In this document: piece after piece, positions 1 to 64,000 of the stretch | Layout of the letters: the number at the start of each line of letters is the position of its first letter | Position numbering within the stretch: the first letter of the stretch is position 1 | NCBI GenBank assembly: GCA_040396875.1 | Contig: JBBAWZ010000001.1 | Location: 110,198-174,197, forward strand | Direction of reading: 5' to 3' | From: Bacilli bacterium | GTDB taxonomy: Bacteria; Bacillota_I; Bacilli_A; RFN20; CAG-826 | Length of the DNA: 64,000 nucleotides | Program-made: the position numbers and the translations under genes | The notes under the pieces: generated by a model | Seen by the model: only the letters and a program-made list of their open reading frames with translations | The model's database searches: none | Told to the model about the DNA's origin: nothing

Positions 1-6
1 TTACCA

Positions 7-750
7 ATGAATCACCATTGGATGAAAAGTTTTTTTATTGGAAGTTATATTTTATTTACATCAATGATGTTGCTTTGGTTTTGGCAACCCATCGATTGGA
101 TCTTGTTGGCGATGATGTTAGCCTTATTGACCGTTACTTGGTTGAGCTATTTATACCGGAAAGTAAAACACTTGGACGAAGTGATGATGAAGCATTACTT
201 AGCGTTGATTGTCGATACCGAGCAATTGAAGCGTTTTCATCAATGGAAGCAAGGTTGGTTCGGATTACCCTTAAATAAGCTCTATCGATTATTGGTTTTA
301 ACCGGCACCGTCATCTATATCTGTTTTGCATCCCCTTTATTTCTTATTATCCTAGGGATTTATCATGGCGTTCTTTCACTATGGATTCCAAAATTGAATC
401 AACATGATGATGCTGAAGTGGGTACCATTGGAAAAATGGAGCAATCACTAAAATACCCCTTCATTCCCTTAAAAGATTTTCAACAACTGTCCGAACGAGT
501 CTATCAATTGGTTCATTTTCGATTATGGGGTTGGATACTAGCAATGATGGTGGCAATAGGATTCGTGTGGATCTATCAGCAACTTTTTTACTTTGAGGCG
601 TTTTTAACATGGTTCACCATGGTTTCATTACTGATCCTAAGTTATCACCACCATCACGCGTTATATCGTTATCCAAAAGAAAAAAAAGAATGGAGGCAAC
701 TAGGGTTTATCTTTTTGAACAGCAAGGATTATGTTAAAATAAAAGTGTGA
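7..750 (+). CDS. hypothetical polytopic membrane protein, no family recognised
   Basis: 247-aa ORF with several hydrophobic helices (FFIGSYILFTSMMLLWFW, ILLAMMLALLTVTWLSYL, LLVLTGTVIYICFASPLFLIILGIY, WGWILAMMVAIGFVWIY, FLTWFTMVSLLILSY). Its TGA overlaps the GTG start of ybeY (GTGA). Confidence 0.5.
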   Translation: MNHHWMKSFFIGSYILFTSMMLLWFWQPIDWILLAMMLALLTVTWLSYLYRKVKHLDEVMMKHYLALIVDTEQLKRFHQWKQGWFGLPLNKLYRLLVLTGTVIYICFASPLFLIILGIYHGVLSLWIPKLNQHDDAEVGTIGKMEQSLKYPFIPLKDFQQLSERVYQLVHFRLWGWILAMMVAIGFVWIYQQLFYFEAFLTWFTMVSLLILSYHHHHALYRYPKEKKEWRQLGFIFLNSKDYVKIKV

Positions 751-1193
751 ATATCGACTTAATTGCACCTAAAATTCTTCATTCTTATCACTTACTTACT
801 CGCTATTCATTTTTGTTAAATAAAACATTAAAGGTAACCGGACATTCTAAGAATTCTTTCGTAGATGTATTGATAACAACAAATAAAGTCATTCAACGAT
901 ACAACTTAAAATATCTAAATCATGATTATCCTACCGATGTTTTAAGTTTTCCTCTAGAACTTGATGCACCTTCTTCAAGTGATAAAAAAATTATCTTAGG
1001 TCAAATCGTGATTAATTATCAAAAAGCATTTATTCAGGCAAAAACCTATGGTCATACCAAGGAGAGAGAACTATCTTTCCTATTTGTCCATGGTTTATTG
1101 CATTTATTGGGTTATCATCATGACACCAAAAATGAAGAAGACCTCATGATCAAACTACAAGATCAAATCTTGGGAAAAAGGAAACCAATATGA
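747..1193 (+). CDS. ybeY: rRNA maturation endoribonuclease YbeY
   Basis: Zinc motif FVHGLLHLLGYHHD near the C-terminus, about 148 aa, position directly before cdd-era as in Firmicutes. GTG start. Confidence 0.85.
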   Translation: MNIDLIAPKILHSYHLLTRYSFLLNKTLKVTGHSKNSFVDVLITTNKVIQRYNLKYLNHDYPTDVLSFPLELDAPSSSDKKIILGQIVINYQKAFIQAKTYGHTKERELSFLFVHGLLHLLGYHHDTKNEEDLMIKLQDQILGKRKPI

Positions 1194-1591
1194 AACCAGA
1201 ACAACTCATTCAACATGCAATTGATGCAACAAAAAATTGTCATGTACCTTACTCTAAATTTAAAGTTGGTGCTGCTATCTTGATGAAAGATGGAACGATT
1301 GTTACTGGCGCTAACATTGAAAATTCTTCATATGGCTTATCGATGTGCGCGGAAAGAACGGCTCTTTACCATGCTCATCTTAATGGATTCCGAAAGGATG
1401 ATATCGTCAGTATGGCTGTGATTGGACCTACTTCTGACCCAATTTCTCCTTGTGGCGCTTGTCGGCAAGTCATGCATGAATTAATGCATGCCAATACACC
1501 CATCATTCTCTCTAACCTGAAAAAACAGATTAAAAACACCACACCAGAAAGCTTATTACCGTATGCATTTTCGAGTAAGGATTTAAAATAA
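1190..1591 (+). CDS. cdd: cytidine deaminase
   Basis: CAERTA and PCGACRQ zinc-ligand motifs, 133 aa. ATGA overlap with ybeY. Confidence 0.9.
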   Translation: MKPEQLIQHAIDATKNCHVPYSKFKVGAAILMKDGTIVTGANIENSSYGLSMCAERTALYHAHLNGFRKDDIVSMAVIGPTSDPISPCGACRQVMHELMHANTPIILSNLKKQIKNTTPESLLPYAFSSKDLK

Positions 1592-2463
1592 TGAAATCTG
1601 GATTTGTTGCGATTATTGGTAGACCGAATGCAGGAAAGTCGACCTTATTAAATGCCATTATTGGTAAAAAGATTTCGATTGTCTCTAACAAACCGCAAAC
1701 CACAAGACTAGCAATTCAAGGCGTCTATCATGAAAAGAATTTACAAATTGTCTTTGTTGATACCCCTGGTATTCATAAACCTAAAGCAAGATTAGGGGAA
1801 ATTATGAATGCTCAAGCTTATGCATCCCTTCAAGATATTGATATGGTGCTTTTACTGGTTGATGCAAGCAAAGCTTTTGGTCCGGGTGATCAGTTTATTG
1901 TTAGCCGATTGAGCCATCTACCCAACGTGATGGTCGTGTTTAACAAAATTGACCTTACCAATGTAGCCTTGATTGAATCGCTTAAAAAAGCCTACTTAAC
2001 GGTTTTGCCACAAGCCAAACAATTTGAAATTTCTGCTGTTAAAAAAACTTTTATTGAGGATTTAATTGAAGCGATCAAGCCTAATTTAAAAACTGGCCCT
2101 GCTTTCTTTCCAAAAGATGTGTTGACGAATTTCCCAGAAAGCTTTCAATTAATGGAAGCTATTCGTGAACAAGTCCTTCATTTGACTTATGAAGAAATTC
2201 CCCACAGTGTTGCGATTGTAATTGATCAATTAAAATCGGAAAAACAACACCGCACGTTGTATGCTTCAATTATTGTAGAAAAAGATTCCCAAAAGGGTAT
2301 TTTGATTGGTAAAAATGGAAGTATGTTAAAGAAAATTCGTCAACGTGTGATGCAACAAGTAGAAAAAAATATGGGTTTAACTTTGTCTTTAGAATTGTTC
2401 ATTAAGGTTGAACCGAATTGGCGAGACTCACCTAATCGTCTCAAGGAGTATGGATTATTTTAA
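1591..2463 (+). CDS. era: GTPase Era
   Basis: G1 GRPNAGKST, G3 DTPG, G4 NKID, C-terminal KH-like region, cdd-era-recO synteny. Confidence 0.95.
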   Translation: MKSGFVAIIGRPNAGKSTLLNAIIGKKISIVSNKPQTTRLAIQGVYHEKNLQIVFVDTPGIHKPKARLGEIMNAQAYASLQDIDMVLLLVDASKAFGPGDQFIVSRLSHLPNVMVVFNKIDLTNVALIESLKKAYLTVLPQAKQFEISAVKKTFIEDLIEAIKPNLKTGPAFFPKDVLTNFPESFQLMEAIREQVLHLTYEEIPHSVAIVIDQLKSEKQHRTLYASIIVEKDSQKGILIGKNGSMLKKIRQRVMQQVEKNMGLTLSLELFIKVEPNWRDSPNRLKEYGLF

Positions 2464-3164
2464 AAACCCTACCGGTCTTTATTCTTAGACAAACACCTTA
2501 TCGAAATGCTGATTTAATTCTTACAGGATTATCACCTGAAGGTTATTTAACCATTCACGCAAGAGGGGCCCTTAAGATGACCTCACCATTTCAAGCGATG
2601 GTTTCTTTAGGGGCTTGGTCAGAGATAACCATCAATCAAAGTAAAGATAAAGCTTATTTAGAGAAGGCCAATCTAATTACTTTTGCACCATTGCCTGATC
2701 GTGAAGGTTTAATGGCTTCCCTTGTCATGCAAGTCATTCTACAAATTCTATTGCTCGATGAAGAAATTGATCATCCATCTGAAATTTATCAACGTTTGGT
2801 TGAGATCCGTCGCCATATGGATCTTGCTTTATCAAATTATCTGAAGTTTCTAATTCAATATCTAGACGACCAAGGTCTACCAATCATTGTGGATTATTGT
2901 GTAAATTGTCAAAATAAACTCAAAATTGTTGGAATTAATCCACAATTGGGTGGATTTATTTGTCAATCGTGTCTTCCTAAAGTTTCTGCAACGTTATTAT
3001 CAGCAGAATCGCTTAAACTTATGAGGAGTATTCGCCATAAAACCTATGCAGAAGCAATCAGTCCTTCCTTAACTAAAATGCTCATACCATTGGTTCACGA
3101 GCACTTTAACTTTCATTTGGATGTCCACGTAGAAGGTTTTAAAACCATTGAAAAAATAATGTAA
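2454..3164 (+). CDS. recO: DNA repair protein RecO (start uncertain, probably non-ATG)
   Basis: The track ORF starts at ATG 2577. The same frame stays open from 2436 and encodes KTLPVFILRQTPYRNADLILTGLSPEGYLTIHARGALK, the conserved RecO OB-fold N-terminus (compare B. subtilis ...EGIVLR...ARGARK). AAGGAG at 2443-2448 precedes ATT codons at 2454 and 2457. C-terminal Cys cluster CVNC...CQSC. Confidence 0.75.
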   Translation: MILKTLPVFILRQTPYRNADLILTGLSPEGYLTIHARGALKMTSPFQAMVSLGAWSEITINQSKDKAYLEKANLITFAPLPDREGLMASLVMQVILQILLLDEEIDHPSEIYQRLVEIRRHMDLALSNYLKFLIQYLDDQGLPIIVDYCVNCQNKLKIVGINPQLGGFICQSCLPKVSATLLSAESLKLMRSIRHKTYAEAISPSLTKMLIPLVHEHFNFHLDVHVEGFKTIEKIM

Positions 3165-3238
3165 TGAATACACTTATAGTAGGTTGACACTTATACATAA
3201 AATTGACAAAATAAGAATCGTGCGCGAAAGGAAACAAC

Positions 3239-4609
3239 ATGAATCCATTAACCTTTGAACAACTCGTCACTCATTTAACCAGTACAGGTTTTGTCTTTCA
3301 AGGATCTGAAATCTATGGGGGATTATCGAATACGTGGGATTATGGTCCTCTTGGGGTTGAACTCATTAATAATTTAAAAAAGACATGGTGGAAAAAATTT
3401 GTCCAAGAATCACCCATGAATATTGGTATCGATTCAGCTATTTTGATGAATCCAAGAGTTTGGGAAGCAACTGGCCACGTTGCCACTTTTAATGATCCTT
3501 TAGTTGATTGTAAAAATTGCAAAACCAGACACAGAGCAGACCAATTGATTGCTGCTGCTAGACCCAATTTAGATATTTCTAAAATACCAGCTCAGGCTTT
3601 AGGTACTGTCTTAAAAGATGAAAAAATTGCCTGTCCCAAATGTGGAAGTCATGATTTTACCGATATTCGACAATTCAATATGATGTTTAAAACCCACATT
3701 GGAGTTATTGAAGATGCCAAAACGGTTGTTTATCTTCGTCCTGAAACAGCCCAAGGGGTTTTTGTTAATTTTAAATCTATTCAACGCACCACTCGTAAAA
3801 AGGTGCCATTTGGTGTAGCAAGTGTTGGTAAAGCCTTTCGAAACGAAATCACACCAGGAAATTTTACATTTCGAACCAGAGAATTTTCACAAATGGAACT
3901 AGAATTTTTCTGTAAACCTGGTACAGAAGCATCCTGGTATAAATTTTGGCAAGAAGCTTGTATGCAATATTTATCGTCGCTTGGTATTCAAAGTAAGCAT
4001 TTAAGAATTCGAGAACATAGTCCAGAAGAATTAGCTTTCTATTCGAAAGGTACCTCTGATATTGAATATCAATTCCCATTTGGTTGGGGTGAAGTTTGGG
4101 GTATTGCATCTCGAACTGACTATGACTTAAAGCAACACATGCAATTTAGTAAAGAAGATTTACAATATCTTGATCCAGAAACAAACGAAAAATATATCCC
4201 ATATGTCATCGAACCATCTCTCGGTTTAGACCGGCTAGCACTGATGGTCTTAAGTGATGCATATCAAGAAGAAGTTTTAGAAAAAGACACACGTGTTGTT
4301 TTGAAGTTACACCCCGCCATTGCTCCCTATAAAATTGCGATCCTTCCATTGAGTAAACAACTCAATGAAAAATCGCAAGAAGTAATGACGATTTTATCAA
4401 AGCATTTTATGGTCACCTATGATGAGTCTGGTAGCATCGGAAAACGTTACCGTCGACAAGACATGATTGGTACACCTTATTGTGTGACGATTGACTTTGA
4501 ATCTCAAAATGATCAAAGTGTAACCATTCGTGAACGAGATTCTATGAAACAACTTAGAATGCCGATTGATGATTTAATTAGATATTTCAATGTTAAGTTA
4601 TTCTATTAG
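3239..4609 (+). CDS. glyQS: glycine--tRNA ligase (alpha2 type)
   Basis: 456 aa, class II aaRS motifs ([30 protein letters not shown]), recO-glyQS-dnaG-rpoD synteny. Confidence 0.95.
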
Positions 4610-4665
4610 TATTTATTTAGTACATATTTAGTAATTATATAAACTTTGGAAAGGAGGATACGTTC

Positions 4666-6474
4666 ATGAATTTTGACCGTCAGTTGATTGATGATTTATT
4701 GAAAAAAGCCGATATTACAAATATCGTTTCGCGATATATTCCCGTCACCAAAAAAGGTCGTAATTTTGTTGCACTTTGTCCTTTCCATGATGATAAGAAT
4801 CCTTCCTTAAGTATTAGCCCTGATAAACAGATTTTTAAATGCTTTGTTTGTGGAACAGGTGGGTCGGCGATTACCTTTGTCCAAAATTATGAAAAAATCT
4901 CTTTCCCACAAGCTGTAAAAAAAGTTGCGGATTGGGTTGGCTACTCTGACCCTAGATTAATGGTTAATGATCAGGCTATTCAAAGAGATGAAAAACTTGA
5001 GCCTTTCTTTAAATGTTTAGAAGACTTATTGGAATACTATCATTTTGGTTTAGCAAGTGAAGAAGGAAAATTGGCTCGAGACTATTTATTACAAAGGGGT
5101 CTTGATCAACCGGTCCTTGAAACATTCAAAATTGGATACGCTTTAAAAGACGGATCTACCACGATTCAATATTTAATTAAACGTGGTCATTTAAGAAATG
5201 TCATTGAATCCCTTGGCATCACGGCAAGTAGTAATCAACAAGTCGATCGACTTTCAGGCAGAATCATTTTCCCAATACACAATCGCGATGGTAGGGTCGT
5301 AGGATTTTCTGGACGTTTGCTTGAAAATATTGACGGTCAGGCTAAATATGTTAACTCCACCGATTCGCCAATTTTTACCAAAGGGCAAATCCTCTATAAC
5401 TACCATCAAGTTAAACTCTCCAGTAAACGATCAGGGTTTGTTTACTTGTTGGAAGGTTTCATGGATGTGATTGCTTTACATCGGGCAAATATTCCACAAG
5501 CAATAGCCTTAATGGGAACGGCTGTTACGAACCAGCACATCAAATTGTTACAATCTCTTGGTGTTGAAATCCGCATTTGTTTAGATCAAGACCAAGCAGG
5601 ACAGGTCGCGATGATGAAGATGATACAACCTTTAAGTAAAGCCAATGTTTCATTCCGTTTTGTTATTGCCGATAAAGAAACACGAGACGCAGATGAAATA
5701 TTATTATCAGACGGGGAAAAAGGTCTTCAAAACTATTTACAACAACTTGTGCCTAAAATGGATTTTAGTTTCCATTTTTACCAAAAAGTGATGCCACTTA
5801 CATCCACGGAACAACGTGTTGCTTTCATTAATCGGATGTTGCCGTTGATTGCAATCGCTCCTGAACTTGAACAAATTGATTACTTAAAGCGATTAGGTCA
5901 ACTCACCAACTATGCACTTAAAGATTTACAATCTTCACTTAAGTCCATTCAAACTCAACAACAAGATTATTTTGAAGAATATCGACCCGAAATTAAAGTT
6001 CTGAATCGTTTAAAAAGAGCTGAAAAGGCAATTCTATTTAATATGTTTCAAAGTCAAGACGCCATTAACCTCTATCAAGCAGATGTCAAATTCTTTCATG
6101 ATGACATCTACAGACAAATTGCTAATTATTTTATGGAAATCTATCAAAGTGATCCGCCCGACCATCAATCCTTAATCAATCACATTAGTTTGATTGGGGG
6201 TAAGGATCAGCAAAAAATAATCAACACCATTGCTGAATTGATGAGTGAAAAAAACCTTCCCAAAGCCGACAAACAACAACTACTCGATTACCTTAAAGCC
6301 TTAAACGAGGAACGAGACAAGTTAGTCAAAACGCACCAGCTTAACGTCAGCATCGCCGGCAAGTCTGCACCAGAACAAGCTCGGATTATTAAAGAGTTAC
6401 ACAAAAAGGCAAACCCTGAATTAACCAAAGGAGAAAATGAAAATGAAAACGAAGAAAAAAACACCAAAAAATAA
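4666..6474 (+). CDS. dnaG: DNA primase
   Basis: Zinc ribbon [32 protein letters not shown] segment [17 protein letters not shown] Shine-Dalgarno sequence upstream. Confidence 0.95.
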
Positions 6475-7927
6475 AATAGTAAAGGTAAGCAAACCGGTAA
6501 AAACACTTTCCAAAAAAATGGCCAAACCGAAAGGCGTAAGTAAAGGTGTGGCAAAGAAAGCGATCAAAGCTAAACCAGCTTTAAAACCTGTACCGGTGAC
6601 TTTAAAACCAACTAAGCTAGAAAAATTGGACAAAAAAACTAAGACGCCTACAGCGCCTAGAATGATTCCTGCAAAGGTTGTTAAAGGCAAAAAAGCTTCA
6701 TTAAATGAAGGTGAAAAGAAATTACTTTCTCGTTTGTCAAAAAAGATGGTCTCTGATGAAGATGATGACATCGAAACATTAGATCAAATTAAAAAACGTT
6801 TTGAAAAGAAGGCCGGCACAGAAGGTTTTATTATTCAAGATGAGTTGTTTGATGCAATTGAGCATCTAGATTTAACAGATGAGGATTCAGAAAATCTATT
6901 GGTTTATTTTAAAAACAAGAAAATTGAAATCAAAATAGAAGATGAAGATTTAGAAGAAGAAGTCGATGAAGAAGAAATCAAAAAAGGTGTTGCTGTCGCA
7001 GATGAACCTTTTGAAACAGAATATGAACCCGATGTTTCTGAAGATGAGGTCGATGTCAACAAAGTCGATGTATTTGCCAATTCTGAAGTTAAGGTCAATG
7101 ACTCAGTCAAAATGTATTTAAAGGAAATAGGTAAAGTTGATTTGCTTAAACCTGATGAAGAAGTGGCGATTGCAAAAGCAATTATCGCCGGGGATATGGA
7201 AGCTAAGAATAAGTTAATCAACGCAAACTTACGCTTAGTTGTGAACCTAGCAAAGCACTACGTTGGCCGTGGGATGCTCTTCTTAGACCTGATTCAAGAA
7301 GGCAACATGGGATTGATTAAGGCTGTTGAAAAATTTGATTACACCAAAGGTTTTAAATTCTCCACGTACGCTACCTGGTGGATTCGTCAAGCAATTACAC
7401 GTGCGATTGCCGACCAAGCAAGAACGATTCGTATTCCTGTGCACATGGTTGAAACAATAAATAAGATGACCCGCGTGCAAAGACAATTGGTTCAAGAATT
7501 AGGTCGAGAACCAACGGCAGAAGAAATTAGTAAAAAACTCGAAGGTTTGATGTCCCCTGAAAGAATTCGCGAGATTCAACGTATCGCCTTAGAACCAGTT
7601 TCTTTAGAAACACCGATTGGTGAAGAAGATGATTCTCACTTAGGTGACTTTATTGAAGACAAAGAAGCAACCTCACCATCTGATCACACAACGCAAGTTT
7701 TACTAAAAGAAGAATTGTATAAAATTATGCAAGATCTTACCGACCGAGAAGAAAGAGTTCTTCGACTTCGATATGGCTTGGATGATAACCGTCCTCGTAC
7801 ATTAGAAGAAGTGGGTCATGAATTTGGTGTGACCCGTGAACGGATTCGCCAAATCGAAGCCAAAGCGATTCGTAAATTACGTCACCCAACACGGGCGAAA
7901 CGTCTTGGGGATTATCGCGATTCCTAA
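6437..7927 (+). CDS. rpoD: primary sigma factor (SigA/RpoD) with Lys-rich N-terminal extension
   Basis: Regions 2-4 are almost identical to the B. subtilis SigA sequence as I recall it ([33 protein letters not shown]; [30 protein letters not shown]). AAAGGAGAAA lies directly upstream of ATG 6437. Overlaps the dnaG end by 38 nt. Confidence 0.95.
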
Positions 7928-7929
7928 AA

Positions 7930-8568
7930 ATGCCTTCTCAACGTTTGCAAGTTATCGCATCGATGTGTCCTGATCAAGGCAATCTTGTAGATATTGGCTC
8001 TGATCATGGCATGCTTCCTCAATTATTATTGAAGCAAGGTTTTACTGCATCTTTATACGCGACAGAACTGAGTCAAGATAGTTTTCAACATTTAAAGCAT
8101 CAATTAATCGACCTTCCAGTTCGGGTCTATCAGGCTGATGGATTAAATCAACTTCCCAAAGAGGTCGCAACGATTGTCATCACCGGAATGGGTGGGCAAT
8201 TGATTCAGTCAATCCTTGAAGCTGGTCAAACAAAATTACGTCATATTCAAACGCTTATTCTTGGACCTCAACGTGACCAAGAATTATTGAGGGCTTGGTT
8301 GATGAAACATGAATGGAATATTATTGATGAGCGATTTGTTTTAGAAGATCAAAAGGGCTATCCATTGATGAAAGTTGTCAAAGGCAAGATGCACCTAGCG
8401 CCGATTGAACTTGCTTATGGACCTTATAATATTCAAAGGCGAGAACAAGCTTTTATTTCCTGGCTCAAGTTAGAATCCCAAACCCTTCAGAAAGTCATTA
8501 CATTTCATAACGATGACGATAAGCGTCGCCGCTTAGAATGGATTGAAACCTATGTTAAAAACAGCTAA
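7930..8568 (+). CDS. trmK: tRNA (adenine22-N1)-methyltransferase TrmK-like
   Basis: LVDIGSDHGMLP SAM-binding-like N-terminus, about 212 aa, position after rpoD and before the Nif3 gene as with B. subtilis yqfN. Confidence 0.7.
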   Translation: MPSQRLQVIASMCPDQGNLVDIGSDHGMLPQLLLKQGFTASLYATELSQDSFQHLKHQLIDLPVRVYQADGLNQLPKEVATIVITGMGGQLIQSILEAGQTKLRHIQTLILGPQRDQELLRAWLMKHEWNIIDERFVLEDQKGYPLMKVVKGKMHLAPIELAYGPYNIQRREQAFISWLKLESQTLQKVITFHNDDDKRRRLEWIETYVKNS

Positions 8569-9322
8569 ATTACTACGTGCATTTGGAAAGGATTTTCCAA
8601 AGCGATTAGCAAAACCCTATGGCGATTATGTTGGGCTTATGTGCGGAAAACTTCCAAAAGTCCTCCAAAAGATTGTGATTGTTCTCGACATGGAATGGAT
8701 TATTTTGGATGACATTATTAAAGAAAAACCTGATCTAGTGATTACCCATCATCCATTGATTTACGGGTCACGACACCAAGTATTCAAGCAAGATCTTATT
8801 CGAAAAAAAATGGTGATCATGTTAGAAAAAAATCGAATCCCTGTTTATTCCCTTCACACCAATTTTGATGCTGGCCATGGTGGGATGAATGATGCGATTG
8901 CCAAGGCGATTGGTCTTGTCGATGTTACGCCACTCAAAGGTGATGTTTTAGCTCGTGGTGGTCAATTAGCGAAACCCATGCAACTTGAAGCATTTGCTAC
9001 GATGGTAAAGGATAAACTGAAGTTACCTTACGCCCATTTAATTGCTGAAGGTAAACCTATCATTGAACGCGTTGCGTTAATTGGAGGCGGTGGTGCAAAA
9101 TATTATCCAACCGCGATTGAAGAAGGATACGATATTTTCCTATCGGGCGATAGTGCGCATCATGTTCGTCGTGGCATCGTAAATGCACGTTTTAACTATC
9201 TTGAAATTGCTCATGAAGTTGAATCTATTTTTATTCCGACGATGGCAGCATATTTAAAACAACTCGATCCAACCTTAACGATTGTTACTCGCTTTGTTCA
9301 AGCCTATCCGACCTTGATTTGA
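8552..9322 (+). CDS. Nif3-family dinuclear metal centre protein (YqfO-like)
   Basis: DLVITHHPLIYG and GDSAHH motifs typical of the NIF3/GTP cyclohydrolase 1 type 2 family. The track start is TTG 8543. ATG 8552 (MLKTAKLL) is preferred. Confidence 0.8.
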   Translation: MLKTAKLLRAFGKDFPKRLAKPYGDYVGLMCGKLPKVLQKIVIVLDMEWIILDDIIKEKPDLVITHHPLIYGSRHQVFKQDLIRKKMVIMLEKNRIPVYSLHTNFDAGHGGMNDAIAKAIGLVDVTPLKGDVLARGGQLAKPMQLEAFATMVKDKLKLPYAHLIAEGKPIIERVALIGGGGAKYYPTAIEEGYDIFLSGDSAHHVRRGIVNARFNYLEIAHEVESIFIPTMAAYLKQLDPTLTIVTRFVQAYPTLI

Positions 9323-9334
9323 TACACTAAGCAT

Positions 9335-10675
9335 ATGGAAACAGGATTACCCTTTACAAGTTATCATTTATCAGCGGTGTTAATTGAAGCCTTAACCAAG
9401 CTTGGATATACCCATACAACGCCAGTTCAATCTGCAGTGATTCCTCGTGCCTTACGAGGAGATTCCTTAGTGGTTCGTTACCAAACTGGAAGTGGGAAAA
9501 CCCATGCCTTTTTAATTCCAATGTTTGCAAACGTCAAACCAAAAGAAGGTTTACAAGTGATGGTGGTTTCACCGACCAGAGAGTTAGCCATCCAAACGTA
9601 TCAATTTGCGAAAACTTTAAATGACGCACTTGGTAATCCATTAAAGATCGTTTTATTACAAGGCGGATTTGATAAACAACATGATCAAGATAAACTTCAC
9701 CCTTTACCAGAAATTTTATTTGTGACCCCTGGTCGGTTGAATGAAATCGAAGGGATGATGGAACGTCAAGTTTATCAAGGTTTAAAAACCATTATTCTTG
9801 ATGAAGCTGATATGTTGATGGATCCTAGTTTTATTGAAAGCACCACCCACATCTTATCGACGCTTACAAAACCTCAAATTCTTGTATTTTCAGCCTCCAT
9901 GGCTGCACCTTTATTAAATCGATTGTCTAAATATTTTAAATCGGATAGCACTATTGAACCTAAAGAAAAATCAATCAATCCCACTGGTGTACGTCATGCC
10001 TTAATCGATATTAAACACCAAGATCCCATTCAGAGTATTGTTGACATCTTGTCGATTCGCAAACCTTATTTCCTATTAATCTTTGCCTCACGCGTTCAGC
10101 GCGTCATTCAAATTGAGCAAGCCTTGAAATCCCGACAATTAAAAGTGGCAAGTTTACATGGGGATCTTCAAGCAAGAGAACGTCGACATTTACTAAAACG
10201 CATTCAAAGCGGAGAATTTCAAATTGTGGTGGCTTCTGATATTGCAAGTCGTGGCATGGATTTACCCAATGTTTCTGATGTTTTAAGCGTTGATCTTCCT
10301 CAGGATTTAGATTATTACTTCCATCGGGCTGGTCGAGCTGGGCGCTTTAAAAACGAAGGCCAATCCTATGTGTTTTACAACTCACATGAAGAGGATAGTC
10401 TAGAACGATTAAAACAACGCGGTGTCCATTTTAGTTTATTAAGTCTAAAAAATTCACAATTGCAACCGATCAAGCATTTAAATCGCGGTAAGACATTTAA
10501 AAAAGAAGATGAGGCACTCAGTCGCGATATCAAGATTGCCATCCAAAAATACCGATCCAATGAAGTCAAACCAGGTTATAAAAAGAAAGTTAAATTAGCC
10601 GTTGAAAAAGTCAAGCATCAATACAAACGCAAGGCCATTAAAAAGAAGATTCGTGAAAGACTCTTTGGTAATTAA
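9335..10675 (+). CDS. cshB: DEAD-box ATP-dependent RNA helicase
   Basis: Q-motif region, TGSGKT, DEAD (ILDEADMLMD), SAS, HRAGRAGR, basic Lys-rich C-terminal tail. The trmK-nif3-helicase-nfo order matches B. subtilis yqfN-yqfO-cshB-nfo. Confidence 0.8.
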   Translation: METGLPFTSYHLSAVLIEALTKLGYTHTTPVQSAVIPRALRGDSLVVRYQTGSGKTHAFLIPMFANVKPKEGLQVMVVSPTRELAIQTYQFAKTLNDALGNPLKIVLLQGGFDKQHDQDKLHPLPEILFVTPGRLNEIEGMMERQVYQGLKTIILDEADMLMDPSFIESTTHILSTLTKPQILVFSASMAAPLLNRLSKYFKSDSTIEPKEKSINPTGVRHALIDIKHQDPIQSIVDILSIRKPYFLLIFASRVQRVIQIEQALKSRQLKVASLHGDLQARERRHLLKRIQSGEFQIVVASDIASRGMDLPNVSDVLSVDLPQDLDYYFHRAGRAGRFKNEGQSYVFYNSHEEDSLERLKQRGVHFSLLSLKNSQLQPIKHLNRGKTFKKEDEALSRDIKIAIQKYRSNEVKPGYKKKVKLAVEKVKHQYKRKAIKKKIRERLFGN

Positions 10676-10678
10676 ACC

Positions 10679-11560
10679 ATGCCGTTGTATATAGGTAGCC
10701 ATGTTGATCTTGTTGCACCTGATTATTTAATCAATGCAGTTGAAACGTCCATTAAAAATGGTGCCAACACCATGATGATTTATACAGGCGCGCCGCAAAA
10801 CTCCATTCGTAAACCAACCGAATTGATGAAGATACAAGAAGCTCATGCGCGTATGAAAGCGCAAGGCATGCCTTTAGATAAGGTGGTTGTCCATGCCCCT
10901 TATATTATTAATTTAGGAAATACGATTAACCCCGATACGGCAACGTTAGGCGTAACCTTTTTAATTCGTGAATTATCCAGAGTTCAAGCGATGGGATTTT
11001 CTACCCTCGTCCTTCATCCAGGTGCCCACGTTGGCGTTGGTAGTGATGTAGCGTTAGCAAGTATTAGTGAACGTCTTAATCAAGTCTTTGCCGAAGATAA
11101 AACCAACGTTACCATTGCCCTAGAAACTATGTCAGGAAAAGGCTCTGAAGTCGGCATTCGCTTTGAAGACATTCGCTACCTTATCGAACATAGTGACCAA
11201 CCCGAACGACTTGGAGTCTGTCTCGATACCTGTCATATTCATGATGCCGGATATGATGTACAAGACGTGGAAGGTGTCCTGAAGGCGTTTGATCAAATCA
11301 TTGGACTCGATAAGTTAAAGGTCATTCATATCAATGATTCTAAAAATCCAAGAGGTGCCAAAAAAGACCGGCATGAAAATTTAGGATATGGTGCGATTGG
11401 TTTTGAAACGTTAAGTCGCTACGTGCATCATCCTAAACTTGCACATCTCCCTAAAATTCTTGAAACACCCTGGGTGGATGAAATTACACCTTATGCCAAA
11501 GAAATTGCGATGTTAAAAGCAAAACAATTTATTCAAGGTTGGCGAGAAACCTTAAAGTAA
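10679..11560 (+). CDS. nfo: endonuclease IV
   Basis: 293 aa, TIM-barrel AP endonuclease 2 motifs (HAPYIINL, LVLHPGAH, LETMSGKG, CLDTCH, HINDS). Confidence 0.9.
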   Translation: MPLYIGSHVDLVAPDYLINAVETSIKNGANTMMIYTGAPQNSIRKPTELMKIQEAHARMKAQGMPLDKVVVHAPYIINLGNTINPDTATLGVTFLIRELSRVQAMGFSTLVLHPGAHVGVGSDVALASISERLNQVFAEDKTNVTIALETMSGKGSEVGIRFEDIRYLIEHSDQPERLGVCLDTCHIHDAGYDVQDVEGVLKAFDQIIGLDKLKVIHINDSKNPRGAKKDRHENLGYGAIGFETLSRYVHHPKLAHLPKILETPWVDEITPYAKEIAMLKAKQFIQGWRETLK

Positions 11561-11622
11561 AAACCATAGATTAATAGGCCGATGTATGCTATGCTATCTA
11601 ACGTGATTTGGAGGATAAAAAG

Positions 11623-11772
11623 ATGAGAGAAAGTTTTATGTTAAAGTGTACGGTTTGTGGGGAAGAAAACTACTTAGCGAGTAAAAATCGCAGAACCAAA
11701 CCCGAAAAGATGGAATTAAAGAAATTTTGCAGTCGCTGCAATAAGCCTACCGTTCATAAAGAACGAAAATAA
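11623..11772 (+). CDS. rpmG: 50S ribosomal protein L33 (Cys4 zinc-ribbon form)
   Basis: Absent from the ORF track (49 aa). Translation MRESFMLKCTVCGEENYLASKNRRTKPEKMELKKFCSRCNKPTVHKERK with CxxC...CxxC. GGAGGA lies 7 nt upstream. Confidence 0.85.
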   Translation: MRESFMLKCTVCGEENYLASKNRRTKPEKMELKKFCSRCNKPTVHKERK

Positions 11773-11804
11773 TATTAATTTGAAGACATGAAGGAGGATT
11801 GTAA

Positions 11805-12362
11805 ATGGTCAATGCAACTGAATTGAGACCTGGTAACCACTTTGAATTTGAAAAGAATATCTATACGGTCATCGATGTTGGTTTAAACAAAACAGCGATG
11901 CGTAAGATGGTCGTCAAAGCCAAGGTTAAGAATCTACGAACTGGTTCGATTACAGAAATGTCATTTTTAGGTGGAACCGATGTTGAAAAAATCACCTTGG
12001 ATAAGCGTAAAATGACTTATTTGTATGAAGCAAATGGTAACTTGGTTTTTATGGATAAAATTTCTTTTGATCAATTAGAAATTACCAGAGAAAAATTAGC
12101 GTGGGAAGTCAATTTTTTAGTCACGGAACAAGAAATTGAAATCTTATTCTATGAAACAGAAATTTTAGGGGTTTCATTACCTGCTAAAGTTGCCTTAAAA
12201 GTCTCCGAATGTGAACCTGCTGTTAAAGGTGACACTATTAATAAGGCGATGAAAGAAGCGACCCTTGAAACTGGTTATAAGCTTCGCGTGCCTTTATTTA
12301 TTTCTGAAGGTGAAATCATCAGCATTCGTACGGAAGACGGAAGTTACGACGGTCGAGCTTAA
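11805..12362 (+). CDS. efp: elongation factor P
   Basis: 185 aa. N-terminus MVNATELRPGNHFEF... and KVKNLRTGS align to EF-P. AAGGAGGA Shine-Dalgarno sequence. Confidence 0.9.
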   Translation: MVNATELRPGNHFEFEKNIYTVIDVGLNKTAMRKMVVKAKVKNLRTGSITEMSFLGGTDVEKITLDKRKMTYLYEANGNLVFMDKISFDQLEITREKLAWEVNFLVTEQEIEILFYETEILGVSLPAKVALKVSECEPAVKGDTINKAMKEATLETGYKLRVPLFISEGEIISIRTEDGSYDGRA

Positions 12363-12383
12363 ATCCTAAAGGAGGATCAAATC

Positions 12384-12599
12384 ATGGATATCTGGCAAAC
12401 ATTGTTGTATTTATTTATAGGTTTAATTGGTGGACTTGTCGGTGGTTTTTTCCTATCAAGATGGTACTTTAAAAGAGAATTAGCTAAAAATCCTCCCATT
12501 AATGAAAAAATGATTCGTGCGATGTTTATGTCGATGGGACGCAAACCCAACGAAGCTCAAGTTCGCGCTGTGATTAACAGCATGAACGCTCAAAAATAA
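12384..12599 (+). CDS. yneF: UPF0154 small membrane protein (YneF-like)
   Basis: 71 aa. One N-terminal TM helix, then KNPPINEKMIRAMFMSMGRKPNEAQV, which closely parallels B. subtilis YneF ([24 protein letters not shown]) as I recall it. Confidence 0.75.
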   Translation: MDIWQTLLYLFIGLIGGLVGGFFLSRWYFKRELAKNPPINEKMIRAMFMSMGRKPNEAQVRAVINSMNAQK

Positions 12600-13286
12600 T
12601 TATTTAATTTTCTTTTTGAAGTCTAATTCTCTTCCAGCGAGTAATCGCTGGATATTTTCTTTATGGCGATAAACAAGTAAGAACCAGATTAGAAGGTTCG
12701 TTAATGTAAACAACCAACCGGATTGAACACCATTCCACATTCCCACTTCTGATAAAGCGGGAATCCATAAGAGCAAGGTTAAGCAAACGGCAAAAAGGTG
12801 ACCAAGAATGGAGCCAATCGATACAATCTTTTTAACCTTGATAATCGTCAGCATCATCGCTAGGCCAACCAAGGCAATGATCCAATTCGTCATCAACATA
12901 AATGACCCGGCTGAGGAAACAGCCTTGCCGCCTCTAAATTGGGCAAATATTGGATAGCAATGCCCAAGACCCGTTCCGATTCCCGTTAACATAATGGCCA
13001 GTTGACCTAAGAAGGGGTTTTGAGTGGCGAGGGACGTCCATTGAAAAACGAACATTGATGCAATCCACACAGGAAGAATACTTTTTGTTAAATCCATGAT
13101 AAAAACCAAGGTTGCGGCAAACTTTCCAAAATTTCGGTAAACATTGGTCATGCCACTTCCACCTGATCCAAGTTTTCTTACATCCTTTTGATAGAGTAAT
13201 TGGCCAATCCAGACTCCAGAAGGAATGGAGGCTAGCAAGTAGCCAATCAGCATTGGAACGAAGGTTAATGCGAGGTTTTGAATCAT
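12600..13286 (-). CDS. plsY: glycerol-3-phosphate acyltransferase PlsY
   Basis: 228 aa polytopic membrane protein with GSGGSGMTNVYR and GGKAV motifs, adjacent to parE-parC as in B. subtilis. Confidence 0.85.
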   Translation of the reverse strand: MIQNLALTFVPMLIGYLLASIPSGVWIGQLLYQKDVRKLGSGGSGMTNVYRNFGKFAATLVFIMDLTKSILPVWIASMFVFQWTSLATQNPFLGQLAIMLTGIGTGLGHCYPIFAQFRGGKAVSSAGSFMLMTNWIIALVGLAMMLTIIKVKKIVSIGSILGHLFAVCLTLLLWIPALSEVGMWNGVQSGWLFTLTNLLIWFLLVYRHKENIQRLLAGRELDFKKKIK

Positions 13287-13312
13287 ATTTTTTTACGCTT
13301 TCTGTGTAATTT

Positions 13313-13321
13313 TGCTATAAT
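13313..13321 (+). promoter_or_regulatory. extended -10 promoter element (TGCTATAAT) for parE-parC
   Basis: TGCTATAAT lies 24 nt upstream of the parE ATG in the plsY/parE divergent spacer. Confidence 0.5.
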
Positions 13322-13345
13322 ACTTTAGGTAAATGATAACGAAAA

Positions 13346-15301
13346 ATGGCTAAAAATCAAAACTTAAATACATATAACGAAGATAGCATTGATGTACTGG
13401 AAGGCCTTGATGGGGTACGCAAACGTCCAGCCATGTATATTGGCTCAACCAATAGCATCGGTTTACATCACTTAGTTTGGGAAATCTTAGACAATGCCAT
13501 CGATGAAGCCTTATCTGGTTTTGGTGACACGATCACTCTTACCATTCATCAAGATGGATCTCTATCTGTAAAAGATGAAGGACGTGGTATCCCAGTTGGT
13601 ATTCAAAAACAAACGGGTAAGCCTGCTGTTGAAATCATCTTTTCAACGCTTCATAGCGGTGGTAAATTTTCAGATAAAAACTATGTTTCAAGCGCAGGTT
13701 TGCATGGTGTTGGTGCCTCGGTTACCAATGCATTGTCTGAATATGTTGACGTCATCGTTAATCGAGAAGGATTCAGCTATCATATTCGTTTTGAAAATGG
13801 TGGTAAGAAAATTGGTAAATTAGAAAAAGTTGGCAAGTCCAACAAGACAGGAACGCTCGTACGCTTCAAACCGGATCCTAAAGTCTTTAGCACGGTTGAA
13901 TTTAAATGGGAAACCATTATTGCCCACTTACAAGAATCAGCTTTTTTAATGAAAAAAGTAAGATTTATTGCCAAAGATGAACGTAGCAAAATGGAAGCAG
14001 AATATTACTATGAAGAAGGCTTAAAAGAATATATTGCTACCTTAAATGAAACCAAAGAAAAGATGCATCCAGTACTGGTTTTTGAAGATTTAACAGGTGA
14101 AATCAAAGTTGAAGTAGCGATGCAATATTGTTTACAGGACTATAACGAAAGTATTTATTCCTATGTAAATAACATTCGTACCAAAGATGGTGGTACGCAT
14201 GAAAATGGCTTCCGTGCCGGTTTAACTAGAGCCGTTAATGAATATGCCGACATCAATAATTTATTAAGAAATAAAGTAAAGTTAGAAGGTAGCGATATTC
14301 GTGAAGGACTTACGGCTATTATCTCCTTGAAGATTCCAGAAGGAAAACTTGAATTTGAAGGCCAAACCAAAGGCAAACTTGGCACACCGGACGCTTTAGC
14401 CTATGTCCAAAACATGATCCTTTCCAAGCTAACCTATTACCTTACAGAAAATAAAGATTTTGCCACCAACTTAATCAAAAAATGTGTCGATTCTCAAGCT
14501 GCAAGAATGGCAGCTCGTAAGGCAAAAGAAGAAGCGCGTGGAAACAAAAAACTACGTTCAGATACGTTGTTATCTGATAAACTAACACCGGCTCAAAGTA
14601 AAGAATATGCCTTAAATGAATTGTTTATAGTCGAAGGTGATTCTGCTGGTGGTACGGCTAAAAATGGTCGGGATCGATTGCACCAAGCCATCTTACCTTT
14701 ACGTGGTAAGCCATTAAATACCGATAGTTTAACGATGGAACAAATGTTAAAGAATACTGAATTTGCAACCTTAATTGCAACGATTGGTGCCGGTGTTGGT
14801 CCCGCTTTTGATATACAAGATTCTAAATACGGCAAAATTATTATAATGACTGACGCGGATACCGATGGCGCCCATATTCAAACGTTGTTATTAACCTTCT
14901 TTTATCATCACATGCGCCCCCTGATTCAAGCTGGAAAAGTTTACATTGCGATTCCACCCTTATATCGTGTCATGAATGAACAAAAGCCAACCCAATTTGT
15001 TTATGCATGGACCGAAGAAGAACTTGAATTAGGCAAAAAGAACGTCGGCTCACCTTATCGTATTTCACGTTATAAAGGTCTCGGTGAAATGAATGCATCG
15101 CAACTCAAAGAAACCACCATGGATCCAAAAACAAGAACTTTAATTCGCGTCAACATTGAAGATCCACTCATCGTCGAACGTCGCGTCGGTATCCTCATGG
15201 GTAAAGACCCGTCAGTTCGTCGCAAATGGGTTGAAGAAAATATCGACTTTACCATTCGTGAAGTAGTCGGAAAGGGAAAAGAAGATGGCAAAAAAATCTA
15301 A
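13346..15301 (+). CDS. parE: type IIA topoisomerase ATPase subunit, most likely topoisomerase IV ParE
   Basis: GHKL ATPase and TOPRIM motifs (LEGLDGVRKRPAMYIGST, EGDSAGG, DADTDGAHI). Called ParE rather than GyrB from plsY-parE-parC synteny and because the partner subunit lacks a GyrA box. Confidence 0.8.
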   Translation: MAKNQNLNTYNEDSIDVLEGLDGVRKRPAMYIGSTNSIGLHHLVWEILDNAIDEALSGFGDTITLTIHQDGSLSVKDEGRGIPVGIQKQTGKPAVEIIFSTLHSGGKFSDKNYVSSAGLHGVGASVTNALSEYVDVIVNREGFSYHIRFENGGKKIGKLEKVGKSNKTGTLVRFKPDPKVFSTVEFKWETIIAHLQESAFLMKKVRFIAKDERSKMEAEYYYEEGLKEYIATLNETKEKMHPVLVFEDLTGEIKVEVAMQYCLQDYNESIYSYVNNIRTKDGGTHENGFRAGLTRAVNEYADINNLLRNKVKLEGSDIREGLTAIISLKIPEGKLEFEGQTKGKLGTPDALAYVQNMILSKLTYYLTENKDFATNLIKKCVDSQAARMAARKAKEEARGNKKLRSDTLLSDKLTPAQSKEYALNELFIVEGDSAGGTAKNGRDRLHQAILPLRGKPLNTDSLTMEQMLKNTEFATLIATIGAGVGPAFDIQDSKYGKIIIMTDADTDGAHIQTLLLTFFYHHMRPLIQAGKVYIAIPPLYRVMNEQKPTQFVYAWTEEELELGKKNVGSPYRISRYKGLGEMNASQLKETTMDPKTRTLIRVNIEDPLIVERRVGILMGKDPSVRRKWVEENIDFTIREVVGKGKEDGKKI

Positions 15302-17843
15302 ACCTATTCCCAAACCAATTGTTGAAAAAATCAATGTTGCTCCACTTGAAGATATCATGGGCGAACGTTATGCAACGTATGCTAAATATGTCATTCAAGA
15401 TCGTGCCATTCCTGATTTAAGAGACGGATTAAAACCGGTTCAACGTCGTATTATTTATGCGATGTATCATTCCAATAACGTCTTTAGAAAACCCTATCGC
15501 AAAAGTGCAACGAGTGTTGGGGAAGTCATGGGTAAATATCACCCACACGGCGATGCATCCATTTATGACGCATTGGTCCACATGTCTCAACCATGGAAAT
15601 ATCGTGTTCCTTTAATCGACTTTCAAGGTAATAACGGATCCATCGATGGCGATAATGCTGCGGCGCATCGTTATACAGAAGTTCGTTTAGCCCAAATCAC
15701 CGAAGAACTGGTTCGTGATATTGACAAGAATACCGTCGATACACAATTAACCTTTGATGACTCTCAAGATGAACCCGTGGTCTTACCAGCACGTTTTCCT
15801 AATCTTTTAGTGAATGGAACACAAGGCATTGCAGTTGCCATGGCGACCAATATTCCTCCACACAATTTACGAGATGTCATTGATGCAGTCATTTATCGTT
15901 TGGGTCATAAAAAAGCAACCATTGAAGATCTTATTGATATCGTGAAGGGTCCTGATTTCCCAACAGGCGGCACCATCTATCGTACGGATTCTTTAAAACA
16001 AATCTATTTAACTGGCCACGGTCGCGTTGAAATTTTATCGAAAGCAGAGATTACCAAACTCAAAGGTTATCATCAAATTGTTATCAAAGAAATTCCATAT
16101 GGCGTGATTAAATCTGCACTTGTCAAACAAATGGATGAAATCCGTTTTAAGAAAATCATCGATGGCATTATCGAAGTACGCGATGAATCCGATCATCATG
16201 GTATGAGAATCGCCATCGATATTCGAGAAGATGCTAACCCTGAAAAAATCCTCCAATATTTTTATTCTAAAACCGATTTAAAGAGTTCTTTCTCTGCCAA
16301 CATGGTGGCGATTAATAAAGGCCACCCGATTACCTTTAATTTACTTCAATACGTCGATGCGTATATTGATCACCAAGTCGAAGTGATCACTAGACTTTCA
16401 AACTTTGATTTAGTCAAAGCATCTGCTCGTTTAGAAATTGTCGAAGGGCTCATCAAAGCGATTGGTATCTTAGATGAAGTGGTGAAAGTCATTCGCAAGA
16501 GTGAAGACAAGCAAGACGCAATGGCGAATTTAGAAAAGAAATTTGCTTTCACAAAATCTCAAGCAGACGCGATTGTATCGTTACAACTTTATCGCTTGAC
16601 CAACACAGATGTAACAACGTTAAAAGAAGAAGAAAAGCAATTAAAAGCGACGATTAAAGAACTCAAGGAAATTCTTGATGACCGAGAAGTCCTCAATAAA
16701 AAGATAATCAAAGATTTAAAATTGATTGCCAGTCAATATGGTCAAAATCGTTTAACCAAGATTGCAACGGAACCAAAAGAAACCTTACAAATTGATAAGC
16801 GAGATTTAATTGCCAAAGAAGATGTGTATATTTCCGTCACGCGAGATGGTTATATTAAACGGTCTCCATTGAAATCATATAAGAGTTCAGAAGGCGTATG
16901 GCCAGGCATTAAAGAAGCCGACTTATTGGTTGGAGTTGGACCTGCAACAACCTTAGATTACGTATTAGTGTTCACCCAACTTGGAAACTATTTATTCATT
17001 CCGATTCATGAACTTCAAGAAACCAAATGGAAAGATGAAGGTAAGCATATCAATTACCTCGTCAATCTCGGACCTGAAGAAAAGCTCATTAAAGCTTTGA
17101 TTGTCTCTGATTTTAAACCAGATGCTTTTGTGGTGATGGTGACACGAAACGGTCAATTAAAGAAAACCCCATTATCGGAATTCATGGTGCAACGATATAG
17201 TAAGCCTTTGACCTGTATGCGATTACTCGGTGATGACACGGTTGTCGATGTTGATATCACCAACGGTCAAGGTCAACTCTTGATTGCCACCTTAGAAGGT
17301 AACGTTACTTATTTCTCAGAAAAAGAAGTCAATCCTGTTGGGGTCAAAGCTGGTGGCGTCAAAGCCATTGCTTCCTTATTGGGTAAAGATCGATTAGCAA
17401 AGTTGTTAGTCTACCAACCCGAAGAACGTGGAAAAATCGTGATGTTTACACGTCAAGGAAACTTTAGAATCTTTGATATCAGTTATGTGGATCTCACTTC
17501 ACGTTTAGGTAAAGTTCAATACATTTTCCAAAGCTTTAAATCTGAACCGCATCAACTTGCCTATTGGCGAAAACTCAATAAACAAGATGAATTTTTGAAA
17601 GTAACCTTATTACTCTCAAACAAAGAATTGGTGAACTTGGAAACCAATGATTATGCTCCAACGCCAACCGATAAATATGCTAAGAAAAACATCTCTATGC
17701 CAAAGGGAACAGATGTTATTGGTGTTTATCATGATGCCATCACCCGCATTGATAACCAATATAAAACAGTAGCCCTACCCAAAGTTGATTTAGAAAATGG
17801 AGACAAAATAGAAAAAGTCTCCCTATTTGACGATAAGAAATAA
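15285..17843 (+). CDS. parC: type IIA topoisomerase DNA-cleavage subunit, most likely topoisomerase IV ParC
   Basis: RDGLKPVQRRIIYAM, YHPHGD, active-site AAHRYTEVRL. No QRRGGKG-type GyrA box after TRDGYIKRSPL. 17-nt overlap with parE. Confidence 0.8.
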   Translation: MAKKSKPIPKPIVEKINVAPLEDIMGERYATYAKYVIQDRAIPDLRDGLKPVQRRIIYAMYHSNNVFRKPYRKSATSVGEVMGKYHPHGDASIYDALVHMSQPWKYRVPLIDFQGNNGSIDGDNAAAHRYTEVRLAQITEELVRDIDKNTVDTQLTFDDSQDEPVVLPARFPNLLVNGTQGIAVAMATNIPPHNLRDVIDAVIYRLGHKKATIEDLIDIVKGPDFPTGGTIYRTDSLKQIYLTGHGRVEILSKAEITKLKGYHQIVIKEIPYGVIKSALVKQMDEIRFKKIIDGIIEVRDESDHHGMRIAIDIREDANPEKILQYFYSKTDLKSSFSANMVAINKGHPITFNLLQYVDAYIDHQVEVITRLSNFDLVKASARLEIVEGLIKAIGILDEVVKVIRKSEDKQDAMANLEKKFAFTKSQADAIVSLQLYRLTNTDVTTLKEEEKQLKATIKELKEILDDREVLNKKIIKDLKLIASQYGQNRLTKIATEPKETLQIDKRDLIAKEDVYISVTRDGYIKRSPLKSYKSSEGVWPGIKEADLLVGVGPATTLDYVLVFTQLGNYLFIPIHELQETKWKDEGKHINYLVNLGPEEKLIKALIVSDFKPDAFVVMVTRNGQLKKTPLSEFMVQRYSKPLTCMRLLGDDTVVDVDITNGQGQLLIATLEGNVTYFSEKEVNPVGVKAGGVKAIASLLGKDRLAKLLVYQPEERGKIVMFTRQGNFRIFDISYVDLTSRLGKVQYIFQSFKSEPHQLAYWRKLNKQDEFLKVTLLLSNKELVNLETNDYAPTPTDKYAKKNISMPKGTDVIGVYHDAITRIDNQYKTVALPKVDLENGDKIEKVSLFDDKK

Positions 17844-18376
17844 TGAAAGGTCAACGTTCTTCCATCTGGCAACCCACGTTTTACGCGCCTAAACTCACAG
17901 AGGTGACTGCGGATTTCTTTGTCAAACAAGGCATCACCACTTTATGTTGTGATTTGGATAACACATTAGCCCCCTATGATGAATTAAAGCCAAGAAAAGT
18001 AATTTTAGCTTGGATTCAGAAGATGAAAGATGCTGGTTTACATTTTTTAATCATTTCAAATAACGATGATGAAAGAGTTAAACCATTTGCAAAAGCCGTT
18101 GGGGTAGACTACCTAGCCAAAACTGGTAAACCTTTTCAGAACAAACTCCTTATATTTTTAGCACAAAAGGGTTATTCTAAAGACAAGGTGATGGTGATCG
18201 GTGATCAATTACTGACGGACGTGTGGTTGGCAAATCGTTTGGGTATGAAAAGTTTGTTTGTTGAAAAACTAGTCCCATATGATCATTGGCCTACGAAACC
18301 GAATCGGTTCATCGAACATTGGTTAAAGAAACGTTATCGTCGGCAACATCGCTTTCACCACTGGAGGGATCAATGA
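17843..18376 (+). CDS. yqeG: YqeG-family HAD phosphatase
   Basis: CDLDNTL nucleophile motif and GDQLLTD, 177 aa, precedes yqeH as in Firmicutes. Confidence 0.8.
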   Translation: MKGQRSSIWQPTFYAPKLTEVTADFFVKQGITTLCCDLDNTLAPYDELKPRKVILAWIQKMKDAGLHFLIISNNDDERVKPFAKAVGVDYLAKTGKPFQNKLLIFLAQKGYSKDKVMVIGDQLLTDVWLANRLGMKSLFVEKLVPYDHWPTKPNRFIEHWLKKRYRRQHRFHHWRDQ

Positions 18377-19512
18377 TGAATGAGATGAGAATAATTCGCC
18401 GTTGTCCTGGTTGTGGCGTCATCCTACAAACCTTAGATCAGCAATTACCGGGTTATGTGCCTGTTAAACACGTCGATCGACATGAAGTCGTATTATGTCA
18501 ACGATGCTTTAAGATCCAACATTATGGGGAAGATATTGCCCCTAAAGAATCATTCCTTTTCGATGACTTTTATCAAATACTCGCCAAAGCCAAAAAGGAT
18601 CAAGCAAGTATTATTTGGGTCTTAGATATCCTCAATTTTGAAACCACCTTATCTGCTGAACTCTTAAGTGCTGTTAAAGGTTTAAAGGTTTATTTTATTG
18701 CCACCAAGAGAGATTTATTACCCAAAACACTCAATCAAAAAAAGCTGATGACCTATATTGAAAATTTCTTCAAGACGATGAACATGGAATACGTCAAGAT
18801 TATCATTGCTTCCAGTAAAACCAATGAAGCATTAGATGACATCAAAGCGATGATCGCAGAAGACAATCAAGGAAAAGATTTATATGTGATAGGGGCGACA
18901 AGTTCTGGAAAATCGAGCTTAATTAACACTTACTTAAAGCATTTTTCAAATCAAACCAAAAAGCTCATTACCACCTCTCCGTTCCCAGGTACCACCTTAC
19001 GTGTCATTGAGATTCCTTTGAATGATACCCAAACCATCTATGACACCCCAGGCTATGTTGCCAATCACTCGATGTTATCAAAAGTAGAAAAAGAAGTGAT
19101 TAAAGTGATGATGCCAAAGGTCGAGATCAAACCAGTGGGTTATCGTTTAGGAGCAAAAGATGCATTGGCGATCGGCGGATTAGCGCGTTTAGAAATCCTC
19201 ACGGGCAAAAAAGAATTTGTTTATGGCTATTTTGCTAACACCATCACTTTTCAAAAAATGGCGATTCAAAAAGCCGATGAATCTTTTTTTAAGATGATTG
19301 AAAAAAATCAACTAAAACCTATCTCCAAGAACTTTGTTAAAAAAGAAGATTTTACCTTGGTAGAGTTTACCTTACCCTCCAAAGGTAGAGCCGACCTTGC
19401 CATATCCGGTTATGGATGGTTGAGTTTTGTAGCAGAAGGGCAAACCGTCCGTTTACTCTTACCAAAAGGAGTCTTGGCAAAATTATTACCAAGTAAAGTG
19501 CAATCCATATGA
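18373..19512 (+). CDS. yqeH: ribosome biogenesis GTPase YqeH
   Basis: N-terminal zinc finger CPGCG...CQRC, circularly permuted GTPase (TKRD ... GATSSGKSSLIN ... DTPG). The in-frame ATG 18373 overlaps the yqeG stop. The track start at 18286 lies inside yqeG. Confidence 0.85.
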   Translation: MMNEMRIIRRCPGCGVILQTLDQQLPGYVPVKHVDRHEVVLCQRCFKIQHYGEDIAPKESFLFDDFYQILAKAKKDQASIIWVLDILNFETTLSAELLSAVKGLKVYFIATKRDLLPKTLNQKKLMTYIENFFKTMNMEYVKIIIASSKTNEALDDIKAMIAEDNQGKDLYVIGATSSGKSSLINTYLKHFSNQTKKLITTSPFPGTTLRVIEIPLNDTQTIYDTPGYVANHSMLSKVEKEVIKVMMPKVEIKPVGYRLGAKDALAIGGLARLEILTGKKEFVYGYFANTITFQKMAIQKADESFFKMIEKNQLKPISKNFVKKEDFTLVEFTLPSKGRADLAISGYGWLSFVAEGQTVRLLLPKGVLAKLLPSKVQSI

Positions 19513-19799
19513 CAACCAAACAACGATTATATTTAAGAAAACTAGGGCAAACCTTACCCACCAAATATCAAGTAGGTAAAGATACGGTGCATCCTGAACT
19601 CATTCAATTATTAGAATTAGCCTTAACCAAAAATGAATTGATTAAGGTCCACCTTTTAAAATCTTCTCAAACGGATGCAGATAACTTTTTACCCAAATTA
19701 GTGAAAACCCTAAAAGCAGAACTCGTCCAAACGATTGGGCATCGCGTGATTCTTTATCGGCCTCATCCAACGAACCCAAGGATTCAATTACCAACATGA
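19509..19799 (+). CDS. yhbY: CRM-domain RNA-binding protein YhbY/YqeI
   Basis: 96 aa, KQRLYLRKLGQTLPTKYQVGKDTV...GHRVILYR pattern, position between yqeH and nadD. Confidence 0.8.
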   Translation: MTTKQRLYLRKLGQTLPTKYQVGKDTVHPELIQLLELALTKNELIKVHLLKSSQTDADNFLPKLVKTLKAELVQTIGHRVILYRPHPTNPRIQLPT

Positions 19800-20893
19800 T
19801 TCGCTTACTTTACGGTTCCCCATTTGATCCCATTCACCATGGTCATCTTGCGATGCTAAAAGCAGCTCAAACCCATATTCGCGCTGATGAAGTGACGTTG
19901 ATTATTACGAAGAATCCAAGATGGAAAAATGTTAACACAAATATTTTGGATCGTATTAATATGGTGAAACTTGCGATTGCCAATGATCCTTCTTTTCAAT
20001 TATCTTTATATGAAGTTGAAAAAGATGCCGTGATTAACTTTACCATCCACACCGTTCAACACTTCAAACAACTTTATCCTAACGATCAACTCTACTACCT
20101 CATCGGTGGTGATCAAGTTGAACAGTTTCATAAATGGAAAGATGCGGATAAATTAAAAACCTTCGTCCAACTGATTGCCTACCCTCGTCCTGGATCGTCC
20201 TTGGATCACCCAAATTGGCAACGCTATGGCATTCAAAAAATGTCAGGGCCCCTTTATCCGGTTTCCTCAACCAGCATTCGAAATTTAGAATCTTTAGCAA
20301 CACCCTTACCCGTGATTCAATACATCTTTCAACATCAATTGTATTTCGTTCCCAAGTTAAAAGCCTTTTATCAACCTGAACGTTTTGAACATGTTTATTC
20401 AACGGCCTCCCTTGCATATGATATCGCCCTACAAAACCAACAATCCCCTACCGATGCTTTCTTAGCCGCGATCCTTCATGACATAGCCAAAGATATGGAT
20501 GAAGAAGACGCCCGATCGTTGCTAGATGAATATGATACGGTCAATCAACCGGTGGAAAGTTATGCTTTACATCAATTTGTTGGCGCGATTCTCGCTCGGC
20601 AAGAGTTCAATATTAAACAAGATGGAATTTTAGAAGCGATTCGATATCACACCACTGGGAAAGCACAAATGGGACCGCTTGCACAAATTGTCTATGCTGC
20701 AGATAAAATTGAACCCACCCGTGGATATGATTCCAGTGCGCTGATTGCGGCATGCAAAAAACAATACCATGAAGGGTTCTTGATGGTGTTAAAAGAAAAC
20801 CTATTACACCTTAAGAAAAAGAAACACAAAATAACCAATCATTTAGTCAAAGAATGTATGGAATATTATTTAGGAGAAACTGATGGCAAATAA
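19796..20893 (+). CDS. nadD: fusion protein: nicotinate-nucleotide adenylyltransferase NadD (N-terminal) and HD-domain YqeK (C-terminal)
   Basis: N-terminus GSPFDPIHHGHL and SSTSIR (nucleotidyltransferase). C-terminal half has AILHDIAK and YHTTG...ADKIEPTRG (HD hydrolase, YqeK-like). One uninterrupted 365-aa frame. Confidence 0.8.
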   Translation: MIRLLYGSPFDPIHHGHLAMLKAAQTHIRADEVTLIITKNPRWKNVNTNILDRINMVKLAIANDPSFQLSLYEVEKDAVINFTIHTVQHFKQLYPNDQLYYLIGGDQVEQFHKWKDADKLKTFVQLIAYPRPGSSLDHPNWQRYGIQKMSGPLYPVSSTSIRNLESLATPLPVIQYIFQHQLYFVPKLKAFYQPERFEHVYSTASLAYDIALQNQQSPTDAFLAAILHDIAKDMDEEDARSLLDEYDTVNQPVESYALHQFVGAILARQEFNIKQDGILEAIRYHTTGKAQMGPLAQIVYAADKIEPTRGYDSSALIAACKKQYHEGFLMVLKENLLHLKKKKHKITNHLVKECMEYYLGETDGK

Positions 20894-21218
20894 ATCTTTA
20901 AAAACACTCGTTCTTTCTATCCTTGAAGACAAGCAAGCAGAAGAGATCAAAATCTATAATGTAAAAGGTAAATCGCCGATAACGGATTTTGTCATCGTCG
21001 CGTCGGCGAATAACTTTAGAAAACTAGATGCGATTATTAATCAACTTCGTAAGGATTTTATTCATCACCCAAAATACAAAGTTCATCACATTGAAGGTAA
21101 GCCAGAATCAGGTTGGATGGTGTTTGACCTCTATGATGTCGTTATTCACTTATTTGATCCGGCAAACCGTGAGAAGATGAAGTTGGATGAAATCTTGGAA
21201 AACCAAGTCAAAGCTTAG
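20883..21218 (+). CDS. rsfS: ribosome silencing factor RsfS
   Basis: 111 aa, TDFVIVASANNFRKLDAI...EGKPESGWMVFDLYDVVIHLF pattern, last gene of the yqe cluster. Confidence 0.85.
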   Translation: MANKSLKTLVLSILEDKQAEEIKIYNVKGKSPITDFVIVASANNFRKLDAIINQLRKDFIHHPKYKVHHIEGKPESGWMVFDLYDVVIHLFDPANREKMKLDEILENQVKA

Positions 21219-21236
21219 TAAGTTCGAAAACACTCT

Positions 21237-21264
21237 ACTTCGTATAATGTCTATTATGTTAACC
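21237..21264. other. dif: chromosome dimer resolution site dif (XerC/XerD target)
   Basis: ACTTCGTATAA-TGTCTA-TTATGTTAACC. By my count it is 22/28 identical to B. subtilis dif (ACTTCCTAGAATATATATTATGTAAACT) and 21/28 to E. coli dif (GGTGCGCATAATGTATATTATGTTAAAT), both from memory. XerD arm matches 9/11. It lies in the only large convergent intergenic region, at the + to - strand switch, 1.3 kb from xerD. Confidence 0.7.
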
Positions 21265-21381
21265 AAGTACTCAAATATGCTTATTTCATTGGGATTTAGA
21301 ATCAATTACGCAACGTATAATCAAAAGATTCAAATGATATTTATACTGACTTATCCACATGATTTATCTACTAAATTACTA

Positions 21382-22569
21382 CTAATTTAGAATCTCTAAA
21401 ATAGGTTTGCCGATTTGGTGTTTGGGTTGTTTGAGGTCGAAATTCTTAAGAATCGTACTCGACAAGTCGGCGAAGGTTGATCTTTCTTCTATGTTTTTTC
21501 CTTTGTTAAATTGTGGACTAAACATGATCAACGGAACCCGTTCACGAGTATGGTCAGTTCCAGTATGGGTTGGATCGTTTCCGTGGTCAGCAGTAATCAC
21601 TAATAAATCATCCTTTTTTATCAAGGGTAAAAGCTTACCTAATTGTTGGTCAAATTGTTCAATCGCTTTGCCATATCCTAAGGGGTCGCGGCGATGACCA
21701 AATTCGGAGTCAAATTCGACGAGGTTAATGAACGCTAAACCTTGGAAGTTTCTATGGGTCTCGGCAATCGTCTTTTCCATACCATCCTGGTTAGAGATTG
21801 TCTTTTGGGTTCGATTGACACCTTGACCATTAAATATGTCATTGATTTTACCAATGCAACTCGTGGTCAATCCAGCATCATGTAGAATATCCAATGCAGT
21901 ATGGAGACCAGGCGATAAAGCATAATCATGACGATTAGAGGTTCGTTTAAAGGTGTTGGCGTTTGCACCAATAAAAGGTCGGGCGATGATTCGACCCAAT
22001 AGATATTCTGGTTTCATGCAGATCTCACGCGCTGCTTCACAAATTCGATAAAGTTCTTTTAAAGGAATGACTTCCTCATGGGCCGCTAATTGCAGCACAC
22101 TGTCAGCGGAAGTATACAGGATAACTTTTTTCGTCCGCATGTGTTCTTCACCTAATTGTTTGATGATTTCAGTTCCACTTGCAGCCACGTTACCAATGAA
22201 TTGATGCCCAGTTTTTTGGGTGAGTTCTTCGATTAAGGCTTTTGGAAATCCATTGTCAGTGAAGGTTTTAAATGGTTTTTTGGTTTCTAAACCCATCAAC
22301 TCCCAATGCCCTGTCATGGTATCTTTTCCTGCGGATATTTCCCGCATGGTGGTGACATAGCTTTGAGGGTGTATTACTTTTTTAACACCAGGAATCGGTG
22401 ATAAATCCGCTAATCCTAAGGATTCTAAAAAAGGAATCTTTAAACCACCACAGCGTTGGGCGGTATGTAAAAAAGTATGGGTGCCTACATCACCAAAACG
22501 ATCCGCGTCGGGTAGCGCCCCCATGCCGACTGAATCCATCACAACGACAAAAATTCTTTTAAATTTCAT
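21382..22569 (-). CDS. deoB: phosphopentomutase
   Basis: 395 aa. MKFKRIFVVVMDSVGMG N-terminus, DHGNDPT and TDHTRE metal-site motifs. Confidence 0.9.
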   Translation of the reverse strand: MKFKRIFVVVMDSVGMGALPDADRFGDVGTHTFLHTAQRCGGLKIPFLESLGLADLSPIPGVKKVIHPQSYVTTMREISAGKDTMTGHWELMGLETKKPFKTFTDNGFPKALIEELTQKTGHQFIGNVAASGTEIIKQLGEEHMRTKKVILYTSADSVLQLAAHEEVIPLKELYRICEAAREICMKPEYLLGRIIARPFIGANANTFKRTSNRHDYALSPGLHTALDILHDAGLTTSCIGKINDIFNGQGVNRTQKTISNQDGMEKTIAETHRNFQGLAFINLVEFDSEFGHRRDPLGYGKAIEQFDQQLGKLLPLIKKDDLLVITADHGNDPTHTGTDHTRERVPLIMFSPQFNKGKNIEERSTFADLSSTILKNFDLKQPKHQIGKPILEILN

Positions 22570-22588
22570 AGGTTATCCTAATCTAATC

Positions 22589-23473
22589 TTACTTTCTTTT
22601 GGTGTATAAATCAAAGGCAGATAGGATTCTTTTTTCCGAAACATGCGTATAAATTTGGGTTGTAGATAAATGCGTATGACCTAACATCTCTTGAACCGCC
22701 CTTAAAGAAGCACCTTGTTCGAGTAAATGGGTGGCAAAGGAATGGCGAAGGGTATGGGGTGAAATAGAACTTTGAATCCCCACTTGTGCGGCATATTGTT
22801 TAATCCGCTTAAAAAAGAATTGTCGAGATAAGGGTTTTGCATAACGACTAATAAATAAATAAGGACTTTCCTCTTTAGGGTTGATAAACCGACGTTTTTC
22901 TAAATAGGCTTTGACTTGTTGTAAGGCATATTCCCCAATCGGGACTAGACGCGTTTTTTGACCCTTCCCAACAATGCGGATGGTAGCCTTGAGTACATTG
23001 ATATCGGCTTGCTTTAACTGAATCAGTTCTGACACTCTTAGTCCACTGGCATACATCACTTCCATCATCGCTTGATCTCTTAATCCATCCAAGGTTTCAA
23101 TATTGGGCGCGTTGAGTAAAGCTTCCATCTCTTCGGGTCGGATAACCTTGGGTAAAGACTTCATCATTTTAGGAGGCTTTACGGGAAGAATCGTTTGGGT
23201 AAAATGACCCTCTCTTTGTAAATATAAAAAGAAATTTTTGACGGTCGATAATCGACGATGAAGGGTGCTACTATTCATCCCTAACTTTGCCTGAAAGGTA
23301 ATGAAGTCTTTTAAATCAAAACTTTGTAAATCTTCTTGGACTTCTTTGGGGGGCGAAAAAGATAACGTAAACATCATCAAATCATGTCGGTAACTTTCTA
23401 AGGTTTTCTTTGATAAACCTTTTTCAATTACCAGGGTATTTAAGTATTGATCAATGAGTTCTGAAACTTTCAT
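22589..23473 (-). CDS. xerD: tyrosine recombinase XerD
   Basis: 294 aa with the catalytic R...HxxR...Y set (SGLRVSEL, HTLRHSFATHLLEQGASLRAVQEMLGH, TQIYTHV). Next to deoB as with B. subtilis ripX-drm. Confidence 0.85.
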   Translation of the reverse strand: MKVSELIDQYLNTLVIEKGLSKKTLESYRHDLMMFTLSFSPPKEVQEDLQSFDLKDFITFQAKLGMNSSTLHRRLSTVKNFFLYLQREGHFTQTILPVKPPKMMKSLPKVIRPEEMEALLNAPNIETLDGLRDQAMMEVMYASGLRVSELIQLKQADINVLKATIRIVGKGQKTRLVPIGEYALQQVKAYLEKRRFINPKEESPYLFISRYAKPLSRQFFFKRIKQYAAQVGIQSSISPHTLRHSFATHLLEQGASLRAVQEMLGHTHLSTTQIYTHVSEKRILSAFDLYTKRK

Positions 23474-23521
23474 TTATACTAAATATCTACTATATTATTA
23501 CTAATATAAGATACTTATCTA

Positions 23522-23722
23522 CTATTCCTTATCTTTTGTGATAAGCGTTTGAATTTTCTTTTCCGCATCTTGTAAGGCTTTTTCAACCGTTTTCATTAAG
23601 GCAGTTGCCTCTTCAAATAGCTTTAAGTTTTCTTGTAATGAAAGCTTACCGGATTCTAATGATTTTACAATCACTTCTATCCTCGCTAAACTTGCCTCAA
23701 CATCTAATGTTTTTTCTGCCAT
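23522..23722 (-). CDS. xseB: exodeoxyribonuclease VII small subunit
   Basis: 66 aa helical protein, LEEIVKSLE-like LARIEVIVKSLESGKLSLQENLKLFEEA, directly after xseA. Confidence 0.85.
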   Translation of the reverse strand: MAEKTLDVEASLARIEVIVKSLESGKLSLQENLKLFEEATALMKTVEKALQDAEKKIQTLITKDKE

Positions 23723-23726
23723 ACTT

Positions 23727-24920
23727 TTATCCTTTCTTCTTCACTTCACTCGTGAAGGTTCCGTCTTTTAATTGCGTGGTGATCAAGTCACCAATGTTGA
23801 CCTCTTTAAGTGAGTGCACAACTTCTCCATTTGCCAAGGTTGTTAAGGCATACCCTCGATCGATCACCGCAAAGGGTGATAGGGCATTTAAACTTGCACG
23901 GAATTGGTTAGCCTTCGCCTGCTGATTCTGTAATAAAGTTTTGATTGCTTGTTGTAAACGACTTTGAAAATTCTTGAGATTTTCCTTCTGCAATGTGTAC
24001 ATCGCAAGAGGGGTGACAAGCACTGGACGTTCTTGAAAGGCGTGAAGTTGCTTCTTTAATAATTGGATTCGAGTTTGCATCGCTTGGAGGGCTCGTTCCA
24101 AACTTGTATGGATATCTTGATACATATCTTCTTTATTTGGAACGGCAATTTCAGCGGCTCCCGTCGGTGTTGATACGCGTTTATCTGCGACTAGATCTAC
24201 CAATGACAAATTGATTTCATGTCCGATTGCGGCGATAGTAGGGACTGGGGAAAGGGCAACCTTACGAACCAGAGCTTCATCATTAAACGCGGATAGATCT
24301 TCTTCTGCACCACCACCCCTGGCAATAATTAACACGTCTAATGGAGTTTGATAGGCTAGGTTGAGCGCTCTGATTAAGTCTTTAGGGGCTAATAAACCTT
24401 GAACCAATGACGGAAAGAAAATCAGTTGGGCTAATGGATAGCGCCGGTGTAAGTTCGTGGTTAAGTCTTTTAACGCCGCAGAATCTCTTCCAGCAATGAT
24501 CCCAACTTGTGAAGGATACTTCGGTAATGGTCGCTTCTTATTGGCATCAAACAATCCTTCTTTTAATAACTTTTCTTTTAATTTTTGTAAGGCTAATAAT
24601 TGGTCACCTAAACCAAATAATTCAATTTGCTTGGCGTTTATTTGATAACTACCATCTTTTACGTAAACGGAAATGGCACCGGTCACCAAGACTTCATCAC
24701 CGTCTTTAGGAAGATACTTAGGATACGCACCATATAAGAAAAAGACCCCGCTAATCTTTGCTTCTTGGTCTTTCAATGAAAAATATAGTGCTTTTGGGTA
24801 TTGGCGGAAATTACTAATTTCACCTTTTAAAACGACTTGGCGAAAGGTGATTTCACCTTCAACGTGAGCTTTAATGGCTGTATTGATTTCTTTAATCGTA
24901 AGATACGATCGTGGTTCCAT
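23727..24920 (-). CDS. xseA: exodeoxyribonuclease VII large subunit
   Basis: OB-fold N-terminus (VVLKGEISNF) and GIIAGRDSAALKD...IIARGGG. The track start at 24977 overlaps nusB. ATG 24920 (MEPRSYLTIKE) lies 4 nt after the nusB stop and is preferred. Confidence 0.88.
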   Translation of the reverse strand: MEPRSYLTIKEINTAIKAHVEGEITFRQVVLKGEISNFRQYPKALYFSLKDQEAKISGVFFLYGAYPKYLPKDGDEVLVTGAISVYVKDGSYQINAKQIELFGLGDQLLALQKLKEKLLKEGLFDANKKRPLPKYPSQVGIIAGRDSAALKDLTTNLHRRYPLAQLIFFPSLVQGLLAPKDLIRALNLAYQTPLDVLIIARGGGAEEDLSAFNDEALVRKVALSPVPTIAAIGHEINLSLVDLVADKRVSTPTGAAEIAVPNKEDMYQDIHTSLERALQAMQTRIQLLKKQLHAFQERPVLVTPLAMYTLQKENLKNFQSRLQQAIKTLLQNQQAKANQFRASLNALSPFAVIDRGYALTTLANGEVVHSLKEVNIGDLITTQLKDGTFTSEVKKKG

Positions 24921-24924
24921 AGAT

Positions 24925-25335
24925 TCATAATACCTTATCGAGGATGGCGTTGATAAAGGCATAATCTTTTTCATCAACGAATTTCTTCGCTAACTTGATG
25001 GCATTATCAATCACGACTTTTTTATCAACATCTTTGACATATTGGTGATGGGAAACCGCTAATAAAAAAATAGCTTGGGTGAGCATATTTAATCGATCAA
25101 AGGTCCACTTCACCAAATGAGGATTAATCAAATTAATAATCGTGGTTTGGTGTTTGATTGCCATAAAGACAACCTCTTTTATATAGAGATCAATGTTGTC
25201 ATAAGGTTCTTCTAAAAGATCGACCATTAACTTCTCTAAATCAACAGTTAAATCGATTTTCGCCAATGTCAAAGCATTATAAATAAGGGTCATCGCCACT
25301 TCATGCGTTTGATTGCGAGTTAAGGGTTTATTCAT
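24925..25335 (-). CDS. nusB: transcription antitermination factor NusB
   Basis: 136 aa helical protein with RNQTHEVAMTLIY and W..DRLN motifs. asp23-nusB-xseA-xseB order as in Firmicutes. Confidence 0.85.
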   Translation of the reverse strand: MNKPLTRNQTHEVAMTLIYNALTLAKIDLTVDLEKLMVDLLEEPYDNIDLYIKEVVFMAIKHQTTIINLINPHLVKWTFDRLNMLTQAIFLLAVSHHQYVKDVDKKVVIDNAIKLAKKFVDEKDYAFINAILDKVL

Positions 25336-25378
25336 ACGAAAAATATTGTAGCATAGCGAGGTTTTAAATAGTGCAACG

Positions 25379-25717
25379 TTACGATAATTGTTCTAAATTG
25401 GCAACTTTAACATCGATACGAAATGGAACCATTTCGGTAAAGGCAGATAAGGAAGAAGCGATTTCTTCTTGGATGGCTAAACAGACCGCATTGATATTGG
25501 CATTCTTATTGAGTGAAACCGTCACTGCAACGGTTACCAATCCTTTTTTAATATTGACGGATATCGGTTTAAAAATATTAAACCTTGAGGTTTTAGAGGA
25601 GACTTTTGCGCCTCTGACTTTATTGGTAGCATATTCAGCGATTTGATAAAAGACTTGATAAGACAAGTTTAGATCACCGAGTTTAGAATAGTTATTGATG
25701 TGAACGTATTGTGCCAT
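25379..25717 (-). CDS. Asp23/Gls24-family alkaline shock protein (YqhY-like)
   Basis: 112 aa, typical Asp23 pattern (IAEYATNKVRGA ... V.V.V.V), position upstream of nusB. Confidence 0.75.
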   Translation of the reverse strand: MAQYVHINNYSKLGDLNLSYQVFYQIAEYATNKVRGAKVSSKTSRFNIFKPISVNIKKGLVTVAVTVSLNKNANINAVCLAIQEEIASSLSAFTEMVPFRIDVKVANLEQLS

Positions 25718-25734
25718 ATCTTTATTTTAACACG

Positions 25735-27705
25735 TTAATTTTTACCAAGGATGATGGAACCAACTTTTTTAGATAAAAGTTCTGCAGTCAGACCATAGTA
25801 TGCCATCACCACTGGTCCAGGAGCGGATTGACCATAGGTATCGATACCGATGTTAACATTGCCAATGCGATGCCAACCAAATGTCGATAAAGCTTCCAAT
25901 GTAATGGTTTTTTCTGGGTTCGGAAGTAACTTTTTTTGTTCAGATATAGGTAAGGTTAAAAATTGATTCATCGAAGGCATGGAAACAACACGAACTTGTA
26001 TTTGTTCATTCAATAAACGTTTTTGCGTATCGATTGCCAAGGATACTTCTGAACCGGTGGCAACAATCGTCCATGGGGTAAGATTCGAACTTCCAGATAC
26101 TTCATACGCGCCTAGTTTTGTTTTTTCAATAGAGGAACCAGGAAGTAAAGGAACACCTTGTCTGGTGAGAATAATGGCCGTTGGTCGCGAGGTTTCACCA
26201 ATCGCTTGTAACCAAGCGGCTAAGGTTTCATTCGCATCAGCGGGACGAATAACATTGAGATTAGGAATCGCTCTTAACATCGCGAGTTGATCAATCGGTT
26301 GATGGGTTGGACCATCTTCACCAAGAGCAACAGAGTCATGTGAGAAAACAAAGATAGAAGGAATGTGGCTGAGCGCCGCTAAGCGAATGGCAGGTTTCAT
26401 ATAGTCAGCAAAAGCTAAGAAGGTTCCGGTATACACACGAAGACCTCGGTGTAACATCATGCCGTTTTGGATTGAGGCCATCGCAAATTCTCGAATACCA
26501 AAATTGATATTTTTACCTGCTGGATTACCTGCTGTCATGTCGGTTGCATTGGTTAGTGTCGTCATCACCGATTTGGCAACGTCTGCACTACCACCGACCA
26601 GCATGGGCAAATGAGTTGATAGCGCGTTCAAAACTTGTAAGGATGAATTACGAGTGGCGTCTTTATAACCCACTGGAAAACTCATCAATGGCGAAGGTAG
26701 ATGATCCATAAATTGTAACGAATCGCCTTGCTTAAAGGTCTTGGCAATCTCAGGTTTGGATTGTTCAATGGTTTTCCATTGACGCATCCATTTCTTGAAT
26801 TTATTGTTTCCACGTTTACCGAAAGAACCACTTAAATGTTCATAAACTTCTTGCGGTACAAAAAAGTCAGGATGCGACCATCCATAACTTTGCTTCGCCG
26901 TCACGCCATCTTCTTGACCTAACGGGTTTCCGTGAACTTTATAGGTTCCTTGATTTTTAGAACCTTGACCGATGACAGTCTTCATCATAATCATCGTAGG
27001 CTTCGTTTGACTACGTTTCGCTTTGCGAATGGCTTTATCAAGTGAGACGATATCATTGCCATCTTCAACAACGATCACTTGCCATCCAGAAGCGATGAAA
27101 CGTTTTTTCACATCTTCTGAAAAAGACATCGCTAACGGACCATCTAATGTCACTTGGTTTGCGTCATAAATTAAAATCAATTTATTGAGTTGTTGATGAC
27201 CGGCAAAGGAAATCGCTTCTTGAGAAATACCTTCTTGTAAACAACCATCACCACTTAATACATAGGTGTAATGATCGATCAGTCCTTCTTGTGCATACAT
27301 CGCTCGTAAAGTGCGTTCTGCTAAAGCAAAACCAACTGCTTGACCGATGCCTTGTCCTAACGGACCCGTTGTTGCATCAACGCCTGGGGTTAAGTGCACT
27401 TCTGGATGGCCAGGGGTTTTACTTCCTAATTGACGAAATAATTTTAATTGTTCAATAGGTAAATCATAGCCAGCTAAATGCAAGATGCCGTAGAGAAGCA
27501 TACTCGCATGGCCCGCAGACAATACGAAACGATCACGGTTAATCCAATCCGGATTTTTAGGATCGCTTATTAAATGTTTACTAAATAATGTGTAGACAGC
27601 TGGTGCCGATCCAATTGGCATACCTGGATGACCGCTTTTAGCAGCATTGGTTGCATCAATCGCTAGCGCTCGTAAAGCAGTAATGCTTAGTTGTTCAATA
27701 TTCAT
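25735..27705 (-). CDS. tkt: transketolase
   Basis: 656 aa, TPP motifs (SGHPGMPIG, RDRFVLSAGHASMLLY, GDGCLQEG, EDGPTHQPI). Confidence 0.95.
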   Translation of the reverse strand: MNIEQLSITALRALAIDATNAAKSGHPGMPIGSAPAVYTLFSKHLISDPKNPDWINRDRFVLSAGHASMLLYGILHLAGYDLPIEQLKLFRQLGSKTPGHPEVHLTPGVDATTGPLGQGIGQAVGFALAERTLRAMYAQEGLIDHYTYVLSGDGCLQEGISQEAISFAGHQQLNKLILIYDANQVTLDGPLAMSFSEDVKKRFIASGWQVIVVEDGNDIVSLDKAIRKAKRSQTKPTMIMMKTVIGQGSKNQGTYKVHGNPLGQEDGVTAKQSYGWSHPDFFVPQEVYEHLSGSFGKRGNNKFKKWMRQWKTIEQSKPEIAKTFKQGDSLQFMDHLPSPLMSFPVGYKDATRNSSLQVLNALSTHLPMLVGGSADVAKSVMTTLTNATDMTAGNPAGKNINFGIREFAMASIQNGMMLHRGLRVYTGTFLAFADYMKPAIRLAALSHIPSIFVFSHDSVALGEDGPTHQPIDQLAMLRAIPNLNVIRPADANETLAAWLQAIGETSRPTAIILTRQGVPLLPGSSIEKTKLGAYEVSGSSNLTPWTIVATGSEVSLAIDTQKRLLNEQIQVRVVSMPSMNQFLTLPISEQKKLLPNPEKTITLEALSTFGWHRIGNVNIGIDTYGQSAPGPVVMAYYGLTAELLSKKVGSIILGKN

Positions 27706-29435
27706 TTTTTCTCCTTCACTTGAATCGATAATTCATCAAGTTGCTTTTTTTCAACCGTGTTTGGTGTACCTTCGAGTAACCCAACCATTTTAAGATTCTT
27801 AGGGAAAGCGATGACATCCTTTATGTTATCGGTACCTGTAAGAATCATAGTTAAACGGTCTAAACCAAAGGCAATGCCACCATGCGGTGGGGTTCCATAA
27901 TTAAAGGCTTGAATAAACCAACCAAATTTCTTCTGAATCGCTTCTTCACTCATGCCTAATAATGAGAAGATTTGTTTTTGAATGGCCTTATCATAAATTC
28001 TCATCGAGCCGCCACCTGCTTCATAACCGTTGATGACAAGGTCATAAGCCTGCGCAAGGACCTTCTTTGGTTGGGATTGTAATAGCGGTAAATGAATGTC
28101 TTGCGGTCGTGTGAAGGGGTGATGCGCGGCCACTAATTGCCCTTCATCATTCGTGTCAAATAATGGAAAGTCCGTTACCCATGCAATCGCAATTTTCTTT
28201 TCATCAACGAGATTTAATAATTTTGCTCCTCTTGTTCTTAAGATGCCCATTGCCGTATTTAAAACGGTGAGATCTGCATGAGAGGCAACGATATAGACAT
28301 CTCCTGGTTTTAAGTCTAATAAACGTTTAAGTTCTTCGACGGATTCTGGTGCAACAAACTTTAAGAAAGAACTTTGTAATTGACCTTGGTCGTGTTTAAA
28401 CATGACTAAACCTTTAATGCCAAAAGGTTTGACAAAGGTTACCCATTCATCAAGAACTTTTCTTGAAATGGTCGTTGAAGCATTAGGTAATTTTAAGCCC
28501 TTAATGTTCGTAAATTCAAAGCCAGCTTTTTCAAAGGCATTTTTTAAGATTGTCGGAACAATCGATAAAGGTAAATCAAATCGTAAATCGGGTTTATCTG
28601 TGCCATAAAGTGCCATCGCCTTTTCATAACTGAGGCGAGGAAAAGGTTGTGGTAATGAAAGACCTTTCACCGATTGAAAGACTTCTCGAAGTGCCGATTC
28701 CATGAAGGTTAAAAGTTCATCTTGGCTTAAGAAAGAAGCTTCAACGTCAATTTGTGTAAAGTCGGGTTGACGGTCTGCACGTAAATCTTCATCGCGAAAA
28801 CAACGGGCAATTTGGTAATAACGTTCTAGACCACCAATCATCAATAATTGTTTATAAATTTGCGGGGATTGGGGTAAGGCATAAAATGATCCGGGGGTTA
28901 ATCGTGAGGGTACTAAAAAATCTCGAGCTCCACCTGGAGTTGATAATGTTAATAAAGGTGTTTCAATATTGGTAAAATCATGTTTGGCAAAGAAAGCATG
29001 AAAAGCGGTCAAGATTTTGCTTCGCGTTATAAGGATATCTTGCATCGGTTTTCGCCGTAAATCCAAGTAACGATATTGCAAACGAATATCTTCTCCAGCA
29101 TCGGTGACATCATCAACAATTAAAGGTAGAGCTTCCGATTCATTGATAACCTTTAATGTGGTGACTTCGACTTCGATTTCGCCAGTTGGTAAATTGGTAT
29201 TTGCAACTGCTTTTTTGGTGATAAGACCTTGAATTTGAATCAAGTATTCATGCTTAATGTCTGGAACTTTGGTTGGATCTTTGATCATCAATTGAACAAT
29301 ACCGGAACGATCTCGTAAATCGATAAACATCAAAGAACCTAAATTGCGTTTACGTTGAACCCAACCGATTAAGGTTACAGATTGCCCAACATCTTTTAGG
29401 CGAAGGTTGCCATTGGTGTGACTACGATAAACCAT
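27702..29435 (-). CDS. aspS: aspartate--tRNA ligase
   Basis: 577 aa. OB anticodon-binding N-terminus and class II motifs (FRDEDLRADRQPDFTQID, GGGSMRI, GLDRL). Confidence 0.95.
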   Translation of the reverse strand: MVYRSHTNGNLRLKDVGQSVTLIGWVQRKRNLGSLMFIDLRDRSGIVQLMIKDPTKVPDIKHEYLIQIQGLITKKAVANTNLPTGEIEVEVTTLKVINESEALPLIVDDVTDAGEDIRLQYRYLDLRRKPMQDILITRSKILTAFHAFFAKHDFTNIETPLLTLSTPGGARDFLVPSRLTPGSFYALPQSPQIYKQLLMIGGLERYYQIARCFRDEDLRADRQPDFTQIDVEASFLSQDELLTFMESALREVFQSVKGLSLPQPFPRLSYEKAMALYGTDKPDLRFDLPLSIVPTILKNAFEKAGFEFTNIKGLKLPNASTTISRKVLDEWVTFVKPFGIKGLVMFKHDQGQLQSSFLKFVAPESVEELKRLLDLKPGDVYIVASHADLTVLNTAMGILRTRGAKLLNLVDEKKIAIAWVTDFPLFDTNDEGQLVAAHHPFTRPQDIHLPLLQSQPKKVLAQAYDLVINGYEAGGGSMRIYDKAIQKQIFSLLGMSEEAIQKKFGWFIQAFNYGTPPHGGIAFGLDRLTMILTGTDNIKDVIAFPKNLKMVGLLEGTPNTVEKKQLDELSIQVKEKK

Positions 29436-29437
29436 AC

Positions 29438-30772
29438 TTATTTCTCCTCATGACCATGATCATCATGGTCTTCAGACTCTTCATGGTGATGATGTCCTGC
29501 TTGATTGGTTAAATGTTGCATTAAATGAACGACTTCATTGACAGGAACCAGTTGTTGTTCTTGGGTTTGTAAATTCTTAATCGTCACTTGGTTGGCTTTC
29601 ATTTCTTGATCACCAATGATGACCGCGTAGATGGCATCTTTTTTGAGCGCAGCTTTGATCGATGCTTTCATGGATTTGTGTTCAAGATTTAATTCAGTTT
29701 TGAAATTGGTATGACGGAAATTATGAGACAACTTTAGTGCATATACATCGGTTTCAGGCATCATCGAAATAATATAAATATCCGTGAAAGGTTTGACATT
29801 ATCTAAGCGCCCGCTATCAGTCAGAACGGCCATAAGTCGTTCAAGACCAAAGGCAAATCCAACCGATTTTAAGGGTTGGCCGCCTAATTCTTTGACTAAA
29901 TTATTATATTGACCACCTGCACCTAAAGCACCATAATCAAGGCCTTTATCCGAGACCATATGGAATTCAAACACACAATCAGCATAATAATCCAAACCTC
30001 TAACGAGTTGGGGATCTTCCGTAAAATCCACATTCAAATCCTTAAGAGCTGATTTAACTTGCGTATAATATGTTTTAGATTCTTTCGATAAAAAATTTGT
30101 AATGTTAGGAGCTTTTTTAGCCAACGTTTGATCTGCAGGCACTTTACAATCTAACATTCTCAATGGATTCGTTTGGAACCGTTGTTGGCAATCAGGACAT
30201 ACCGTGGAAAGATGGGGTTCATAGAAAGCTTTCAGTGCCGTTCGATAGGCATCTCGGGTTGCTGAATCGCCTAGAGAATTCAATTTAACAGTGACTTGTT
30301 TAAATCCCATCACGGAGAAAGCCGTCACACCTAATGAAATAGTTTCGGCAACTGAAAGTGGAGAGGTAATACCAATATTTTCAACACCAAATTGGTGAAA
30401 TTGACGAAAACGCCCTAGTTGAGGTCTTTCATAGCGAAATGCTGGACCTACATAATACAGTTTTAATGGAAGATCGGCGGTAACATCGAGTTTATTTTCA
30501 ACGACTGAACGAATGACCCCAGCGGTCATTTCTGGTCTTAATGATAAGGAACGATCGCCTTTATCGGTGAAGGTATACATTTCTTTTCGAACGATGTCGG
30601 AACTATCACCAACAGAACGCGTAAAGAGTTCGGTATGTTCAAAAATGGGTGTGCGAATGGCAGCATAGCTAAATAACTTTGCAACATTGATTAATGCGCT
30701 TTCAACTTGTTCGTAGGCTTCGGCTTCGGCTAATAAAATATCTTTGGTACCTTTGGGTAATTTGATGTCCAT
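29438..30772 (-). CDS. hisS: histidine--tRNA ligase with His/acidic-rich C-terminal tail
   Basis: Class II motifs (LRPEMTAGV, FRYERPQLGRFRQFHQ, GGQYN, GFAFGLERL). Ends in AGHHHHEESEDHDDHGHEEK. Confidence 0.95.
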   Translation of the reverse strand: MDIKLPKGTKDILLAEAEAYEQVESALINVAKLFSYAAIRTPIFEHTELFTRSVGDSSDIVRKEMYTFTDKGDRSLSLRPEMTAGVIRSVVENKLDVTADLPLKLYYVGPAFRYERPQLGRFRQFHQFGVENIGITSPLSVAETISLGVTAFSVMGFKQVTVKLNSLGDSATRDAYRTALKAFYEPHLSTVCPDCQQRFQTNPLRMLDCKVPADQTLAKKAPNITNFLSKESKTYYTQVKSALKDLNVDFTEDPQLVRGLDYYADCVFEFHMVSDKGLDYGALGAGGQYNNLVKELGGQPLKSVGFAFGLERLMAVLTDSGRLDNVKPFTDIYIISMMPETDVYALKLSHNFRHTNFKTELNLEHKSMKASIKAALKKDAIYAVIIGDQEMKANQVTIKNLQTQEQQLVPVNEVVHLMQHLTNQAGHHHHEESEDHDDHGHEEK

Positions 30773-30784
30773 AAATCCTCTTTT

Positions 30785-32974
30785 CTAATGCGTCACGCGG
30801 TGAATTTCATACACACCAGCTATGTTTAATAATACATTAAAAATATCGTTTAGTCGCTTTGCATCTGTCACAAGAATAGTTAAATTGACCGTGGTGGTTT
30901 GGGTGGTAGGGTGTAACATGGCATTCAGATTGGTCACCGATACTTTGAGTTGAGAAAAAACACCCATAATATCCACAATCAAATTTTGCCGGTCATTACT
31001 TTCTAAACGAATATCCACTGGATGGAGGCTTGTTTCAAGTTGATCGTTCCAAACCACATCCGTTAGGCGATTTTTACTTTGACTTATATTGGGACAGTGT
31101 ATTCGATGCACCGTAATGCCCTTACCCTTGGTAATAAATCCAACAATATCATCACCTGGAATTGGGGTACAGCAGCTTCCTAAGGTGATGGCGACTTTAC
31201 CGGCAGAAGGAACTAATACTGCGGATTTATTGGCTTGAAGTGGTTTTTTACCCAACGTAAACATTGGTTTTTTCTTAATGTTTAAGAATTCAATAATCGC
31301 CGCAGGTGCAGGATTTCGATTATTCATGCCGACGAATAAATCATCGAGTGTTGGCATGTCAAATTTTTCCAATACTTTCGGTTGGTGGACAAGCACGAGC
31401 ATCTCTTTTTCTCCAATTCCATGTTCGCGAAAGGCATCGATACAGTTTTGTTTACCCTTGATAATTTTTTCCTCACGGAGCATATCGTTATTTTTCTTTT
31501 GCAAGAATTTACGAATATGGTTTTTTGCTGTTGCAGTATGAGCAATTTTTAACCAACCTTCATTAGGACCAGGGGAGCTATTTGAGGTACGAATTTCAAT
31601 CACATCACCCGTTTTTAAAATCGTATTGAGAGGAACCAAAGACCCATTCACAATTGCTCCAACCGCAGCATGACCTACACCGGTATGGACACGATAAGCA
31701 AAATCTAAAGGCGTTGATCCGTTGGGTAATTCAACCAATTTTCCTTTGGGAGTAAAAACATAGACTTGTGCTTCAAAAATATCTTTTTGAAGATTTTCCA
31801 TCACTTCTTTTGCATCGCCTTCTTTATCTGCAAGGGTAATTAAATCGCGGAACCAAAATAATTTTTCTTCAATTTCTTTTTGTTCTTTTTGCGGATTATA
31901 GTTGGTGCCTTCTTTATAACGCCAATGCGCTGCAACACCAGTTTCAGCAAGCTCGTTCATTTCTTTGGTACGAATTTGAACCTCAAAAACTTGTCCATCC
32001 TTGGCAATAATCGTGGTATGAATGGATTGGTATAGATTCGGTTTGGGAGCAGCTATATAATCCTTAAAACGATTGGAAAGCGGTGTAAACATTGCATGAA
32101 TATAACCAAGAATTTCATAACAATGGGCAACCGTATCGGTGACAACTCGAATCGCTAAAATATCATAAACTTCATCAAAATTATGCTGTTGAATAAATAC
32201 TTTTCGATAGATTGAATAAATGCCTTTTACGCGAGATTCAATCGAAAAGTTGAGGTGATATTGTAATAACATATCGGCAATTTTCTTTTTGACTTCATCG
32301 AGGGATTTTTCCCGATTTTTCGTTCGCTTATCCATTTGATCCACGACCATTTGGAATTTTTCAGGTTCTAAATATTGAATTGATAAATCCTCAAGTTCGG
32401 TTTTAATTTCAAACATCCCTAAACGGTGCGCAATCGGAGCAAACACTTCTAAAGATTCTTTTGCAAGAACCTTTTGTCTAGTGGGTGATAGTGCTTGTAG
32501 GGTTCGCATGTTATGAAGTCGGTCAGCAAGTTTAATAATGATGACTCGGATATCTCTGGCCATGCCTAAAAAGATTTTTCGATGATCTTCTGCGGCAAAA
32601 TCTTCTGGTTTACGATGAGAAAGTTTGAGCCGTTGAATGTTAGTGAGCGACTCTACAAGTGAAGCAATATCTTCATTAAAGATTGTTTTTAAATCATCAA
32701 CCGTGACGGCAGTATCTTCGACGACATCATGTAAAAAACCAGCTGCGATCGTATGTGGACCACCTTGAAGGGAGGCCAAAATATATGCTACTTCAATTAA
32801 ATGGTGAATATATGGTTCACCACTTTTTCTTAAAATGCCTGTGTGTTTGTCATCGGCAAACTTATAAGCTCGTTCAATCAGTGCTCGATCGTCAGGATTA
32901 CTGATGTAGGCAAAATATTTTTCTTGAACGTCTCCAAACGTATGAAATGTAGAAGTTTTTTTATTTGAATTCAT
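30785..32974 (-). CDS. relA: bifunctional (p)ppGpp synthetase/hydrolase Rel
   Basis: 729 aa. HD hydrolase (HHLIEVA, LHDVVEDT), synthetase, TGS and ACT-like C-terminal regions. Confidence 0.95.
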   Translation of the reverse strand: MNSNKKTSTFHTFGDVQEKYFAYISNPDDRALIERAYKFADDKHTGILRKSGEPYIHHLIEVAYILASLQGGPHTIAAGFLHDVVEDTAVTVDDLKTIFNEDIASLVESLTNIQRLKLSHRKPEDFAAEDHRKIFLGMARDIRVIIIKLADRLHNMRTLQALSPTRQKVLAKESLEVFAPIAHRLGMFEIKTELEDLSIQYLEPEKFQMVVDQMDKRTKNREKSLDEVKKKIADMLLQYHLNFSIESRVKGIYSIYRKVFIQQHNFDEVYDILAIRVVTDTVAHCYEILGYIHAMFTPLSNRFKDYIAAPKPNLYQSIHTTIIAKDGQVFEVQIRTKEMNELAETGVAAHWRYKEGTNYNPQKEQKEIEEKLFWFRDLITLADKEGDAKEVMENLQKDIFEAQVYVFTPKGKLVELPNGSTPLDFAYRVHTGVGHAAVGAIVNGSLVPLNTILKTGDVIEIRTSNSSPGPNEGWLKIAHTATAKNHIRKFLQKKNNDMLREEKIIKGKQNCIDAFREHGIGEKEMLVLVHQPKVLEKFDMPTLDDLFVGMNNRNPAPAAIIEFLNIKKKPMFTLGKKPLQANKSAVLVPSAGKVAITLGSCCTPIPGDDIVGFITKGKGITVHRIHCPNISQSKNRLTDVVWNDQLETSLHPVDIRLESNDRQNLIVDIMGVFSQLKVSVTNLNAMLHPTTQTTTVNLTILVTDAKRLNDIFNVLLNIAGVYEIHRVTH

Positions 32975-32982
32975 CTCAATTC

Positions 32983-32991
32983 ATTATATCA
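32983..32991 (-). promoter_or_regulatory. extended -10 (TGATATAAT) for relA-hisS-aspS-tkt
   Basis: Minus-strand TGATATAAT sits only 8 nt before the relA ATG, with no Shine-Dalgarno sequence in between. Confidence 0.5.
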
Positions 32992-33001
32992 AATTCATTA
33001 A

Positions 33002-33026
33002 AAAACCCTATCAAAGATAGGGTTTT
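33002..33026 (-). terminator. intrinsic terminator after secDF
   Basis: Minus-strand AAAACCCTATC-TTT-GATAGGGTTTT stem-loop running into a T stretch, 14 nt after the secDF stop. Confidence 0.75.
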
Positions 33027-33039
33027 ATCAGAAGTTTGT

Positions 33040-35598
33040 TTAGTCGTTAATGCCGATGTAAGTTGCTTCTTGAGGTTCTGTACTTCGGGTGGTTTCTTCA
33101 GACTTCAATTTTGCCTTACGTTTAGGTAGCCATTCGAAGCTTAAGGTCTGATTCAAACCACTAAATAATTTAAAGATTGGTTTAAAAACTGCAGGGATAA
33201 TCGCAGTGGTAAACAATGCAACCATGGCACTACCTAGTAAGATTGCAGCAAATAAACCTTGAAGAGCACCAGGCCCTAAAGCTAAATAGGTCAGACCTGG
33301 ATAAACTAAGGCAAGAACGGTTAAAAAAATGGGGGCTGCAAGTTGGCTGGATGCCTTCTTTAAGGATAAAGTGAAATCATCAATAGAAGCTGGTCGATCT
33401 TTTTGAATACCTTGAAGATCTTTTGCTCTCAAGAAAATAGATAGAGTCGAAATCATGGCTAAATAGCTAATGATGATCATACTTAAGGTAATGGTAGATA
33501 AAGAAGGAATTCGTGTTGCAACAAATAAACCAAGGGTTAGTAAACCCAAAGCTGCACTAATCAAGGTGGTGGTGAATGCTTTTGCAATACCATGACGAAT
33601 CAATAAATAAACTGTCACTAAACTGATGGCAATTAAAGCACCCAACGTCATGTCCATGACAGTGGGTTGATTGGTTAAGGTTTCACCAGGATAAAAACCA
33701 ACCATGGTCACTTGATCATCTTCATAAACGATAGTAATCACTTCTTCTAAAAGGTCATTGAAGTTATCACTTTCGAGAATCGGATCAGTCCCGTTATTAA
33801 AACTAAAGGTAACATCTTCAAGTGTTTCGATGGCAAGTTCTGCAACAAAAATTCGATATGCGACAGCGATATCATTTTCTCGACGAGTTAAATCATGAAC
33901 TTGAATGGTGGATTCACTCAATGCTAAGGATTCACCATCAATCAAGAGATTATCAATTAATACTTGTAAATCAGCAGTGGTTTCAAATTGAGAGAATTCC
34001 TTAGCTTCTAAATAAAGACGAGCATTACTTGTTTGAGTTGGTGTGGCAATCGCTGGTAAATTGAAAGTCGATAGTGTCACCATCGCGATCAAGGTAAGTA
34101 ATCCACCAACCATGGCGATCGGAGAAAGAAGCGGACCTTTAGAAGCAAAATCACGTGTAGCAAATCGACCAACGTAAACTGGTTTTTCATTTTTCAATAA
34201 ATCTGGAATGAGCGAGGCTTTGAGATTCAACCATGCTAACTTTTTCGTCAAAATCGTGGCCTGTAAGAATTGTCCAAATAACAATTGATTACCTAAATAA
34301 ACGATGATGGCGTTGCTAACGGAACCAATCATTAAGATAACCGCCAAGCTTTGGGCAAGATTACCACCGAAGATATAAAGGAATAAACCAAAGATTAGAC
34401 TGATGACCGTTACATCAATCAACAAAGGTAACAATTGACCATTCGCTTCAGCATGAGCTTTTTTAAAACTTCTTCCTTGATAAATTTCTCGGCGAGTGTA
34501 AGTTAAGTACATGACAGATGTAAAGATACCGAGGATACCGATAATTAAAAATCCGATTAAAGCGCCACTTGAAAATTCTAAATTTAAAGTGATAAAAATA
34601 AATAAAGTTAAAAACACTGAGAGTGTCGTCGTACTAAGGATACCCAATGCACCAAGTCGATAGACAATCGCTAAGACAACAACCATCATGGTGATAGCAA
34701 TCACCATCGCCCATAAGGTTTGACTATTCGCAAGTGAGAGTATAGTTTCGAGTGATAAAAGCGCTTCGACCGCTGCGGGAACATTTTGAGCATATAAGAA
34801 CTCAACAGAATATGCTAAATCACCAGCATTAAATAAGTTTCGATAATAAATGGCTTCTTCATTCGCCTGGGCAACAACCGTGGAAGCAAAAATATTATTT
34901 TCATTCGGTTGACCAAATTGAGAAGGAGAAACTAAATAAGCTAGTTCTGTTTTGGCTTCAGTGTCCCACCATAAGTTATTCACAGGAAAACGAAGGAGAA
35001 TTTTTTCAGCGATTTCAGGATTGTTTAAAGATTCAGAGTAAGAATCTTCTTCAACTTTTCCAGCCCAAAGTAGCAATTCACCATCGGTTGATTCTTCACC
35101 ACCGGCTTCAGTGATGAGCACTTCTTTTAAATACGTTAGATCTTCAACTGAAAAGACGACAAATGGATTTTGACCTTTATATTCAATTCGTGCAGTTTGA
35201 CCATTGAACATTTGTTCACTGGTTGCACAAACTTCTGTTGTAGTGCACAAAGTAAATTCTGCATCAAATCCTAGGTAGTTTTGTAATCGCGTATATTTAG
35301 TGTCTGACGTTTCTGAAAGGGTTACACGAATTTGATCATTACCTTCTACCATGACTTCGTATTTGGTGACCAAGGCGTTTTCTAATCGATCAATCATCGC
35401 ATTTGCGATGGTGGTGACGGCTTCGTTATCTTCAAAAGCAGCATCTTCATTGATTTTGTCGGCGATTCTAAAGACCATTTCTTTACCAGAAGTAAATTCT
35501 AAGTTCGTATTCAAACCACCCACGACCGAAAGGAAATTAACACCAATCAAAATCAGCGTTGTTAAAGATAAAATGAGATAACTCCAAATTCTTCGCAT
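33040..35598 (-). CDS. secDF: protein translocase subunit SecDF (fused)
   Basis: About 850-aa polytopic protein with two periplasmic-type domains and 12 TM segments. ATG 35598 (MRRIWSYLIL) has GGAGGA 6 nt upstream. The track start is an upstream TTG. Confidence 0.9.
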   Translation of the reverse strand: MRRIWSYLILSLTTLILIGVNFLSVVGGLNTNLEFTSGKEMVFRIADKINEDAAFEDNEAVTTIANAMIDRLENALVTKYEVMVEGNDQIRVTLSETSDTKYTRLQNYLGFDAEFTLCTTTEVCATSEQMFNGQTARIEYKGQNPFVVFSVEDLTYLKEVLITEAGGEESTDGELLLWAGKVEEDSYSESLNNPEIAEKILLRFPVNNLWWDTEAKTELAYLVSPSQFGQPNENNIFASTVVAQANEEAIYYRNLFNAGDLAYSVEFLYAQNVPAAVEALLSLETILSLANSQTLWAMVIAITMMVVVLAIVYRLGALGILSTTTLSVFLTLFIFITLNLEFSSGALIGFLIIGILGIFTSVMYLTYTRREIYQGRSFKKAHAEANGQLLPLLIDVTVISLIFGLFLYIFGGNLAQSLAVILMIGSVSNAIIVYLGNQLLFGQFLQATILTKKLAWLNLKASLIPDLLKNEKPVYVGRFATRDFASKGPLLSPIAMVGGLLTLIAMVTLSTFNLPAIATPTQTSNARLYLEAKEFSQFETTADLQVLIDNLLIDGESLALSESTIQVHDLTRRENDIAVAYRIFVAELAIETLEDVTFSFNNGTDPILESDNFNDLLEEVITIVYEDDQVTMVGFYPGETLTNQPTVMDMTLGALIAISLVTVYLLIRHGIAKAFTTTLISAALGLLTLGLFVATRIPSLSTITLSMIIISYLAMISTLSIFLRAKDLQGIQKDRPASIDDFTLSLKKASSQLAAPIFLTVLALVYPGLTYLALGPGALQGLFAAILLGSAMVALFTTAIIPAVFKPIFKLFSGLNQTLSFEWLPKRKAKLKSEETTRSTEPQEATYIGIND

Positions 35599-35701
35599 GT
35601 TTGATCCTCCGAAAGGTCTTTTAAACGACAAATGTCGCTATAACACTTTACTATGTTTTGGGTGTAAATTCAATGAAAAATAGTAGAAAAATCTTGTGTT
35701 T

Positions 35702-36706
35702 TTAGAACAATAATCCTTGAAAGGGACGTTTGAGATGTTGATATGCTTTTTCCGTTGCTACGCGACCTCGAGGTGTTCGATTGATTAAACCAATTTGTAA
35801 CAAGTAAGGTTCATAAACATCTTCCAAATTCATAATTTCTTCACCGATAGCAGAGGCTAAAGCTTCAAGACCTACAGGTCCACCTTTGAACCGATCAATG
35901 ATCCCCAACAAATAACGAATATCGACATCATCAAGACCTAATGGATCTACTTTTAGTGCTTGAAGTGCTTTTTGTGTAAGTTCTAGATTAATGGAGGTTT
36001 GTTTTTCAAAATGGGCAAAATCGCGAATCCGTCTAAATAGACGATTAGCAATACGAGGTGTGCCGCGAGAACGCTTACCTAATTCTGTGACCGCTTGATC
36101 TTCAATCGGCATATGTAAAACTTTACCCGTTCGTTTTATAATCGCTTCAATTTCTTGCTGACTATAAAAATTAAGTTTTTCAGTGATGCCAAATCGTCCA
36201 CGAAGCGGAGACGATAAATCCCCAGCCCGAGTCGTGGCACCGATTAATGTAAAAGGTGGTAATGCTAAATTAATGGTACGGCTACTACCTTCGCGATTCA
36301 CTAAAACTGAAACATGAAAATCTTCCATCGCCCCATAAAGGACTTCCTCTACAATCGCAGGAAGGCGATGAATTTCATCAATAAAAAGAATGTCCCCTGG
36401 TTCAAGCGCCGTTAAGACGGCAGCCAAATCACCGGTTCGTTCGATACTTGGACCTGTCACGGTCTTGATTTGACTTTTCATTTCGTTGGCAATGATATGA
36501 GCAAGGGTGGTTTTGCCTAATCCGGGTGGCCCATAAAGGAGTAAATGATCAAGGGTTTCTTGACGATGTTTAGCAGCACCAATAAAAACCTTAAGGTTAT
36601 CTAAAAGTTGTCGCTGACCAATATATTCTTTCAGAAGTTGAGGGCGAAGGGATAATTCTTCGCTCACTTCTTCTTGTTGTTTTTTTGCATCAACAATTCG
36701 TGCCAT
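35702..36706 (-). CDS. ruvB: Holliday junction helicase RuvB
   Basis: LLYGPPGLGKTTLA Walker A, FIDEIHRL, sensor motifs, 334 aa. Confidence 0.95.
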   Translation of the reverse strand: MARIVDAKKQQEEVSEELSLRPQLLKEYIGQRQLLDNLKVFIGAAKHRQETLDHLLLYGPPGLGKTTLAHIIANEMKSQIKTVTGPSIERTGDLAAVLTALEPGDILFIDEIHRLPAIVEEVLYGAMEDFHVSVLVNREGSSRTINLALPPFTLIGATTRAGDLSSPLRGRFGITEKLNFYSQQEIEAIIKRTGKVLHMPIEDQAVTELGKRSRGTPRIANRLFRRIRDFAHFEKQTSINLELTQKALQALKVDPLGLDDVDIRYLLGIIDRFKGGPVGLEALASAIGEEIMNLEDVYEPYLLQIGLINRTPRGRVATEKAYQHLKRPFQGLLF

Positions 36707-36708
36707 AC

Positions 36709-37275
36709 CTATTTACCCAATCGTTTTAATGCGAGTTTGATAAGTTGTTCGGTATTGGCAGATTCTACGACCATATCTTTTAATGCACGATCGATTTCAT
36801 TACCTTTAAAACCTAAAGATTTTAAGGCATCTCTCACTTCACTTAATCGACTATCTTCTTTCGTTGAAACTTTGGGAGTATCGAAAGTAATTTTTCCTTT
36901 TAGGTCTAGAATGATTTGACTTGCAGCTTTGGGTCCAATACTCGGTAAAGATTTTAAAAATGCGATGTTACCTTCGTTAATGCCTTGAATGATTTGATCT
37001 GGTGAAGCCCCTGATAATGCACCTATCGCTGTTTTAGGTCCAATTCCTTTGACCGACAGTAACTGTTCAAAAATTCGTTTTTCAAGCAGTTTGGCAAATC
37101 CGACTAAAAATTGGTCGCCTTCGCGAATAACATGATAGGTATAAACATGATTAATTTCATTTAATTGAAAAGATTCAGGTTTGGTTATATAAACAAAATA
37201 CCCCACACCCTGTACCTCGATCACCAAATGATCGGATTGCAATTTAACGACTAGACCAGTTAATGAATAAATCAT
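36709..37275 (-). CDS. ruvA: Holliday junction DNA-binding protein RuvA
   Basis: MIYSLTGLVV...GVGYFVY N-terminus and two HhH motifs (VKGIGPKTA, LPSIGPKAA). Confidence 0.9.
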   Translation of the reverse strand: MIYSLTGLVVKLQSDHLVIEVQGVGYFVYITKPESFQLNEINHVYTYHVIREGDQFLVGFAKLLEKRIFEQLLSVKGIGPKTAIGALSGASPDQIIQGINEGNIAFLKSLPSIGPKAASQIILDLKGKITFDTPKVSTKEDSRLSEVRDALKSLGFKGNEIDRALKDMVVESANTEQLIKLALKRLGK

Positions 37276-37376
37276 ATATTGAGTTGAACCACGCCTAAGA
37301 AAAATAAGATTAAGAGAACAAAAATGGTAATAATGGTAGAGACCAAGACAAGTAAAGTAGACAGCTCTTTTCGCAT
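37272..37376 (-). CDS. candidate 34-aa hydrophobic peptide, translationally coupled to ruvA
   Basis: Absent from the track. ATG 37376 to TGA 37272 gives MRKELSTLLVLVSTIITIFVLLILFFLGVVQLNI. Its TGA overlaps the ruvA ATG (ATATGA). TATAAT (37383-37388) lies 6 nt upstream and there is no Shine-Dalgarno sequence. Confidence 0.35.
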   Translation of the reverse strand: MRKELSTLLVLVSTIITIFVLLILFFLGVVQLNI

Positions 37377-37400
37377 ATCGATATTATATAACGCTTTCAA

Positions 37401-38669
37401 CTAGGAATAATATGTAAACTCAAACTCGCCAATCACCACCGTATCGCCTTCTTTGATACCCATGGTTTCTAAAGCATCTTCTACCTTAATTTTACGTAGA
37501 TATTGTAATAAACTCATGATACCTTGATCGGTCGACAAATTGAATTTTTGATAAGTAGCTTCAACTTCTTCACCTTGAATGACAAAGATATGTTCACTTC
37601 GTTTGGTAATTTTAAAAATCGAAGGGGTTTGATAGGTGTATATTTTTTCTTCAGTGGTCGCTACTAATTTTTTCTTCGTGATTGGATTTTTGACTAACTC
37701 AAGTTCAATAGCATCTAGCAATTCAGGAACACCTTCATTGGAAAGAACGCTAATTGGAAATATTTTTTTACGTTTTAAAAATGTTTTTAATTTTTTTAAG
37801 TTTTCTTCTGAAGCAGGTTCATCCATTTTAGAAGCCACAATCAACGTTGGTTTGTCCAATAATTCTTCGGCATACGCTTTCAATTCTTTTAAAATACTTT
37901 GATATGCATAAACGGGGTCTCGATGGGAAGCCATATCGACCACATGAAGCAGGACTCTGCAGCGTTCAATATGTCTTAAAAAATTAAGTCCTAACCCTTT
38001 TCCTTGATGGGCACCTTCAATTAAACCGGGTAAATCCGCAATCGTAAAAGGTGCTTTTTCTGGTCTTTGAACAACTCCTAATTGAGGAACCAGAGTGGTA
38101 AATTCATAGTCTGCAATATCAGGTTTTGCATTCGATACAACGCTTAATAAGGAACTTTTTCCGACAGAAGGAAATCCAACGATGCCAACGTCCGCTAACA
38201 ATTTTAATTCAATCGTAATTTTTTTTGACTCGCCTGGGGCACCTTTTTCAGCAATTCTAGGGGCACGATTGACACTAGATTTATACGTGGCGTTACCACG
38301 ACCACCTCGGCCGCCCTTAACAATCAATGCTTTTTCACCATCTTCATATAAATCAGCGATAATTTGTTGCGTTTCATCATCATAAACAACAGTACCAATC
38401 GGCACCAAAATAATTAAATCTTCAGCGGACTTTCCGTATCGATCCGTGGATTGACCATTATCACCATCTAAGGCAATAATTTTTCGTTGATATCTAAATT
38501 TATATAAAGTAGTTTCCGATCGTGATGCTTGAAAATAGATGGATGAACCTCGACCTCCACCACCGCCATCAGGACCACCATATTCCATAAACTTAAGTCT
38601 TAAAAAAGAAATGGCACCATCGCCACCCTTCCCGGCTTTTACACTAATTTGAGCACGATCAATAAACAT
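37401..38669 (-). CDS. obg: GTPase Obg
   Basis: MFIDRAQISVKAGKGGDG Obg fold, GFPSVGKSS, DLPGLIEGA, C-terminal OCT domain. Confidence 0.95.
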   Translation of the reverse strand: MFIDRAQISVKAGKGGDGAISFLRLKFMEYGGPDGGGGGRGSSIYFQASRSETTLYKFRYQRKIIALDGDNGQSTDRYGKSAEDLIILVPIGTVVYDDETQQIIADLYEDGEKALIVKGGRGGRGNATYKSSVNRAPRIAEKGAPGESKKITIELKLLADVGIVGFPSVGKSSLLSVVSNAKPDIADYEFTTLVPQLGVVQRPEKAPFTIADLPGLIEGAHQGKGLGLNFLRHIERCRVLLHVVDMASHRDPVYAYQSILKELKAYAEELLDKPTLIVASKMDEPASEENLKKLKTFLKRKKIFPISVLSNEGVPELLDAIELELVKNPITKKKLVATTEEKIYTYQTPSIFKITKRSEHIFVIQGEEVEATYQKFNLSTDQGIMSLLQYLRKIKVEDALETMGIKEGDTVVIGEFEFTYYS

Positions 38670-38671
38670 AA

Positions 38672-39616
38672 TTATGAACGACCAACAATCACTTCATCGA
38701 TGATATAAAATGGTCGATTTTGAGTTTCAGTAAAGACACGTGATAGATATAATGACAGGATTGAAAGCACAAAAAACAACAGCGTGAATAAAAAGAGGAT
38801 GATGTTTCCCAGGAGCCAAACAACCATGAGAATTTCAGATAATGAAAGGGTAAAGAATAAAATGAGTTGAAGCAACAAACTCAAACCAAACGTGAAAGCG
38901 ACAAACATGAAAATTTGAACAGGCCAAACAAGCGGCACGCTGGTGGTAGATGCAATCGCATCAACTGCTAACTTAAGCATGCTCTTTAAGTTATAGTGAG
39001 TTTCTCCGGCAACGCGCTTAGGACGATCAAACAAAACTTCGGTGGTCTTAAAACCAACAAAAGGTACTTCAATTCTAAAGACGCGATTACGTTCTGATAA
39101 TCGGTTCACTTCATCTGCAACTCTTCTTGAAATAAGTCTAAAGTGACCAACATTTTGGGGAATCTTAACTTTTCCAGAAAGTTTTGCAACAAATTGATAA
39201 AACTTTATCGCAGAAAAACGCTTAAAGAATGTATCTTCATGACGACCTTTTCGTTTTGCATTGACGACTTCAAATCCTTCTTCAAATTTTGAAAGTAAGG
39301 ATTGGATTAAAGTCGGTGGATCTTGTAAATCCGAATCCATGGGAATAATGGCATCCCCTTTTGCCGTTTTGATACCCGCGGCAACAGCAGGTTCATGACC
39401 AAAATTTCTAGATAAATTGACAATGATTAGATTTTTTTGGAAAGTTTGTTGAGCTTTTAATAATGCTAACGTCTGATCTTTAGACCCATCATTGACAACC
39501 ACAATTTCAAATTGATAATTTTTAATGTTTTGAAGTACTTTATTTATTTCAGCAAAAAACAAAGGAACAACTTTTTCCTCATTGTACATGGGTACGACAA
39601 TTGAGATTAATTTCAT
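38672..39616 (-). CDS. family-2 glycosyltransferase, polyprenyl-phosphate sugar transferase type (GtrB/CsbB-like)
   Basis: SIVVPMYNEE, VNDGSKD and DSDLQDPP (DxD) motifs followed by two C-terminal TM helices. Its stop lies 2 nt before the obg start. Confidence 0.85.
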   Translation of the reverse strand: MKLISIVVPMYNEEKVVPLFFAEINKVLQNIKNYQFEIVVVNDGSKDQTLALLKAQQTFQKNLIIVNLSRNFGHEPAVAAGIKTAKGDAIIPMDSDLQDPPTLIQSLLSKFEEGFEVVNAKRKGRHEDTFFKRFSAIKFYQFVAKLSGKVKIPQNVGHFRLISRRVADEVNRLSERNRVFRIEVPFVGFKTTEVLFDRPKRVAGETHYNLKSMLKLAVDAIASTTSVPLVWPVQIFMFVAFTFGLSLLLQLILFFTLSLSEILMVVWLLGNIILFLFTLLFFVLSILSLYLSRVFTETQNRPFYIIDEVIVGRS

Positions 39617-39622
39617 GGCTTA

Positions 39623-39631
39623 ATTATAACA
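39623..39631 (-). promoter_or_regulatory. extended -10 (TGTTATAAT) for the GT2-obg unit
   Basis: Minus-strand TGTTATAAT is followed by only 6 nt (TAAGCC) before ATG 39616, with no Shine-Dalgarno sequence. Confidence 0.5.
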
Positions 39632-39655
39632 AAAAAAGACCACATTAAGTGGTCT
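39630..39655 (-). terminator. intrinsic terminator after rpmA
   Basis: Minus-strand AGACCAC-TTAAT-GTGGTCT followed by TTTTTTT, 6 nt after the rpmA stop. Confidence 0.8.
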
Positions 39656-39661
39656 ATTTCT

Positions 39662-39955
39662 TTACTTTGCAGTAGCTTCTAAGACACTGACTTTCGTTCG
39701 ATCTTTTCCCCAACGTTGATATTTAACAATACCGGTTTTGGTTGCAAAGATTGTGTCATCGCCACCTTTTTTGGTATTCAATCCTGGATAAATTCTTGTA
39801 CCGCGTTGGCGATAAATAACACTTCCAGCAGAAACGGTTTGACCGTCTGATGCTTTTGCACCTAATCTACGACCAGCAGAATCTCTTCCGTTCGTGGTTG
39901 AACCGACACCTTTTTTCGATGCAAATTGTTGAAGATTTAATTTAAATAAATTCAT
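39662..39955 (-). CDS. rpmA: 50S ribosomal protein L27 (with cleavable N-terminal extension)
   Basis: [26 protein letters not shown]. This is the Firmicute-type propeptide removed by Prp. Confidence 0.95.
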
Positions 39956-40266
39956 ACGTTTTCCTCCTTGGTTTGGATGCGAATGTATTTAGGATAATCA
40001 TTCGCGATAGTTTGTAATTGCGTTGATATGACATGAAGAACGGATTGATTTTCTAGGTTTTGAAGATTGGTGATTTGAATTTCACTTAAACCCTCAATAT
40101 TTTTAACTTTGACTGCCTTGAGATTCAAAGCATTAATCCCACCTGTCATGACTGCGGAGACCGCAGCACACACAAGATCTTCTCCGTAAGGGGCGCTATG
40201 AGCATGACCGGTCACTTTCATCATTCGATAGAGTTGTTTACTACGGATGATGGTGACTTGAATCAT
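39952..40266 (-). CDS. prp: ribosomal-processing cysteine protease Prp
   Basis: 104 aa between rplU and rpmA, GHA...VCAAVS catalytic His/Cys pattern. Confidence 0.85.
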
Positions 40267-40273
40267 AATCTAA

Positions 40274-40582
40274 TTACCCGTTGATGGATTCGATTACTAA
40301 GCTCGTGTAAGGTTGACGATGACCTAACGTGCGACGAACGTTGTGTTTAGATTTATAAGTAAAAACTGTAAGTTTTTTACTTAATCCTTGCTTTTCAACC
40401 TTCGCTGTTACCGAAGCACCCTTAATGGTTGGATTACCAACCTTTACGGTTTTGTCGGCGACCAAAAGCACTTGGTCAAACGTGACCTTTGCCCCTGGTT
40501 CAGCAGTAAGTTTCTCAACGAAAATCTTTTGACCAACTTCGACACGAAGTTGCTTACCACCAGTGATGATGATTGCGTACAT
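40274..40582 (-). CDS. rplU: 50S ribosomal protein L21
   Basis: [19 protein letters not shown]-terminus, 102 aa. Confidence 0.95.
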
Positions 40583-40675
40583 AAAAACCTCCTTTTCACT
40601 CAGACTCGCTCTGACGGTCCATCTTTCGATGTGTTCAATACCTTGAGAGGCGGTTGTAGCTCGTGAGGCAACAAC
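40583..40675 (-). promoter_or_regulatory. candidate ribosomal-protein L21 leader (structured 5' UTR)
   Basis: About 93-nt UTR between the promoter and rplU with hairpins GTTGT...ACAAC and TCAGA-GCGAG-TCTGA, plus a CCTCT segment that could pair with the Shine-Dalgarno sequence. An L21 leader is known upstream of rplU-prp-rpmA in low-GC Gram-positives. I could not verify homology. Confidence 0.4.
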
Positions 40676-40681
40676 GTTAGT

Positions 40682-40710
40682 AATATAGCATAACGCTGAT
40701 TTATCGTCAA
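40682..40710 (-). promoter_or_regulatory. sigma-A type promoter for rplU-prp-rpmA
   Basis: Minus-strand TTGACG, a 17-nt spacer, then TATATT. Confidence 0.6.
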
Positions 40711-40717
40711 CGAAAAC

Positions 40718-41401
40718 TCATATGATTTTTTGCTGTTTCATCGAGAAATAACCTTGAAAAGAAATGATCAAATGGTCGATGAGGTGAAAACCCAATTTTT
40801 CGCCTTCTCTTTTGATGGCAATCGTCGTATGAATGTCTTCTTGAGAGGGGGTGACATCGCCTGATGGATGGTTGTGAAGTAAAAGAAACTTTTTTGTGTC
40901 GGTTTTTAACAGATCAACAAACAAGTCACGATAATCTAGTTGGAGTGATGCTTGCGAGCCAAGGCGAAAGAGAGTTTCACTTTTATATTGATATTGGTGA
41001 TTTAATTTAACAATGATTAATTGCTCGTGCAAAAGACTACCTAATCGCAATCGATAACATTGATAGACTTTGCTTGGATCATTGAGTTTTACTTGAGGGA
41101 GTTCTTGTTTTTCTAAACGTTGAAATAGTTCAAACATTCCAAGTAATTGAATGGCTTTGGTTCTTTGAATTCCTGGAATCGATAACCATTCATGAAGTGG
41201 AATTTTCATCAATGCTACTAAGCTTCCATACTTGTTTATCAGCATTTCAGCAATAGAAAGGGCGGAGTGCCCTTTCACACCTGATCCAATCATCAAGGCT
41301 ATGAGTTCTTGACTTGATAATTGTTTGACACCATACGCGAATGCTTTTTCTCTTGGACGCTCTAAGGGCGCAAGATCGGCGATGCGTTTATTTCCACTCA
41401 A
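40718..41401 (-). CDS. radC: RadC-family JAMM protein
   Basis: PLERPREKAFAYGVKQLSSQELIALMIGSG N-terminus and HNHPSG JAMM motif. The track ORF extends to ATG 41482, but that extension is not RadC-like and overlaps a better small ORF. TTG 41401 (or GTG 41413) is preferred. Confidence 0.85.
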   Translation of the reverse strand: MSGNKRIADLAPLERPREKAFAYGVKQLSSQELIALMIGSGVKGHSALSIAEMLINKYGSLVALMKIPLHEWLSIPGIQRTKAIQLLGMFELFQRLEKQELPQVKLNDPSKVYQCYRLRLGSLLHEQLIIVKLNHQYQYKSETLFRLGSQASLQLDYRDLFVDLLKTDTKKFLLLHNHPSGDVTPSQEDIHTTIAIKREGEKLGFHLIDHLIISFQGYFSMKQQKII

Positions 41402-41564
41402 ACTGGAAACCACCAGGAATCGTAGCCTTTCCACTTGAGGACATAAAAATTCGATAAACAATGACAGCGGAAATCGCAACAATCATAATGGCCATTACTG
41501 CAGCTAAAGAAACTGGTTCACCACCCTTGAGGGTTGTTAGTTCTTCTAAACTCAATTCTTCCAC
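41388..41564 (-). CDS. candidate 58-aa peptide with double-glycine-type leader and one hydrophobic helix
   Basis: Absent from the track. GTG 41564 with AGGAGG 7 nt upstream. Translation (M)EELSLEELTTLKGGEPVSLAAVMAIMIVAISAVIVYRIFMSSSGKATIPGGFQFEWK. Its TAA lies inside the radC start region. Confidence 0.45.
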   Translation of the reverse strand: MEELSLEELTTLKGGEPVSLAAVMAIMIVAISAVIVYRIFMSSSGKATIPGGFQFEWK

Positions 41565-41605
41565 ACATATGCCTCCTATTTTTCAATAGAGGCCATAAAT
41601 TAACT

Positions 41606-44203
41606 TTAGAACTTTAGGGTTTCAAGTTTGGCTTTGGTTTCATCATATTGACGTTGATATAAAGCAAGTTTATCCTTTTCTTCTTTTATTTTTTGTGCCG
41701 GGGCTTTTTCTAGAAACCTTGGATTAGAAAGCATTTGTTTTGCCCGTTGGATTTCTGCAACTAATTCATTCAGTGTTTGGGTTAATTGCGCCTTCATTTT
41801 AATTGGATCAATCAACTCTTCAATCACCATGGATCCTTTAGCATACAAATAACTCGACATGGTAGGTGTTTTAACTTGATTGACTGGGAGCTTTTGTACC
41901 GTTGAAAAACTAAATCTTTCAATGTAAGGAAGGATGGTGTTGTAAATTTGTTCTGGTTGAGCAGCAATGCTTAATTTGAGTTTTGCATTGGGTGGTAATT
42001 GATGCTCTACTTTATAAGTACGAATGTCACTAATCATACTTTGAACAAGCGTAAAACTAGGATCTTCTTGACCTAAAACCATCGATGTTGGATACAATTC
42101 CATATAAATCGAAGCTTGATGTTGCGGTAATTGTTGATAAATACTTTCTGTGATGAAAGGCGCGAACGGATGAAGAATAATGAGGATAGACTTTAATATA
42201 TGATGGAGCACGTTCAATGTAGTTTGTTTACTTACTGCATCTTCCCGACTTAACGTTACTTTTGAAAACTCCAAATACCAAGAACAAAAATCATCATAGA
42301 CAAAGTTATAAATAACCGTTGAAGCAAAACCTATTTCATACTTTAATAAATTAGATTTCACTTGATCTAACACTTGATTCAAACGTTGCAGAATGCCTAT
42401 TTGAATCCCATCCAAATGTTCCTTAAGGATACGAGTGGGTTTAAAATTCTCAGGTAAATAACTCAAAATAAAGCGAGCAGAATTCCAAATCTTATTTAAA
42501 TAATTAGCCTGAGATTCTACTTTTTCTTCTATATATCTCGTATCTTGACCAGGACTTGAGTTGGTCGCTAAATAAATACGAAGCGCATCGGTTCCATATT
42601 GGTCAATCACTTTAATCGGATCGACACCGTTGCCTAAAGATTTTGACATTTTTCGTCCTTGTGAATCACGAATAATGCCATGAATCAAAACATCATGAAA
42701 GGGTTTTTTACCTAAAAAATGTAGTGATTGAAATGCCATTCTAGCAACCCAAAAGAAAATAATGTCGTACCCGGTTACCATGGTGGATGTGGGAAAATAA
42801 TCTTTAAGTAATTGATTAGAATTGGGCCAGCCTAATGTAGAAAATGGCCATAATGCAGAAGAAAACCATGTGTCAAGAACGTCGACATCTTGTTCATAAT
42901 CTTGAATGTTTTTAGGCGCTTCAACACCAACAAAAATATCTCCGGTCTTTTTATGGTACCAAGCTGGGATTTGATGACCCCACCAAAGTTGTCGAGAAAT
43001 ACACCAGTCTTCAACTTTTTCCATCCATTGTTGTAACGTTTGTTCAAAACGATTAGGAAAGAAACGAATTTTGTCGTCGCTAGCTTGAAGGGCAAGAACT
43101 TTTTCTGCCAACGGTTTCATTTTTACAAACCATTGTTTTGAAAGATAGGGTTCAACAATGGCATCGCTGCGTTCACTATGGCCAACAGCATGTTTAATGG
43201 GTTCAATTTTTTCAAGGTTGCCTTGTTGTTCCATATAACGCACAAGTTGTTTTCGTGCTTCAAATCGATCTAATCCTTTAAATTGATGACCGCGTTCGTT
43301 AATCGTACCGTCTTTTTCAATACACATCGGCCGTTCAAGTTTATGACGTTCAGATATCGCAAAGTCATTCGCGTCATGAGCTGGCGTGCATTTCATGACG
43401 CCAGTTCCGAATGACGTATCGACATAGTCATCCGCAATAATGGGAATACTTTGTCCATTACTTGGATTGATTGCGCGCTTACCAATTAACTTTACATATC
43501 TTTGATCTTGAGGATTAACCACCAAGGCTACGTCTGCAAACATGGTTTCAGGACGGGTGGTGGCAACCACTAATGTTTGAGAACCATCTACTAAACGATA
43601 ACGGCAATAATAAAGGTTGCCTTCAATTTCTTTATGGATGACTTCAACATTGCTTAATGCCGTTCTTTGTTCGGGATCCCAATTGATAATTCGTTCTCCA
43701 CGATATATTAAACCTTCACGATAAAGCTTGATGAACACTTCCTTTACGGCATTAGAAAGACCCTCATCCAAAGTAAAACGTTCTAAATCATAATTTAATG
43801 CTAATCCTAATTTAGCCCATTGGCGACGAATATTTAATGCATACTCATCTTTCCATTTCCACATTTCTTTTAAGAAATTTTCTCGGCCTAAATCATAACG
43901 AGATATGCCTTTTTCTCTCAGTTTATTTTCAACCACCGCTTGCGTGGCAATCCCCGCATGATCCATCCCGGGTAAATAAATGACATCTTTTCCCAAGCTA
44001 TGATGAAAGCGAATCAAAATATCTTGAAGGGTATTATCCCAAGCATGACCTAAGTGTAATTTACCTGTAACGTTAGGTGGAGGAATGACAATGGTATATT
44101 TTTCTTTTCGATTGGGTTGAATACCAAATAATCGAAGTTTCAGCCAATGCTCATACTTTCCTTCTTCAACTTCTTGATGGTTATATCGTTTTGCAAGTTC
44201 CAT
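41606..44203 (-). CDS. valS: valine--tRNA ligase
   Basis: 865 aa, HLGHAW (HIGH), KMSKS, CP1 editing domain, C-terminal coiled coil. Confidence 0.95.
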   Translation of the reverse strand: MELAKRYNHQEVEEGKYEHWLKLRLFGIQPNRKEKYTIVIPPPNVTGKLHLGHAWDNTLQDILIRFHHSLGKDVIYLPGMDHAGIATQAVVENKLREKGISRYDLGRENFLKEMWKWKDEYALNIRRQWAKLGLALNYDLERFTLDEGLSNAVKEVFIKLYREGLIYRGERIINWDPEQRTALSNVEVIHKEIEGNLYYCRYRLVDGSQTLVVATTRPETMFADVALVVNPQDQRYVKLIGKRAINPSNGQSIPIIADDYVDTSFGTGVMKCTPAHDANDFAISERHKLERPMCIEKDGTINERGHQFKGLDRFEARKQLVRYMEQQGNLEKIEPIKHAVGHSERSDAIVEPYLSKQWFVKMKPLAEKVLALQASDDKIRFFPNRFEQTLQQWMEKVEDWCISRQLWWGHQIPAWYHKKTGDIFVGVEAPKNIQDYEQDVDVLDTWFSSALWPFSTLGWPNSNQLLKDYFPTSTMVTGYDIIFFWVARMAFQSLHFLGKKPFHDVLIHGIIRDSQGRKMSKSLGNGVDPIKVIDQYGTDALRIYLATNSSPGQDTRYIEEKVESQANYLNKIWNSARFILSYLPENFKPTRILKEHLDGIQIGILQRLNQVLDQVKSNLLKYEIGFASTVIYNFVYDDFCSWYLEFSKVTLSREDAVSKQTTLNVLHHILKSILIILHPFAPFITESIYQQLPQHQASIYMELYPTSMVLGQEDPSFTLVQSMISDIRTYKVEHQLPPNAKLKLSIAAQPEQIYNTILPYIERFSFSTVQKLPVNQVKTPTMSSYLYAKGSMVIEELIDPIKMKAQLTQTLNELVAEIQRAKQMLSNPRFLEKAPAQKIKEEKDKLALYQRQYDETKAKLETLKF

Positions 44204-44412
44204 AATTTCCTCCTAGAAATAAAAAAACGTCCTCAGATAAGGACGCAGTTGATGCGTGGTACCACCTTAATTCATGCTATTTAGCATGCACTCAATCCTC
44301 TTATCGCGAGGTGACGTTGATGAGGCGATAAACGACTTCCATCATGTTCTTTAACCTGCTTTCATCCACTCAGGCTTTCTAAGTAAAGAAGAGACGATGT
44401 ACTCTTTTTATC
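44204..44412 (-). promoter_or_regulatory. T-box riboswitch leader, valine specifier (GUC)
   Basis: Minus strand has the T-box core AATTAAGGTGGTACCACGC (44254-44272), a specifier-loop GAA-GUC-G (GUC at 44336-44334), the terminator GCGTCC-TTATCTGA-GGACGT plus T7 (44215-44246), and TATAAT at 44419-44424. Confidence 0.85.
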
Positions 44413-44431
44413 ATTCAAATTATACAACAAA

Positions 44432-45025
44432 TCATTCACTTTTTGCTTTAGGATTTGAAATATATCCTTGGATTTGTTCTTTTAATTTTTGGATGAGACG
44501 TGGATTATCACGACTGACAAAAGCATAATCTTGTGTTGGTAAACCTAGTGTTTTTAGTTGCTTTAAGAGTGCTGCTTGCTCTTTTTGATTTAAGACATCG
44601 ATCTTTGTAAACACAATTAAAACATTCATGAAGCGATTTAATTCTTGGATAAAGACGACATCCGTTTCTAAGACTTCACGCCTGCTATCCATGAGGTAAA
44701 GACCTAATTTAGGTTTCGCTTCTGAAAAATAAGGTTGCATAAGTTCGGCAAACCGTTGCATTTCTTGTTTACCATATTGGGTATAACCAAATCCGGGTGC
44801 ATCCACCAAATAAAGTTGATGATCGACCATATAGTAATTCAGATGCCGTGTTTTTCCTGGTGTTGCCGACGTTTTAGCAAGTTTTTTTTGACCGGTAAGG
44901 GCATTAATTAAACTACTTTTACCAACATTGGAGCGACCAATCAGAATAATTTCTGGTAAAGAAAAACGGGGGCGGTCTTCGACCCGCACCACCGTTTTAA
45001 CAAAGGTTGTTTTTTGAAAATCCAT
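44432..45025 (-). CDS. engB: ribosome biogenesis GTPase EngB/YsxC
   Basis: GRSNVGKSSLINAL, DAPGFGY, TKID. Follows lon as in B. subtilis. Confidence 0.9.
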   Translation of the reverse strand: MDFQKTTFVKTVVRVEDRPRFSLPEIILIGRSNVGKSSLINALTGQKKLAKTSATPGKTRHLNYYMVDHQLYLVDAPGFGYTQYGKQEMQRFAELMQPYFSEAKPKLGLYLMDSRREVLETDVVFIQELNRFMNVLIVFTKIDVLNQKEQAALLKQLKTLGLPTQDYAFVSRDNPRLIQKLKEQIQGYISNPKAKSE

Positions 45026-47352
45026 TACGCTTTCACCGAAGCAGAAAGGGTAACTTCAATCGCTTCATCGACATTTTTAACATAAATTATCTTGAGGTTT
45101 TCTTTAACTTCTTTTGCTAAATCATCGACATTCTTTTTGTTTTCTTCTGGAATTAATACCGTTTTAATGCCGCTACGTAATGCAGCAATAGTTTTTTCTC
45201 TTAAACCACCAATCGCTAGAACGTTACCCCTTAAGGTAACTTCACCGGTCATGGCAACTTCACTCGAAGCTTGACGTCCCGTTAATGCAGAAATAATGGC
45301 AACACTCATGGTCACACCTGCAGAAGGTCCATCTTTGGGAACAGCGCCTTCAGGAATGTGAATATGAATATCGCGTTCTTTAAACATCTTCGAATCAATA
45401 CCATATTTTGTGGCATTGGCTTGAATATAGTCCAAGGCAATGGTTGCAGATTCTTTCATGACATCGCCAAGTTTACCGGTTAAGACTAATCGTCCAGAAC
45501 CCGGGAAATGATTGACTTCGATTGGAAGAATATCGCCACCGTATTGGGTATAGGCTAATCCTGTGACAACACCAACTTGCGAAGTTTTTTCTTTTTTCGA
45601 GTTATCAAAAATTTCAACACCTAAATATTTTCTAACAACAGCAGGCGTCACTTTGATTGAGGTAATCTTCGTGTCTTTGAGAAGATCGACCACAGCTTTA
45701 CGGCAAATACTGGCAATCTTTCTTTCGAGTTCACGAACCCCTGCTTCACGCGTATAGAATTCAATAATGGCAGATAATGCTTCTTTGGAAAAAGAGATTT
45801 GTTCTTTCTTTAAACCGTTTGCCAATAATTGCTTTTCAATTAAATGCCGATTGGCAATTTCAATTTTTTCCACTTCTGTGTAAGAGTTGACTTCAATTAA
45901 CTCTAATCGATCACGAAGCGGTGCTGGAATATCTTCTAAATAGTTAGCAGTGGCAATAAACATGACATTGCTTAAATCATATGGTTCTTCAATATAGTTG
46001 TCGTTAAATCCAAAGTTTTGTTCAGGATCTAACACTTCTAATAATGCGGAAGCTGGATCACCTTTATAGGAAGATGCTAGTTTATCGACTTCATCTAATA
46101 AAAAGACAGGATTGATCACACCTGATTTTTTCATCCCATTGAGGATACGGCCTGGCATAGAACCTACGTAGGTACGGCGGTGACCACGAATTTCAGCTTC
46201 GTCACTAATACCACCGAGGGAAGCCTTAAAAAACTTACGACCTAAGGCACGGGCAATCGAGCGTGCTAAAGAGGTTTTACCCACCCCTGGCGGCCCGTAG
46301 AAACATAAAATAGGAGCCTTTAAGCTACCCGTCATTTTCTTGACTGCTAAGTATTCAATAATGCGTTTCTTTACTTTTTCAAGGCCATAATGATCAGCAT
46401 CTAAAATGGTTTGAACATTCACGAGATCATCATTATCGCTGGTACGTTGCCACCATGGTAAATCGAGCATTAATTCAACATAAGATTTAATAAGGGATGC
46501 TTCTAAACTACTTGAAGGCATCATTTCGCCACGCTTTAATTCCGCTCTTACCTTCGCTTTGACGTGGTCGGGATACTGACCTGATTCTAAGCGTTTTAAT
46601 AATGATTCTTCTGAATCTGAAGATTCTGGATTTTCGCCTAATTCCGTTTTAATCGCTTTTAGTTTTTCTCTTAAAAAGTATTCTCTTTGATTTTTTTCTG
46701 CGGACTTTCTGACTTCTTCTTGTAAATGCTTGTCAATATCAGCGATTTCTTTTTCTTCATTGACTGCGTCTAAGACCATTTTTAAGCGTTCATTTAATTC
46801 TAGGGTTTCTAAAACCTTTTGTTTTTGATCCACAGGCATTGGTAATAAGTTAGCTAAAATATCTGCAATATCCGTTGCAGCAACGCCCTTCGATAATTGC
46901 CCAATCACTTCTCTTGGTAGACGATTGGTGACAGCTTGCATACCTTCAAGGGAAGTAATAATGTTTCGGACCAACGCGACTTCGGTTTTGTGATCGCCGA
47001 TAACATCTTCAAGTTTTTCAGCTTTCGCAGTCCATGTATCGCCTGCTTTATTAATTTCAGTAATGAGAACACGGGCAATTGGTAAAACCTTTAATCGGGT
47101 GTAACGTTTTAAGGATGTGATATTAGACATTCTGCAGATGGTTCCGACCATGAAAACATCACTGGTGGCAGGTTCATCAATTTCGGGTGACTTTTGAGAG
47201 GTGACCAAAATCAGATCATTACCGTCAACTTTTGCAGCATCTATTGCAGCAACTGAAAATGGGCGACCAGCTTCTATCGATTGGGCTTGGTTTGGAAACA
47301 ACACCATGCCCCGAGTAATTAACAAGGGTAATTGATAGGTTTCTTTTTTCAT
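45025..47352 (-). CDS. lon: ATP-dependent protease Lon
   Basis: LON N-domain, GPPGVGKTS Walker A, catalytic DGPSAG. ATG 47352 (MKKETYQLPLL) has TGGAGGA upstream. The track start is an upstream TTG. Confidence 0.95.
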   Translation of the reverse strand: MKKETYQLPLLITRGMVLFPNQAQSIEAGRPFSVAAIDAAKVDGNDLILVTSQKSPEIDEPATSDVFMVGTICRMSNITSLKRYTRLKVLPIARVLITEINKAGDTWTAKAEKLEDVIGDHKTEVALVRNIITSLEGMQAVTNRLPREVIGQLSKGVAATDIADILANLLPMPVDQKQKVLETLELNERLKMVLDAVNEEKEIADIDKHLQEEVRKSAEKNQREYFLREKLKAIKTELGENPESSDSEESLLKRLESGQYPDHVKAKVRAELKRGEMMPSSSLEASLIKSYVELMLDLPWWQRTSDNDDLVNVQTILDADHYGLEKVKKRIIEYLAVKKMTGSLKAPILCFYGPPGVGKTSLARSIARALGRKFFKASLGGISDEAEIRGHRRTYVGSMPGRILNGMKKSGVINPVFLLDEVDKLASSYKGDPASALLEVLDPEQNFGFNDNYIEEPYDLSNVMFIATANYLEDIPAPLRDRLELIEVNSYTEVEKIEIANRHLIEKQLLANGLKKEQISFSKEALSAIIEFYTREAGVRELERKIASICRKAVVDLLKDTKITSIKVTPAVVRKYLGVEIFDNSKKEKTSQVGVVTGLAYTQYGGDILPIEVNHFPGSGRLVLTGKLGDVMKESATIALDYIQANATKYGIDSKMFKERDIHIHIPEGAVPKDGPSAGVTMSVAIISALTGRQASSEVAMTGEVTLRGNVLAIGGLREKTIAALRSGIKTVLIPEENKKNVDDLAKEVKENLKIIYVKNVDEAIEVTLSASVKA

Positions 47353-47365
47353 AAAATTCCTCCAT

Positions 47366-47392
47366 TTAGCAAACAATTGTTTTGAGTGCTAA
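47366..47392 (-). promoter_or_regulatory. CIRCE-like HrcA operator 2 (promoter-proximal)
   Basis: Minus-strand TTAGCACTC-N9-GTTTGCTAA. The left arm is a perfect consensus and the right arm matches GAGTGCTAA at 7/9. Confidence 0.6.
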
Positions 47393-47396
47393 AAAC

Positions 47397-47405
47397 ATTA
47401 TAACA
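47397..47405 (-). promoter_or_regulatory. extended -10 (TGTTATAAT) of the lon promoter
   Basis: Sits between the two CIRCE elements. Confidence 0.6.
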
Positions 47406-47411
47406 AGGATT

Positions 47412-47438
47412 TTAGCACTTGCAAGTGATAAGTGCTAA
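47412..47438 (-). promoter_or_regulatory. CIRCE HrcA operator 1
   Basis: Perfect inverted repeat TTAGCACTT-N9-AAGTGCTAA (consensus TTAGCACTC-N9-GAGTGCTAA, with one compensated change). Confidence 0.8.
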
Positions 47439-47466
47439 GGTTGTAGAAAGTCCGATAGAATTAGGA

Positions 47467-48741
47467 CTAGGAGTTGTGCTTGATGAGGAATTCTTTGATA
47501 TAACGATCACGAATTTCAGCACGGAATCTGGAAATATTAGGGGTGAGAATTTCTTTTACTTTTGCAAATTCCATCTTGTATTGTTCTGCAATTTTAGCAA
47601 TTTCAAAATCGACCAACTCATCGGTGACTTCAATATTTTCAAGTTCTGCAATTTTATTTGCGACTAAACTTGCACGAAGAATATCTTCGGCTTGTTGATG
47701 CATTCGATCATGGAGTTTTGCTTCAGTCAAATCATTCGCCTTAAGGTATTGATCCATGGTTTGGTTACGTTGCTTTAACTTTTCTTCTAAGTCTGCTTTC
47801 ATTGCATCCATTTGTTCATGGATCGCTTCATGTGGTAAATCGATGTCGGCTTCTTTGGTGATTTTCATCAAGATTTCTGAATAGAATTGATCATCACCAG
47901 CACGAGTCTTGTTGGTGGTAACCTTTTGTTTTAAATAATCACGGAATTGCGCTTCTGTTTTAACATTAGGTAATTTCAATTCGGTAAATAATGCTTCGTT
48001 TAGCTCTGGAAGTTGTTTACTTTTCACTTCATGAACTTTGATTTTGAAGATTGCATCTTTAGAGGCTAATTCAGCAGCATAATTTTCAGGAAATTTTACT
48101 TTGAGATCTTTTTGGTCACCGGCTTTTAAACCCACCATTTGTTCTTCGAAACCTGGAATAAATTGACCACTTCCTAATTCAAGGGTGTAATTTTCAGCTT
48201 TGCCACCTTCAAAGGCAACATTATTGACGAATCCTTCAAAGTCGAATACAACCGAATCACCCATGGCAGCTGGACCTTCTTTTAACATTAAGGTTGCTTG
48301 TTGGGCAAGCGTGGTTTTAAGTTCTGCTTCCACATCCGCATCGGTAACTTTAATGGGTTGTCTTTTAATGCCTAAGGCTTTATATTTTTTAACTTTGACT
48401 TCGGGAACTAAAATCACAACTGCTTTTAAAACAAGTTCCTTATCAGAGACTTTTACGACATCAACTGTAGGACGGCTTAATGGGGTTAATTTGTCTGCTT
48501 TTAAAACATCTCCATAAGCTTGGGGGAGAATCGTGTTGATCGCAGTGTCATAAATTTTTCCTGGTGAAAGACGAGCACGAATCATCGCTTCAGGTGCTTT
48601 ACCTGGACGAAATCCATCGACTTTAACATCGGCAGCAAGTTTCTTAAATGCTTGCGTTTGTGCAACTTTCCATTCTTCAGTTGTAAAGGTCATTGTAATT
48701 TCGACGCGAGAGTTTTCTAATGTTTTGACTTGATGTTGCAT
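47467..48741 (-). CDS. tig: trigger factor
   Basis: 424 aa. N-terminal ribosome-binding GFRPGKAP signature, central FKBP-type PPIase, C-terminal arms. Confidence 0.95.
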   Translation of the reverse strand: MQHQVKTLENSRVEITMTFTTEEWKVAQTQAFKKLAADVKVDGFRPGKAPEAMIRARLSPGKIYDTAINTILPQAYGDVLKADKLTPLSRPTVDVVKVSDKELVLKAVVILVPEVKVKKYKALGIKRQPIKVTDADVEAELKTTLAQQATLMLKEGPAAMGDSVVFDFEGFVNNVAFEGGKAENYTLELGSGQFIPGFEEQMVGLKAGDQKDLKVKFPENYAAELASKDAIFKIKVHEVKSKQLPELNEALFTELKLPNVKTEAQFRDYLKQKVTTNKTRAGDDQFYSEILMKITKEADIDLPHEAIHEQMDAMKADLEEKLKQRNQTMDQYLKANDLTEAKLHDRMHQQAEDILRASLVANKIAELENIEVTDELVDFEIAKIAEQYKMEFAKVKEILTPNISRFRAEIRDRYIKEFLIKHNS

Positions 48742-48801
48742 AAGTGCCTCTTTCTTTTAACTTTTCAATTATACAATAATCACCCTAGGGCAAGGCAACC
48801 A

Positions 48802-49692
48802 TTACATTTTAATCATCATCTCAATATGTTTACGTTTTTTATCAATTAGGGCTTTTTCGGAGCTTTCTTCATCAATCTTTGGAGCCTTTAATTTTAAATA
48901 TGCATAAGCAATTTCGGTTAGGGCTCTAAAAAAGTAGTATTCCGGGTCAATTTCAAAAGGCACCATCGTTAACATATATGTGCTAAGAATTGAGTAGGCA
49001 ATTTGACGAACGGATGGATCTTTGATCATCCCATCTAGCTCAGCTTGATAACCCTCAAAGGTACCATCTTTAAATGGGTTGACCGTATCAATTGGATTAA
49101 AACTTAATGTTTTTTCACCTTTTGAAATGCTGATGACTTCGTCATATCGAGCATCAATGAGGGCCAGTACCAACATTCCCTTGATGCGTTGGGGGTAAGG
49201 CTTCGTGAGTAAATCTTTAATGGTGAGTTTTAAAGTCCATAAGTGAATGGGTTTGAGTTGGGGAATCAAGTCGGTTAACATCTCAAGGTCTTTTTTCTCA
49301 AATGCCTCGACAAAGAGCTCAGTCGTTTCTTTGATTTGAATATGCGGTGGTTTTTGAAAAAGGATACGAATTTGACTAATCCATTCTTCTACTTCTTGAT
49401 TGAGATAAGGTAAATTTTGATACGCCTCTAAGAGCATGCCATGTTCAGGAAATGTCCGATGTGTTTTGAGGATTTCAAAGTGAATTTTTAGAAAAACAGT
49501 TAATGCTTTTTGAATCATGGGCATTTTTAATAGCATGATTCTCAGTACCATTTGATTTGCACCCATACCAAGTAATCCAATGATATGGTAACGAATCATA
49601 TTTAAATCTTTTAATGCAGCGGTTCGCTTCACTAACGTTTCATAATCTTGTAATTCGTATAACGTTTGTAAATTGACTTCTTCCATATTCAC
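48802..49692 (-). CDS. hypothetical, predicted mostly alpha-helical cytosolic protein
   Basis: 296-aa intact ORF directly upstream of tig-lon. No motif recognised, and no TM or signal peptide. A DUF3196/MPN330 relationship is suspected from size and synteny only. Confidence 0.6.
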   Translation of the reverse strand: MNMEEVNLQTLYELQDYETLVKRTAALKDLNMIRYHIIGLLGMGANQMVLRIMLLKMPMIQKALTVFLKIHFEILKTHRTFPEHGMLLEAYQNLPYLNQEVEEWISQIRILFQKPPHIQIKETTELFVEAFEKKDLEMLTDLIPQLKPIHLWTLKLTIKDLLTKPYPQRIKGMLVLALIDARYDEVISISKGEKTLSFNPIDTVNPFKDGTFEGYQAELDGMIKDPSVRQIAYSILSTYMLTMVPFEIDPEYYFFRALTEIAYAYLKLKAPKIDEESSEKALIDKKRKHIEMMIKM

Positions 49693-49725
49693 CTATGAAA
49701 AGACCCTGAATCAAGGTCCTTTCAT

Positions 49726-49802
49726 TGGCGTCCCCAAAACGATTCGAACGTTTGACCTACAGCTTAGAAGGCTGTTGCTCTATCCAGCTGAGCTATGGGG
49801 AC
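49726..49802 (-). tRNA. tRNA-Arg (anticodon UCU), CCA encoded
   Basis: Minus strand GTCCCCA-TA-GCTC-AGCTGGATA-GAGC-A-ACAGC-CTTCTAA-GCTGT-AGGTC-AAACG-TTCGAAT-CGTTT-TGGGGAC-G-CCA. All four stems pair perfectly. 77 nt. TGCTATATT -10 at 49812-49820. Confidence 0.92.
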
Positions 49803-49832
49803 AGCATTCATAATATAGCATAATTTTTATTC

Positions 49833-51596
49833 CTAAGTCGCCATTTTTGAAAGTTTTTCTTGCAGTAAAAGTGCGACAGCGTTAGGTAAGAATTGACAAA
49901 GCTCTTCAAGCGAAGCTTGTTTTAATAAATCTAAATTTGGATAGCGTTTTTGTAACAACGCAACCCTTGTTGGACCTAATCCTGGTATATCATCAAAGAT
50001 CGATTTAGTTGATTTTAACTTTCTTAACCGTTGATGAAACTGTAACGCAAAACGATGGACTTCATCTTGCAAACGTATTAGAAAGAAGAAAAGATTCGGT
50101 TGTTTGGTGAAATCGAAAACTTCGCCATCCTTTGTAAGTAAACCTTTCGTTTGGTGTCTTTCATTTTTGAATAAGCCAACAATCGGTATCGTTAAACCAA
50201 GGTCCTGTAGCGAGGCTAATGCTGCATTGAGTTGCGTTTGACCACCATCGACCACAATCAATTGAGGTAACGTTGCTTTTTCTTCAATGAGTCTTTGATA
50301 TCTTCGTTTGATCAGGTATGCCATCGCACCGGGATCATCTTGTTTAAGGGTTTCAGGAAGATGAAATTGCCGGTACATTTTTTTAACGGGTTCGCCATTC
50401 ATAAACGTCACCATCGCCCCAACTGGTTCACTACCCTGCAAGTGTGAGTTATCAAACATTTCGATGTGATAAGGTGTTGGAATGCCGATAGACTTTCCAA
50501 GTGTTTCAAGAAGGGTTAATTTATCGTCATCTAAACGTGCGGTGAGGAAATGGTCATCTAAGGTTTGAATCGCATTTTCTTGAACGCTTTTCATCAATTC
50601 AAATAGTTTTCCTTTTTCGGCAAAGACCAAACGTAGATCCATGGTCACTTCTAATTTTTCAAGTAAAGCACGGTGATTTAATACGAGTTCTTGTGGTTTG
50701 GGTTTCTTTAAATAATATTGGGCAATGAGATTGAGTAATTGTTCATCACGATCATCAAAGGCTTCAACAACATAACTTCCTTTGCCTAATAAAATGCCTT
50801 GCCTAAAAACGAAGACCGCTAATGAAAGATAACCTTCCCGTTCAGCAAAGGCAAAAATGTCACGGTCTAATTTGTCATCCATCTCAACTAATTGTTGGGA
50901 TGTCACATGCTGAATATCTTCAAGAATCACTTTATATTCTTGGGCTAATTCAAAATTTAAAGCATCGGAGGCTTCCATCATTTTTTGCTGATATTGTGAA
51001 ACCTGTTTCTTTACATTACCCTTTAAGAATTCACTAATTTCATCGGCGAGTGAATTATACGTTTCTTCAGGAATATCATTGATACAAGGGGCTAAACATT
51101 GTCCAATGTGATGATATAGGCAAGCGACCTTTGGCAAGACATTACACTTTCTTAATGGAAAGATTTTATTTAAGAGATTAATCATCCGATATGCCGATCG
51201 TGAGTTAGGATAAGGACCAAAATGCCAATAATGTTTATCGGTGTTTTGTCGCATGATCTTTAAGTAGGGATCGCTGCCTTTTCTTAAGGAAATGTAAGGA
51301 TAATGAGACCCTTCTTTTAACATGATGTTATAGCGAGGATAGTGCTCATGAATGAGATTCATTTCTAAGATTAACGCTTCTTTTTCTGTTTGAGTAATAA
51401 TGGTTTCAAAATCCGTAATATGCATCACCATCGCTTGTACTTTTCCAGCTTGAGGTCGTAAAAAATATTGGCTTACACGTTTACTTAGGTCTTTCGCTTT
51501 GCCAACATAAATAATCTTATTCTCTGCATTTTTCATTAAATAAATGCCAGGTTTTTCAGGAAGATTTTTAATTTTGATTTCAATAATGGTGTTCAT
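49833..51596 (-). CDS. uvrC: excinuclease ABC subunit C
   Basis: GIY-YIG N-terminus (PGIYLMKN...IIYVGKA), UVR domain, RNase H-like endonuclease domain and C-terminal HhH. Confidence 0.95.
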   Translation of the reverse strand: MNTIIEIKIKNLPEKPGIYLMKNAENKIIYVGKAKDLSKRVSQYFLRPQAGKVQAMVMHITDFETIITQTEKEALILEMNLIHEHYPRYNIMLKEGSHYPYISLRKGSDPYLKIMRQNTDKHYWHFGPYPNSRSAYRMINLLNKIFPLRKCNVLPKVACLYHHIGQCLAPCINDIPEETYNSLADEISEFLKGNVKKQVSQYQQKMMEASDALNFELAQEYKVILEDIQHVTSQQLVEMDDKLDRDIFAFAEREGYLSLAVFVFRQGILLGKGSYVVEAFDDRDEQLLNLIAQYYLKKPKPQELVLNHRALLEKLEVTMDLRLVFAEKGKLFELMKSVQENAIQTLDDHFLTARLDDDKLTLLETLGKSIGIPTPYHIEMFDNSHLQGSEPVGAMVTFMNGEPVKKMYRQFHLPETLKQDDPGAMAYLIKRRYQRLIEEKATLPQLIVVDGGQTQLNAALASLQDLGLTIPIVGLFKNERHQTKGLLTKDGEVFDFTKQPNLFFFLIRLQDEVHRFALQFHQRLRKLKSTKSIFDDIPGLGPTRVALLQKRYPNLDLLKQASLEELCQFLPNAVALLLQEKLSKMAT

Positions 51597-53893
51597 TTTA
51601 AATGGATGATGGTAACCCCATACCCTGCTTGTTCTCCTTCACCTTGTTGAATGCGTTTAACAGTGGGTAACTTTTGAAAATAATCAAAGACCATTTTTCG
51701 TAACGTTCCCGAACCAAAGCCATGAACAATTTTTAAAGTTTTTGAATTGGAAAGCAACGTCGCATCATAATATTTTTCAACGGCAATTTTGGCTTCTTCA
51801 TAACGCATGCCTATGATAGTTAAACTACTTGGCACTTTCCCACTCGCGAAACTTCGTGTGGGTTGTAATGGCTTTGATTTTGCCGGAGATTCCGTTTTAC
51901 TTAATTGACGAGCCTTTACTTTGAGTGTAAGTCCATCACGCGTAATCATGACAACTTGTTGCCCATTGATCGATTCAATCTTTCCAATCATGCCTGTTGT
52001 TGACTCTAATACATAATCACCTGGATTAAAAGTGTCTTCCGAGATTGGATGGCCATCATTTTCATTTGTGGTGTTTGAAAGAGTTTGTTTTAATGCAATC
52101 GCTTCATGTAGTTTCAGTTGAGGATTGGCCAGCGCTTTAATCGTTTGTTCAACTTGAATAAGGGTTTCTTCAAGTAACGCTTCTTGTTTTGCTTTGGTAT
52201 TATCTTGAAATTGTTGTTCGAGTTTTTGAAATTCTTTTTGCTTGATGGAAGCTTGTTTTTGCTGTTCGAGCAGGTTTTGTTTTTCTGAAATTAAACTTGC
52301 TTTTAATTTCTCCACTTCTAATAATTCTTCTTGAAGTTTTAATAAGGTCTTTTGTTCTTGAGATGCTTGTTGATCGGCTAAATACTTTTCGGCATGGGCG
52401 ACCACTTGAGGTGCAAGTCCATATCGTTTGGCCATGATGAGTCCATAACTTTTACCGGGAAGACCTAGGATAAATCGATACGTGGGAATGAGTTTATCTT
52501 CATCAAATTGTAAAGAAGCATTGACCATCCTTGGTTCTTGTAGGGCTAAACTTTTTAAGCCAGGAAAGTGAGAAGACACAATTACAAACGCGCGTTTTGC
52601 TTGAAGGTGAATGAGTAAGGATCGAGCTAAGGATTCACCTTCTTTAGGATCGGTTCCTGTTCCTAATTCATCAATCAGCACCAAGTCATTCGGTTTAACC
52701 TGATCAGTTAAAGGAACCAATTGTTGAATATGACCTGCAAAGGTTGAAAGGTTTTCTAAAACACTTTGTTGATCGCCAATATCTGCATAAATGTGTTTGA
52801 AATAAGATAAATTTGCGGGTTGTCTAGTTGGAAGAGGAATCGCTAATTGATGCAAATAAACAAATAAACCTACCGTCTTCATAGCCACGGTTTTTCCACC
52901 CGCATTAGGACCAGAAATAATGACAATCGATTGTTTTTCCGTTAAAAGAAAGTCGTTGGCAACAACTTTTTGTGGATCAATCAAAGGATGCCTTGCACCC
53001 AACAATTCAATTCGTGGGGTGGTAGAAAGCTTGGCAATGTAACCTTGGGTTTCATTCCCAAATATTGCTTTCGCTTGAATGATGTCTAAATTACCAATTT
53101 GTAAATTATTTCTTCTCAAGATGTCTGTGTCTGGTTTAATAACATCCGTTAAAGATTTGAGAATCACAAAGATTTCTTCTTGTTCTTCTCCAAATAATAA
53201 TTGTTTTTCTAACGACAAGTCGACCAATGGTTTTGGTTCGATAAAGGTTGTTAATCCAGTACTGGATACATCGTGAATCATCCCAGGAACGCTGCCTTTA
53301 CTTGAGGTGGAAACCGGTAACACATAATGACCATTTTTCATCGTGAATAATGGTTCTGTTAAATGTGATTGGTATCGTGATAAAAGAGTTTGGATTAATG
53401 CAAGCATTTGCCCATCAATCGCGTGTAATCTTTTTCGAATTCTTTGTAAGTTTTCGGAGGCTTGATCTTGAATGGTTCCTTGTGGCGTCAGGATCGTTTC
53501 AAGTCGTTGTCGTAAAGGTTTACATGGTGCTAAAGATTTCCATAGTGTCGCTAATAACGGGAATTCAGGTTTGATGCTGCTGACAAAATCTAAAACCCTT
53601 TGAATGGTGTGTAAATCTAGTTGAATAGCAATTAATGCTTCTAAGGTGATGACACTTCCTTTTTCAATTAATGAAAGACTAGTTTCTAAATCTTGACTTG
53701 CGTGAATGGGTAAAGCAGCGAATCTTGTCATCAGTCGCATCATCTCGTCAACTTGATTTCCTTTTAAAGGTAATTCAGATTCAGAAATGAAAGTTTGATC
53801 GAGGATCCAACGTTGACCAAGTATGGTTTTGCTAAACCCTTTTATGCGCTCAAGGATTAAAGGAATTTCAAGAATGGATACAAGCGTTTTCAT
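51593..53893 (-). CDS. mutS2: endonuclease MutS2
   Basis: ISGPNAGGKT Walker A, coiled-coil linker, C-terminal Smr domain (LKIVHGFGSGTLR). Confidence 0.9.
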   Translation of the reverse strand: MKTLVSILEIPLILERIKGFSKTILGQRWILDQTFISESELPLKGNQVDEMMRLMTRFAALPIHASQDLETSLSLIEKGSVITLEALIAIQLDLHTIQRVLDFVSSIKPEFPLLATLWKSLAPCKPLRQRLETILTPQGTIQDQASENLQRIRKRLHAIDGQMLALIQTLLSRYQSHLTEPLFTMKNGHYVLPVSTSSKGSVPGMIHDVSSTGLTTFIEPKPLVDLSLEKQLLFGEEQEEIFVILKSLTDVIKPDTDILRRNNLQIGNLDIIQAKAIFGNETQGYIAKLSTTPRIELLGARHPLIDPQKVVANDFLLTEKQSIVIISGPNAGGKTVAMKTVGLFVYLHQLAIPLPTRQPANLSYFKHIYADIGDQQSVLENLSTFAGHIQQLVPLTDQVKPNDLVLIDELGTGTDPKEGESLARSLLIHLQAKRAFVIVSSHFPGLKSLALQEPRMVNASLQFDEDKLIPTYRFILGLPGKSYGLIMAKRYGLAPQVVAHAEKYLADQQASQEQKTLLKLQEELLEVEKLKASLISEKQNLLEQQKQASIKQKEFQKLEQQFQDNTKAKQEALLEETLIQVEQTIKALANPQLKLHEAIALKQTLSNTTNENDGHPISEDTFNPGDYVLESTTGMIGKIESINGQQVVMITRDGLTLKVKARQLSKTESPAKSKPLQPTRSFASGKVPSSLTIIGMRYEEAKIAVEKYYDATLLSNSKTLKIVHGFGSGTLRKMVFDYFQKLPTVKRIQQGEGEQAGYGVTIIHLK

Positions 53894-53948
53894 CTAGAAA
53901 TAACTATATCATCTCTTCGTTAGGGTCTCTTGCATAAATGCTATAATA

Positions 53949-54851
53949 ATGTCAGTGAAAAAAGTAACGCCTCACACCAAAACCCTATTGGTTTCTGAAG
54001 CAGTATTCGAAAAAATTAAAGCGTTGTATGCGGATCATCAACAATCTTCTCCGCATACATCCATCGTTTTCTTTGCAAAACTAGATCACTTTACTGTGTC
54101 GGTTTATTCGCCAAAATCAGAAAAATTTAAAGTTCTTTATCAAGGCTTTAACTTTGATGAAGATGCAGCTTTGTGGTTAAAAAAAGAAACGAAACATGCT
54201 CCCACCAAAAGCCATTACGGAAGTGATGAAGTTGGCACAGGAGATTTCTTTGGACCAGTTGTGGTCACGGCAAGTTTAGTTCAAGAAAAAGATGTCCAGT
54301 TTTTGGAAGAATTAGGCGTTAAAGATTCAAAATTAATTCCCGATGCAACCATTCTTAAAATGGCAGACCAAATGACGGGTCGTATTCCACACGTCACAAC
54401 CATTGTTAACCCTCTCAAATATCAAGCAATGGTGGCAAAAGGTTACAATTTAAACGAAATTAAAGCTAAACTGCATCATCATGCGATGTTAACCTTAAAG
54501 CAAAAAGTGAATCTTGAACTTCCCATGGTGATCGATCAATTTGCCAGCGAAGAAAAGTTCCATAGTTATTTAAAAGGTCTACCGCCAATCCCACACCTTG
54601 TACTCAAAGAAAAAGCTGAAAGTTTATTTCTCGCAGTTGCCGCAAGTAGTATCCTTGCTAGAGCTAAGTTTATTCGGGCGATGAATGATATGGGAAGAAT
54701 TTTCACCGTTAAATTACCATTTGGTGCTTCTGATAAAGTTGAACAATTCGCATTAGAATTTGCCCAGCATCATGGTTTAGAAACGTTGAAAGGTATTTGC
54801 AAAACAAACTTTAAAACGTTAAAAAGAATTACAGACAAATTAGGATCTTAA
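53949..54851 (+). CDS. rnhC: ribonuclease HIII
   Basis: 300 aa. N-terminal DNA-binding-like domain, then GSDEVGTGDFFGP and DSK catalytic motifs. Confidence 0.85.
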   Translation: MSVKKVTPHTKTLLVSEAVFEKIKALYADHQQSSPHTSIVFFAKLDHFTVSVYSPKSEKFKVLYQGFNFDEDAALWLKKETKHAPTKSHYGSDEVGTGDFFGPVVVTASLVQEKDVQFLEELGVKDSKLIPDATILKMADQMTGRIPHVTTIVNPLKYQAMVAKGYNLNEIKAKLHHHAMLTLKQKVNLELPMVIDQFASEEKFHSYLKGLPPIPHLVLKEKAESLFLAVAASSILARAKFIRAMNDMGRIFTVKLPFGASDKVEQFALEFAQHHGLETLKGICKTNFKTLKRITDKLGS

Positions 54852-55733
54852 TTTTTTTAATATCGCTTCAAAGTAATCAGGTAAAGGTGACGTAAACGTC
54901 ATCTTTTTTTTCGTCGTTGGATGGGTCAACGTTAATTGGTAAGCATGTAAAAGCTGACCACCTTGATGAAGAGGGTGTTTTTGAGGCATATAGAGTGGAT
55001 CACTCTCAATCGGTCGATGAATAAAATTCATGTGGACGCGAATTTGGTGGGTTCGTCCGGTTGCAAGATGACAGGCTACGAGGGTATGGTTTGCAAAACG
55101 TTCTATGACATCAAAACTGGTCTCTGCAGGTTTACCTTCAGCGATCACGTCCATCGCCAAACGATCATCTGGGTCTCTACCAATCGGAGCGATAATTTTT
55201 CCTTTGTTTTCCTTGATCAATCCTCGAACCAATGCATAATAATCTCGTTTCATCTCATGATCTTTCAATTGAGCGGCTAGGAATCTGTGAGCTTGATCAT
55301 GTTTAGCAACGACCATTAATCCTGAGGTATCTTTGTCTAAACGATGAACGATACCGGGACGAATTTCACCATTGATGCCACTTAAGTCTTTGAGGTGATA
55401 AAGCAACGCATTCACCAACGTTCCGGTCGGATGGCCCGGTGCTGGATGTACGACCATGCCTTGGGGTTTCATGATGATGGCAAGATCTTGATCTTGATAA
55501 ACAATTTGAAGAGGCATATCTTCTGCCTTCATGGAAATCGCTTCTGTCGGAAAAGGTAATAACGTTATTTCATCATGCAATGAAAGACGATGACTTGATT
55601 TGGACTTTGTTCCATTGATTAAGACATATCCATCATCAATGAGGGATTGCCATCTTGCTCGTGAATGAGAAGGATCTGATTTGGTAAGCCATTGATCTAA
55701 ACGGGTGTTTACGTCGCTTGTTTGAATCTTCAT
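54840..55733 (-). CDS. rluD: 23S rRNA pseudouridine synthase RluD family
   Basis: S4 domain N-terminus, HRLDKDTSGL catalytic Asp motif, follows lspA. Confidence 0.9.
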   Translation of the reverse strand: MKIQTSDVNTRLDQWLTKSDPSHSRARWQSLIDDGYVLINGTKSKSSHRLSLHDEITLLPFPTEAISMKAEDMPLQIVYQDQDLAIIMKPQGMVVHPAPGHPTGTLVNALLYHLKDLSGINGEIRPGIVHRLDKDTSGLMVVAKHDQAHRFLAAQLKDHEMKRDYYALVRGLIKENKGKIIAPIGRDPDDRLAMDVIAEGKPAETSFDVIERFANHTLVACHLATGRTHQIRVHMNFIHRPIESDPLYMPQKHPLHQGGQLLHAYQLTLTHPTTKKKMTFTSPLPDYFEAILKKLRS

Positions 55734-56209
55734 TTGGTTGGCCTTTCAAAGACACTGACAGCAATGAGAATGATAACACCGATTGTCAGAACACTATCGG
55801 CAACATTAAAGGTTGGAAAGATATAATCGCCAATATGAAAGGAAAGAAAATCAATCACACCTTCTGGAAAAAAAGCACGATCAATAAAATTACCCCACGT
55901 GCCAGATAAAAATAAATTGATGGCGATATGATTCCAAAATGAAAACGATTGAAAGTTTTTAAGGTAGTAATAACCTAATGAAATACCAACGGTCAGAGAA
56001 ATCAGTGCGAGTAACCATTGGTTTCCAGATAAAATGGACCAAGCTGCTCCGGTATTTCTGGAATAGGAAAGATAAAAGAAACCATCAATCACGACTTGAT
56101 TGACTTGTGTTGAAGCTGCCCATTGTTTGGTTATAAAATCTAAAAGTAATGACCAAAATAATAATTGAATATACCAAGTTTTTACATAGGTGAAAAAGTT
56201 TTTTTTCAC
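55730..56209 (-). CDS. lspA: lipoprotein signal peptidase (signal peptidase II)
   Basis: 159 aa, 4 TM, motifs NTGAAWS and FNVADS. ileS-lspA-rluD order. Confidence 0.85.
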
Positions 56210-58932
56210 AACTTTAAGACCTCAAGGCATCGGTCACACACTTGATGTTCTTGGTGAGCATGTAAAGTAGAAAAATAATTCCAACAGCGTGGACATTTTT
56301 GCCCTCCTGCAGGATGAGCTTCAGCTGCCATCAAGCTACCTTCACCTTCTTTGATTGTCACATCACTGACAATAAATAAACGGTGTCGTTCTCTTGCAGG
56401 TAGAGATTTCAGTGATGTTGCCAAACTCTTTGGTGCAGTTAACGTAAGTTTTGATTCTTGAGAACTACCAATTTGATTTTGACTACGAAGTAGCTCTAAA
56501 GACTTATTCGCTACTTCTTTTAAACGAAGGAAATTTAGGTAGGTTTGTAGATCATTTTCTTCATACTTTTCAACGTTGGGGTAATCTAATAATTGTGCCG
56601 AAATGACACCCTTGAATGAAAATTGACGGAATACTTCTTCCATCGTAAATGGCATGATGGGCGTCCATAACTTCATTAATCTTAACGTCACGTCATAAAG
56701 AACGTGTTGGACTTGAAGGCGTCTTAAGGATGTTTTTGCTTCACAATAGAGAATATCTTTGGTGATATCCAAATAGAAAGAGGATAGATCTTGGGTCATG
56801 AAGGTTAATAGCGTAGAACTTGCTTCTGAAAAATTAAATTGATCCATTGCGAGTTTGACTTGTGCTGTCACTTGATTAAGCTTAGACATCAGTAATTGAT
56901 CAATCCAACTTAAACTTGAAATCGGATATTGTTTTGGATTGAAAAAACCTTCACCATCGGATAAATTTCCTAGCATAAACTTAAAGGTATTACGAATCTT
57001 TCGGTATGCTTCTGCATTGCCTTTAAAAATATCTTCACTGGCTCTAGCGTCTGCTGTGTAATCTATTGAAGCAGCCCAAAGACGCATAATATCAGCACCA
57101 TATACTTGCATCATTTTCAAAGGATCTACGCCATTACCCTTTGATTTGGACATTTTTTCTCCCTTACCATCGACGACAAATCCATGAGAGACGATGTTTT
57201 GATAAGGAGAGATGCCTTCTGTAGCAACGGCAATAATCAAGGAAGAATTAAACCATCCTCGGTATTGATCGCTACCTTCTAAATAAAGATCGGCAGGAAA
57301 TTTCATCCCTCTCGTTTTTAAAACTGCTAATGAACTTGAACCTGAATCAAACCAAACATCCATGATGTCGGTTTCTTTTTTATACCCTTGATTGGGTGAA
57401 GAGGCATGTCGATATCCCGGTGGTAATAAATCTTTAGCATCCGTACTAAACCAATAAGAACTACCGTGTTGTTGAATCAGTTTTTGAAGATGTTTAAAGA
57501 CCTTTTCTTCCATGATGGGTGTGCCATTTTCATGATAAATGATGGGAATCGGAACACCCCAGGTACGTTGACGTGAAATACACCAGTCCCCACGTTCCTT
57601 AATCATGTTATGAATTCTCACTTGACCCCAGGTTGGTGTCCATTTGACTCGGGCGATTTCCTTTAATAACGTTTCACGAATCGGTTCAATCGAGGCAAAC
57701 CATTGTGGTGTCGCTCGATAAATTAAAGGCTTACCTGTTCGCCAATCATGAGGATATGGGTGATGATAAGGATGAACGGCTAGTAAAGCATTCGCATGGG
57801 TTAACTTTTCGATGACCTTTCCATTGGCATCGGCATAAAATAATCCTTTTAAATCTTCGCCTGCTTCTTCAGTCATAAAACCTCGACCATCGACAGGGCA
57901 AAGAGGTGGTAATTTATATTTTGTACCGACGATAAAGTCTTCCTCACCATGCCCTGGTGCAGTATGAACAAATCCAGTCCCTGTATCATTGGTGACATGA
58001 TCACCTAAAATAATCGGAGAGGTTCTTGGATAAAAAGGGTGAAGCGTTTCAATGCCTTCTAACGTTTTACCCTTGATGGTTTTGATTAATTGACATTGGG
58101 TTAAACCAAGTTGAGAAACGACCGTGGATTCTAAAGAGGTGGCAAAGACGAGTAATCCTTTATTGGTTTGATATAAACCATAATCGAATTGGGGGTGAGC
58201 GGCGATGGCAAGGTTGGCAGGGATTGTCCAAGGTGTTGTCGTCCAGATGACGATATGCGCTTCCATTGGTAAAATGCCTTTACCATTCTTAACTTTAAAA
58301 CCAACATGAATGGCTTGATCGGTGACATCCTCATAAACGATTTCGGCTTCTGCAAGGGCGGATTCACTACTGGGTGACCAATAGACAGGTTTCAATCCTT
58401 TATAAATGAGACCCTTCAGTGCCATCTTGGCAAACACACCAATTTGAGCCGCTTCAAATTGAGGATCTAACGTCAAGTAAGGGTGATCAAAATCACCAAC
58501 CACACCTAAACGTCGGATTTGATTTTTTTGTCTTTCAACTTGTTCTTTTGCAAAGGTTTCACATAATGCACGAAATTCTGGAACGGTCATCGTTTTGCGA
58601 TTGACACCTTTTTTGGTGATGTAATTTTCAATCGGTAAACCATGAGTATCCCAACCAAAGACAAAAGGTGTGTCATGACCTTGCATATGTTGATAACGTA
58701 CCACGATATCTTTTAAGATGCGGTTTAGCATATGACCCACATGCATATCACCATTGGCATAAGGCGGACCATCATGTAATTGGAATTCAGGTTTACCTTT
58801 ATTCTTTTCTCGCATTTTTTCATATAACTTTTGTTCTTGCCAATAAGTAATGAATAGCGGTTCTTTGACCGGTAAATTTGCCTTCATTTCGAAGGTTGTT
58901 TTAGGCATGAGTAAGGTTTCTTTTAATTCCAT
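56206..58932 (-). CDS. ileS: isoleucine--tRNA ligase
   Basis: 908 aa, HVGHML (HIGH), KMSKS, C-terminal zinc finger CPRC...CDRC. Confidence 0.95.
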
Positions 58933-59160
58933 AGGTTCTCCTTAAAAAAAATAAAACGTCCTTGGGACAAGGACGTGGGATTGACGTGGTACCACCTTGC
59001 TTCGTTGTAAACAACGCGCTCATTTGGCCTCGATAACGGGAGGATCCGGTGTTCTTACTTGATTTCAGTTCACCCTCAGAAGGGATATGGATGGGGGTTC
59101 TTCGTTTGCACCGACCACGAAGTCTCTAGTGAAGCATCCATGTGGCTTCTTCAACGGATT
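58933..59160 (-). promoter_or_regulatory. T-box riboswitch leader, isoleucine specifier (AUC)
   Basis: Minus strand has AGAGA and GGTGCAA stem I elements, a specifier-loop GAA-AUC-A (AUC at 59063-59061), the T-box core AAGCAAGGTGGTACCACGTC (58983-59002), the terminator ACGTCCTT-GTCCC-AAGGACGT plus a T run (58944-58976), and TATAAT at 59167-59172. Confidence 0.85.
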
Positions 59161-59194
59161 GATTAAATTATACGCTAAACAAGGAGAAAAGGCG

Positions 59195-60331
59195 TTAAGA
59201 AAATTTCTTACCAGATAAAAATTCTGGCAGTAGATCTTCTTCGTCTTCTTTACTGTTCACTTTAGGTAAAGGTTCTTGAGGTTTTAAAATACCTTGGTCT
59301 GGATCTGGTTTGGAAACAGGATTCGTGGTTTTGGTTAATGGACTTGGAACAGATGTATAGTCGTATTCTTCTGGGAATTGAGCCGCAATGACCGAAACTA
59401 AAATTTGATCGGTTAGTTGGTCATTGATGTTAACACCAAATTTAATATCGAGGTTGGTGCTGGCAATTTCTCGTATGCGATCAACGGTTTCTTGAGCTTC
59501 ATAAAGAGACACAAGGGGTCCACAAGTGACGGCAACGATTGCTTTGGAGGCACCGGTTAAACTGGATTCTAGTAGTGGTGAACTGACAGCACTTTGTGCA
59601 GCTTCAAATGCTTTATTCGGTCCTTGACCTAAGCCAAAACCGATCAACGCTAAACCGGAATTTCTAAGGACGTTTCTCACATCCGCAAAATCAAGGTTAA
59701 TCACCGCAGGCATTAAAATTAAATCCGTTACAGTTTTGACTGAGCGTGCTAGCACATCATCTGCTTGTTTGAACGCTTGACCAATCGGTTGATTACCAGC
59801 CGACATTAATAATTTATCGTTAGAAACGATGATGATTGCATCCACAGCATCTCTTAATTCATTTAATCCTTTTACGGAATTGGCGATTCTACCTTTACCT
59901 TCAAAGGTAAATGGACGCGTGACAATCGCAATCGTTAAGGCTTTGGCTTCACGGGCAATACGCGCAATGACAGGAGCTGCACCGGTTCCAGTACCTCCAC
60001 CCATCCCAGCAGCAATAAACACCATGTTGGCGCCTTTGACAATTTCAGCAATTTCTTCTTTTGATTCTTCTGCAGCAAGTTTACCGACTTCCGGAGAACC
60101 ACCAGCACCTAAACCATGCGTGGTTTTTTCTCCCAAGATTAAACGATTTTTGGCTTGCGATGTTTGCAAGACTTGTTTATCTGTATTGGCAACAAAAAAT
60201 TCAACATGATTCATGTTTTCTGCAATCATGCGATTCACCGCATTGTTGCCCGCTCCTCCAACACCAATGACAATAATCTTGGCTGCTGGTTCACTACTAT
60301 CCACGACAAATTTTTCTCTTCCCATCATCAC
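59195..60331 (-). CDS. ftsZ: cell division protein FtsZ
   Basis: GVGGAGNNAV, GGGTGTGAAP tubulin signature, C-terminal DLLPEFL peptide. Confidence 0.95.
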   Translation of the reverse strand: MMMGREKFVVDSSEPAAKIIVIGVGGAGNNAVNRMIAENMNHVEFFVANTDKQVLQTSQAKNRLILGEKTTHGLGAGGSPEVGKLAAEESKEEIAEIVKGANMVFIAAGMGGGTGTGAAPVIARIAREAKALTIAIVTRPFTFEGKGRIANSVKGLNELRDAVDAIIIVSNDKLLMSAGNQPIGQAFKQADDVLARSVKTVTDLILMPAVINLDFADVRNVLRNSGLALIGFGLGQGPNKAFEAAQSAVSSPLLESSLTGASKAIVAVTCGPLVSLYEAQETVDRIREIASTNLDIKFGVNINDQLTDQILVSVIAAQFPEEYDYTSVPSPLTKTTNPVSKPDPDQGILKPQEPLPKVNSKEDEEDLLPEFLSGKKFS

Positions 60332-60346
60332 ATCCTCTTTTCTTTT

Positions 60347-61570
60347 TTATTCTTCGTCATAATTGACGAAACGGCGTTTTGCCGATGGTGCTTGTCTTTC
60401 TAAACGCGTAAAGATTCTGACATCATCTTCAACTAAGGTATAACGATAACTAAAGCGAAGACCACCGAGTAACGATAAGGTTTGTGTATGTCTAGCCCCA
60501 ACCGTTCGAATATAAGGTTTTTCAACACCTTGACCTTGACCAAGCGGTTTTAATAAAGTGGTGATACCAGGTAAAGCTGCACCCCCACCAACCAAAACAA
60601 ACTTCATATCCGTCAGATCCATGGTTTCTTTATCGACCCGATATTCTTGTAAGGTCATCATCATTTCATCAATAAGGTGATCATAAAATTCTTTAATCAC
60701 TTGATTGAAATTCGATTGACGAATAACGATGCCATTTTGTTGATAAATCATGCCATCAAAAATTTGTTGCCGCGTTTCATAACCAAATTTTTCTTTCAGC
60801 ATTCTTGCTTCTTCAAGGGTAATGCCAAAGCGATTGGCAATGATCGCTGTCAATTGTTCTGAACCGGTTTCTAAAGTTTCAGAACGAATTAATTTATGTT
60901 GGGAAACCAAATTCAAATTGGTTTGGTTTGCACCATGATCAATCAAAACATAGGTTGCTACGAAGTCTTTATATTGGGTTTCGATAATATCTGCGATCCC
61001 TTGGCCATCGAGAATATAACGTTTAACTTTGATGCCGACAGCTTCCATGAGTTGGAGAACGCCTTGGAAAAAGGTCGATAAAATGTATTGGACATAAGCT
61101 TGTAAAACAATATTGGAGGTTTGTTCACCGATGGGAGGATTAATCGAATATTTATCGCCATCAATTTGATAGCTCATCGGGACAATACAAACTTGAGCAA
61201 CGTTGGTGCCAACGAATTCCTTTTGAAACATCGAATGTAAATTGTGAATATCCATTGGATGAATGATGCCATTAGGATCAACAGTATTCGTTCTTTTTTC
61301 TCCGTGGAAAACCTCAAGATGAATGGGAGGAAGCACCACATGAATGGCTTCACATTTCTTTCCAAGATGAATTTCCATATCGCGAATTAATTTCTTAATC
61401 ACTTGTGTTGTCTTATTGGGATCAACAAGTTTATCCTGCATTAAAACGCGATGATATTCCGATTGCATCACATGTAAAATAACAGGGCGAGCGTTGAGCT
61501 CATAACCTGCGAGTAATTTAATGGTACCCGAACCAATTTCTAAGATAAAAACCGGAATGTCTAATGCCAT
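60347..61570 (-). CDS. ftsA: cell division protein FtsA
   Basis: Actin-fold ATPase (FILEIGSGTIK, IDHGANQTN, LVGGGAALPG). ATG 61570 (MALDIPVF) has AAGGAA upstream. The track extension to 61654 overlaps a small ORF in another frame. Confidence 0.85.
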   Translation of the reverse strand: MALDIPVFILEIGSGTIKLLAGYELNARPVILHVMQSEYHRVLMQDKLVDPNKTTQVIKKLIRDMEIHLGKKCEAIHVVLPPIHLEVFHGEKRTNTVDPNGIIHPMDIHNLHSMFQKEFVGTNVAQVCIVPMSYQIDGDKYSINPPIGEQTSNIVLQAYVQYILSTFFQGVLQLMEAVGIKVKRYILDGQGIADIIETQYKDFVATYVLIDHGANQTNLNLVSQHKLIRSETLETGSEQLTAIIANRFGITLEEARMLKEKFGYETRQQIFDGMIYQQNGIVIRQSNFNQVIKEFYDHLIDEMMMTLQEYRVDKETMDLTDMKFVLVGGGAALPGITTLLKPLGQGQGVEKPYIRTVGARHTQTLSLLGGLRFSYRYTLVEDDVRIFTRLERQAPSAKRRFVNYDEE

Positions 61571-61578
61571 AGTTTCCT

Positions 61579-61755
61579 TTATTGAATGATTTGAAATAAA
61601 GGCGTGAATACATAAATGGATAAAATAATAGTAGAAATAAATAACACACTCCATAGCAAGTTTCTTCGGTTTTGAAGCATTAATTTACGTTGTTGTAGTT
61701 CGTTGGTAAAGACTTTTTCTAATGTCTTTGTATTTTGTAAAGAAATGGTATCCAT
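61579..61755 (-). CDS. candidate 58-aa tail-anchored membrane protein in the division cluster
   Basis: Absent from the track. AAGGAG lies 6 nt upstream of ATG 61755. Translation MDTISLQNTKTLEKVFTNELQQRKLMLQNRRNLLWSVLFISTIILSIYVFTPLFQIIQ. Its stop lies 8 nt before the ftsA ATG. Confidence 0.45.
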   Translation of the reverse strand: MDTISLQNTKTLEKVFTNELQQRKLMLQNRRNLLWSVLFISTIILSIYVFTPLFQIIQ

Positions 61756-61767
61756 AGGTTTCTCCTT

Positions 61768-62064
61768 TTATGGGTTATTCATCATCATCAACTTATTGAA
61801 CAATTCACTACCACCAAATATCACGTCCAATTCAGTGGTGTCTTCTGAAGACGATTCTTCTGATACAGAGCTAGTAAGGCTTGACGATGAACTTTCAACC
61901 GTGGTCGAACTAACGGGATTGCTTGAAGCTGTGCTCGCTTGTGCTAACGTAAGCGGCACCACCACAATAATCGTGGCCACCATTAAAGACATCGAAAAAT
62001 AACCTAATCGCCGTAAGCGATAATAGGATGCTTTTCGATGTGTTTTATAGAGTTTACTTTTCAT
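61768..62064 (-). CDS. hypothetical bitopic membrane protein with Ser/Thr-rich acidic ectodomain (occupies the ftsL slot)
   Basis: 98 aa with a basic N-terminus (KSKLYKTHRKASYYRLRRL), a TM helix (FSMSLMVATIIVVVPLTLA), then STASSNPVSSTTVESSSSSLTSSVSEESSSEDTTE. Its ATG overlaps the rsmH stop. Confidence 0.5.
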   Translation of the reverse strand: MKSKLYKTHRKASYYRLRRLGYFSMSLMVATIIVVVPLTLAQASTASSNPVSSTTVESSSSSLTSSVSEESSSEDTTELDVIFGGSELFNKLMMMNNP

Positions 62065-62992
62065 CGATAACCCTTTCTATGATTCTTAAGACTGCACTTT
62101 CTGAACGATGATTGTCTTTGATTTCTTTTTCGGAGGGTAGTATTGGATATGGTTTTATTTTTTCAAATTGTATCGAAGCAACCGGTAGATAACGTTCTGG
62201 CCCATGCCGTTGTCCCTGACTAACGGTTAACTTTTGAAAATATTGTTTAACGATTCGATCTTCACCTGAATGGAAACTTATCACTGCGAGCCGACCATGT
62301 AATCCGAGATAGGTAGATGCTGATTCAAGCACACTTTTTAGAACTTCCACTTCTTGATTGACTGCCATTCTTAATGCTTGGAAGACTTGTTTTGCAGGAT
62401 GACCTTTTTTTGCTAATGCCTTTGCCGGTTTAACTCTTTTGATCAAGTTTACTAACTCGAAGGTTGTCTTGAGTGGTTGGATCACACGTTGGTTAACGAT
62501 GGCTTTGGCAATAGGGAAGGCGAAGGTTTCATCTGCGTATTCTCTAAAGTATTGGGTTAAGGTTCTGATATCCGATGTGGCAAGTAAACTTGCTGCGGTT
62601 GTCGTTTGTCTTTGATCCATTCGCATATCGAGTGGACCATCGAAACGATAACTAAAGCCTCTTTCTGGGACATCAAATTGTGGACTCGACACGCCAAGAT
62701 CTAATAAAATACCATCGACTTTTTCAATGCCTAACTTCTTTAAAACGTCTGGGAAATGTTGGAAGTTCAGATGATGGAGACTTGCACGAGGACGACTACT
62801 TTGCCAACTTTGTAAACTTTCGATGGCCGTGGCATCTTGGTCAAAACCAAGCAAGCGACCGGTCTTTAACTTTTCATAGATTTGACTAGCGTGTCCTCCT
62901 CTCCCTATCGTTAGATCTAGATAGATACCATTGGGGCGAATCTGAAGTCCGTTCACGACTTCCGTTAATAAAACGGATTGATGTTCGTTCAT
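62054..62992 (-). CDS. rsmH: 16S rRNA (cytosine1402-N4)-methyltransferase RsmH/MraW
   Basis: HQSVLLTEV, DLTIGRGGHA, DLGVSSPQFD motifs. Confidence 0.95.
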   Translation of the reverse strand: MNEHQSVLLTEVVNGLQIRPNGIYLDLTIGRGGHASQIYEKLKTGRLLGFDQDATAIESLQSWQSSRPRASLHHLNFQHFPDVLKKLGIEKVDGILLDLGVSSPQFDVPERGFSYRFDGPLDMRMDQRQTTTAASLLATSDIRTLTQYFREYADETFAFPIAKAIVNQRVIQPLKTTFELVNLIKRVKPAKALAKKGHPAKQVFQALRMAVNQEVEVLKSVLESASTYLGLHGRLAVISFHSGEDRIVKQYFQKLTVSQGQRHGPERYLPVASIQFEKIKPYPILPSEKEIKDNHRSESAVLRIIERVIDEK

Positions 62993-63414
62993 TTTTTACT
63001 AAGATTGGCAGCGTGTTCTTCAAATTGAGATGCAGCATCCGATTCATATTGGTCCCATGTTGAAGCATTCCACAATTCGATATGGTCATTCATACCAATA
63101 ATCTTCACATTCTTTTCTAATTTAAATTGTTTCAATGTTTCTTGAGGTAGTTGAATACGGCCATGATCATCAATTGGTAGTTCTATAACAGAAGCTAATG
63201 CAGTTCTTAAATATTGACGGACATTGGATTGATTAAAGTCATACGTGTTCACTTGTTGCACAAGTTGAGCAAACGTTTGTTGGGTAAATAAGGAAATACA
63301 ATGCTCAAATCCACGCATAGCGAATAAGACAGGACCTGATTCCGATCGCATTTTTGAAGGAATCACAAGTCTTCCTTTATCGTCTAATGTGTATTGATAA
63401 CTTCCAAAAAACAT
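62989..63414 (-). CDS. mraZ: division/cell-wall cluster transcriptional regulator MraZ
   Basis: MFFGSYQYTLDDKGRLVIPSKMR aligns with B. subtilis [23 protein letters not shown]. Second DxxGR repeat (IDDHGRIQLP). ATG 63414 is preferred over the track GTG at 63423. Confidence 0.9.
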   Translation of the reverse strand: MFFGSYQYTLDDKGRLVIPSKMRSESGPVLFAMRGFEHCISLFTQQTFAQLVQQVNTYDFNQSNVRQYLRTALASVIELPIDDHGRIQLPQETLKQFKLEKNVKIIGMNDHIELWNASTWDQYESDAASQFEEHAANLSKK

Positions 63415-63417
63415 GTA

Positions 63418-63433
63418 TCCCACTTTCTCCCAC
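63418..63433 (-). promoter_or_regulatory. tandem GTGGGA direct repeats (candidate MraZ operator)
   Basis: Minus strand cATAGTGGGAGAAAGTGGGAtac. Two copies sit at a 10-bp period between TATAAT (63443-63448) and the mraZ ATG. Confidence 0.4.
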
Positions 63434-63456
63434 TATGCCTTTATTATAGAGAGGTT

Positions 63457-63491
63457 CAAAAAAAAAGCAAACAATTTTTACACTGTTTGCT
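63457..63491 (-). terminator. intrinsic terminator after pheT
   Basis: Minus-strand AGCAAACA-GTGTAAAAAT-TGTTTGCT followed by nine T. Confidence 0.85.
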
Positions 63492-63517
63492 AAAGATGAT
63501 AGGTGGCTTAAAAGCGT

Positions 63518-64000
63518 TTAACTTCTTAAACTAATTTGACATTCAGAAACGAGTGCAGATTTAATGGCAGTCAGTGTTTGATTGATTTCTTCTTCTTGAA
63601 GTGTTTTTTGTTCATCCATTAATACCACCCGAATCGCCATTGAAATTTGACCTTTAGGTAATTGTTGACCTTGATAAATATCAAATAGTAGGACTTGATC
63701 AACGAGTTTTTTTCCTGCTTTTTTGACGGTCTTTACAACTTGATTGAAACTGATGGTTTCTGAAATATAAAAGGCAAGATCTCTTGTTACGCTAGGGAAT
63801 CGTGGAATGGCTTTAAATTTAATTGGACTGGTTTTTAATTCGAGTAAGTTGTCTAGATTAACTTGAGCAAGGAAAACAGGTGATTTACCTAAGTCATATG
63901 TTTTTTGGAGATCAGGCAATAATTGACCGATCATCGCCACTTTTTGATTTTGAACCATTAACGATGCGCTTCGACCTGGGTGTAAGACTGCATGTGCTTG
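63518..64000 (-). CDS. pheT: phenylalanine--tRNA ligase beta subunit, C-terminal part (5' end outside the window)
   Basis: The frame stays open to the window edge (..LHPGRSASLMVQNQKVAMIGQL..). C-terminal FDX-ACB domain (PRFPSVTRDLAF ... SMAIRVVLMDEQKTLQEEEI). Confidence 0.85.
   Translation of the reverse strand, partial: QAHAVLHPGRSASLMVQNQKVAMIGQLLPDLQKTYDLGKSPVFLAQVNLDNLLELKTSPIKFKAIPRFPSVTRDLAFYISETISFNQVVKTVKKAGKKLVDQVLLFDIYQGQQLPKGQISMAIRVVLMDEQKTLQEEEINQTLTAIKSALVSECQISLRS

What the first reader, a model, noticed from the sequence alone, without database searches (positions are those of the whole stretch)
21219..21381. Classical 28-bp dif site exactly at the coding-strand switch: the window probably spans the replication terminus
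Every gene from 7 to 21218 is on the + strand except plsY. Every gene from 21382 to 64000 is on the - strand except rnhC. The 163-bp AT-rich spacer where the two blocks converge contains ACTTCGTATAA-TGTCTA-TTATGTTAACC (21237-21264). It has the 11-6-11 architecture of XerC/XerD dif sites. By my count it matches B. subtilis dif at 22/28 and E. coli dif at 21/28 (both recalled from memory), with the XerD arm at 9/11. The xerD gene is only 1.3 kb away, with deoB between. Close linkage of recombinase gene and site resembles the single-recombinase XerS/difSL and XerH/difH arrangements, although this site is of the classical type. No hairpin terminator is visible for either converging transcription unit.
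Basis: partly seen in the sequence, partly recalled or inferred. Interest (0 to 1): 0.6.

Follow-up and report, generated by a model that had tools for sequence, protein, structure and literature searches.

The report
Terminus dif site with phased DnaA-box module
The 28-base sequence is very probably the real site (dif) where XerC/XerD enzymes unlink daughter chromosomes at the replication end-point of an uncultured small-genome Bacilli bacterium, which is ordinary; less ordinary is that dif here, and in dozens of related genomes, is followed at a helically phased distance by a DnaA-box motif and a short row of CTACTAA repeats that I found described in no paper.

Summary
ACTTCGTATAA-TGTCTA-TTATGTTAACC lies at 21237-21264 in the convergent rsfS|deoB gap. 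It is the best genome-wide match to B. subtilis dif (22/28) and E. coli dif (21/28).

It is single-copy and almost invariant in 12 of 17 genus relatives, while the flanking spacer DNA is scrambled. The genome encodes XerD (1.3 kb away), XerC (after topA) and an FtsK with a gamma domain. Cumulative gene orientation on the 279-kb contig peaks exactly in this gap.

dnaA is on another contig, so "opposite oriC" cannot be tested directly. In a single-contig genome of the same family with the same synteny (G175), dif lies 48.5% of the circle from dnaA. In 7 of 7 other complete chromosomes carrying this motif it lies 43-50% away. Nucleotide skew is weak and not independent of coding strand.

An unexpected feature lies on the XerD-arm side. 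A perfect DnaA box (21351-21359) and two CTACTAA repeats (21368-21385) sit on an 11-bp lattice counted from dif. In about 64 genomes the dif-to-box offset falls only at about 102, 114 or 125 bp. The function of this module is unknown.

Verdict: an ordinary dif site at the terminus, carrying an apparently unpublished, phase-locked accessory module.

The parts
21237..21264 (+). dif core. The putative XerC arm is ACTTCGTATAA (21237-21247), the central hexamer is TGTCTA (21248-21253), and the putative XerD arm is TTATGTTAACC (21254-21264).
   Evidence: Best genome-wide match to both reference dif sites; single copy; 26 of 28 columns invariant in the genus. Variation among relatives is concentrated in the central hexamer and in positions 7, 24 and 28. 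Assignment of the arms to XerC and XerD is by analogy with E. coli and B. subtilis dif (established knowledge).
21265..21350 (.). Variable spacer of 86 bp. Its sequence is not conserved but its length is constrained.
   Evidence: Spacers cannot be aligned between genera, yet the dif-to-box offset is confined to 101-104, 112-115(117) or 122-125 bp. Several relatives have a bidirectional hairpin terminator here. The window copy has none.
21351..21359 (+). DnaA-box-like 9-mer TTATCCACA, starting 114 bp after the start of dif, on the XerD-arm side.
   Evidence: The same 9-mer occurs four times around dnaA at this genome's oriC. It is present in the same orientation next to dif in 41 of 136 loci of the first sample and in 26 of 30 modules of a second sample. 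The background is 0.015 per locus.
21368..21385 (+). Two direct CTACTAA repeats with an 11-bp period (21368-21374 and 21379-21385). The second contains the deoB stop codon (21382-21384 on the - strand).
   Evidence: TACTAA copies start at 132, 143, 154, 165 ... bp from dif (0 mod 11) across genera. The strict box+repeat pattern is single-copy in 31 of the 34 genomes of the order that have it, and the reversed control gave 1 hit in 151 genomes.
20883..21218 (+). rsfS (ribosome silencing factor), the last gene of the + strand block. Its stop is TAG-TAA inside TTAGTAA, 18 bp before dif.
   Evidence: (TIGR00090, 84 bits). rsfS or nadD-yqeK lies on the XerC-arm side of dif in many relatives.
21382..22569 (-). 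deoB (phosphopentomutase), the first gene of the - strand block.
   Evidence: NF003766, 534 bits; synteny.
22589..23473 (-). xerD (tyrosine recombinase, 294 aa), 1.3 kb from dif.
   Evidence: the best model is XerD TIGR02225 at 319.6 bits, just under its 329.6 cut-off; the PRK00283 subfamily model is over its cut-off. Pfam integrase and SAM-like N-terminal domains. R...HxxR...H...Y residues present.
4606..4633 (+). Second array of the same repeat family: TTAGTA x3 with an 11-bp period, between the glyQS stop (TAG at 4607-4609) and the dnaG start (4666). It has no DnaA box and lies 16.6 kb from dif in the opposite orientation to the dif-side array.
   Evidence: Conserved in the genus (G002, G003, G005, G010) and in another genus of the family (G019).
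13346..17843 (+). parE-parC (topoisomerase IV), 3.4-7.9 kb from dif. This is context only and is not shown to be part of the system.
   Evidence: The same parE-parC...rsfS-dif synteny is seen in the closed genome G175.

Best explanation
The 28-mer at 21237-21264 is the chromosomal dif site of this bacterium. By analogy with the E. coli and B. subtilis systems, XerC binds the left arm and XerD the right arm, and two synapsed dif sites on a dimeric chromosome are recombined across the 6-bp central region. The reaction is activated at the division septum by the FtsK translocase through its gamma domain. These mechanistic steps are inferred and not shown here. The site lies at the replication terminus, where the two co-oriented gene blocks of the replichores meet. 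In this lineage dif is the first element of a conserved composite of about 150 bp: dif, a spacer of constrained length, a DnaA box, and a short CTACTAA array on an 11-bp lattice. The most likely reading is that this is a protein-bound DNA module held on the same helical face as the Xer complex, with DnaA at the box and an unidentified protein on the repeats. I cannot decide whether it helps or gates recombination, marks or insulates the terminus, or reports completion of replication to DnaA.
For: Sequence class and uniqueness: with the reference string verified. Conservation as an island in scrambled intergenic DNA, single copy, changes mainly in the central hexamer. Partner proteins: XerD; XerC after topA; FtsK with alpha, motor and gamma domains. 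Terminus: cumulative gene orientation peaks in this gap and the AT-skew maximum is here. The same motif lies 43-50% of the circle from dnaA in 7 of 7 complete chromosomes. It lies 48.5% away in G175, a single-contig genome of the same family with the same synteny. Module: the box offset is phased (Rayleigh R = 0.89-0.90 at an 11-bp period, reached in 0 of 20,000 uniform-null trials). This was replicated on a sample chosen without reference to dif (26 of 30 modules; offsets 101-103, 112-117, 122). The module is single-copy in the order. TTATCCACA is this organism's own oriC box. Extra box copies occur in either orientation in some loci.
Against: There is no experimental evidence of binding or recombination. 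The assembly is a MAG of 16 contigs, 86% complete, so a second dif or another strand switch on missing sequence cannot be excluded, and the position relative to oriC is indirect. Nucleotide skew is weak, and GC3 skew shows no replichore signal beyond gene strand. The GAAGAAG polarity flip at dif (80:18) is confounded with coding strand. For the module, the three spacing classes could reflect few ancestral indels, and my tree was too small to count events. Two-copy TACTAA pairs are only about 1.6-fold enriched over a reversed control. Box+array units also occur without dif at the plsY 3' end in two genomes. So the unit is not strictly an appendage of dif.
Confidence: 0.9

Rival explanations
1. 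The 28-mer is a dif-like target of a different recombination system, not the chromosome's dimer-resolution site. It could be an attachment site or scar of an integrative element that exploits Xer (IMEX), or the target of the third tyrosine recombinase encoded on the same contig.
For: A third XerA/XerC-like recombinase (307 aa) is encoded at C1:3758-4249. IMEX elements integrate at dif (established knowledge).
Against: There is only one copy of the site per genome and no duplicated dif flanking an insert. The position between the same housekeeping genes is fixed across families. The site lies opposite dnaA in closed genomes. The third recombinase is 127 kb away.
Confidence: 0.03
2. The 28-mer is a transcription signal and resembles dif only by AT-rich chance. 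It could be the operator of a regulator that binds the TATAA(T)...ATTAT inverted repeat, or a promoter (it contains TATAAT).
For: The sequence contains a perfect -10 hexamer and an inverted repeat.
Against: It lies between the 3' ends of two converging genes, so it has nothing to drive or regulate. The promoter scan finds no -35/-10 pair here. The identical pattern marks the point opposite dnaA in phyla as distant as Gemmatimonadota. Its conservation pattern, with fixed arms and a free central hexamer, is that of a Xer core site.
Confidence: 0.02
3. dif is real, but the box+repeat unit beside it has nothing to do with Xer. It is a protein-roadblock or insulator element that ends convergent transcription units, or a terminus-domain mark comparable to matS or Ter sites. 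Its constant distance from dif is a by-product of a compact intergenic layout.
For: The unit always abuts the 3' end of the converging gene, whatever that gene is. Box+array copies without dif sit at the 3' end of plsY, a gene opposed to the local flow, in G167 and G179. An array alone sits at the glyQS stop. Ten extra arrays lie within 25 kb of dif against 0.5 expected. The window copy has no hairpin terminator.
Against: A by-product would not give offsets restricted to steps of one helical turn with unalignable spacers. Only 1-3 such units exist per genome although there are many convergent junctions. Array orientation relative to the incoming transcript is not constant (G036). No RTP homologue was found.
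Confidence: 0.3

Closest known systems
Chromosomal dif with XerC/XerD (E. coli) and with CodV/RipX (B. subtilis), activated by FtsK or SpoIIIE
   Same: A 28-bp site with 11-6-11 architecture, 22/28 identical to B. subtilis dif. Relatives' variants carry an XerD arm TTATGTAAACT identical to that of B. subtilis. One copy per chromosome, at the terminus. Two paralogous recombinases, with xerC after topA as I recall for B. subtilis codV, plus an FtsK with a gamma domain.
   Different: xerD is linked to dif (1.3 kb here; dif-...-deoB-xerD across a large clade), whereas Kono et al. 2011 found xerD genes mostly near the origin. dif also carries a phased DnaA box and repeat array that is not described for these model sites.
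Plasmid Xer sites with accessory sequences (cer of ColE1, psi of pSC101)
   Same: A Xer core site joined to roughly 100-200 bp of adjacent DNA in which a protein-binding box lies about 100 bp from the core at a helically critical distance (my knowledge of ArgR/PepA at cer and ArcA/PepA at psi).
   Different: Those accessory sequences lie on the XerC side and bind ArgR, ArcA and PepA. Here the module is on the XerD side, the box is a DnaA box, the site is chromosomal, and FtsK is present.
Non-origin DnaA-box sites (E. coli datA, DARS1/2; B. subtilis DnaA-box clusters) and the oriC basal unwinding system (DnaA boxes plus DnaA-trios)
   Same: A consensus DnaA box outside oriC, sometimes doubled. 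CTACTA reads as two 3'-GAT-5' trios on the complementary strand.
   Different: Usually there is a single box. The repeats are not adjacent to the box (8-31 nt away) and are interrupted every 11 bp, so they are not a continuous trio run as the BUS definition requires (PMC8287927). The location is the terminus and not the origin.
Rok of B. subtilis (winged-helix nucleoid protein preferring AACTA/TACTA) and the RTP/Ter fork trap
   Same: The repeat core TACTA(A) is Rok's preferred 5-mer (PMC6212790). I recall that B. subtilis Ter sites contain ACTAA/TACTAAAT-like cores, and that Rok partners with DnaA. The arrays cluster around the terminus as Ter sites do.
   Different: No RTP homologue was found. 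Presence of a Rok homologue was not tested, and that family is known only from Bacillus relatives. The 11-bp head-to-tail lattice is unlike the 16-bp A/B arrangement of Ter that I recall.
Single-recombinase systems XerS/difSL and XerH/difH
   Same: Genetic linkage of a recombinase gene with its site.
   Different: Those use one atypical recombinase directly adjacent to an atypical site. Here the site is classical, two recombinases exist, and deoB lies between xerD and dif.

Membership tests
Classical chromosomal dif (XerC/XerD type) | A 28-bp site with two 11-bp arms in imperfect inverted repeat around a 6-bp centre, similar to experimentally verified dif sites | tested here: met
   22/28 to B. 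subtilis dif and 21/28 to E. coli dif, the best hit in the genome. The reference string was verified in PMC3025954.
Classical chromosomal dif (XerC/XerD type) | One copy per chromosome | tested here: met
   One hit in G000 and one per genome in relatives, with a reversed control of 0. One per record in 120 records. Caveat: the assembly is 86% complete.
Classical chromosomal dif (XerC/XerD type) | Located at the replication terminus, roughly opposite oriC, in this genome | tested here: inconclusive
   dnaA and its DnaA-box cluster are on contig C5. The gene-orientation maximum is exactly at the site, and the AT-skew maximum is at the site while the GC-skew plateau is broad. GC3 skew is uninformative.
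Classical chromosomal dif (XerC/XerD type) | Located opposite oriC in closed genomes that carry the same site and synteny | tested here: met
   G175 (single contig of 1,061,998 bp, same family, parE-parC...rsfS-dif...deoB-xerD): 48.5% of the circle from dnaA. Seven other complete chromosomes: 43-50%.
Classical chromosomal dif (XerC/XerD type) | Genome encodes both XerC and XerD with catalytic R-H-R-H-Y residues | tested here: met
   XerD scores 319.6 bits on TIGR02225 and XerC 324.9 bits on TIGR02224. Each is just under its equivalog cut-off, and both are over the PRK00283 subfamily cut-off. Catalytic residues are aligned.
Classical chromosomal dif (XerC/XerD type) | FtsK/SpoIIIE translocase with a gamma domain | tested here: met
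   An 820-aa ORF at C1:63489-65951 has FtsK_alpha, FtsK_SpoIIIE and FtsK_gamma (35.5 bits against a 30.6 cut-off).
Classical chromosomal dif (XerC/XerD type) | Polar KOPS/SRS-type words converging on the site | tested here: inconclusive
   GAAGAAG is 80:18 in the leading-strand sense and flips at dif, but this is confounded with coding strand. GAGAAGGG and GGGNAGGG are essentially absent.
Classical chromosomal dif (XerC/XerD type) | XerC/XerD binding and strand exchange at the site | not testable with these tools
   Needs purified proteins or genetics.
Single-recombinase Xer systems (XerS/difSL, XerH/difH) | One atypical recombinase encoded next to an atypical site, with no XerC/XerD pair | tested here: not met
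   The XerS model scores 119 bits against a cut-off of 267. Separate XerC and XerD exist, and the site is of the classical type.
Plasmid-type Xer site with accessory sequences (cer/psi) | Accessory DNA on the XerC side bound by ArgR/ArcA and PepA; FtsK-independent resolution | tested here: not met
   The module is on the XerD-arm side in all loci examined. The box is a DnaA box, and FtsK-gamma is present. The functional part is not testable here.
oriC basal unwinding system (DnaA boxes plus DnaA-trios) | DnaA box or boxes directly adjacent to a continuous run of 3'-GAT-5' trios, at the origin | tested here: not met
   The definition comes from PMC8287927. Here the box-to-repeat gap is 8-31 nt and variable, the repeats have an 11-bp period and not 3 bp, and the locus is at the terminus. 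The true oriC on C5 does have boxes followed by a TTA/TCA trio-like run.
RTP/Ter replication fork trap | An RTP homologue is encoded; Ter sites occur in two opposed groups around the terminus | tested here: not met
   The best PF02334 hit is 13.3 bits, below the cut-off. The arrays do cluster near dif, but 9 of 10 extra arrays share one orientation on both sides.
Rok-type nucleoid protein sites | TACTA/AACTA-rich sites and a Rok homologue in the genome | not tested
   The motif preference is confirmed from PMC6212790. I could not obtain a Rok sequence to search with (one search failed).

The most novel reading that the evidence does not exclude
In a large clade of small-genome Bacilli the dimer-resolution site is not a bare 28-mer. 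It is the anchor of a terminus nucleoprotein module. The replication initiator DnaA binds a box held 9, 10 or 11 helical turns from the dif centre on the XerD side, next to a head-to-tail array bound by an unidentified protein. This complex would physically interact with XerCD/FtsK, gating or assisting recombination, or signalling that the terminus has been replicated. That would link the start and the end of the chromosome cycle.
Probability: 0.3. Interest if true: 0.85.

Novelty: new variant of a known kind. Interest (0 to 1): 0.55.

Why it matters
The dif call itself is routine, but it is useful. It fixes the terminus of an uncultured freshwater Bacilli lineage that has no closed genome, and it shows that xerD-deoB-dif linkage is conserved across a wide clade. 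The composite module matters more. Chromosomal dif sites are thought to need no accessory DNA, because FtsK supplies the control. A DnaA box kept in helical register with dif across dozens of genera would therefore be an unexpected physical link between the initiator and the termination and segregation machinery. It is directly testable with footprinting and phase-shift mutants. My full-text searches found no description of it. Other agents of this scan noted the same or similar arrangements in other genomes, which makes a one-off artefact unlikely but is not independent proof.

Tried and rejected
1. Third-codon-position GC and AT skew, regressed on gene strand and replichore side, to find a replication-only breakpoint. 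There was no signal at dif or anywhere convincing, so skew cannot carry the terminus claim here.
2. KOPS/SRS words. GAGAAGGG and GGGNAGGG are absent. GAAGAAG and other purine-rich words flip at dif, but they track coding strand. CTACTAA is not a genome-wide polar word.
3. RTP/Ter. No RTP homologue was found.
4. Origin-like BUS. The definition is not met.
5. Structured RNA. There is no Rfam hit and no stable fold.
6. "TTAGTA is just the local stop-codon context". TAG is the rarest stop (14%), and only 7 of 117 TAG genes end in TTAGTA.
7. A tree of NadD-YqeK proteins to count independent changes of spacing class. Only 12 proteins were recovered, one class was missing and the resolution was poor, so the phasing statistics carry a phylogenetic caveat.
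8. A conserved neighbouring gene as candidate binder. The neighbours of the module differ (deoB, ABC permease, PemK/MazF-like, PlsY) and none is an obvious DNA binder.
9. Fetching a Rok sequence from plasmid pLS20 to search for homologues. The accession is not in the collection.
10. A module at the plsY 3' end in the window itself. It is absent, because two converging ORFs abut directly there.

Full report
**1. The observation**

The sequence ACTTCGTATAA-TGTCTA-TTATGTTAACC is at window 21237-21264, in the 163-bp gap between rsfS (20883-21218, +) and deoB (21382-22569, -). xerD (22589-23473, -) follows deoB. The window is C1:110198-174197 of a 942,941-bp assembly in 16 contigs, 86% complete.

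I scanned both strands of the whole assembly. The site is the best match to B. subtilis dif (22/28, next best 19) and to E. coli dif (21/28, next best 20). The promoter/terminator scan finds nothing in the gap. Neither strand of the spacer folds better than shuffled sequence. The remark about missing terminators therefore holds for this copy.

**2. The site is under selection and unique**

With up to 3 mismatches the 28-mer occurs exactly once in 12 of 17 same-genus MAGs (0-1 changes) and once in three genomes of other genera in the order. The reversed control gave no hit. In every genus member it sits between rsfS and deoB-xerD.

I aligned the intergenic regions of 12 genus members. Twenty-six of the 28 columns are invariant, while the surrounding spacer cannot be aligned.

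A degenerate pattern (ACTTCGYATAATNNNTATTATGTWAACY) hit at least 120 records in the species-level genome collection, once in each. These include named Lactobacillaceae, Enterococcaceae, Trichococcus, heliobacteria, many uncultured Bacilli and Erysipelotrichales MAGs, and Gemmatimonadota. The positions I left free in the central hexamer (13-15) vary freely, which fits a Xer core site.

**3. Partner proteins**

- The 294-aa protein next to deoB scores best on the XerD model. It scores 319.6 bits, just under the equivalog cut-off of 329.6 and above the Xer subfamily cut-off.
- A 303-aa protein directly after topA on contig C3 scores best on the XerC model, at 324.9 bits.
- Both have the SAM-like N-terminal and catalytic domains and the R...HxxR...H...Y residues.
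- The XerS model scores far below its cut-off for both.
- A third, more distant recombinase lies at C1:3758-4249.
- An 820-aa FtsK with alpha, motor and gamma domains is at C1:63489-65951.

**4. Is it the terminus?**

On contig C1, a simple ORF-based gene set gives 66 + and 6 - genes from 40 to 120 kb, and 1 + and 29 - genes from 140 to 180 kb. Cumulative orientation peaks between rsfS and deoB. Cumulative AT skew peaks in the same 5-kb bin. Cumulative GC skew rises to 125 kb, plateaus, and falls after 175 kb. Third-position skew regressed on gene strand and side shows no independent replichore signal. Skew is therefore weak evidence here.

dnaA lies on contig C5, with four perfect TTATCCACA boxes around it. 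The position opposite oriC cannot be measured in this assembly. Two proxies are strong.

- In seven complete or single-contig chromosomes that carry the pattern, its one copy lies 49.6, 44.1, 48.4, 48.4, 49.0, 43.1 and 45.6% of the circle from dnaA (coordinates).
- G175 is a single contig of 1,061,998 bp from the window's own family. It has parE-parC-...-nadD/yqeK-rsfS-dif at 719,220, then deoB-xerD, and dnaA at 203,776-205,092. That is 48.5% of the circle.

I conclude that the window spans the terminus, with a probability of about 0.9.

**5. Linkage with xerD**

Among the 120 fetched loci, 39 have a XerD-like gene and 26 have deoB within the 8-kb block. The typical order is rsfS (or nadD-yqeK) - dif - 0 to 3 genes - deoB - xerD. 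The linkage is therefore conserved across a broad clade of reduced-genome Bacilli. Kono et al. reported xerD genes mostly near the origin, so this placement is lineage-specific. It does not make the system XerS- or XerH-like.

**6. The unexpected part**

The alignment shows a second conserved block beside the deoB stop: TTATCCACA (21351-21359), then CTACTAA-N4-CTACTAA (21368-21385).

- TTATCCACA is the DnaA-box consensus (my knowledge) and is this organism's own oriC box.
- Across the loci fetched for dif, TTWTCCACA lies in the same orientation on the XerD-arm side in 41 of 136. The background is 0.015 per locus.
- The offset from the start of dif takes only the values 101-104, 113-115 or 123-125.
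- For 29 representatives with less than 60% spacer identity, the Rayleigh statistic peaks at a period of 11 bp (R = 0.89). It is never reached in 20,000 uniform-null trials. The result is the same with the window's genus collapsed to one entry.
- Centre to centre, these offsets are about 93.5, 104.5 and 115.5 bp, or about 9, 10 and 11 turns of 10.5 bp.
- The TACTAA copies start at 132, 143, 154, 165 ... bp, on the same lattice.
- About 11 further loci have a degenerate box (for example TTTCCCACA) with the same repeats.

**7. Replication and specificity**

The strict pattern TCCACA-N5-35-TACTAA-N5-TACTAA, which makes no reference to dif, hits 34 of 151 genomes of the order. It hits once in 31 of them, and the reversed control gave 1 hit. 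Of 30 such modules fetched, 26 have a dif-like site upstream. The 23 non-redundant offsets are 101-103, 112-115, 117 (two cases, with a double box) and 122, with none in between.

The module always lies in a convergent gap, whatever gene is on the right. Eighteen named Lactobacillales and other genomes with the same dif core have no box within 190 bp.

**8. The repeat family elsewhere**

- The genome has one other array, TTAGTA x3 at 4606-4633, between the glyQS stop and the dnaG start. It is conserved in the genus and in G019.
- Two-copy pairs alone are only about 1.6-fold enriched over a reversed control.
- In genomes where dif is placed, 10 extra arrays lie within 25 kb of dif against 0.5 expected. 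Nine of them are in the orientation opposite to the dif-side array, on either side of dif.
- G036 and G026 have arrays on both sides of dif.
- In G167 and G179 a second box+array unit without dif sits at the 3' end of plsY, about 9 kb away. The window has none there.

**9. What the module is not, and what it may be**

It is not any of the following:
- a BUS-type origin element;
- an Rfam RNA;
- an RTP/Ter system with a recognisable RTP;
- a stop-codon context effect;
- a genome-wide polar word.

Three readings remain.
- (a) An accessory nucleoprotein complex acting with XerCD/FtsK. The phasing favours this reading.
- (b) A terminus-domain, insulator or roadblock element. Supporting points are the arrays at gene 3' ends, the clustering round dif, the dif-less copies and the missing hairpin here.
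- (c) A DnaA-regulatory site whose copy number doubles only at termination.

Rok of B. subtilis prefers TACTA/AACTA (PMC6212790) and, as I recall, partners with DnaA. This makes a Rok-like winged-helix protein a reasonable candidate for the array binder. I could not test whether one is present.

**10. Earlier notes of this scan**

I read these after finding the module. They report the same TTAGTAG/DnaA-box/dif arrangement in gut Bacilli (e1-746023, e1-746024, e1-3089545), and DnaA-box-like repeats at fixed distances from dif in Gemmatimonadota and others (e1-2207026, e1-5269521, e1-5239217).

My own partial check on Gemmatimonadota found an 8/9 box 33-71 bp from the start of dif on the XerD side in 5 of 10 loci. 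These notes are leads. They agree with what I measured here but are not independent proof. Full-text searches found no published description.

**11. Verdict**

The finding is correct and, as a dif site, ordinary: a new member of a well-known kind. The phase-locked DnaA-box/CTACTAA module attached to it makes the locus a new variant and worth an experiment.

Noticed in passing
window 4606-4633: TTAGTA x3 with an exact 11-bp period lies between the glyQS stop (its TAG is inside the first repeat) and the dnaG start. It belongs to the same repeat family as the array beside dif, is in the opposite orientation, has no DnaA box, and is conserved in the genus and in another genus of the family.
   Followed up: partly
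window 13346-17843, 22589-23473; C1:63489-65951: Chromosome-segregation genes lie near the terminus. parE-parC are 3.4-7.9 kb left of dif, xerD is 1.3 kb right of it, and ftsK is 65.5 kb away on the same contig. The parE-parC...rsfS-dif synteny is kept in the closed genome G175.
   Followed up: partly
G000 C1:3758-4249 (outside the window; L005 1453-2376): There is a third tyrosine recombinase (307 aa). Its best model is the archaeal XerA-type, below the cut-off, and it has a hydrophobic N-terminal segment. Its target is unknown.
   Followed up: no
L175 (G167) 11887-11958; L176 (G179) 3103-3140: Second DnaA-box + TACTAA-array units, with no dif-like site nearby, sit at the 3' end of plsY about 9 kb from dif on the XerC side. 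The window has no such unit at its plsY (12600-13286), where two converging ORFs abut with no spacer.
   Followed up: partly
L032, L071 (ORFs starting about 170 bp after dif, - strand): In several relatives the gene abutting the module encodes a 174-221-aa protein with a PemK/MazF-like toxin domain and an N-terminal extension. There is no such gene next to dif in the window.
   Followed up: no
L076, L124, L126, L131, L028 (Gemmatimonadota loci): DnaA-box-like 9-mers (8/9 or 9/9) lie 33-71 bp from the start of dif on the XerD side in 5 of 10 Gemmatimonadota loci with the same dif core. None was found in 18 named Lactobacillales and other genomes.
   Followed up: partly
window 19796-20893: nadD and yqeK are fused in one 365-aa frame (NCBIfam PRK07152, plus separate NadD and YqeK models on the two halves). 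The fused gene is the usual left neighbour of rsfS-dif in relatives.
   Followed up: partly
contig C1 as a whole: Replication-associated nucleotide skew is almost absent once gene strand is accounted for. The visible AT and GC skew tracks coding strand. Beyond 180 kb the gene-strand bias weakens, and the first 40 kb of C1 (across a scaffold gap at 18.4 kb) have the opposite AT skew.
   Followed up: no
window 21213-21219: rsfS ends TAG-TAA within TTAGTAA, a single copy of the repeat word, 18 bp before dif. In G026 and G036 a full TTAGTA array occupies the corresponding place on the XerC side.
   Followed up: partly

Follow-up and report, generated by a model that had tools for sequence, protein, structure and literature searches.

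A small membrane protein family with a double-glycine-type leader encoded next to radC, and a possible link to a C39-domain membrane protein that lacks an ATPase

Double-glycine (GG) leaders are known as export tags of toxins, pheromones and natural products. In the stretch of 64,000 nucleotides analyzed in this study (contig JBBAWZ010000001.1 of a Bacilli bacterium; hereafter the window), a short ORF between valS and radC begins with a segment that resembles such a leader. This raises the questions of whether the ORF is a real gene and, if so, whether its product is a secreted bacteriocin or pheromone, as the leader would imply, or a small membrane protein with a different function.

A conserved gene tied to radC

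The small gene consists of 58 codons (41388..41564, minus strand), starting with GTG and ending with TAA. Its GTG is preceded by AGGAGG at positions 41572..41577 and a 7-nt spacer (CATATGT). All of these features were borne out as originally predicted, and the translation obtained was identical to the one given before. The precursor is composed of MEELSLEELTTLKGG and EPVSLAAVMAIMIVAISAVIVYRIFMSSSGKATIPGGFQFEWK, divided at the putative cleavage site. Among the 446 ORFs of at least 30 amino acid residues in the window, the small ORF was the only one with a GG-leader pattern. Its description as unannotated was incorrect, as a hypothetical protein is listed for it in MAG annotations of NCBI and JGI, and two homologs bear the name 'bacteriocin-like protein' in JGI.

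Homologs of the small protein formed 71 clusters of about 58 amino acid residues, whose identities to the small protein ranged from 69 to 100%. When 1.84 billion proteins were searched with a profile, 69 representative clusters were obtained, and no Pfam or NCBIfam model covers this family of ~70 clusters. The original prediction hinged on conservation of the reading frame in relatives, and the frame is conserved: relative to close relatives, the core differed at 12–16 synonymous and 0–1 non-synonymous positions, and its dN/dS was close to 0. The dN of the leader was well above that of the core when closer relatives were compared. Moreover, the 43 core residues were nearly invariant while synonymous sites were saturated, and they remained so across a range in which the identity of RadC dropped to ~30%. 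Strong purifying selection acts on the small ORF, which is a real gene. No relatives of the small protein were found in viral contigs, a cluster look-up of ten family members returned no cultured organism and no member of the family was found in cultured mycoplasmas. One family sequence, P0113, appeared to be fused to a phage-tail-like N-terminus; it lies on a contig of 518 bp and was set aside as uninformative.

Downstream of the small gene is radC (40718..41401, minus strand), which starts with TTG and encodes 227 amino acid residues with an HhH-type N-terminal domain and a JAB domain. The JAB motif HxHx7Sx2D was intact (HNHPSGDVTPSQED), and Pfam PF20582 and PF04002 are recorded for the homologs of this RadC. 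Nearly all bacteria possess RadC, whose original assignment to DNA repair has been withdrawn. The longest radC ORF, which starts with TTG at 41482 and comprises 254 codons, overlaps the small ORF in a different reading frame. This longer version was considered spurious in the original prediction, which placed the radC start at TTG 41401, 14 nt inside the small ORF, and our results agree: homologous RadC gene calls were 227–231 amino acid residues long, the frame from TTG 41401 was kept in all close relatives and, in one locus (L020), this TTG was the sole start candidate.

The radC gene was found immediately downstream of the family gene in every locus with downstream sequence (>40), including 33/33 loci from GTDB genomes as well as metagenome loci, among them those of the distant members P0118, P0125, and P0110. 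The start of radC was located between −13 and +7 nt from the stop of the peptide gene at 30/30 loci, which supports the proposed translational coupling between the two genes. No fusion of the peptide to RadC was found among 213 RadC-side matches to a concatenated query, all of which were of RadC length. Different from radC, the upstream neighbors varied and included valS, genes for an EamA transporter, an MsrA/GNAT protein or GreA, or genes on the opposite strand. The small gene occurs in one copy as a syntenic core gene, and its constant neighbor is radC rather than valS.

In the window, the upstream gene is valS (41606..44203, minus strand), whose stop at 41606 is 41 nt upstream of the small gene, close to the distance of about 40 nt noted previously. 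A T-box leader precedes valS at positions 44236..44418. In the gap that separates valS from the small ORF, no promoter-like site was detected on the minus strand, and the valS, small and radC genes are probably in one transcription unit under T-box control. Between valS and the small gene, a stem-loop of the form GGCCUCUAUU-GAAA-AAUAGGAGGC (41571..41594, minus strand) pairs the Shine-Dalgarno (SD) sequence (41572..41577) with an upstream anti-SD arm. The fold of this stem-loop alone was not significant (z = −1.6). Applied to a MAFFT alignment of the 5′ region, RNAalifold gave no consensus structure owing to alignment indels, and each sequence was therefore folded separately alongside control genes. 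At least 80% of the SD was paired to the upstream arm in 21 of 29 family loci, compared with 4 of the 25 window genes that served as controls.

Leader, membrane helix and tail of the small protein

The first 15 codons (41520..41564, minus strand) encode a double-glycine-type leader with M-15, L-12, S-11, E-8, L-7, L-4, G-2, and G-1. The residue numbering given previously was correct: L4, S5, E8, L9, and L12 correspond to positions −12, −11, −8, −7, and −4, respectively, and G14/G15 to −2/−1, while R38, K46, and K58 follow in the remainder of the protein. C39 enzymes generally require Gly at −2. The C39 protease LahT150 requires positions −4, −7, and −12 of its substrates (PMC6363468). The leader of the small protein has hydrophobic residues at these three positions and GG at −2/−1, as do GG leaders, which comprise about 15–25 residues and carry GG (or GA/GS) at −2/−1. 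Counted over 134 distinct family sequences, position −12 was L in 119/133 and position −11 was S or T in 107/133; E was found at −8 in 107/133, L or M at −7 in 110/134, and L, I, or V at −4 in 108/134. G at −1 was present in 134/134. By its length of 15 residues and by the positions −4, −7, and −12 that a C39 protease reads, the N-terminus matches a GG leader as originally proposed, and these positions are kept across a deep family.

G-2, however, is conserved differently from the rest of the leader. It was kept in all close relatives that form the clade of the window, whereas in the wider family G-1 and E+1 were conserved and G-2 was not. Among ~58 representatives at 50% identity, only ~20 possessed GG at −2/−1, and the rest had V, P, S, T, or A at −2. 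Either the lineages without G-2 do not cleave the leader or, in the family as a whole, the leader-like helix serves a different purpose. In addition, profile models did not back the leader at their cut-offs. The best scores of the window protein were 17.6 bits for TIGR03893 (cut-off 33) and 11.7 bits for PF16934 (cut-off 27.6). Similarly, 46 family members gave only sub-threshold HMM matches, which were enriched for GG-leader families; no GG-leader model reached its cut-off with any of these proteins, and this includes the class II bacteriocin and ComC/BlpC pheromone families (PF10439, TIGR01847, and NF033214). A class II lanthipeptide precursor, the type of peptide to which TIGR03893 and PF16934 belong, was rejected as the core EPVSL…FEWK has no Cys. 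A type IV prepilin-like reading was also rejected from the sequence, as the leader is acidic rather than basic and Glu is at +1 and not at +5.

Following the leader, codons 20–41 (41442..41507, minus strand) encode a predicted transmembrane helix. The AlphaFold2 model of the small protein, with a mean pLDDT of 82, contained this helix, whose pLDDT was 90–95, and a C-terminal hairpin. The mean Kyte-Doolittle hydrophobicity over the best 19-residue window was 2.7 for 73 members. Judged from its sequence, a 22-residue core segment with a mean hydrophobicity of 2.7 is typical of a membrane anchor. The β-hairpin tail, KATIP-GG-FQFEW, is encoded by codons 45–57 (41394..41432, minus strand) and has predicted strands at residues 45–49 and 53–57. 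Its PGG turn was nearly invariant, and P50, G51, G52, F55, and W57 were conserved. PGG forms the turn of the hairpin in the model, which provides a structural reason for its invariance. The possibility that PGG is kept because its codons serve as the SD of radC was rejected, as the Gly codons vary freely (GGT, GGC, GGA, and GGG).

The net charge was −2.3 on the N-terminal side and +2.5 on the C-terminal side, with the same sign in 73/73 members. This charge bias fits the competing interpretation that had been offered along with the leader, namely a small membrane protein with an N-out/C-in topology, and the β-hairpin tail is predicted to be cytoplasmic. The N-out/C-in topology is also compatible with removal of the leader.

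A C39-domain membrane protein on the same contig

Positions 1..750 of the window (plus strand) are the 3′ two thirds of a gene for a C39 membrane protein of 380 amino acid residues, and they encode its membrane domain, residues 132–380. Positions 1..747 were 99.6% identical to these residues of the 380-residue protein, whose peptidase-C39 domain is located just upstream of the window start. In two loci with the full gene (L047 and L048), PF03412 matched residues 3–122 with an E-value of 2e-13. Q3, C9, H82, and D97 of the C39 domain were conserved in 21 homologs. The AlphaFold2 model of the C39 protein (mean pLDDT of 83) contained a six-helix membrane domain of the ABC-exporter type. In a Foldseek search, the model matched PCAT1 with an E-value of 1.6e-9 and a probability of 1.0, and its best fold matches in the PDB were PCAT1, HlyB, LahT150, and the peptidase domain of ComA; a search of its sequence against PDB chains returned nothing.

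The C39 protein possesses no ATPase domain. It ends at residue 380 and is followed by ybeY, and 31/31 homologs found were 365–390 amino acid residues long. Without an ATPase domain, the C39 protein is no exporter in the usual sense. Its gene is part of a housekeeping operon, rpsU-C39-ybeY-cdd-era-recO, and the order rpsU-C39-ybeY was kept down to 37% identity. A metagenome scan with the C39 family identified relatives at 45–99% identity only. The C39 gene and the small gene are on the same contig, ~40 kb apart and not adjacent. Their co-occurrence is proven for the contig of the window, and we infer it for close relatives. The absence of a C39 protein from the whole genome would have counted against the GG-leader interpretation; instead, one with conserved catalytic residues is encoded ~40 kb away.

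The earlier statement that no exporter is found in the window holds only in a narrow sense. The window contains no ABC transporter, but its first 750 bases code for the membrane part of the C39 protein. A Pfam scan of the ten largest ORFs of the window found no C39 ABC exporter, and a scan for ABC signature and Walker A motifs found none in the window and none in 557 kb of 45 loci. One of these ten ORFs, of 863 amino acid residues, had no Pfam match. No immunity gene, kinase or regulator was found in the window or in the 557 kb around the 45 loci, where the neighbors are housekeeping genes. Moreover, neither the window nor 141 kb surrounding the C39 gene yielded a second ORF with a GG leader, and no rival C39 substrate was seen in ~85 kb of the genome. 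Finally, mraZ-rsmH is directly followed by ftsA-ftsZ, without mur or pbp genes, which makes the previously assumed wall-less, Mollicutes-like setting plausible.

Possible functions and relation to known systems

The explanation that we tentatively prefer, while giving it somewhat less than an even chance, is that the C39 protein cuts the leader of the small protein, that the 43-residue product stays in the membrane with its N-terminus outside and that its cytoplasmic β-hairpin tail acts with RadC; we infer the cleavage, the topology and the contact with RadC. The amphipathic leader helix, with L-12, L-7, and L-4, would dock in the cytoplasmic C39 domain, and the hydrophobic core of the precursor would sit in or beside the membrane domain of the C39 protein. 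After cleavage behind G15, and without ATPase-driven export, the product (EPVSL…FEWK) might be released sideways into the cell's own membrane. There, the positive-inside rule would orient it, with the N-terminus of 3–4 residues outside and the basic aromatic hairpin tail (KATIPGGFQFEW) in the cytoplasm. In the structures of PCAT1, the new N-terminus of the cargo reportedly lies on the cytoplasmic side when the cargo moves into the membrane cavity. This orientation is opposite to the proposed final topology, and a flip of the product must thus be postulated. The tail, made in a fixed ratio to RadC via translational coupling, could bind or regulate RadC at the membrane, and the SD-sequestering hairpin may hold translation of the two genes at a low level or make it rely on ribosomes that come from the gene upstream.

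A serious, if rather improbable, alternative is that the leader is never removed. The small protein would then be a membrane protein of 58 residues with an N-out/C-in topology, inserted in a YidC-type manner like the Pf3 coat protein, and the C39 enzyme would have another substrate. Its acidic amphipathic N-terminal helix would be located outside or serve in oligomerization, and its likeness to a GG leader would be a relic or a convergence. The charge bias of all 73 members, the lack of a GG-leader HMM match at cut-off and the distance of 40 kb to the C39 gene are consistent with this alternative, as is the combination of a variable G-2 with a retained G-1 and E+1, which would suit a helix break at the membrane interface. 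However, S/T at −11, E at −8, the residues at −12, −7, and −4, their fixed spacing to G-1 and Met at −15 exceed what a generic amphipathic helix needs, and a C39 enzyme with conserved catalytic residues is present with no other candidate substrate in ~85 kb. A class II bacteriocin or a ComC/BlpC-type pheromone, cut and secreted by the C39 transporter with an ATPase supplied from a separate gene, was the original prediction and is unlikely. It would account for the textbook leader in the clade of the window, for the joining of a C39 domain to an exporter-type membrane domain in the genome and for the two homologs recorded by JGI as bacteriocin-like. The cores of bacteriocins and pheromones diversify, whereas the core of this family is nearly invariant and its leader variable, which is the reverse. 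A single-copy gene in conserved synteny with radC, the failure to find an ABC ATPase, a kinase, a regulator or an immunity gene within the window or the 557 kb of 45 loci, a partner without an ATPase domain in 31/31 homologs and a core segment resembling a membrane anchor (22 residues, mean hydrophobicity 2.7) all argue against secretion, to which we assign a low probability.

The strict linkage and translational coupling to radC bring up RadC itself as the enzyme. JAB enzymes as a class cut after Gly-Gly in ubiquitin-like proteins, and the intact HxHx7Sx2D motif of RadC together with two conserved Gly motifs in the peptide would allow the peptide to be a substrate that is cut after G15 or after the PGG of the tail. 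The structural role of PGG as a hairpin turn, however, explains its invariance, and a dedicated C39 protease is present. Moreover, comparative genomics has linked JAB domains of the RadC type to a function involving nucleic acids rather than to peptidase activity (PMC3239186). On this evidence, cleavage by RadC is slightly less probable still than secretion. The hypothesis to which we give the least credence is that the small gene is mainly a regulatory uORF, gated by the hairpin, whose translation is needed only to bring ribosomes to radC, the overlapping TTG start of which is weak. The stop and start codons overlap or nearly touch in 30/30 loci, the SD-sequestering hairpin is found in 21/29 loci and radC has a TTG start in the clade of the window, all as expected for a uORF. 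Near invariance of the 43 residues at the protein level despite saturated synonymous sites and retention of the membrane helix and hairpin tail across ~70 clusters are not.

A further and more doubtful suggestion is that, in a wall-less, Mollicutes-like lineage of Bacilli, machinery for bacteriocin export has been domesticated: a PCAT that lost its ATPase would act as dedicated leader peptidase and insertase for one conserved, very small GG membrane protein, whose tail would recruit or control RadC at the membrane. If true, RadC would have its first physical partner, and the orphan C39 proteins of Mollicutes would have a type of substrate, one with a housekeeping function. The pairing of a leader-bearing, conserved membrane protein with a relative of PCATs that has no motor would show the reuse of such a system for membrane-protein maturation. 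The small membrane protein, always coupled to radC, is a concrete candidate partner for RadC. Should the leader stay in place, what is left is a new and well conserved family of small membrane proteins linked to radC.

Similar to the GG leader peptides, which include class II bacteriocins, ComC/BlpC, colicin V-type microcins and class II lanthipeptides, the small protein has the 15-residue leader pattern. Different from them, it combines a conserved core with a variable leader and has lost G-2 in ~2/3 of the family. It is encoded by a housekeeping gene that is present in one copy and linked to radC, with no immunity gene, kinase or ABC transporter nearby. The Pf3 coat protein type, which is inserted by YidC in the N-out/C-in orientation, shares with it the length of ~45–60 residues, an acidic N-terminal tail, one helix and a basic C-terminal tail; the small protein adds the protease-recognition pattern of its N-terminal tail, the conserved β-hairpin tail and the linkage to radC. 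The C39 protein, in turn, shares the C39 residues Gln, Cys, His, and Asp and the six-helix type IV exporter domain with the PCAT/AMS transporters, such as PCAT1, ComA, LagD, LahT, and the Mbov_0121 family. Its nearest NCBIfam models are PCATs, including that of the mycoplasma Mbov_0121 family. The matched Mbov_0121 model (673 positions), however, describes a full-length ABC transporter, whereas the C39 protein has no nucleotide-binding domain and is encoded in a housekeeping operon. Lacking its own ATPase, it cannot drive export. A parallel in setting is provided by the orphan C39-domain proteins of Mollicutes, e.g., the product of gene 0401, which is retained in the minimal cell JCVI-syn3A; according to PMC6609329 (citing Dirix 2004), these proteins have no known GG peptide. 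Both are C39 membrane proteins of reduced, apparently wall-less genomes and are found outside bacteriocin loci. Different from the orphan C39 proteins, the C39 protein of this study is accompanied by a candidate GG substrate.

A conserved small gene upstream of radC

The small ORF of 58 codons with a GTG start (41388..41564, minus strand) is located between valS (41606..44203, minus strand) and radC, and AGGAGG at 41572..41577 precedes its start with a spacing of 7 nt. Re-reading reproduced exactly the translation and residue numbering of the original prediction. Of 446 ORFs with 30 or more codons across all six frames of the window, this was the only one whose N-terminal region showed a GG-leader pattern. 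Searching 5.8 billion proteins identified 71 clusters related to its product, nearly all exactly 58 aa and 69–100% identical, and every one derived from MAGs of uncultured "Bacilli" or "Bacillota". A profile search of 1.84 billion representatives yielded 69 clusters at 50% identity, almost all of 55–75 aa. The 43-codon core, which follows the proposed cleavage site and begins with EPVSL, differed from those of close relatives by 12–16 synonymous and 0–1 non-synonymous changes. The leader was also under purifying selection, with a non-synonymous rate several-fold higher than that of the core in comparisons with closer relatives. Given the 71 clusters and the substitution pattern of the core, the small ORF is judged from sequence comparison to be a real gene, as originally proposed. 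The family falls outside all Pfam and NCBIfam models; NCBI and JGI annotate it as hypothetical protein, so it is unnamed, yet already present in databases.

The gene immediately downstream was radC in 33 of 33 loci of GTDB species genomes and in every metagenome locus showing that side, including those of the distant family proteins P0118, P0125, and P0110; the contigs of L042 and L046 were too short to reach this gene. In the 30 loci analyzed in detail, radC started −13 to +7 nt from the peptide stop. The upstream gene varied, being valS in most loci and otherwise encoding an EamA transporter, an MsrA/GNAT protein, GreA or a 567-aa protein, or lying on the opposite strand. The peptide-radC pair was kept down to a RadC identity of ~30% and ValS identities of 40–53%. 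Judged by gene order, the partner gene of the peptide is radC, not valS. RadC of the window has an intact JAB motif, HNHPSGDVTPSQED.

The longest radC ORF encodes 254 aa from TTG 41482 and overlaps the small ORF out of frame. Gene calls for RadC homologues were 227–231 aa, and gene callers often picked GTG 41413 (231 aa). The frame from TTG 41401 (227 aa) was kept in relatives, and this start was the sole candidate in locus L020. Thus, the predicted 14-nt overlap between the small ORF and radC is real, and the longer N-terminus (41402..41482, minus strand) is spurious, as had been suspected.

Some family loci showed other features. The 567-aa ORF (L023:8230-9933), which in one lineage immediately precedes the peptide gene, had no Pfam match. 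MAG SUG1798 (JAQYER01) carried two nearly identical peptide-radC pairs with different upstream genes on two contigs (L035:1431-1601 and L037:79-249), which may reflect duplication, strain variants or an assembly artefact. In P0113, a 144-aa gene call on the 518-bp contig L046, a phage-tail-fibre-like N-terminus with a faint match to PF18454 Mtd_N replaces the leader and is followed by the family helix and tail; this contig may be chimeric.

Upstream of valS are a T-box leader (Rfam RF00230, 99.9 bits; 44236..44418, minus strand) and its terminator hairpin (44227..44246, minus strand). No promoter-like site was found between the T-box-controlled valS and the small ORF, and the tRNA-sensing T-box transcript probably also carries the small ORF and radC. 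Folding placed the Shine-Dalgarno sequence of the small ORF in a stem-loop (41571..41594, minus strand), paired with an upstream CCUC(C)UAUU arm. Such pairing was found in 21 of 29 family loci versus 4 of 25 control genes. The stem-loop was rejected as a terminator because no U-run follows it. Given this pairing and the lack of a promoter-like site after valS, translation of the peptide-radC pair may be kept low or tied to ribosomes arriving from upstream.

The relatives carrying the peptide family are all uncultured. In the window, mraZ-rsmH is directly followed by ftsA-ftsZ (59195..63423, minus strand; the mraZ ORF, 62989..63423, minus strand, is putative) with no mur, pbp or ftsW genes, and the gap of only 400 nt holds a small Ser-rich ORF. 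This arrangement without mur/pbp is typical of wall-less Mollicutes. An 863-aa ORF after ruvAB (33040..35631, minus strand) had no Pfam match at E ≤ 1e-5; its relatives were conserved, with 853 aa (L002) and 873 aa (L032, 22% identity). Its layout of ~12 hydrophobic segments (1+5 / 1+5) and its place after ruvAB suggest that it probably encodes a very divergent SecDF.

Leader, membrane helix and tail

Alignments and position counts gave a leader of 15 residues, with the start Met at −15. Position −12 was L in 119/133 family sequences, −11 was S or T in 107/133, −8 was E in 107/133, −7 was L or M in 110/134, and −4 was L, I or V in 108/134. G at −1 was invariant and was followed by E in 126/134. 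The predicted GG leader persists as a pattern across the family, but its double glycine does not: GG is kept in the window's clade and neighbouring clades, whereas G occupies −2 in no more than about one third of the wider family's 50%-identity representatives, the others having V, P, S, T or A. The positions required by the C39 protease LahT150, −4, −7, and −12 (PMC6363468), coincide with conserved positions of the leader. The same holds for S/T-11 and E-8: both are part of the canonical LSxxELxxIxGG, although a generic amphipathic helix does not need them. When 46 members were scanned, no GG-leader HMM matched at or above its cut-off, and the sub-threshold matches concentrated on GG-leader families, including lichenicidin A2 and plantaricin C lantibiotics, cerein 7B, ComC, TIGR01847, TIGR04149, and Bacteriocin_IIc. 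We read these matches as indicating shared descent with GG leaders or the same recognition mode, not membership of a named family.

Residues 20–41 form a membrane helix with a mean hydrophobicity of 2.7, followed by the tail motif Y-R/K-L-F-x-S-x-x-G-x-x-x-x-P-G-G-F/W-x-F-x-W. The tail was modelled as a beta-hairpin with PGG as its turn (AlphaFold2, mean pLDDT 82). The Gly codons of PGG differed synonymously among relatives, which indicates that constraint acts on the protein. The N-side carried a net charge of −2.3 and the C-side one of +2.5, with identical sign in 73 of 73 members, and this bias predicts an N-out/C-in orientation.

A C39 membrane protein without an ATPase domain

To see past the left edge of the window, its ybeY product (747..1193) was looked up on other contigs. 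The gene just upstream of ybeY (full gene at L047:5508-6650) encodes a 380-aa protein with Pfam Peptidase_C39 at residues 3–122 (E = 2e-13). Its part in the window is 1..750 (plus strand, continuing upstream), of which 1..747 encodes residues 132–380 at 99.6% identity; the original prediction could thus see the membrane half alone. Its statement that the window holds no exporter stands in that no ABC transporter was found, but 1..750 is half of a C39 protein. The suggested look for a C39 domain elsewhere in the genome was rewarded with this protein, in which the oxyanion Gln Q3 plus C9, H82, and D97 were conserved in 21 homologues. The nucleotide-binding domain, however, is absent: the chain ends at residue 380, and the gene is flanked by rpsU and ybeY. 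All 31 homologues found were 365–390 aa, and the gene order rpsU-C39-ybeY-cdd-era-recO was maintained down to 37% identity.

In the model, six long helices come after a C39 fold (AlphaFold2, mean pLDDT 83), and Foldseek against PDB placed PCAT1 at the top (E = 1.6e-9), followed by HlyB, the LahT150-leader complex, and the ComA peptidase domain. There was no NCBIfam equivalog; the nearest models, the mycoplasma PCAT family (Mbov_0121) and the NHLP bacteriocin exporter, matched weakly and in the peptidase domain only. C39-domain proteins occur in mycoplasmas, including gene 0401 of JCVI-syn3A, with no GG peptide known for them (PMC6609329). Scans of the window and of 141 kb surrounding the C39 gene in eight loci detected no additional GG-leader ORF.

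Proposed processing and alternative explanations

The observations are that the gene is conserved, encodes a leader pattern and is strictly coupled to radC, that its product has a charge bias, and that the same contig encodes a C39 membrane protein whose catalytic residues are conserved and which lacks an ATPase domain. We propose that the leader helix would dock into the cytoplasmic C39 domain and that the precursor would be cut after G15. Because no ATPase is present to push cargo outward, the hydrophobic 43-mer would exit sideways into the membrane and settle with an N-terminus of 3–4 residues outside and its hairpin tail in the cytoplasm, where the tail could meet RadC, which is translated from the shared mRNA in a coupled manner. 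The chain as a whole, from docking to the contact with RadC, is tentative, with a probability somewhat short of even. It is least secure in the cleavage step for lineages lacking G-2, in the N-terminal flip and in the RadC contact. That the peptide instead stays an uncleaved membrane protein, its leader a relic, is unlikely.

A secreted bacteriocin or pheromone, the function originally proposed, is improbable. Although the leader and a C39 partner are supported, the core is invariant, the synteny is that of housekeeping genes, and the ATPase, immunity gene, and kinase are missing. Neither the window nor 557 kb surrounding 45 loci yielded an ABC transporter, an immunity gene or a kinase, and a search of viral contigs for relatives of the peptide found none. 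Such a context, together with the tie to radC, is at odds with a bacteriocin or pheromone locus. That the JAB domain of RadC itself processes the peptide has very little probability, as comparative genomics ties RadC to nucleic acids (PMC3239186), and we give hardly any weight to a purely regulatory upstream ORF, given that conservation acts at the protein level.

Like PCAT, the C39 protein has a C39 fold and a six-helix PCAT-like membrane domain; different from PCAT, it lacks the ATPase domain, and it sits in a housekeeping operon. New here are a small-protein family, whose leader is of a known kind but occurs in a new setting, and, paired with it, a motor-less variant of a known transporter family.
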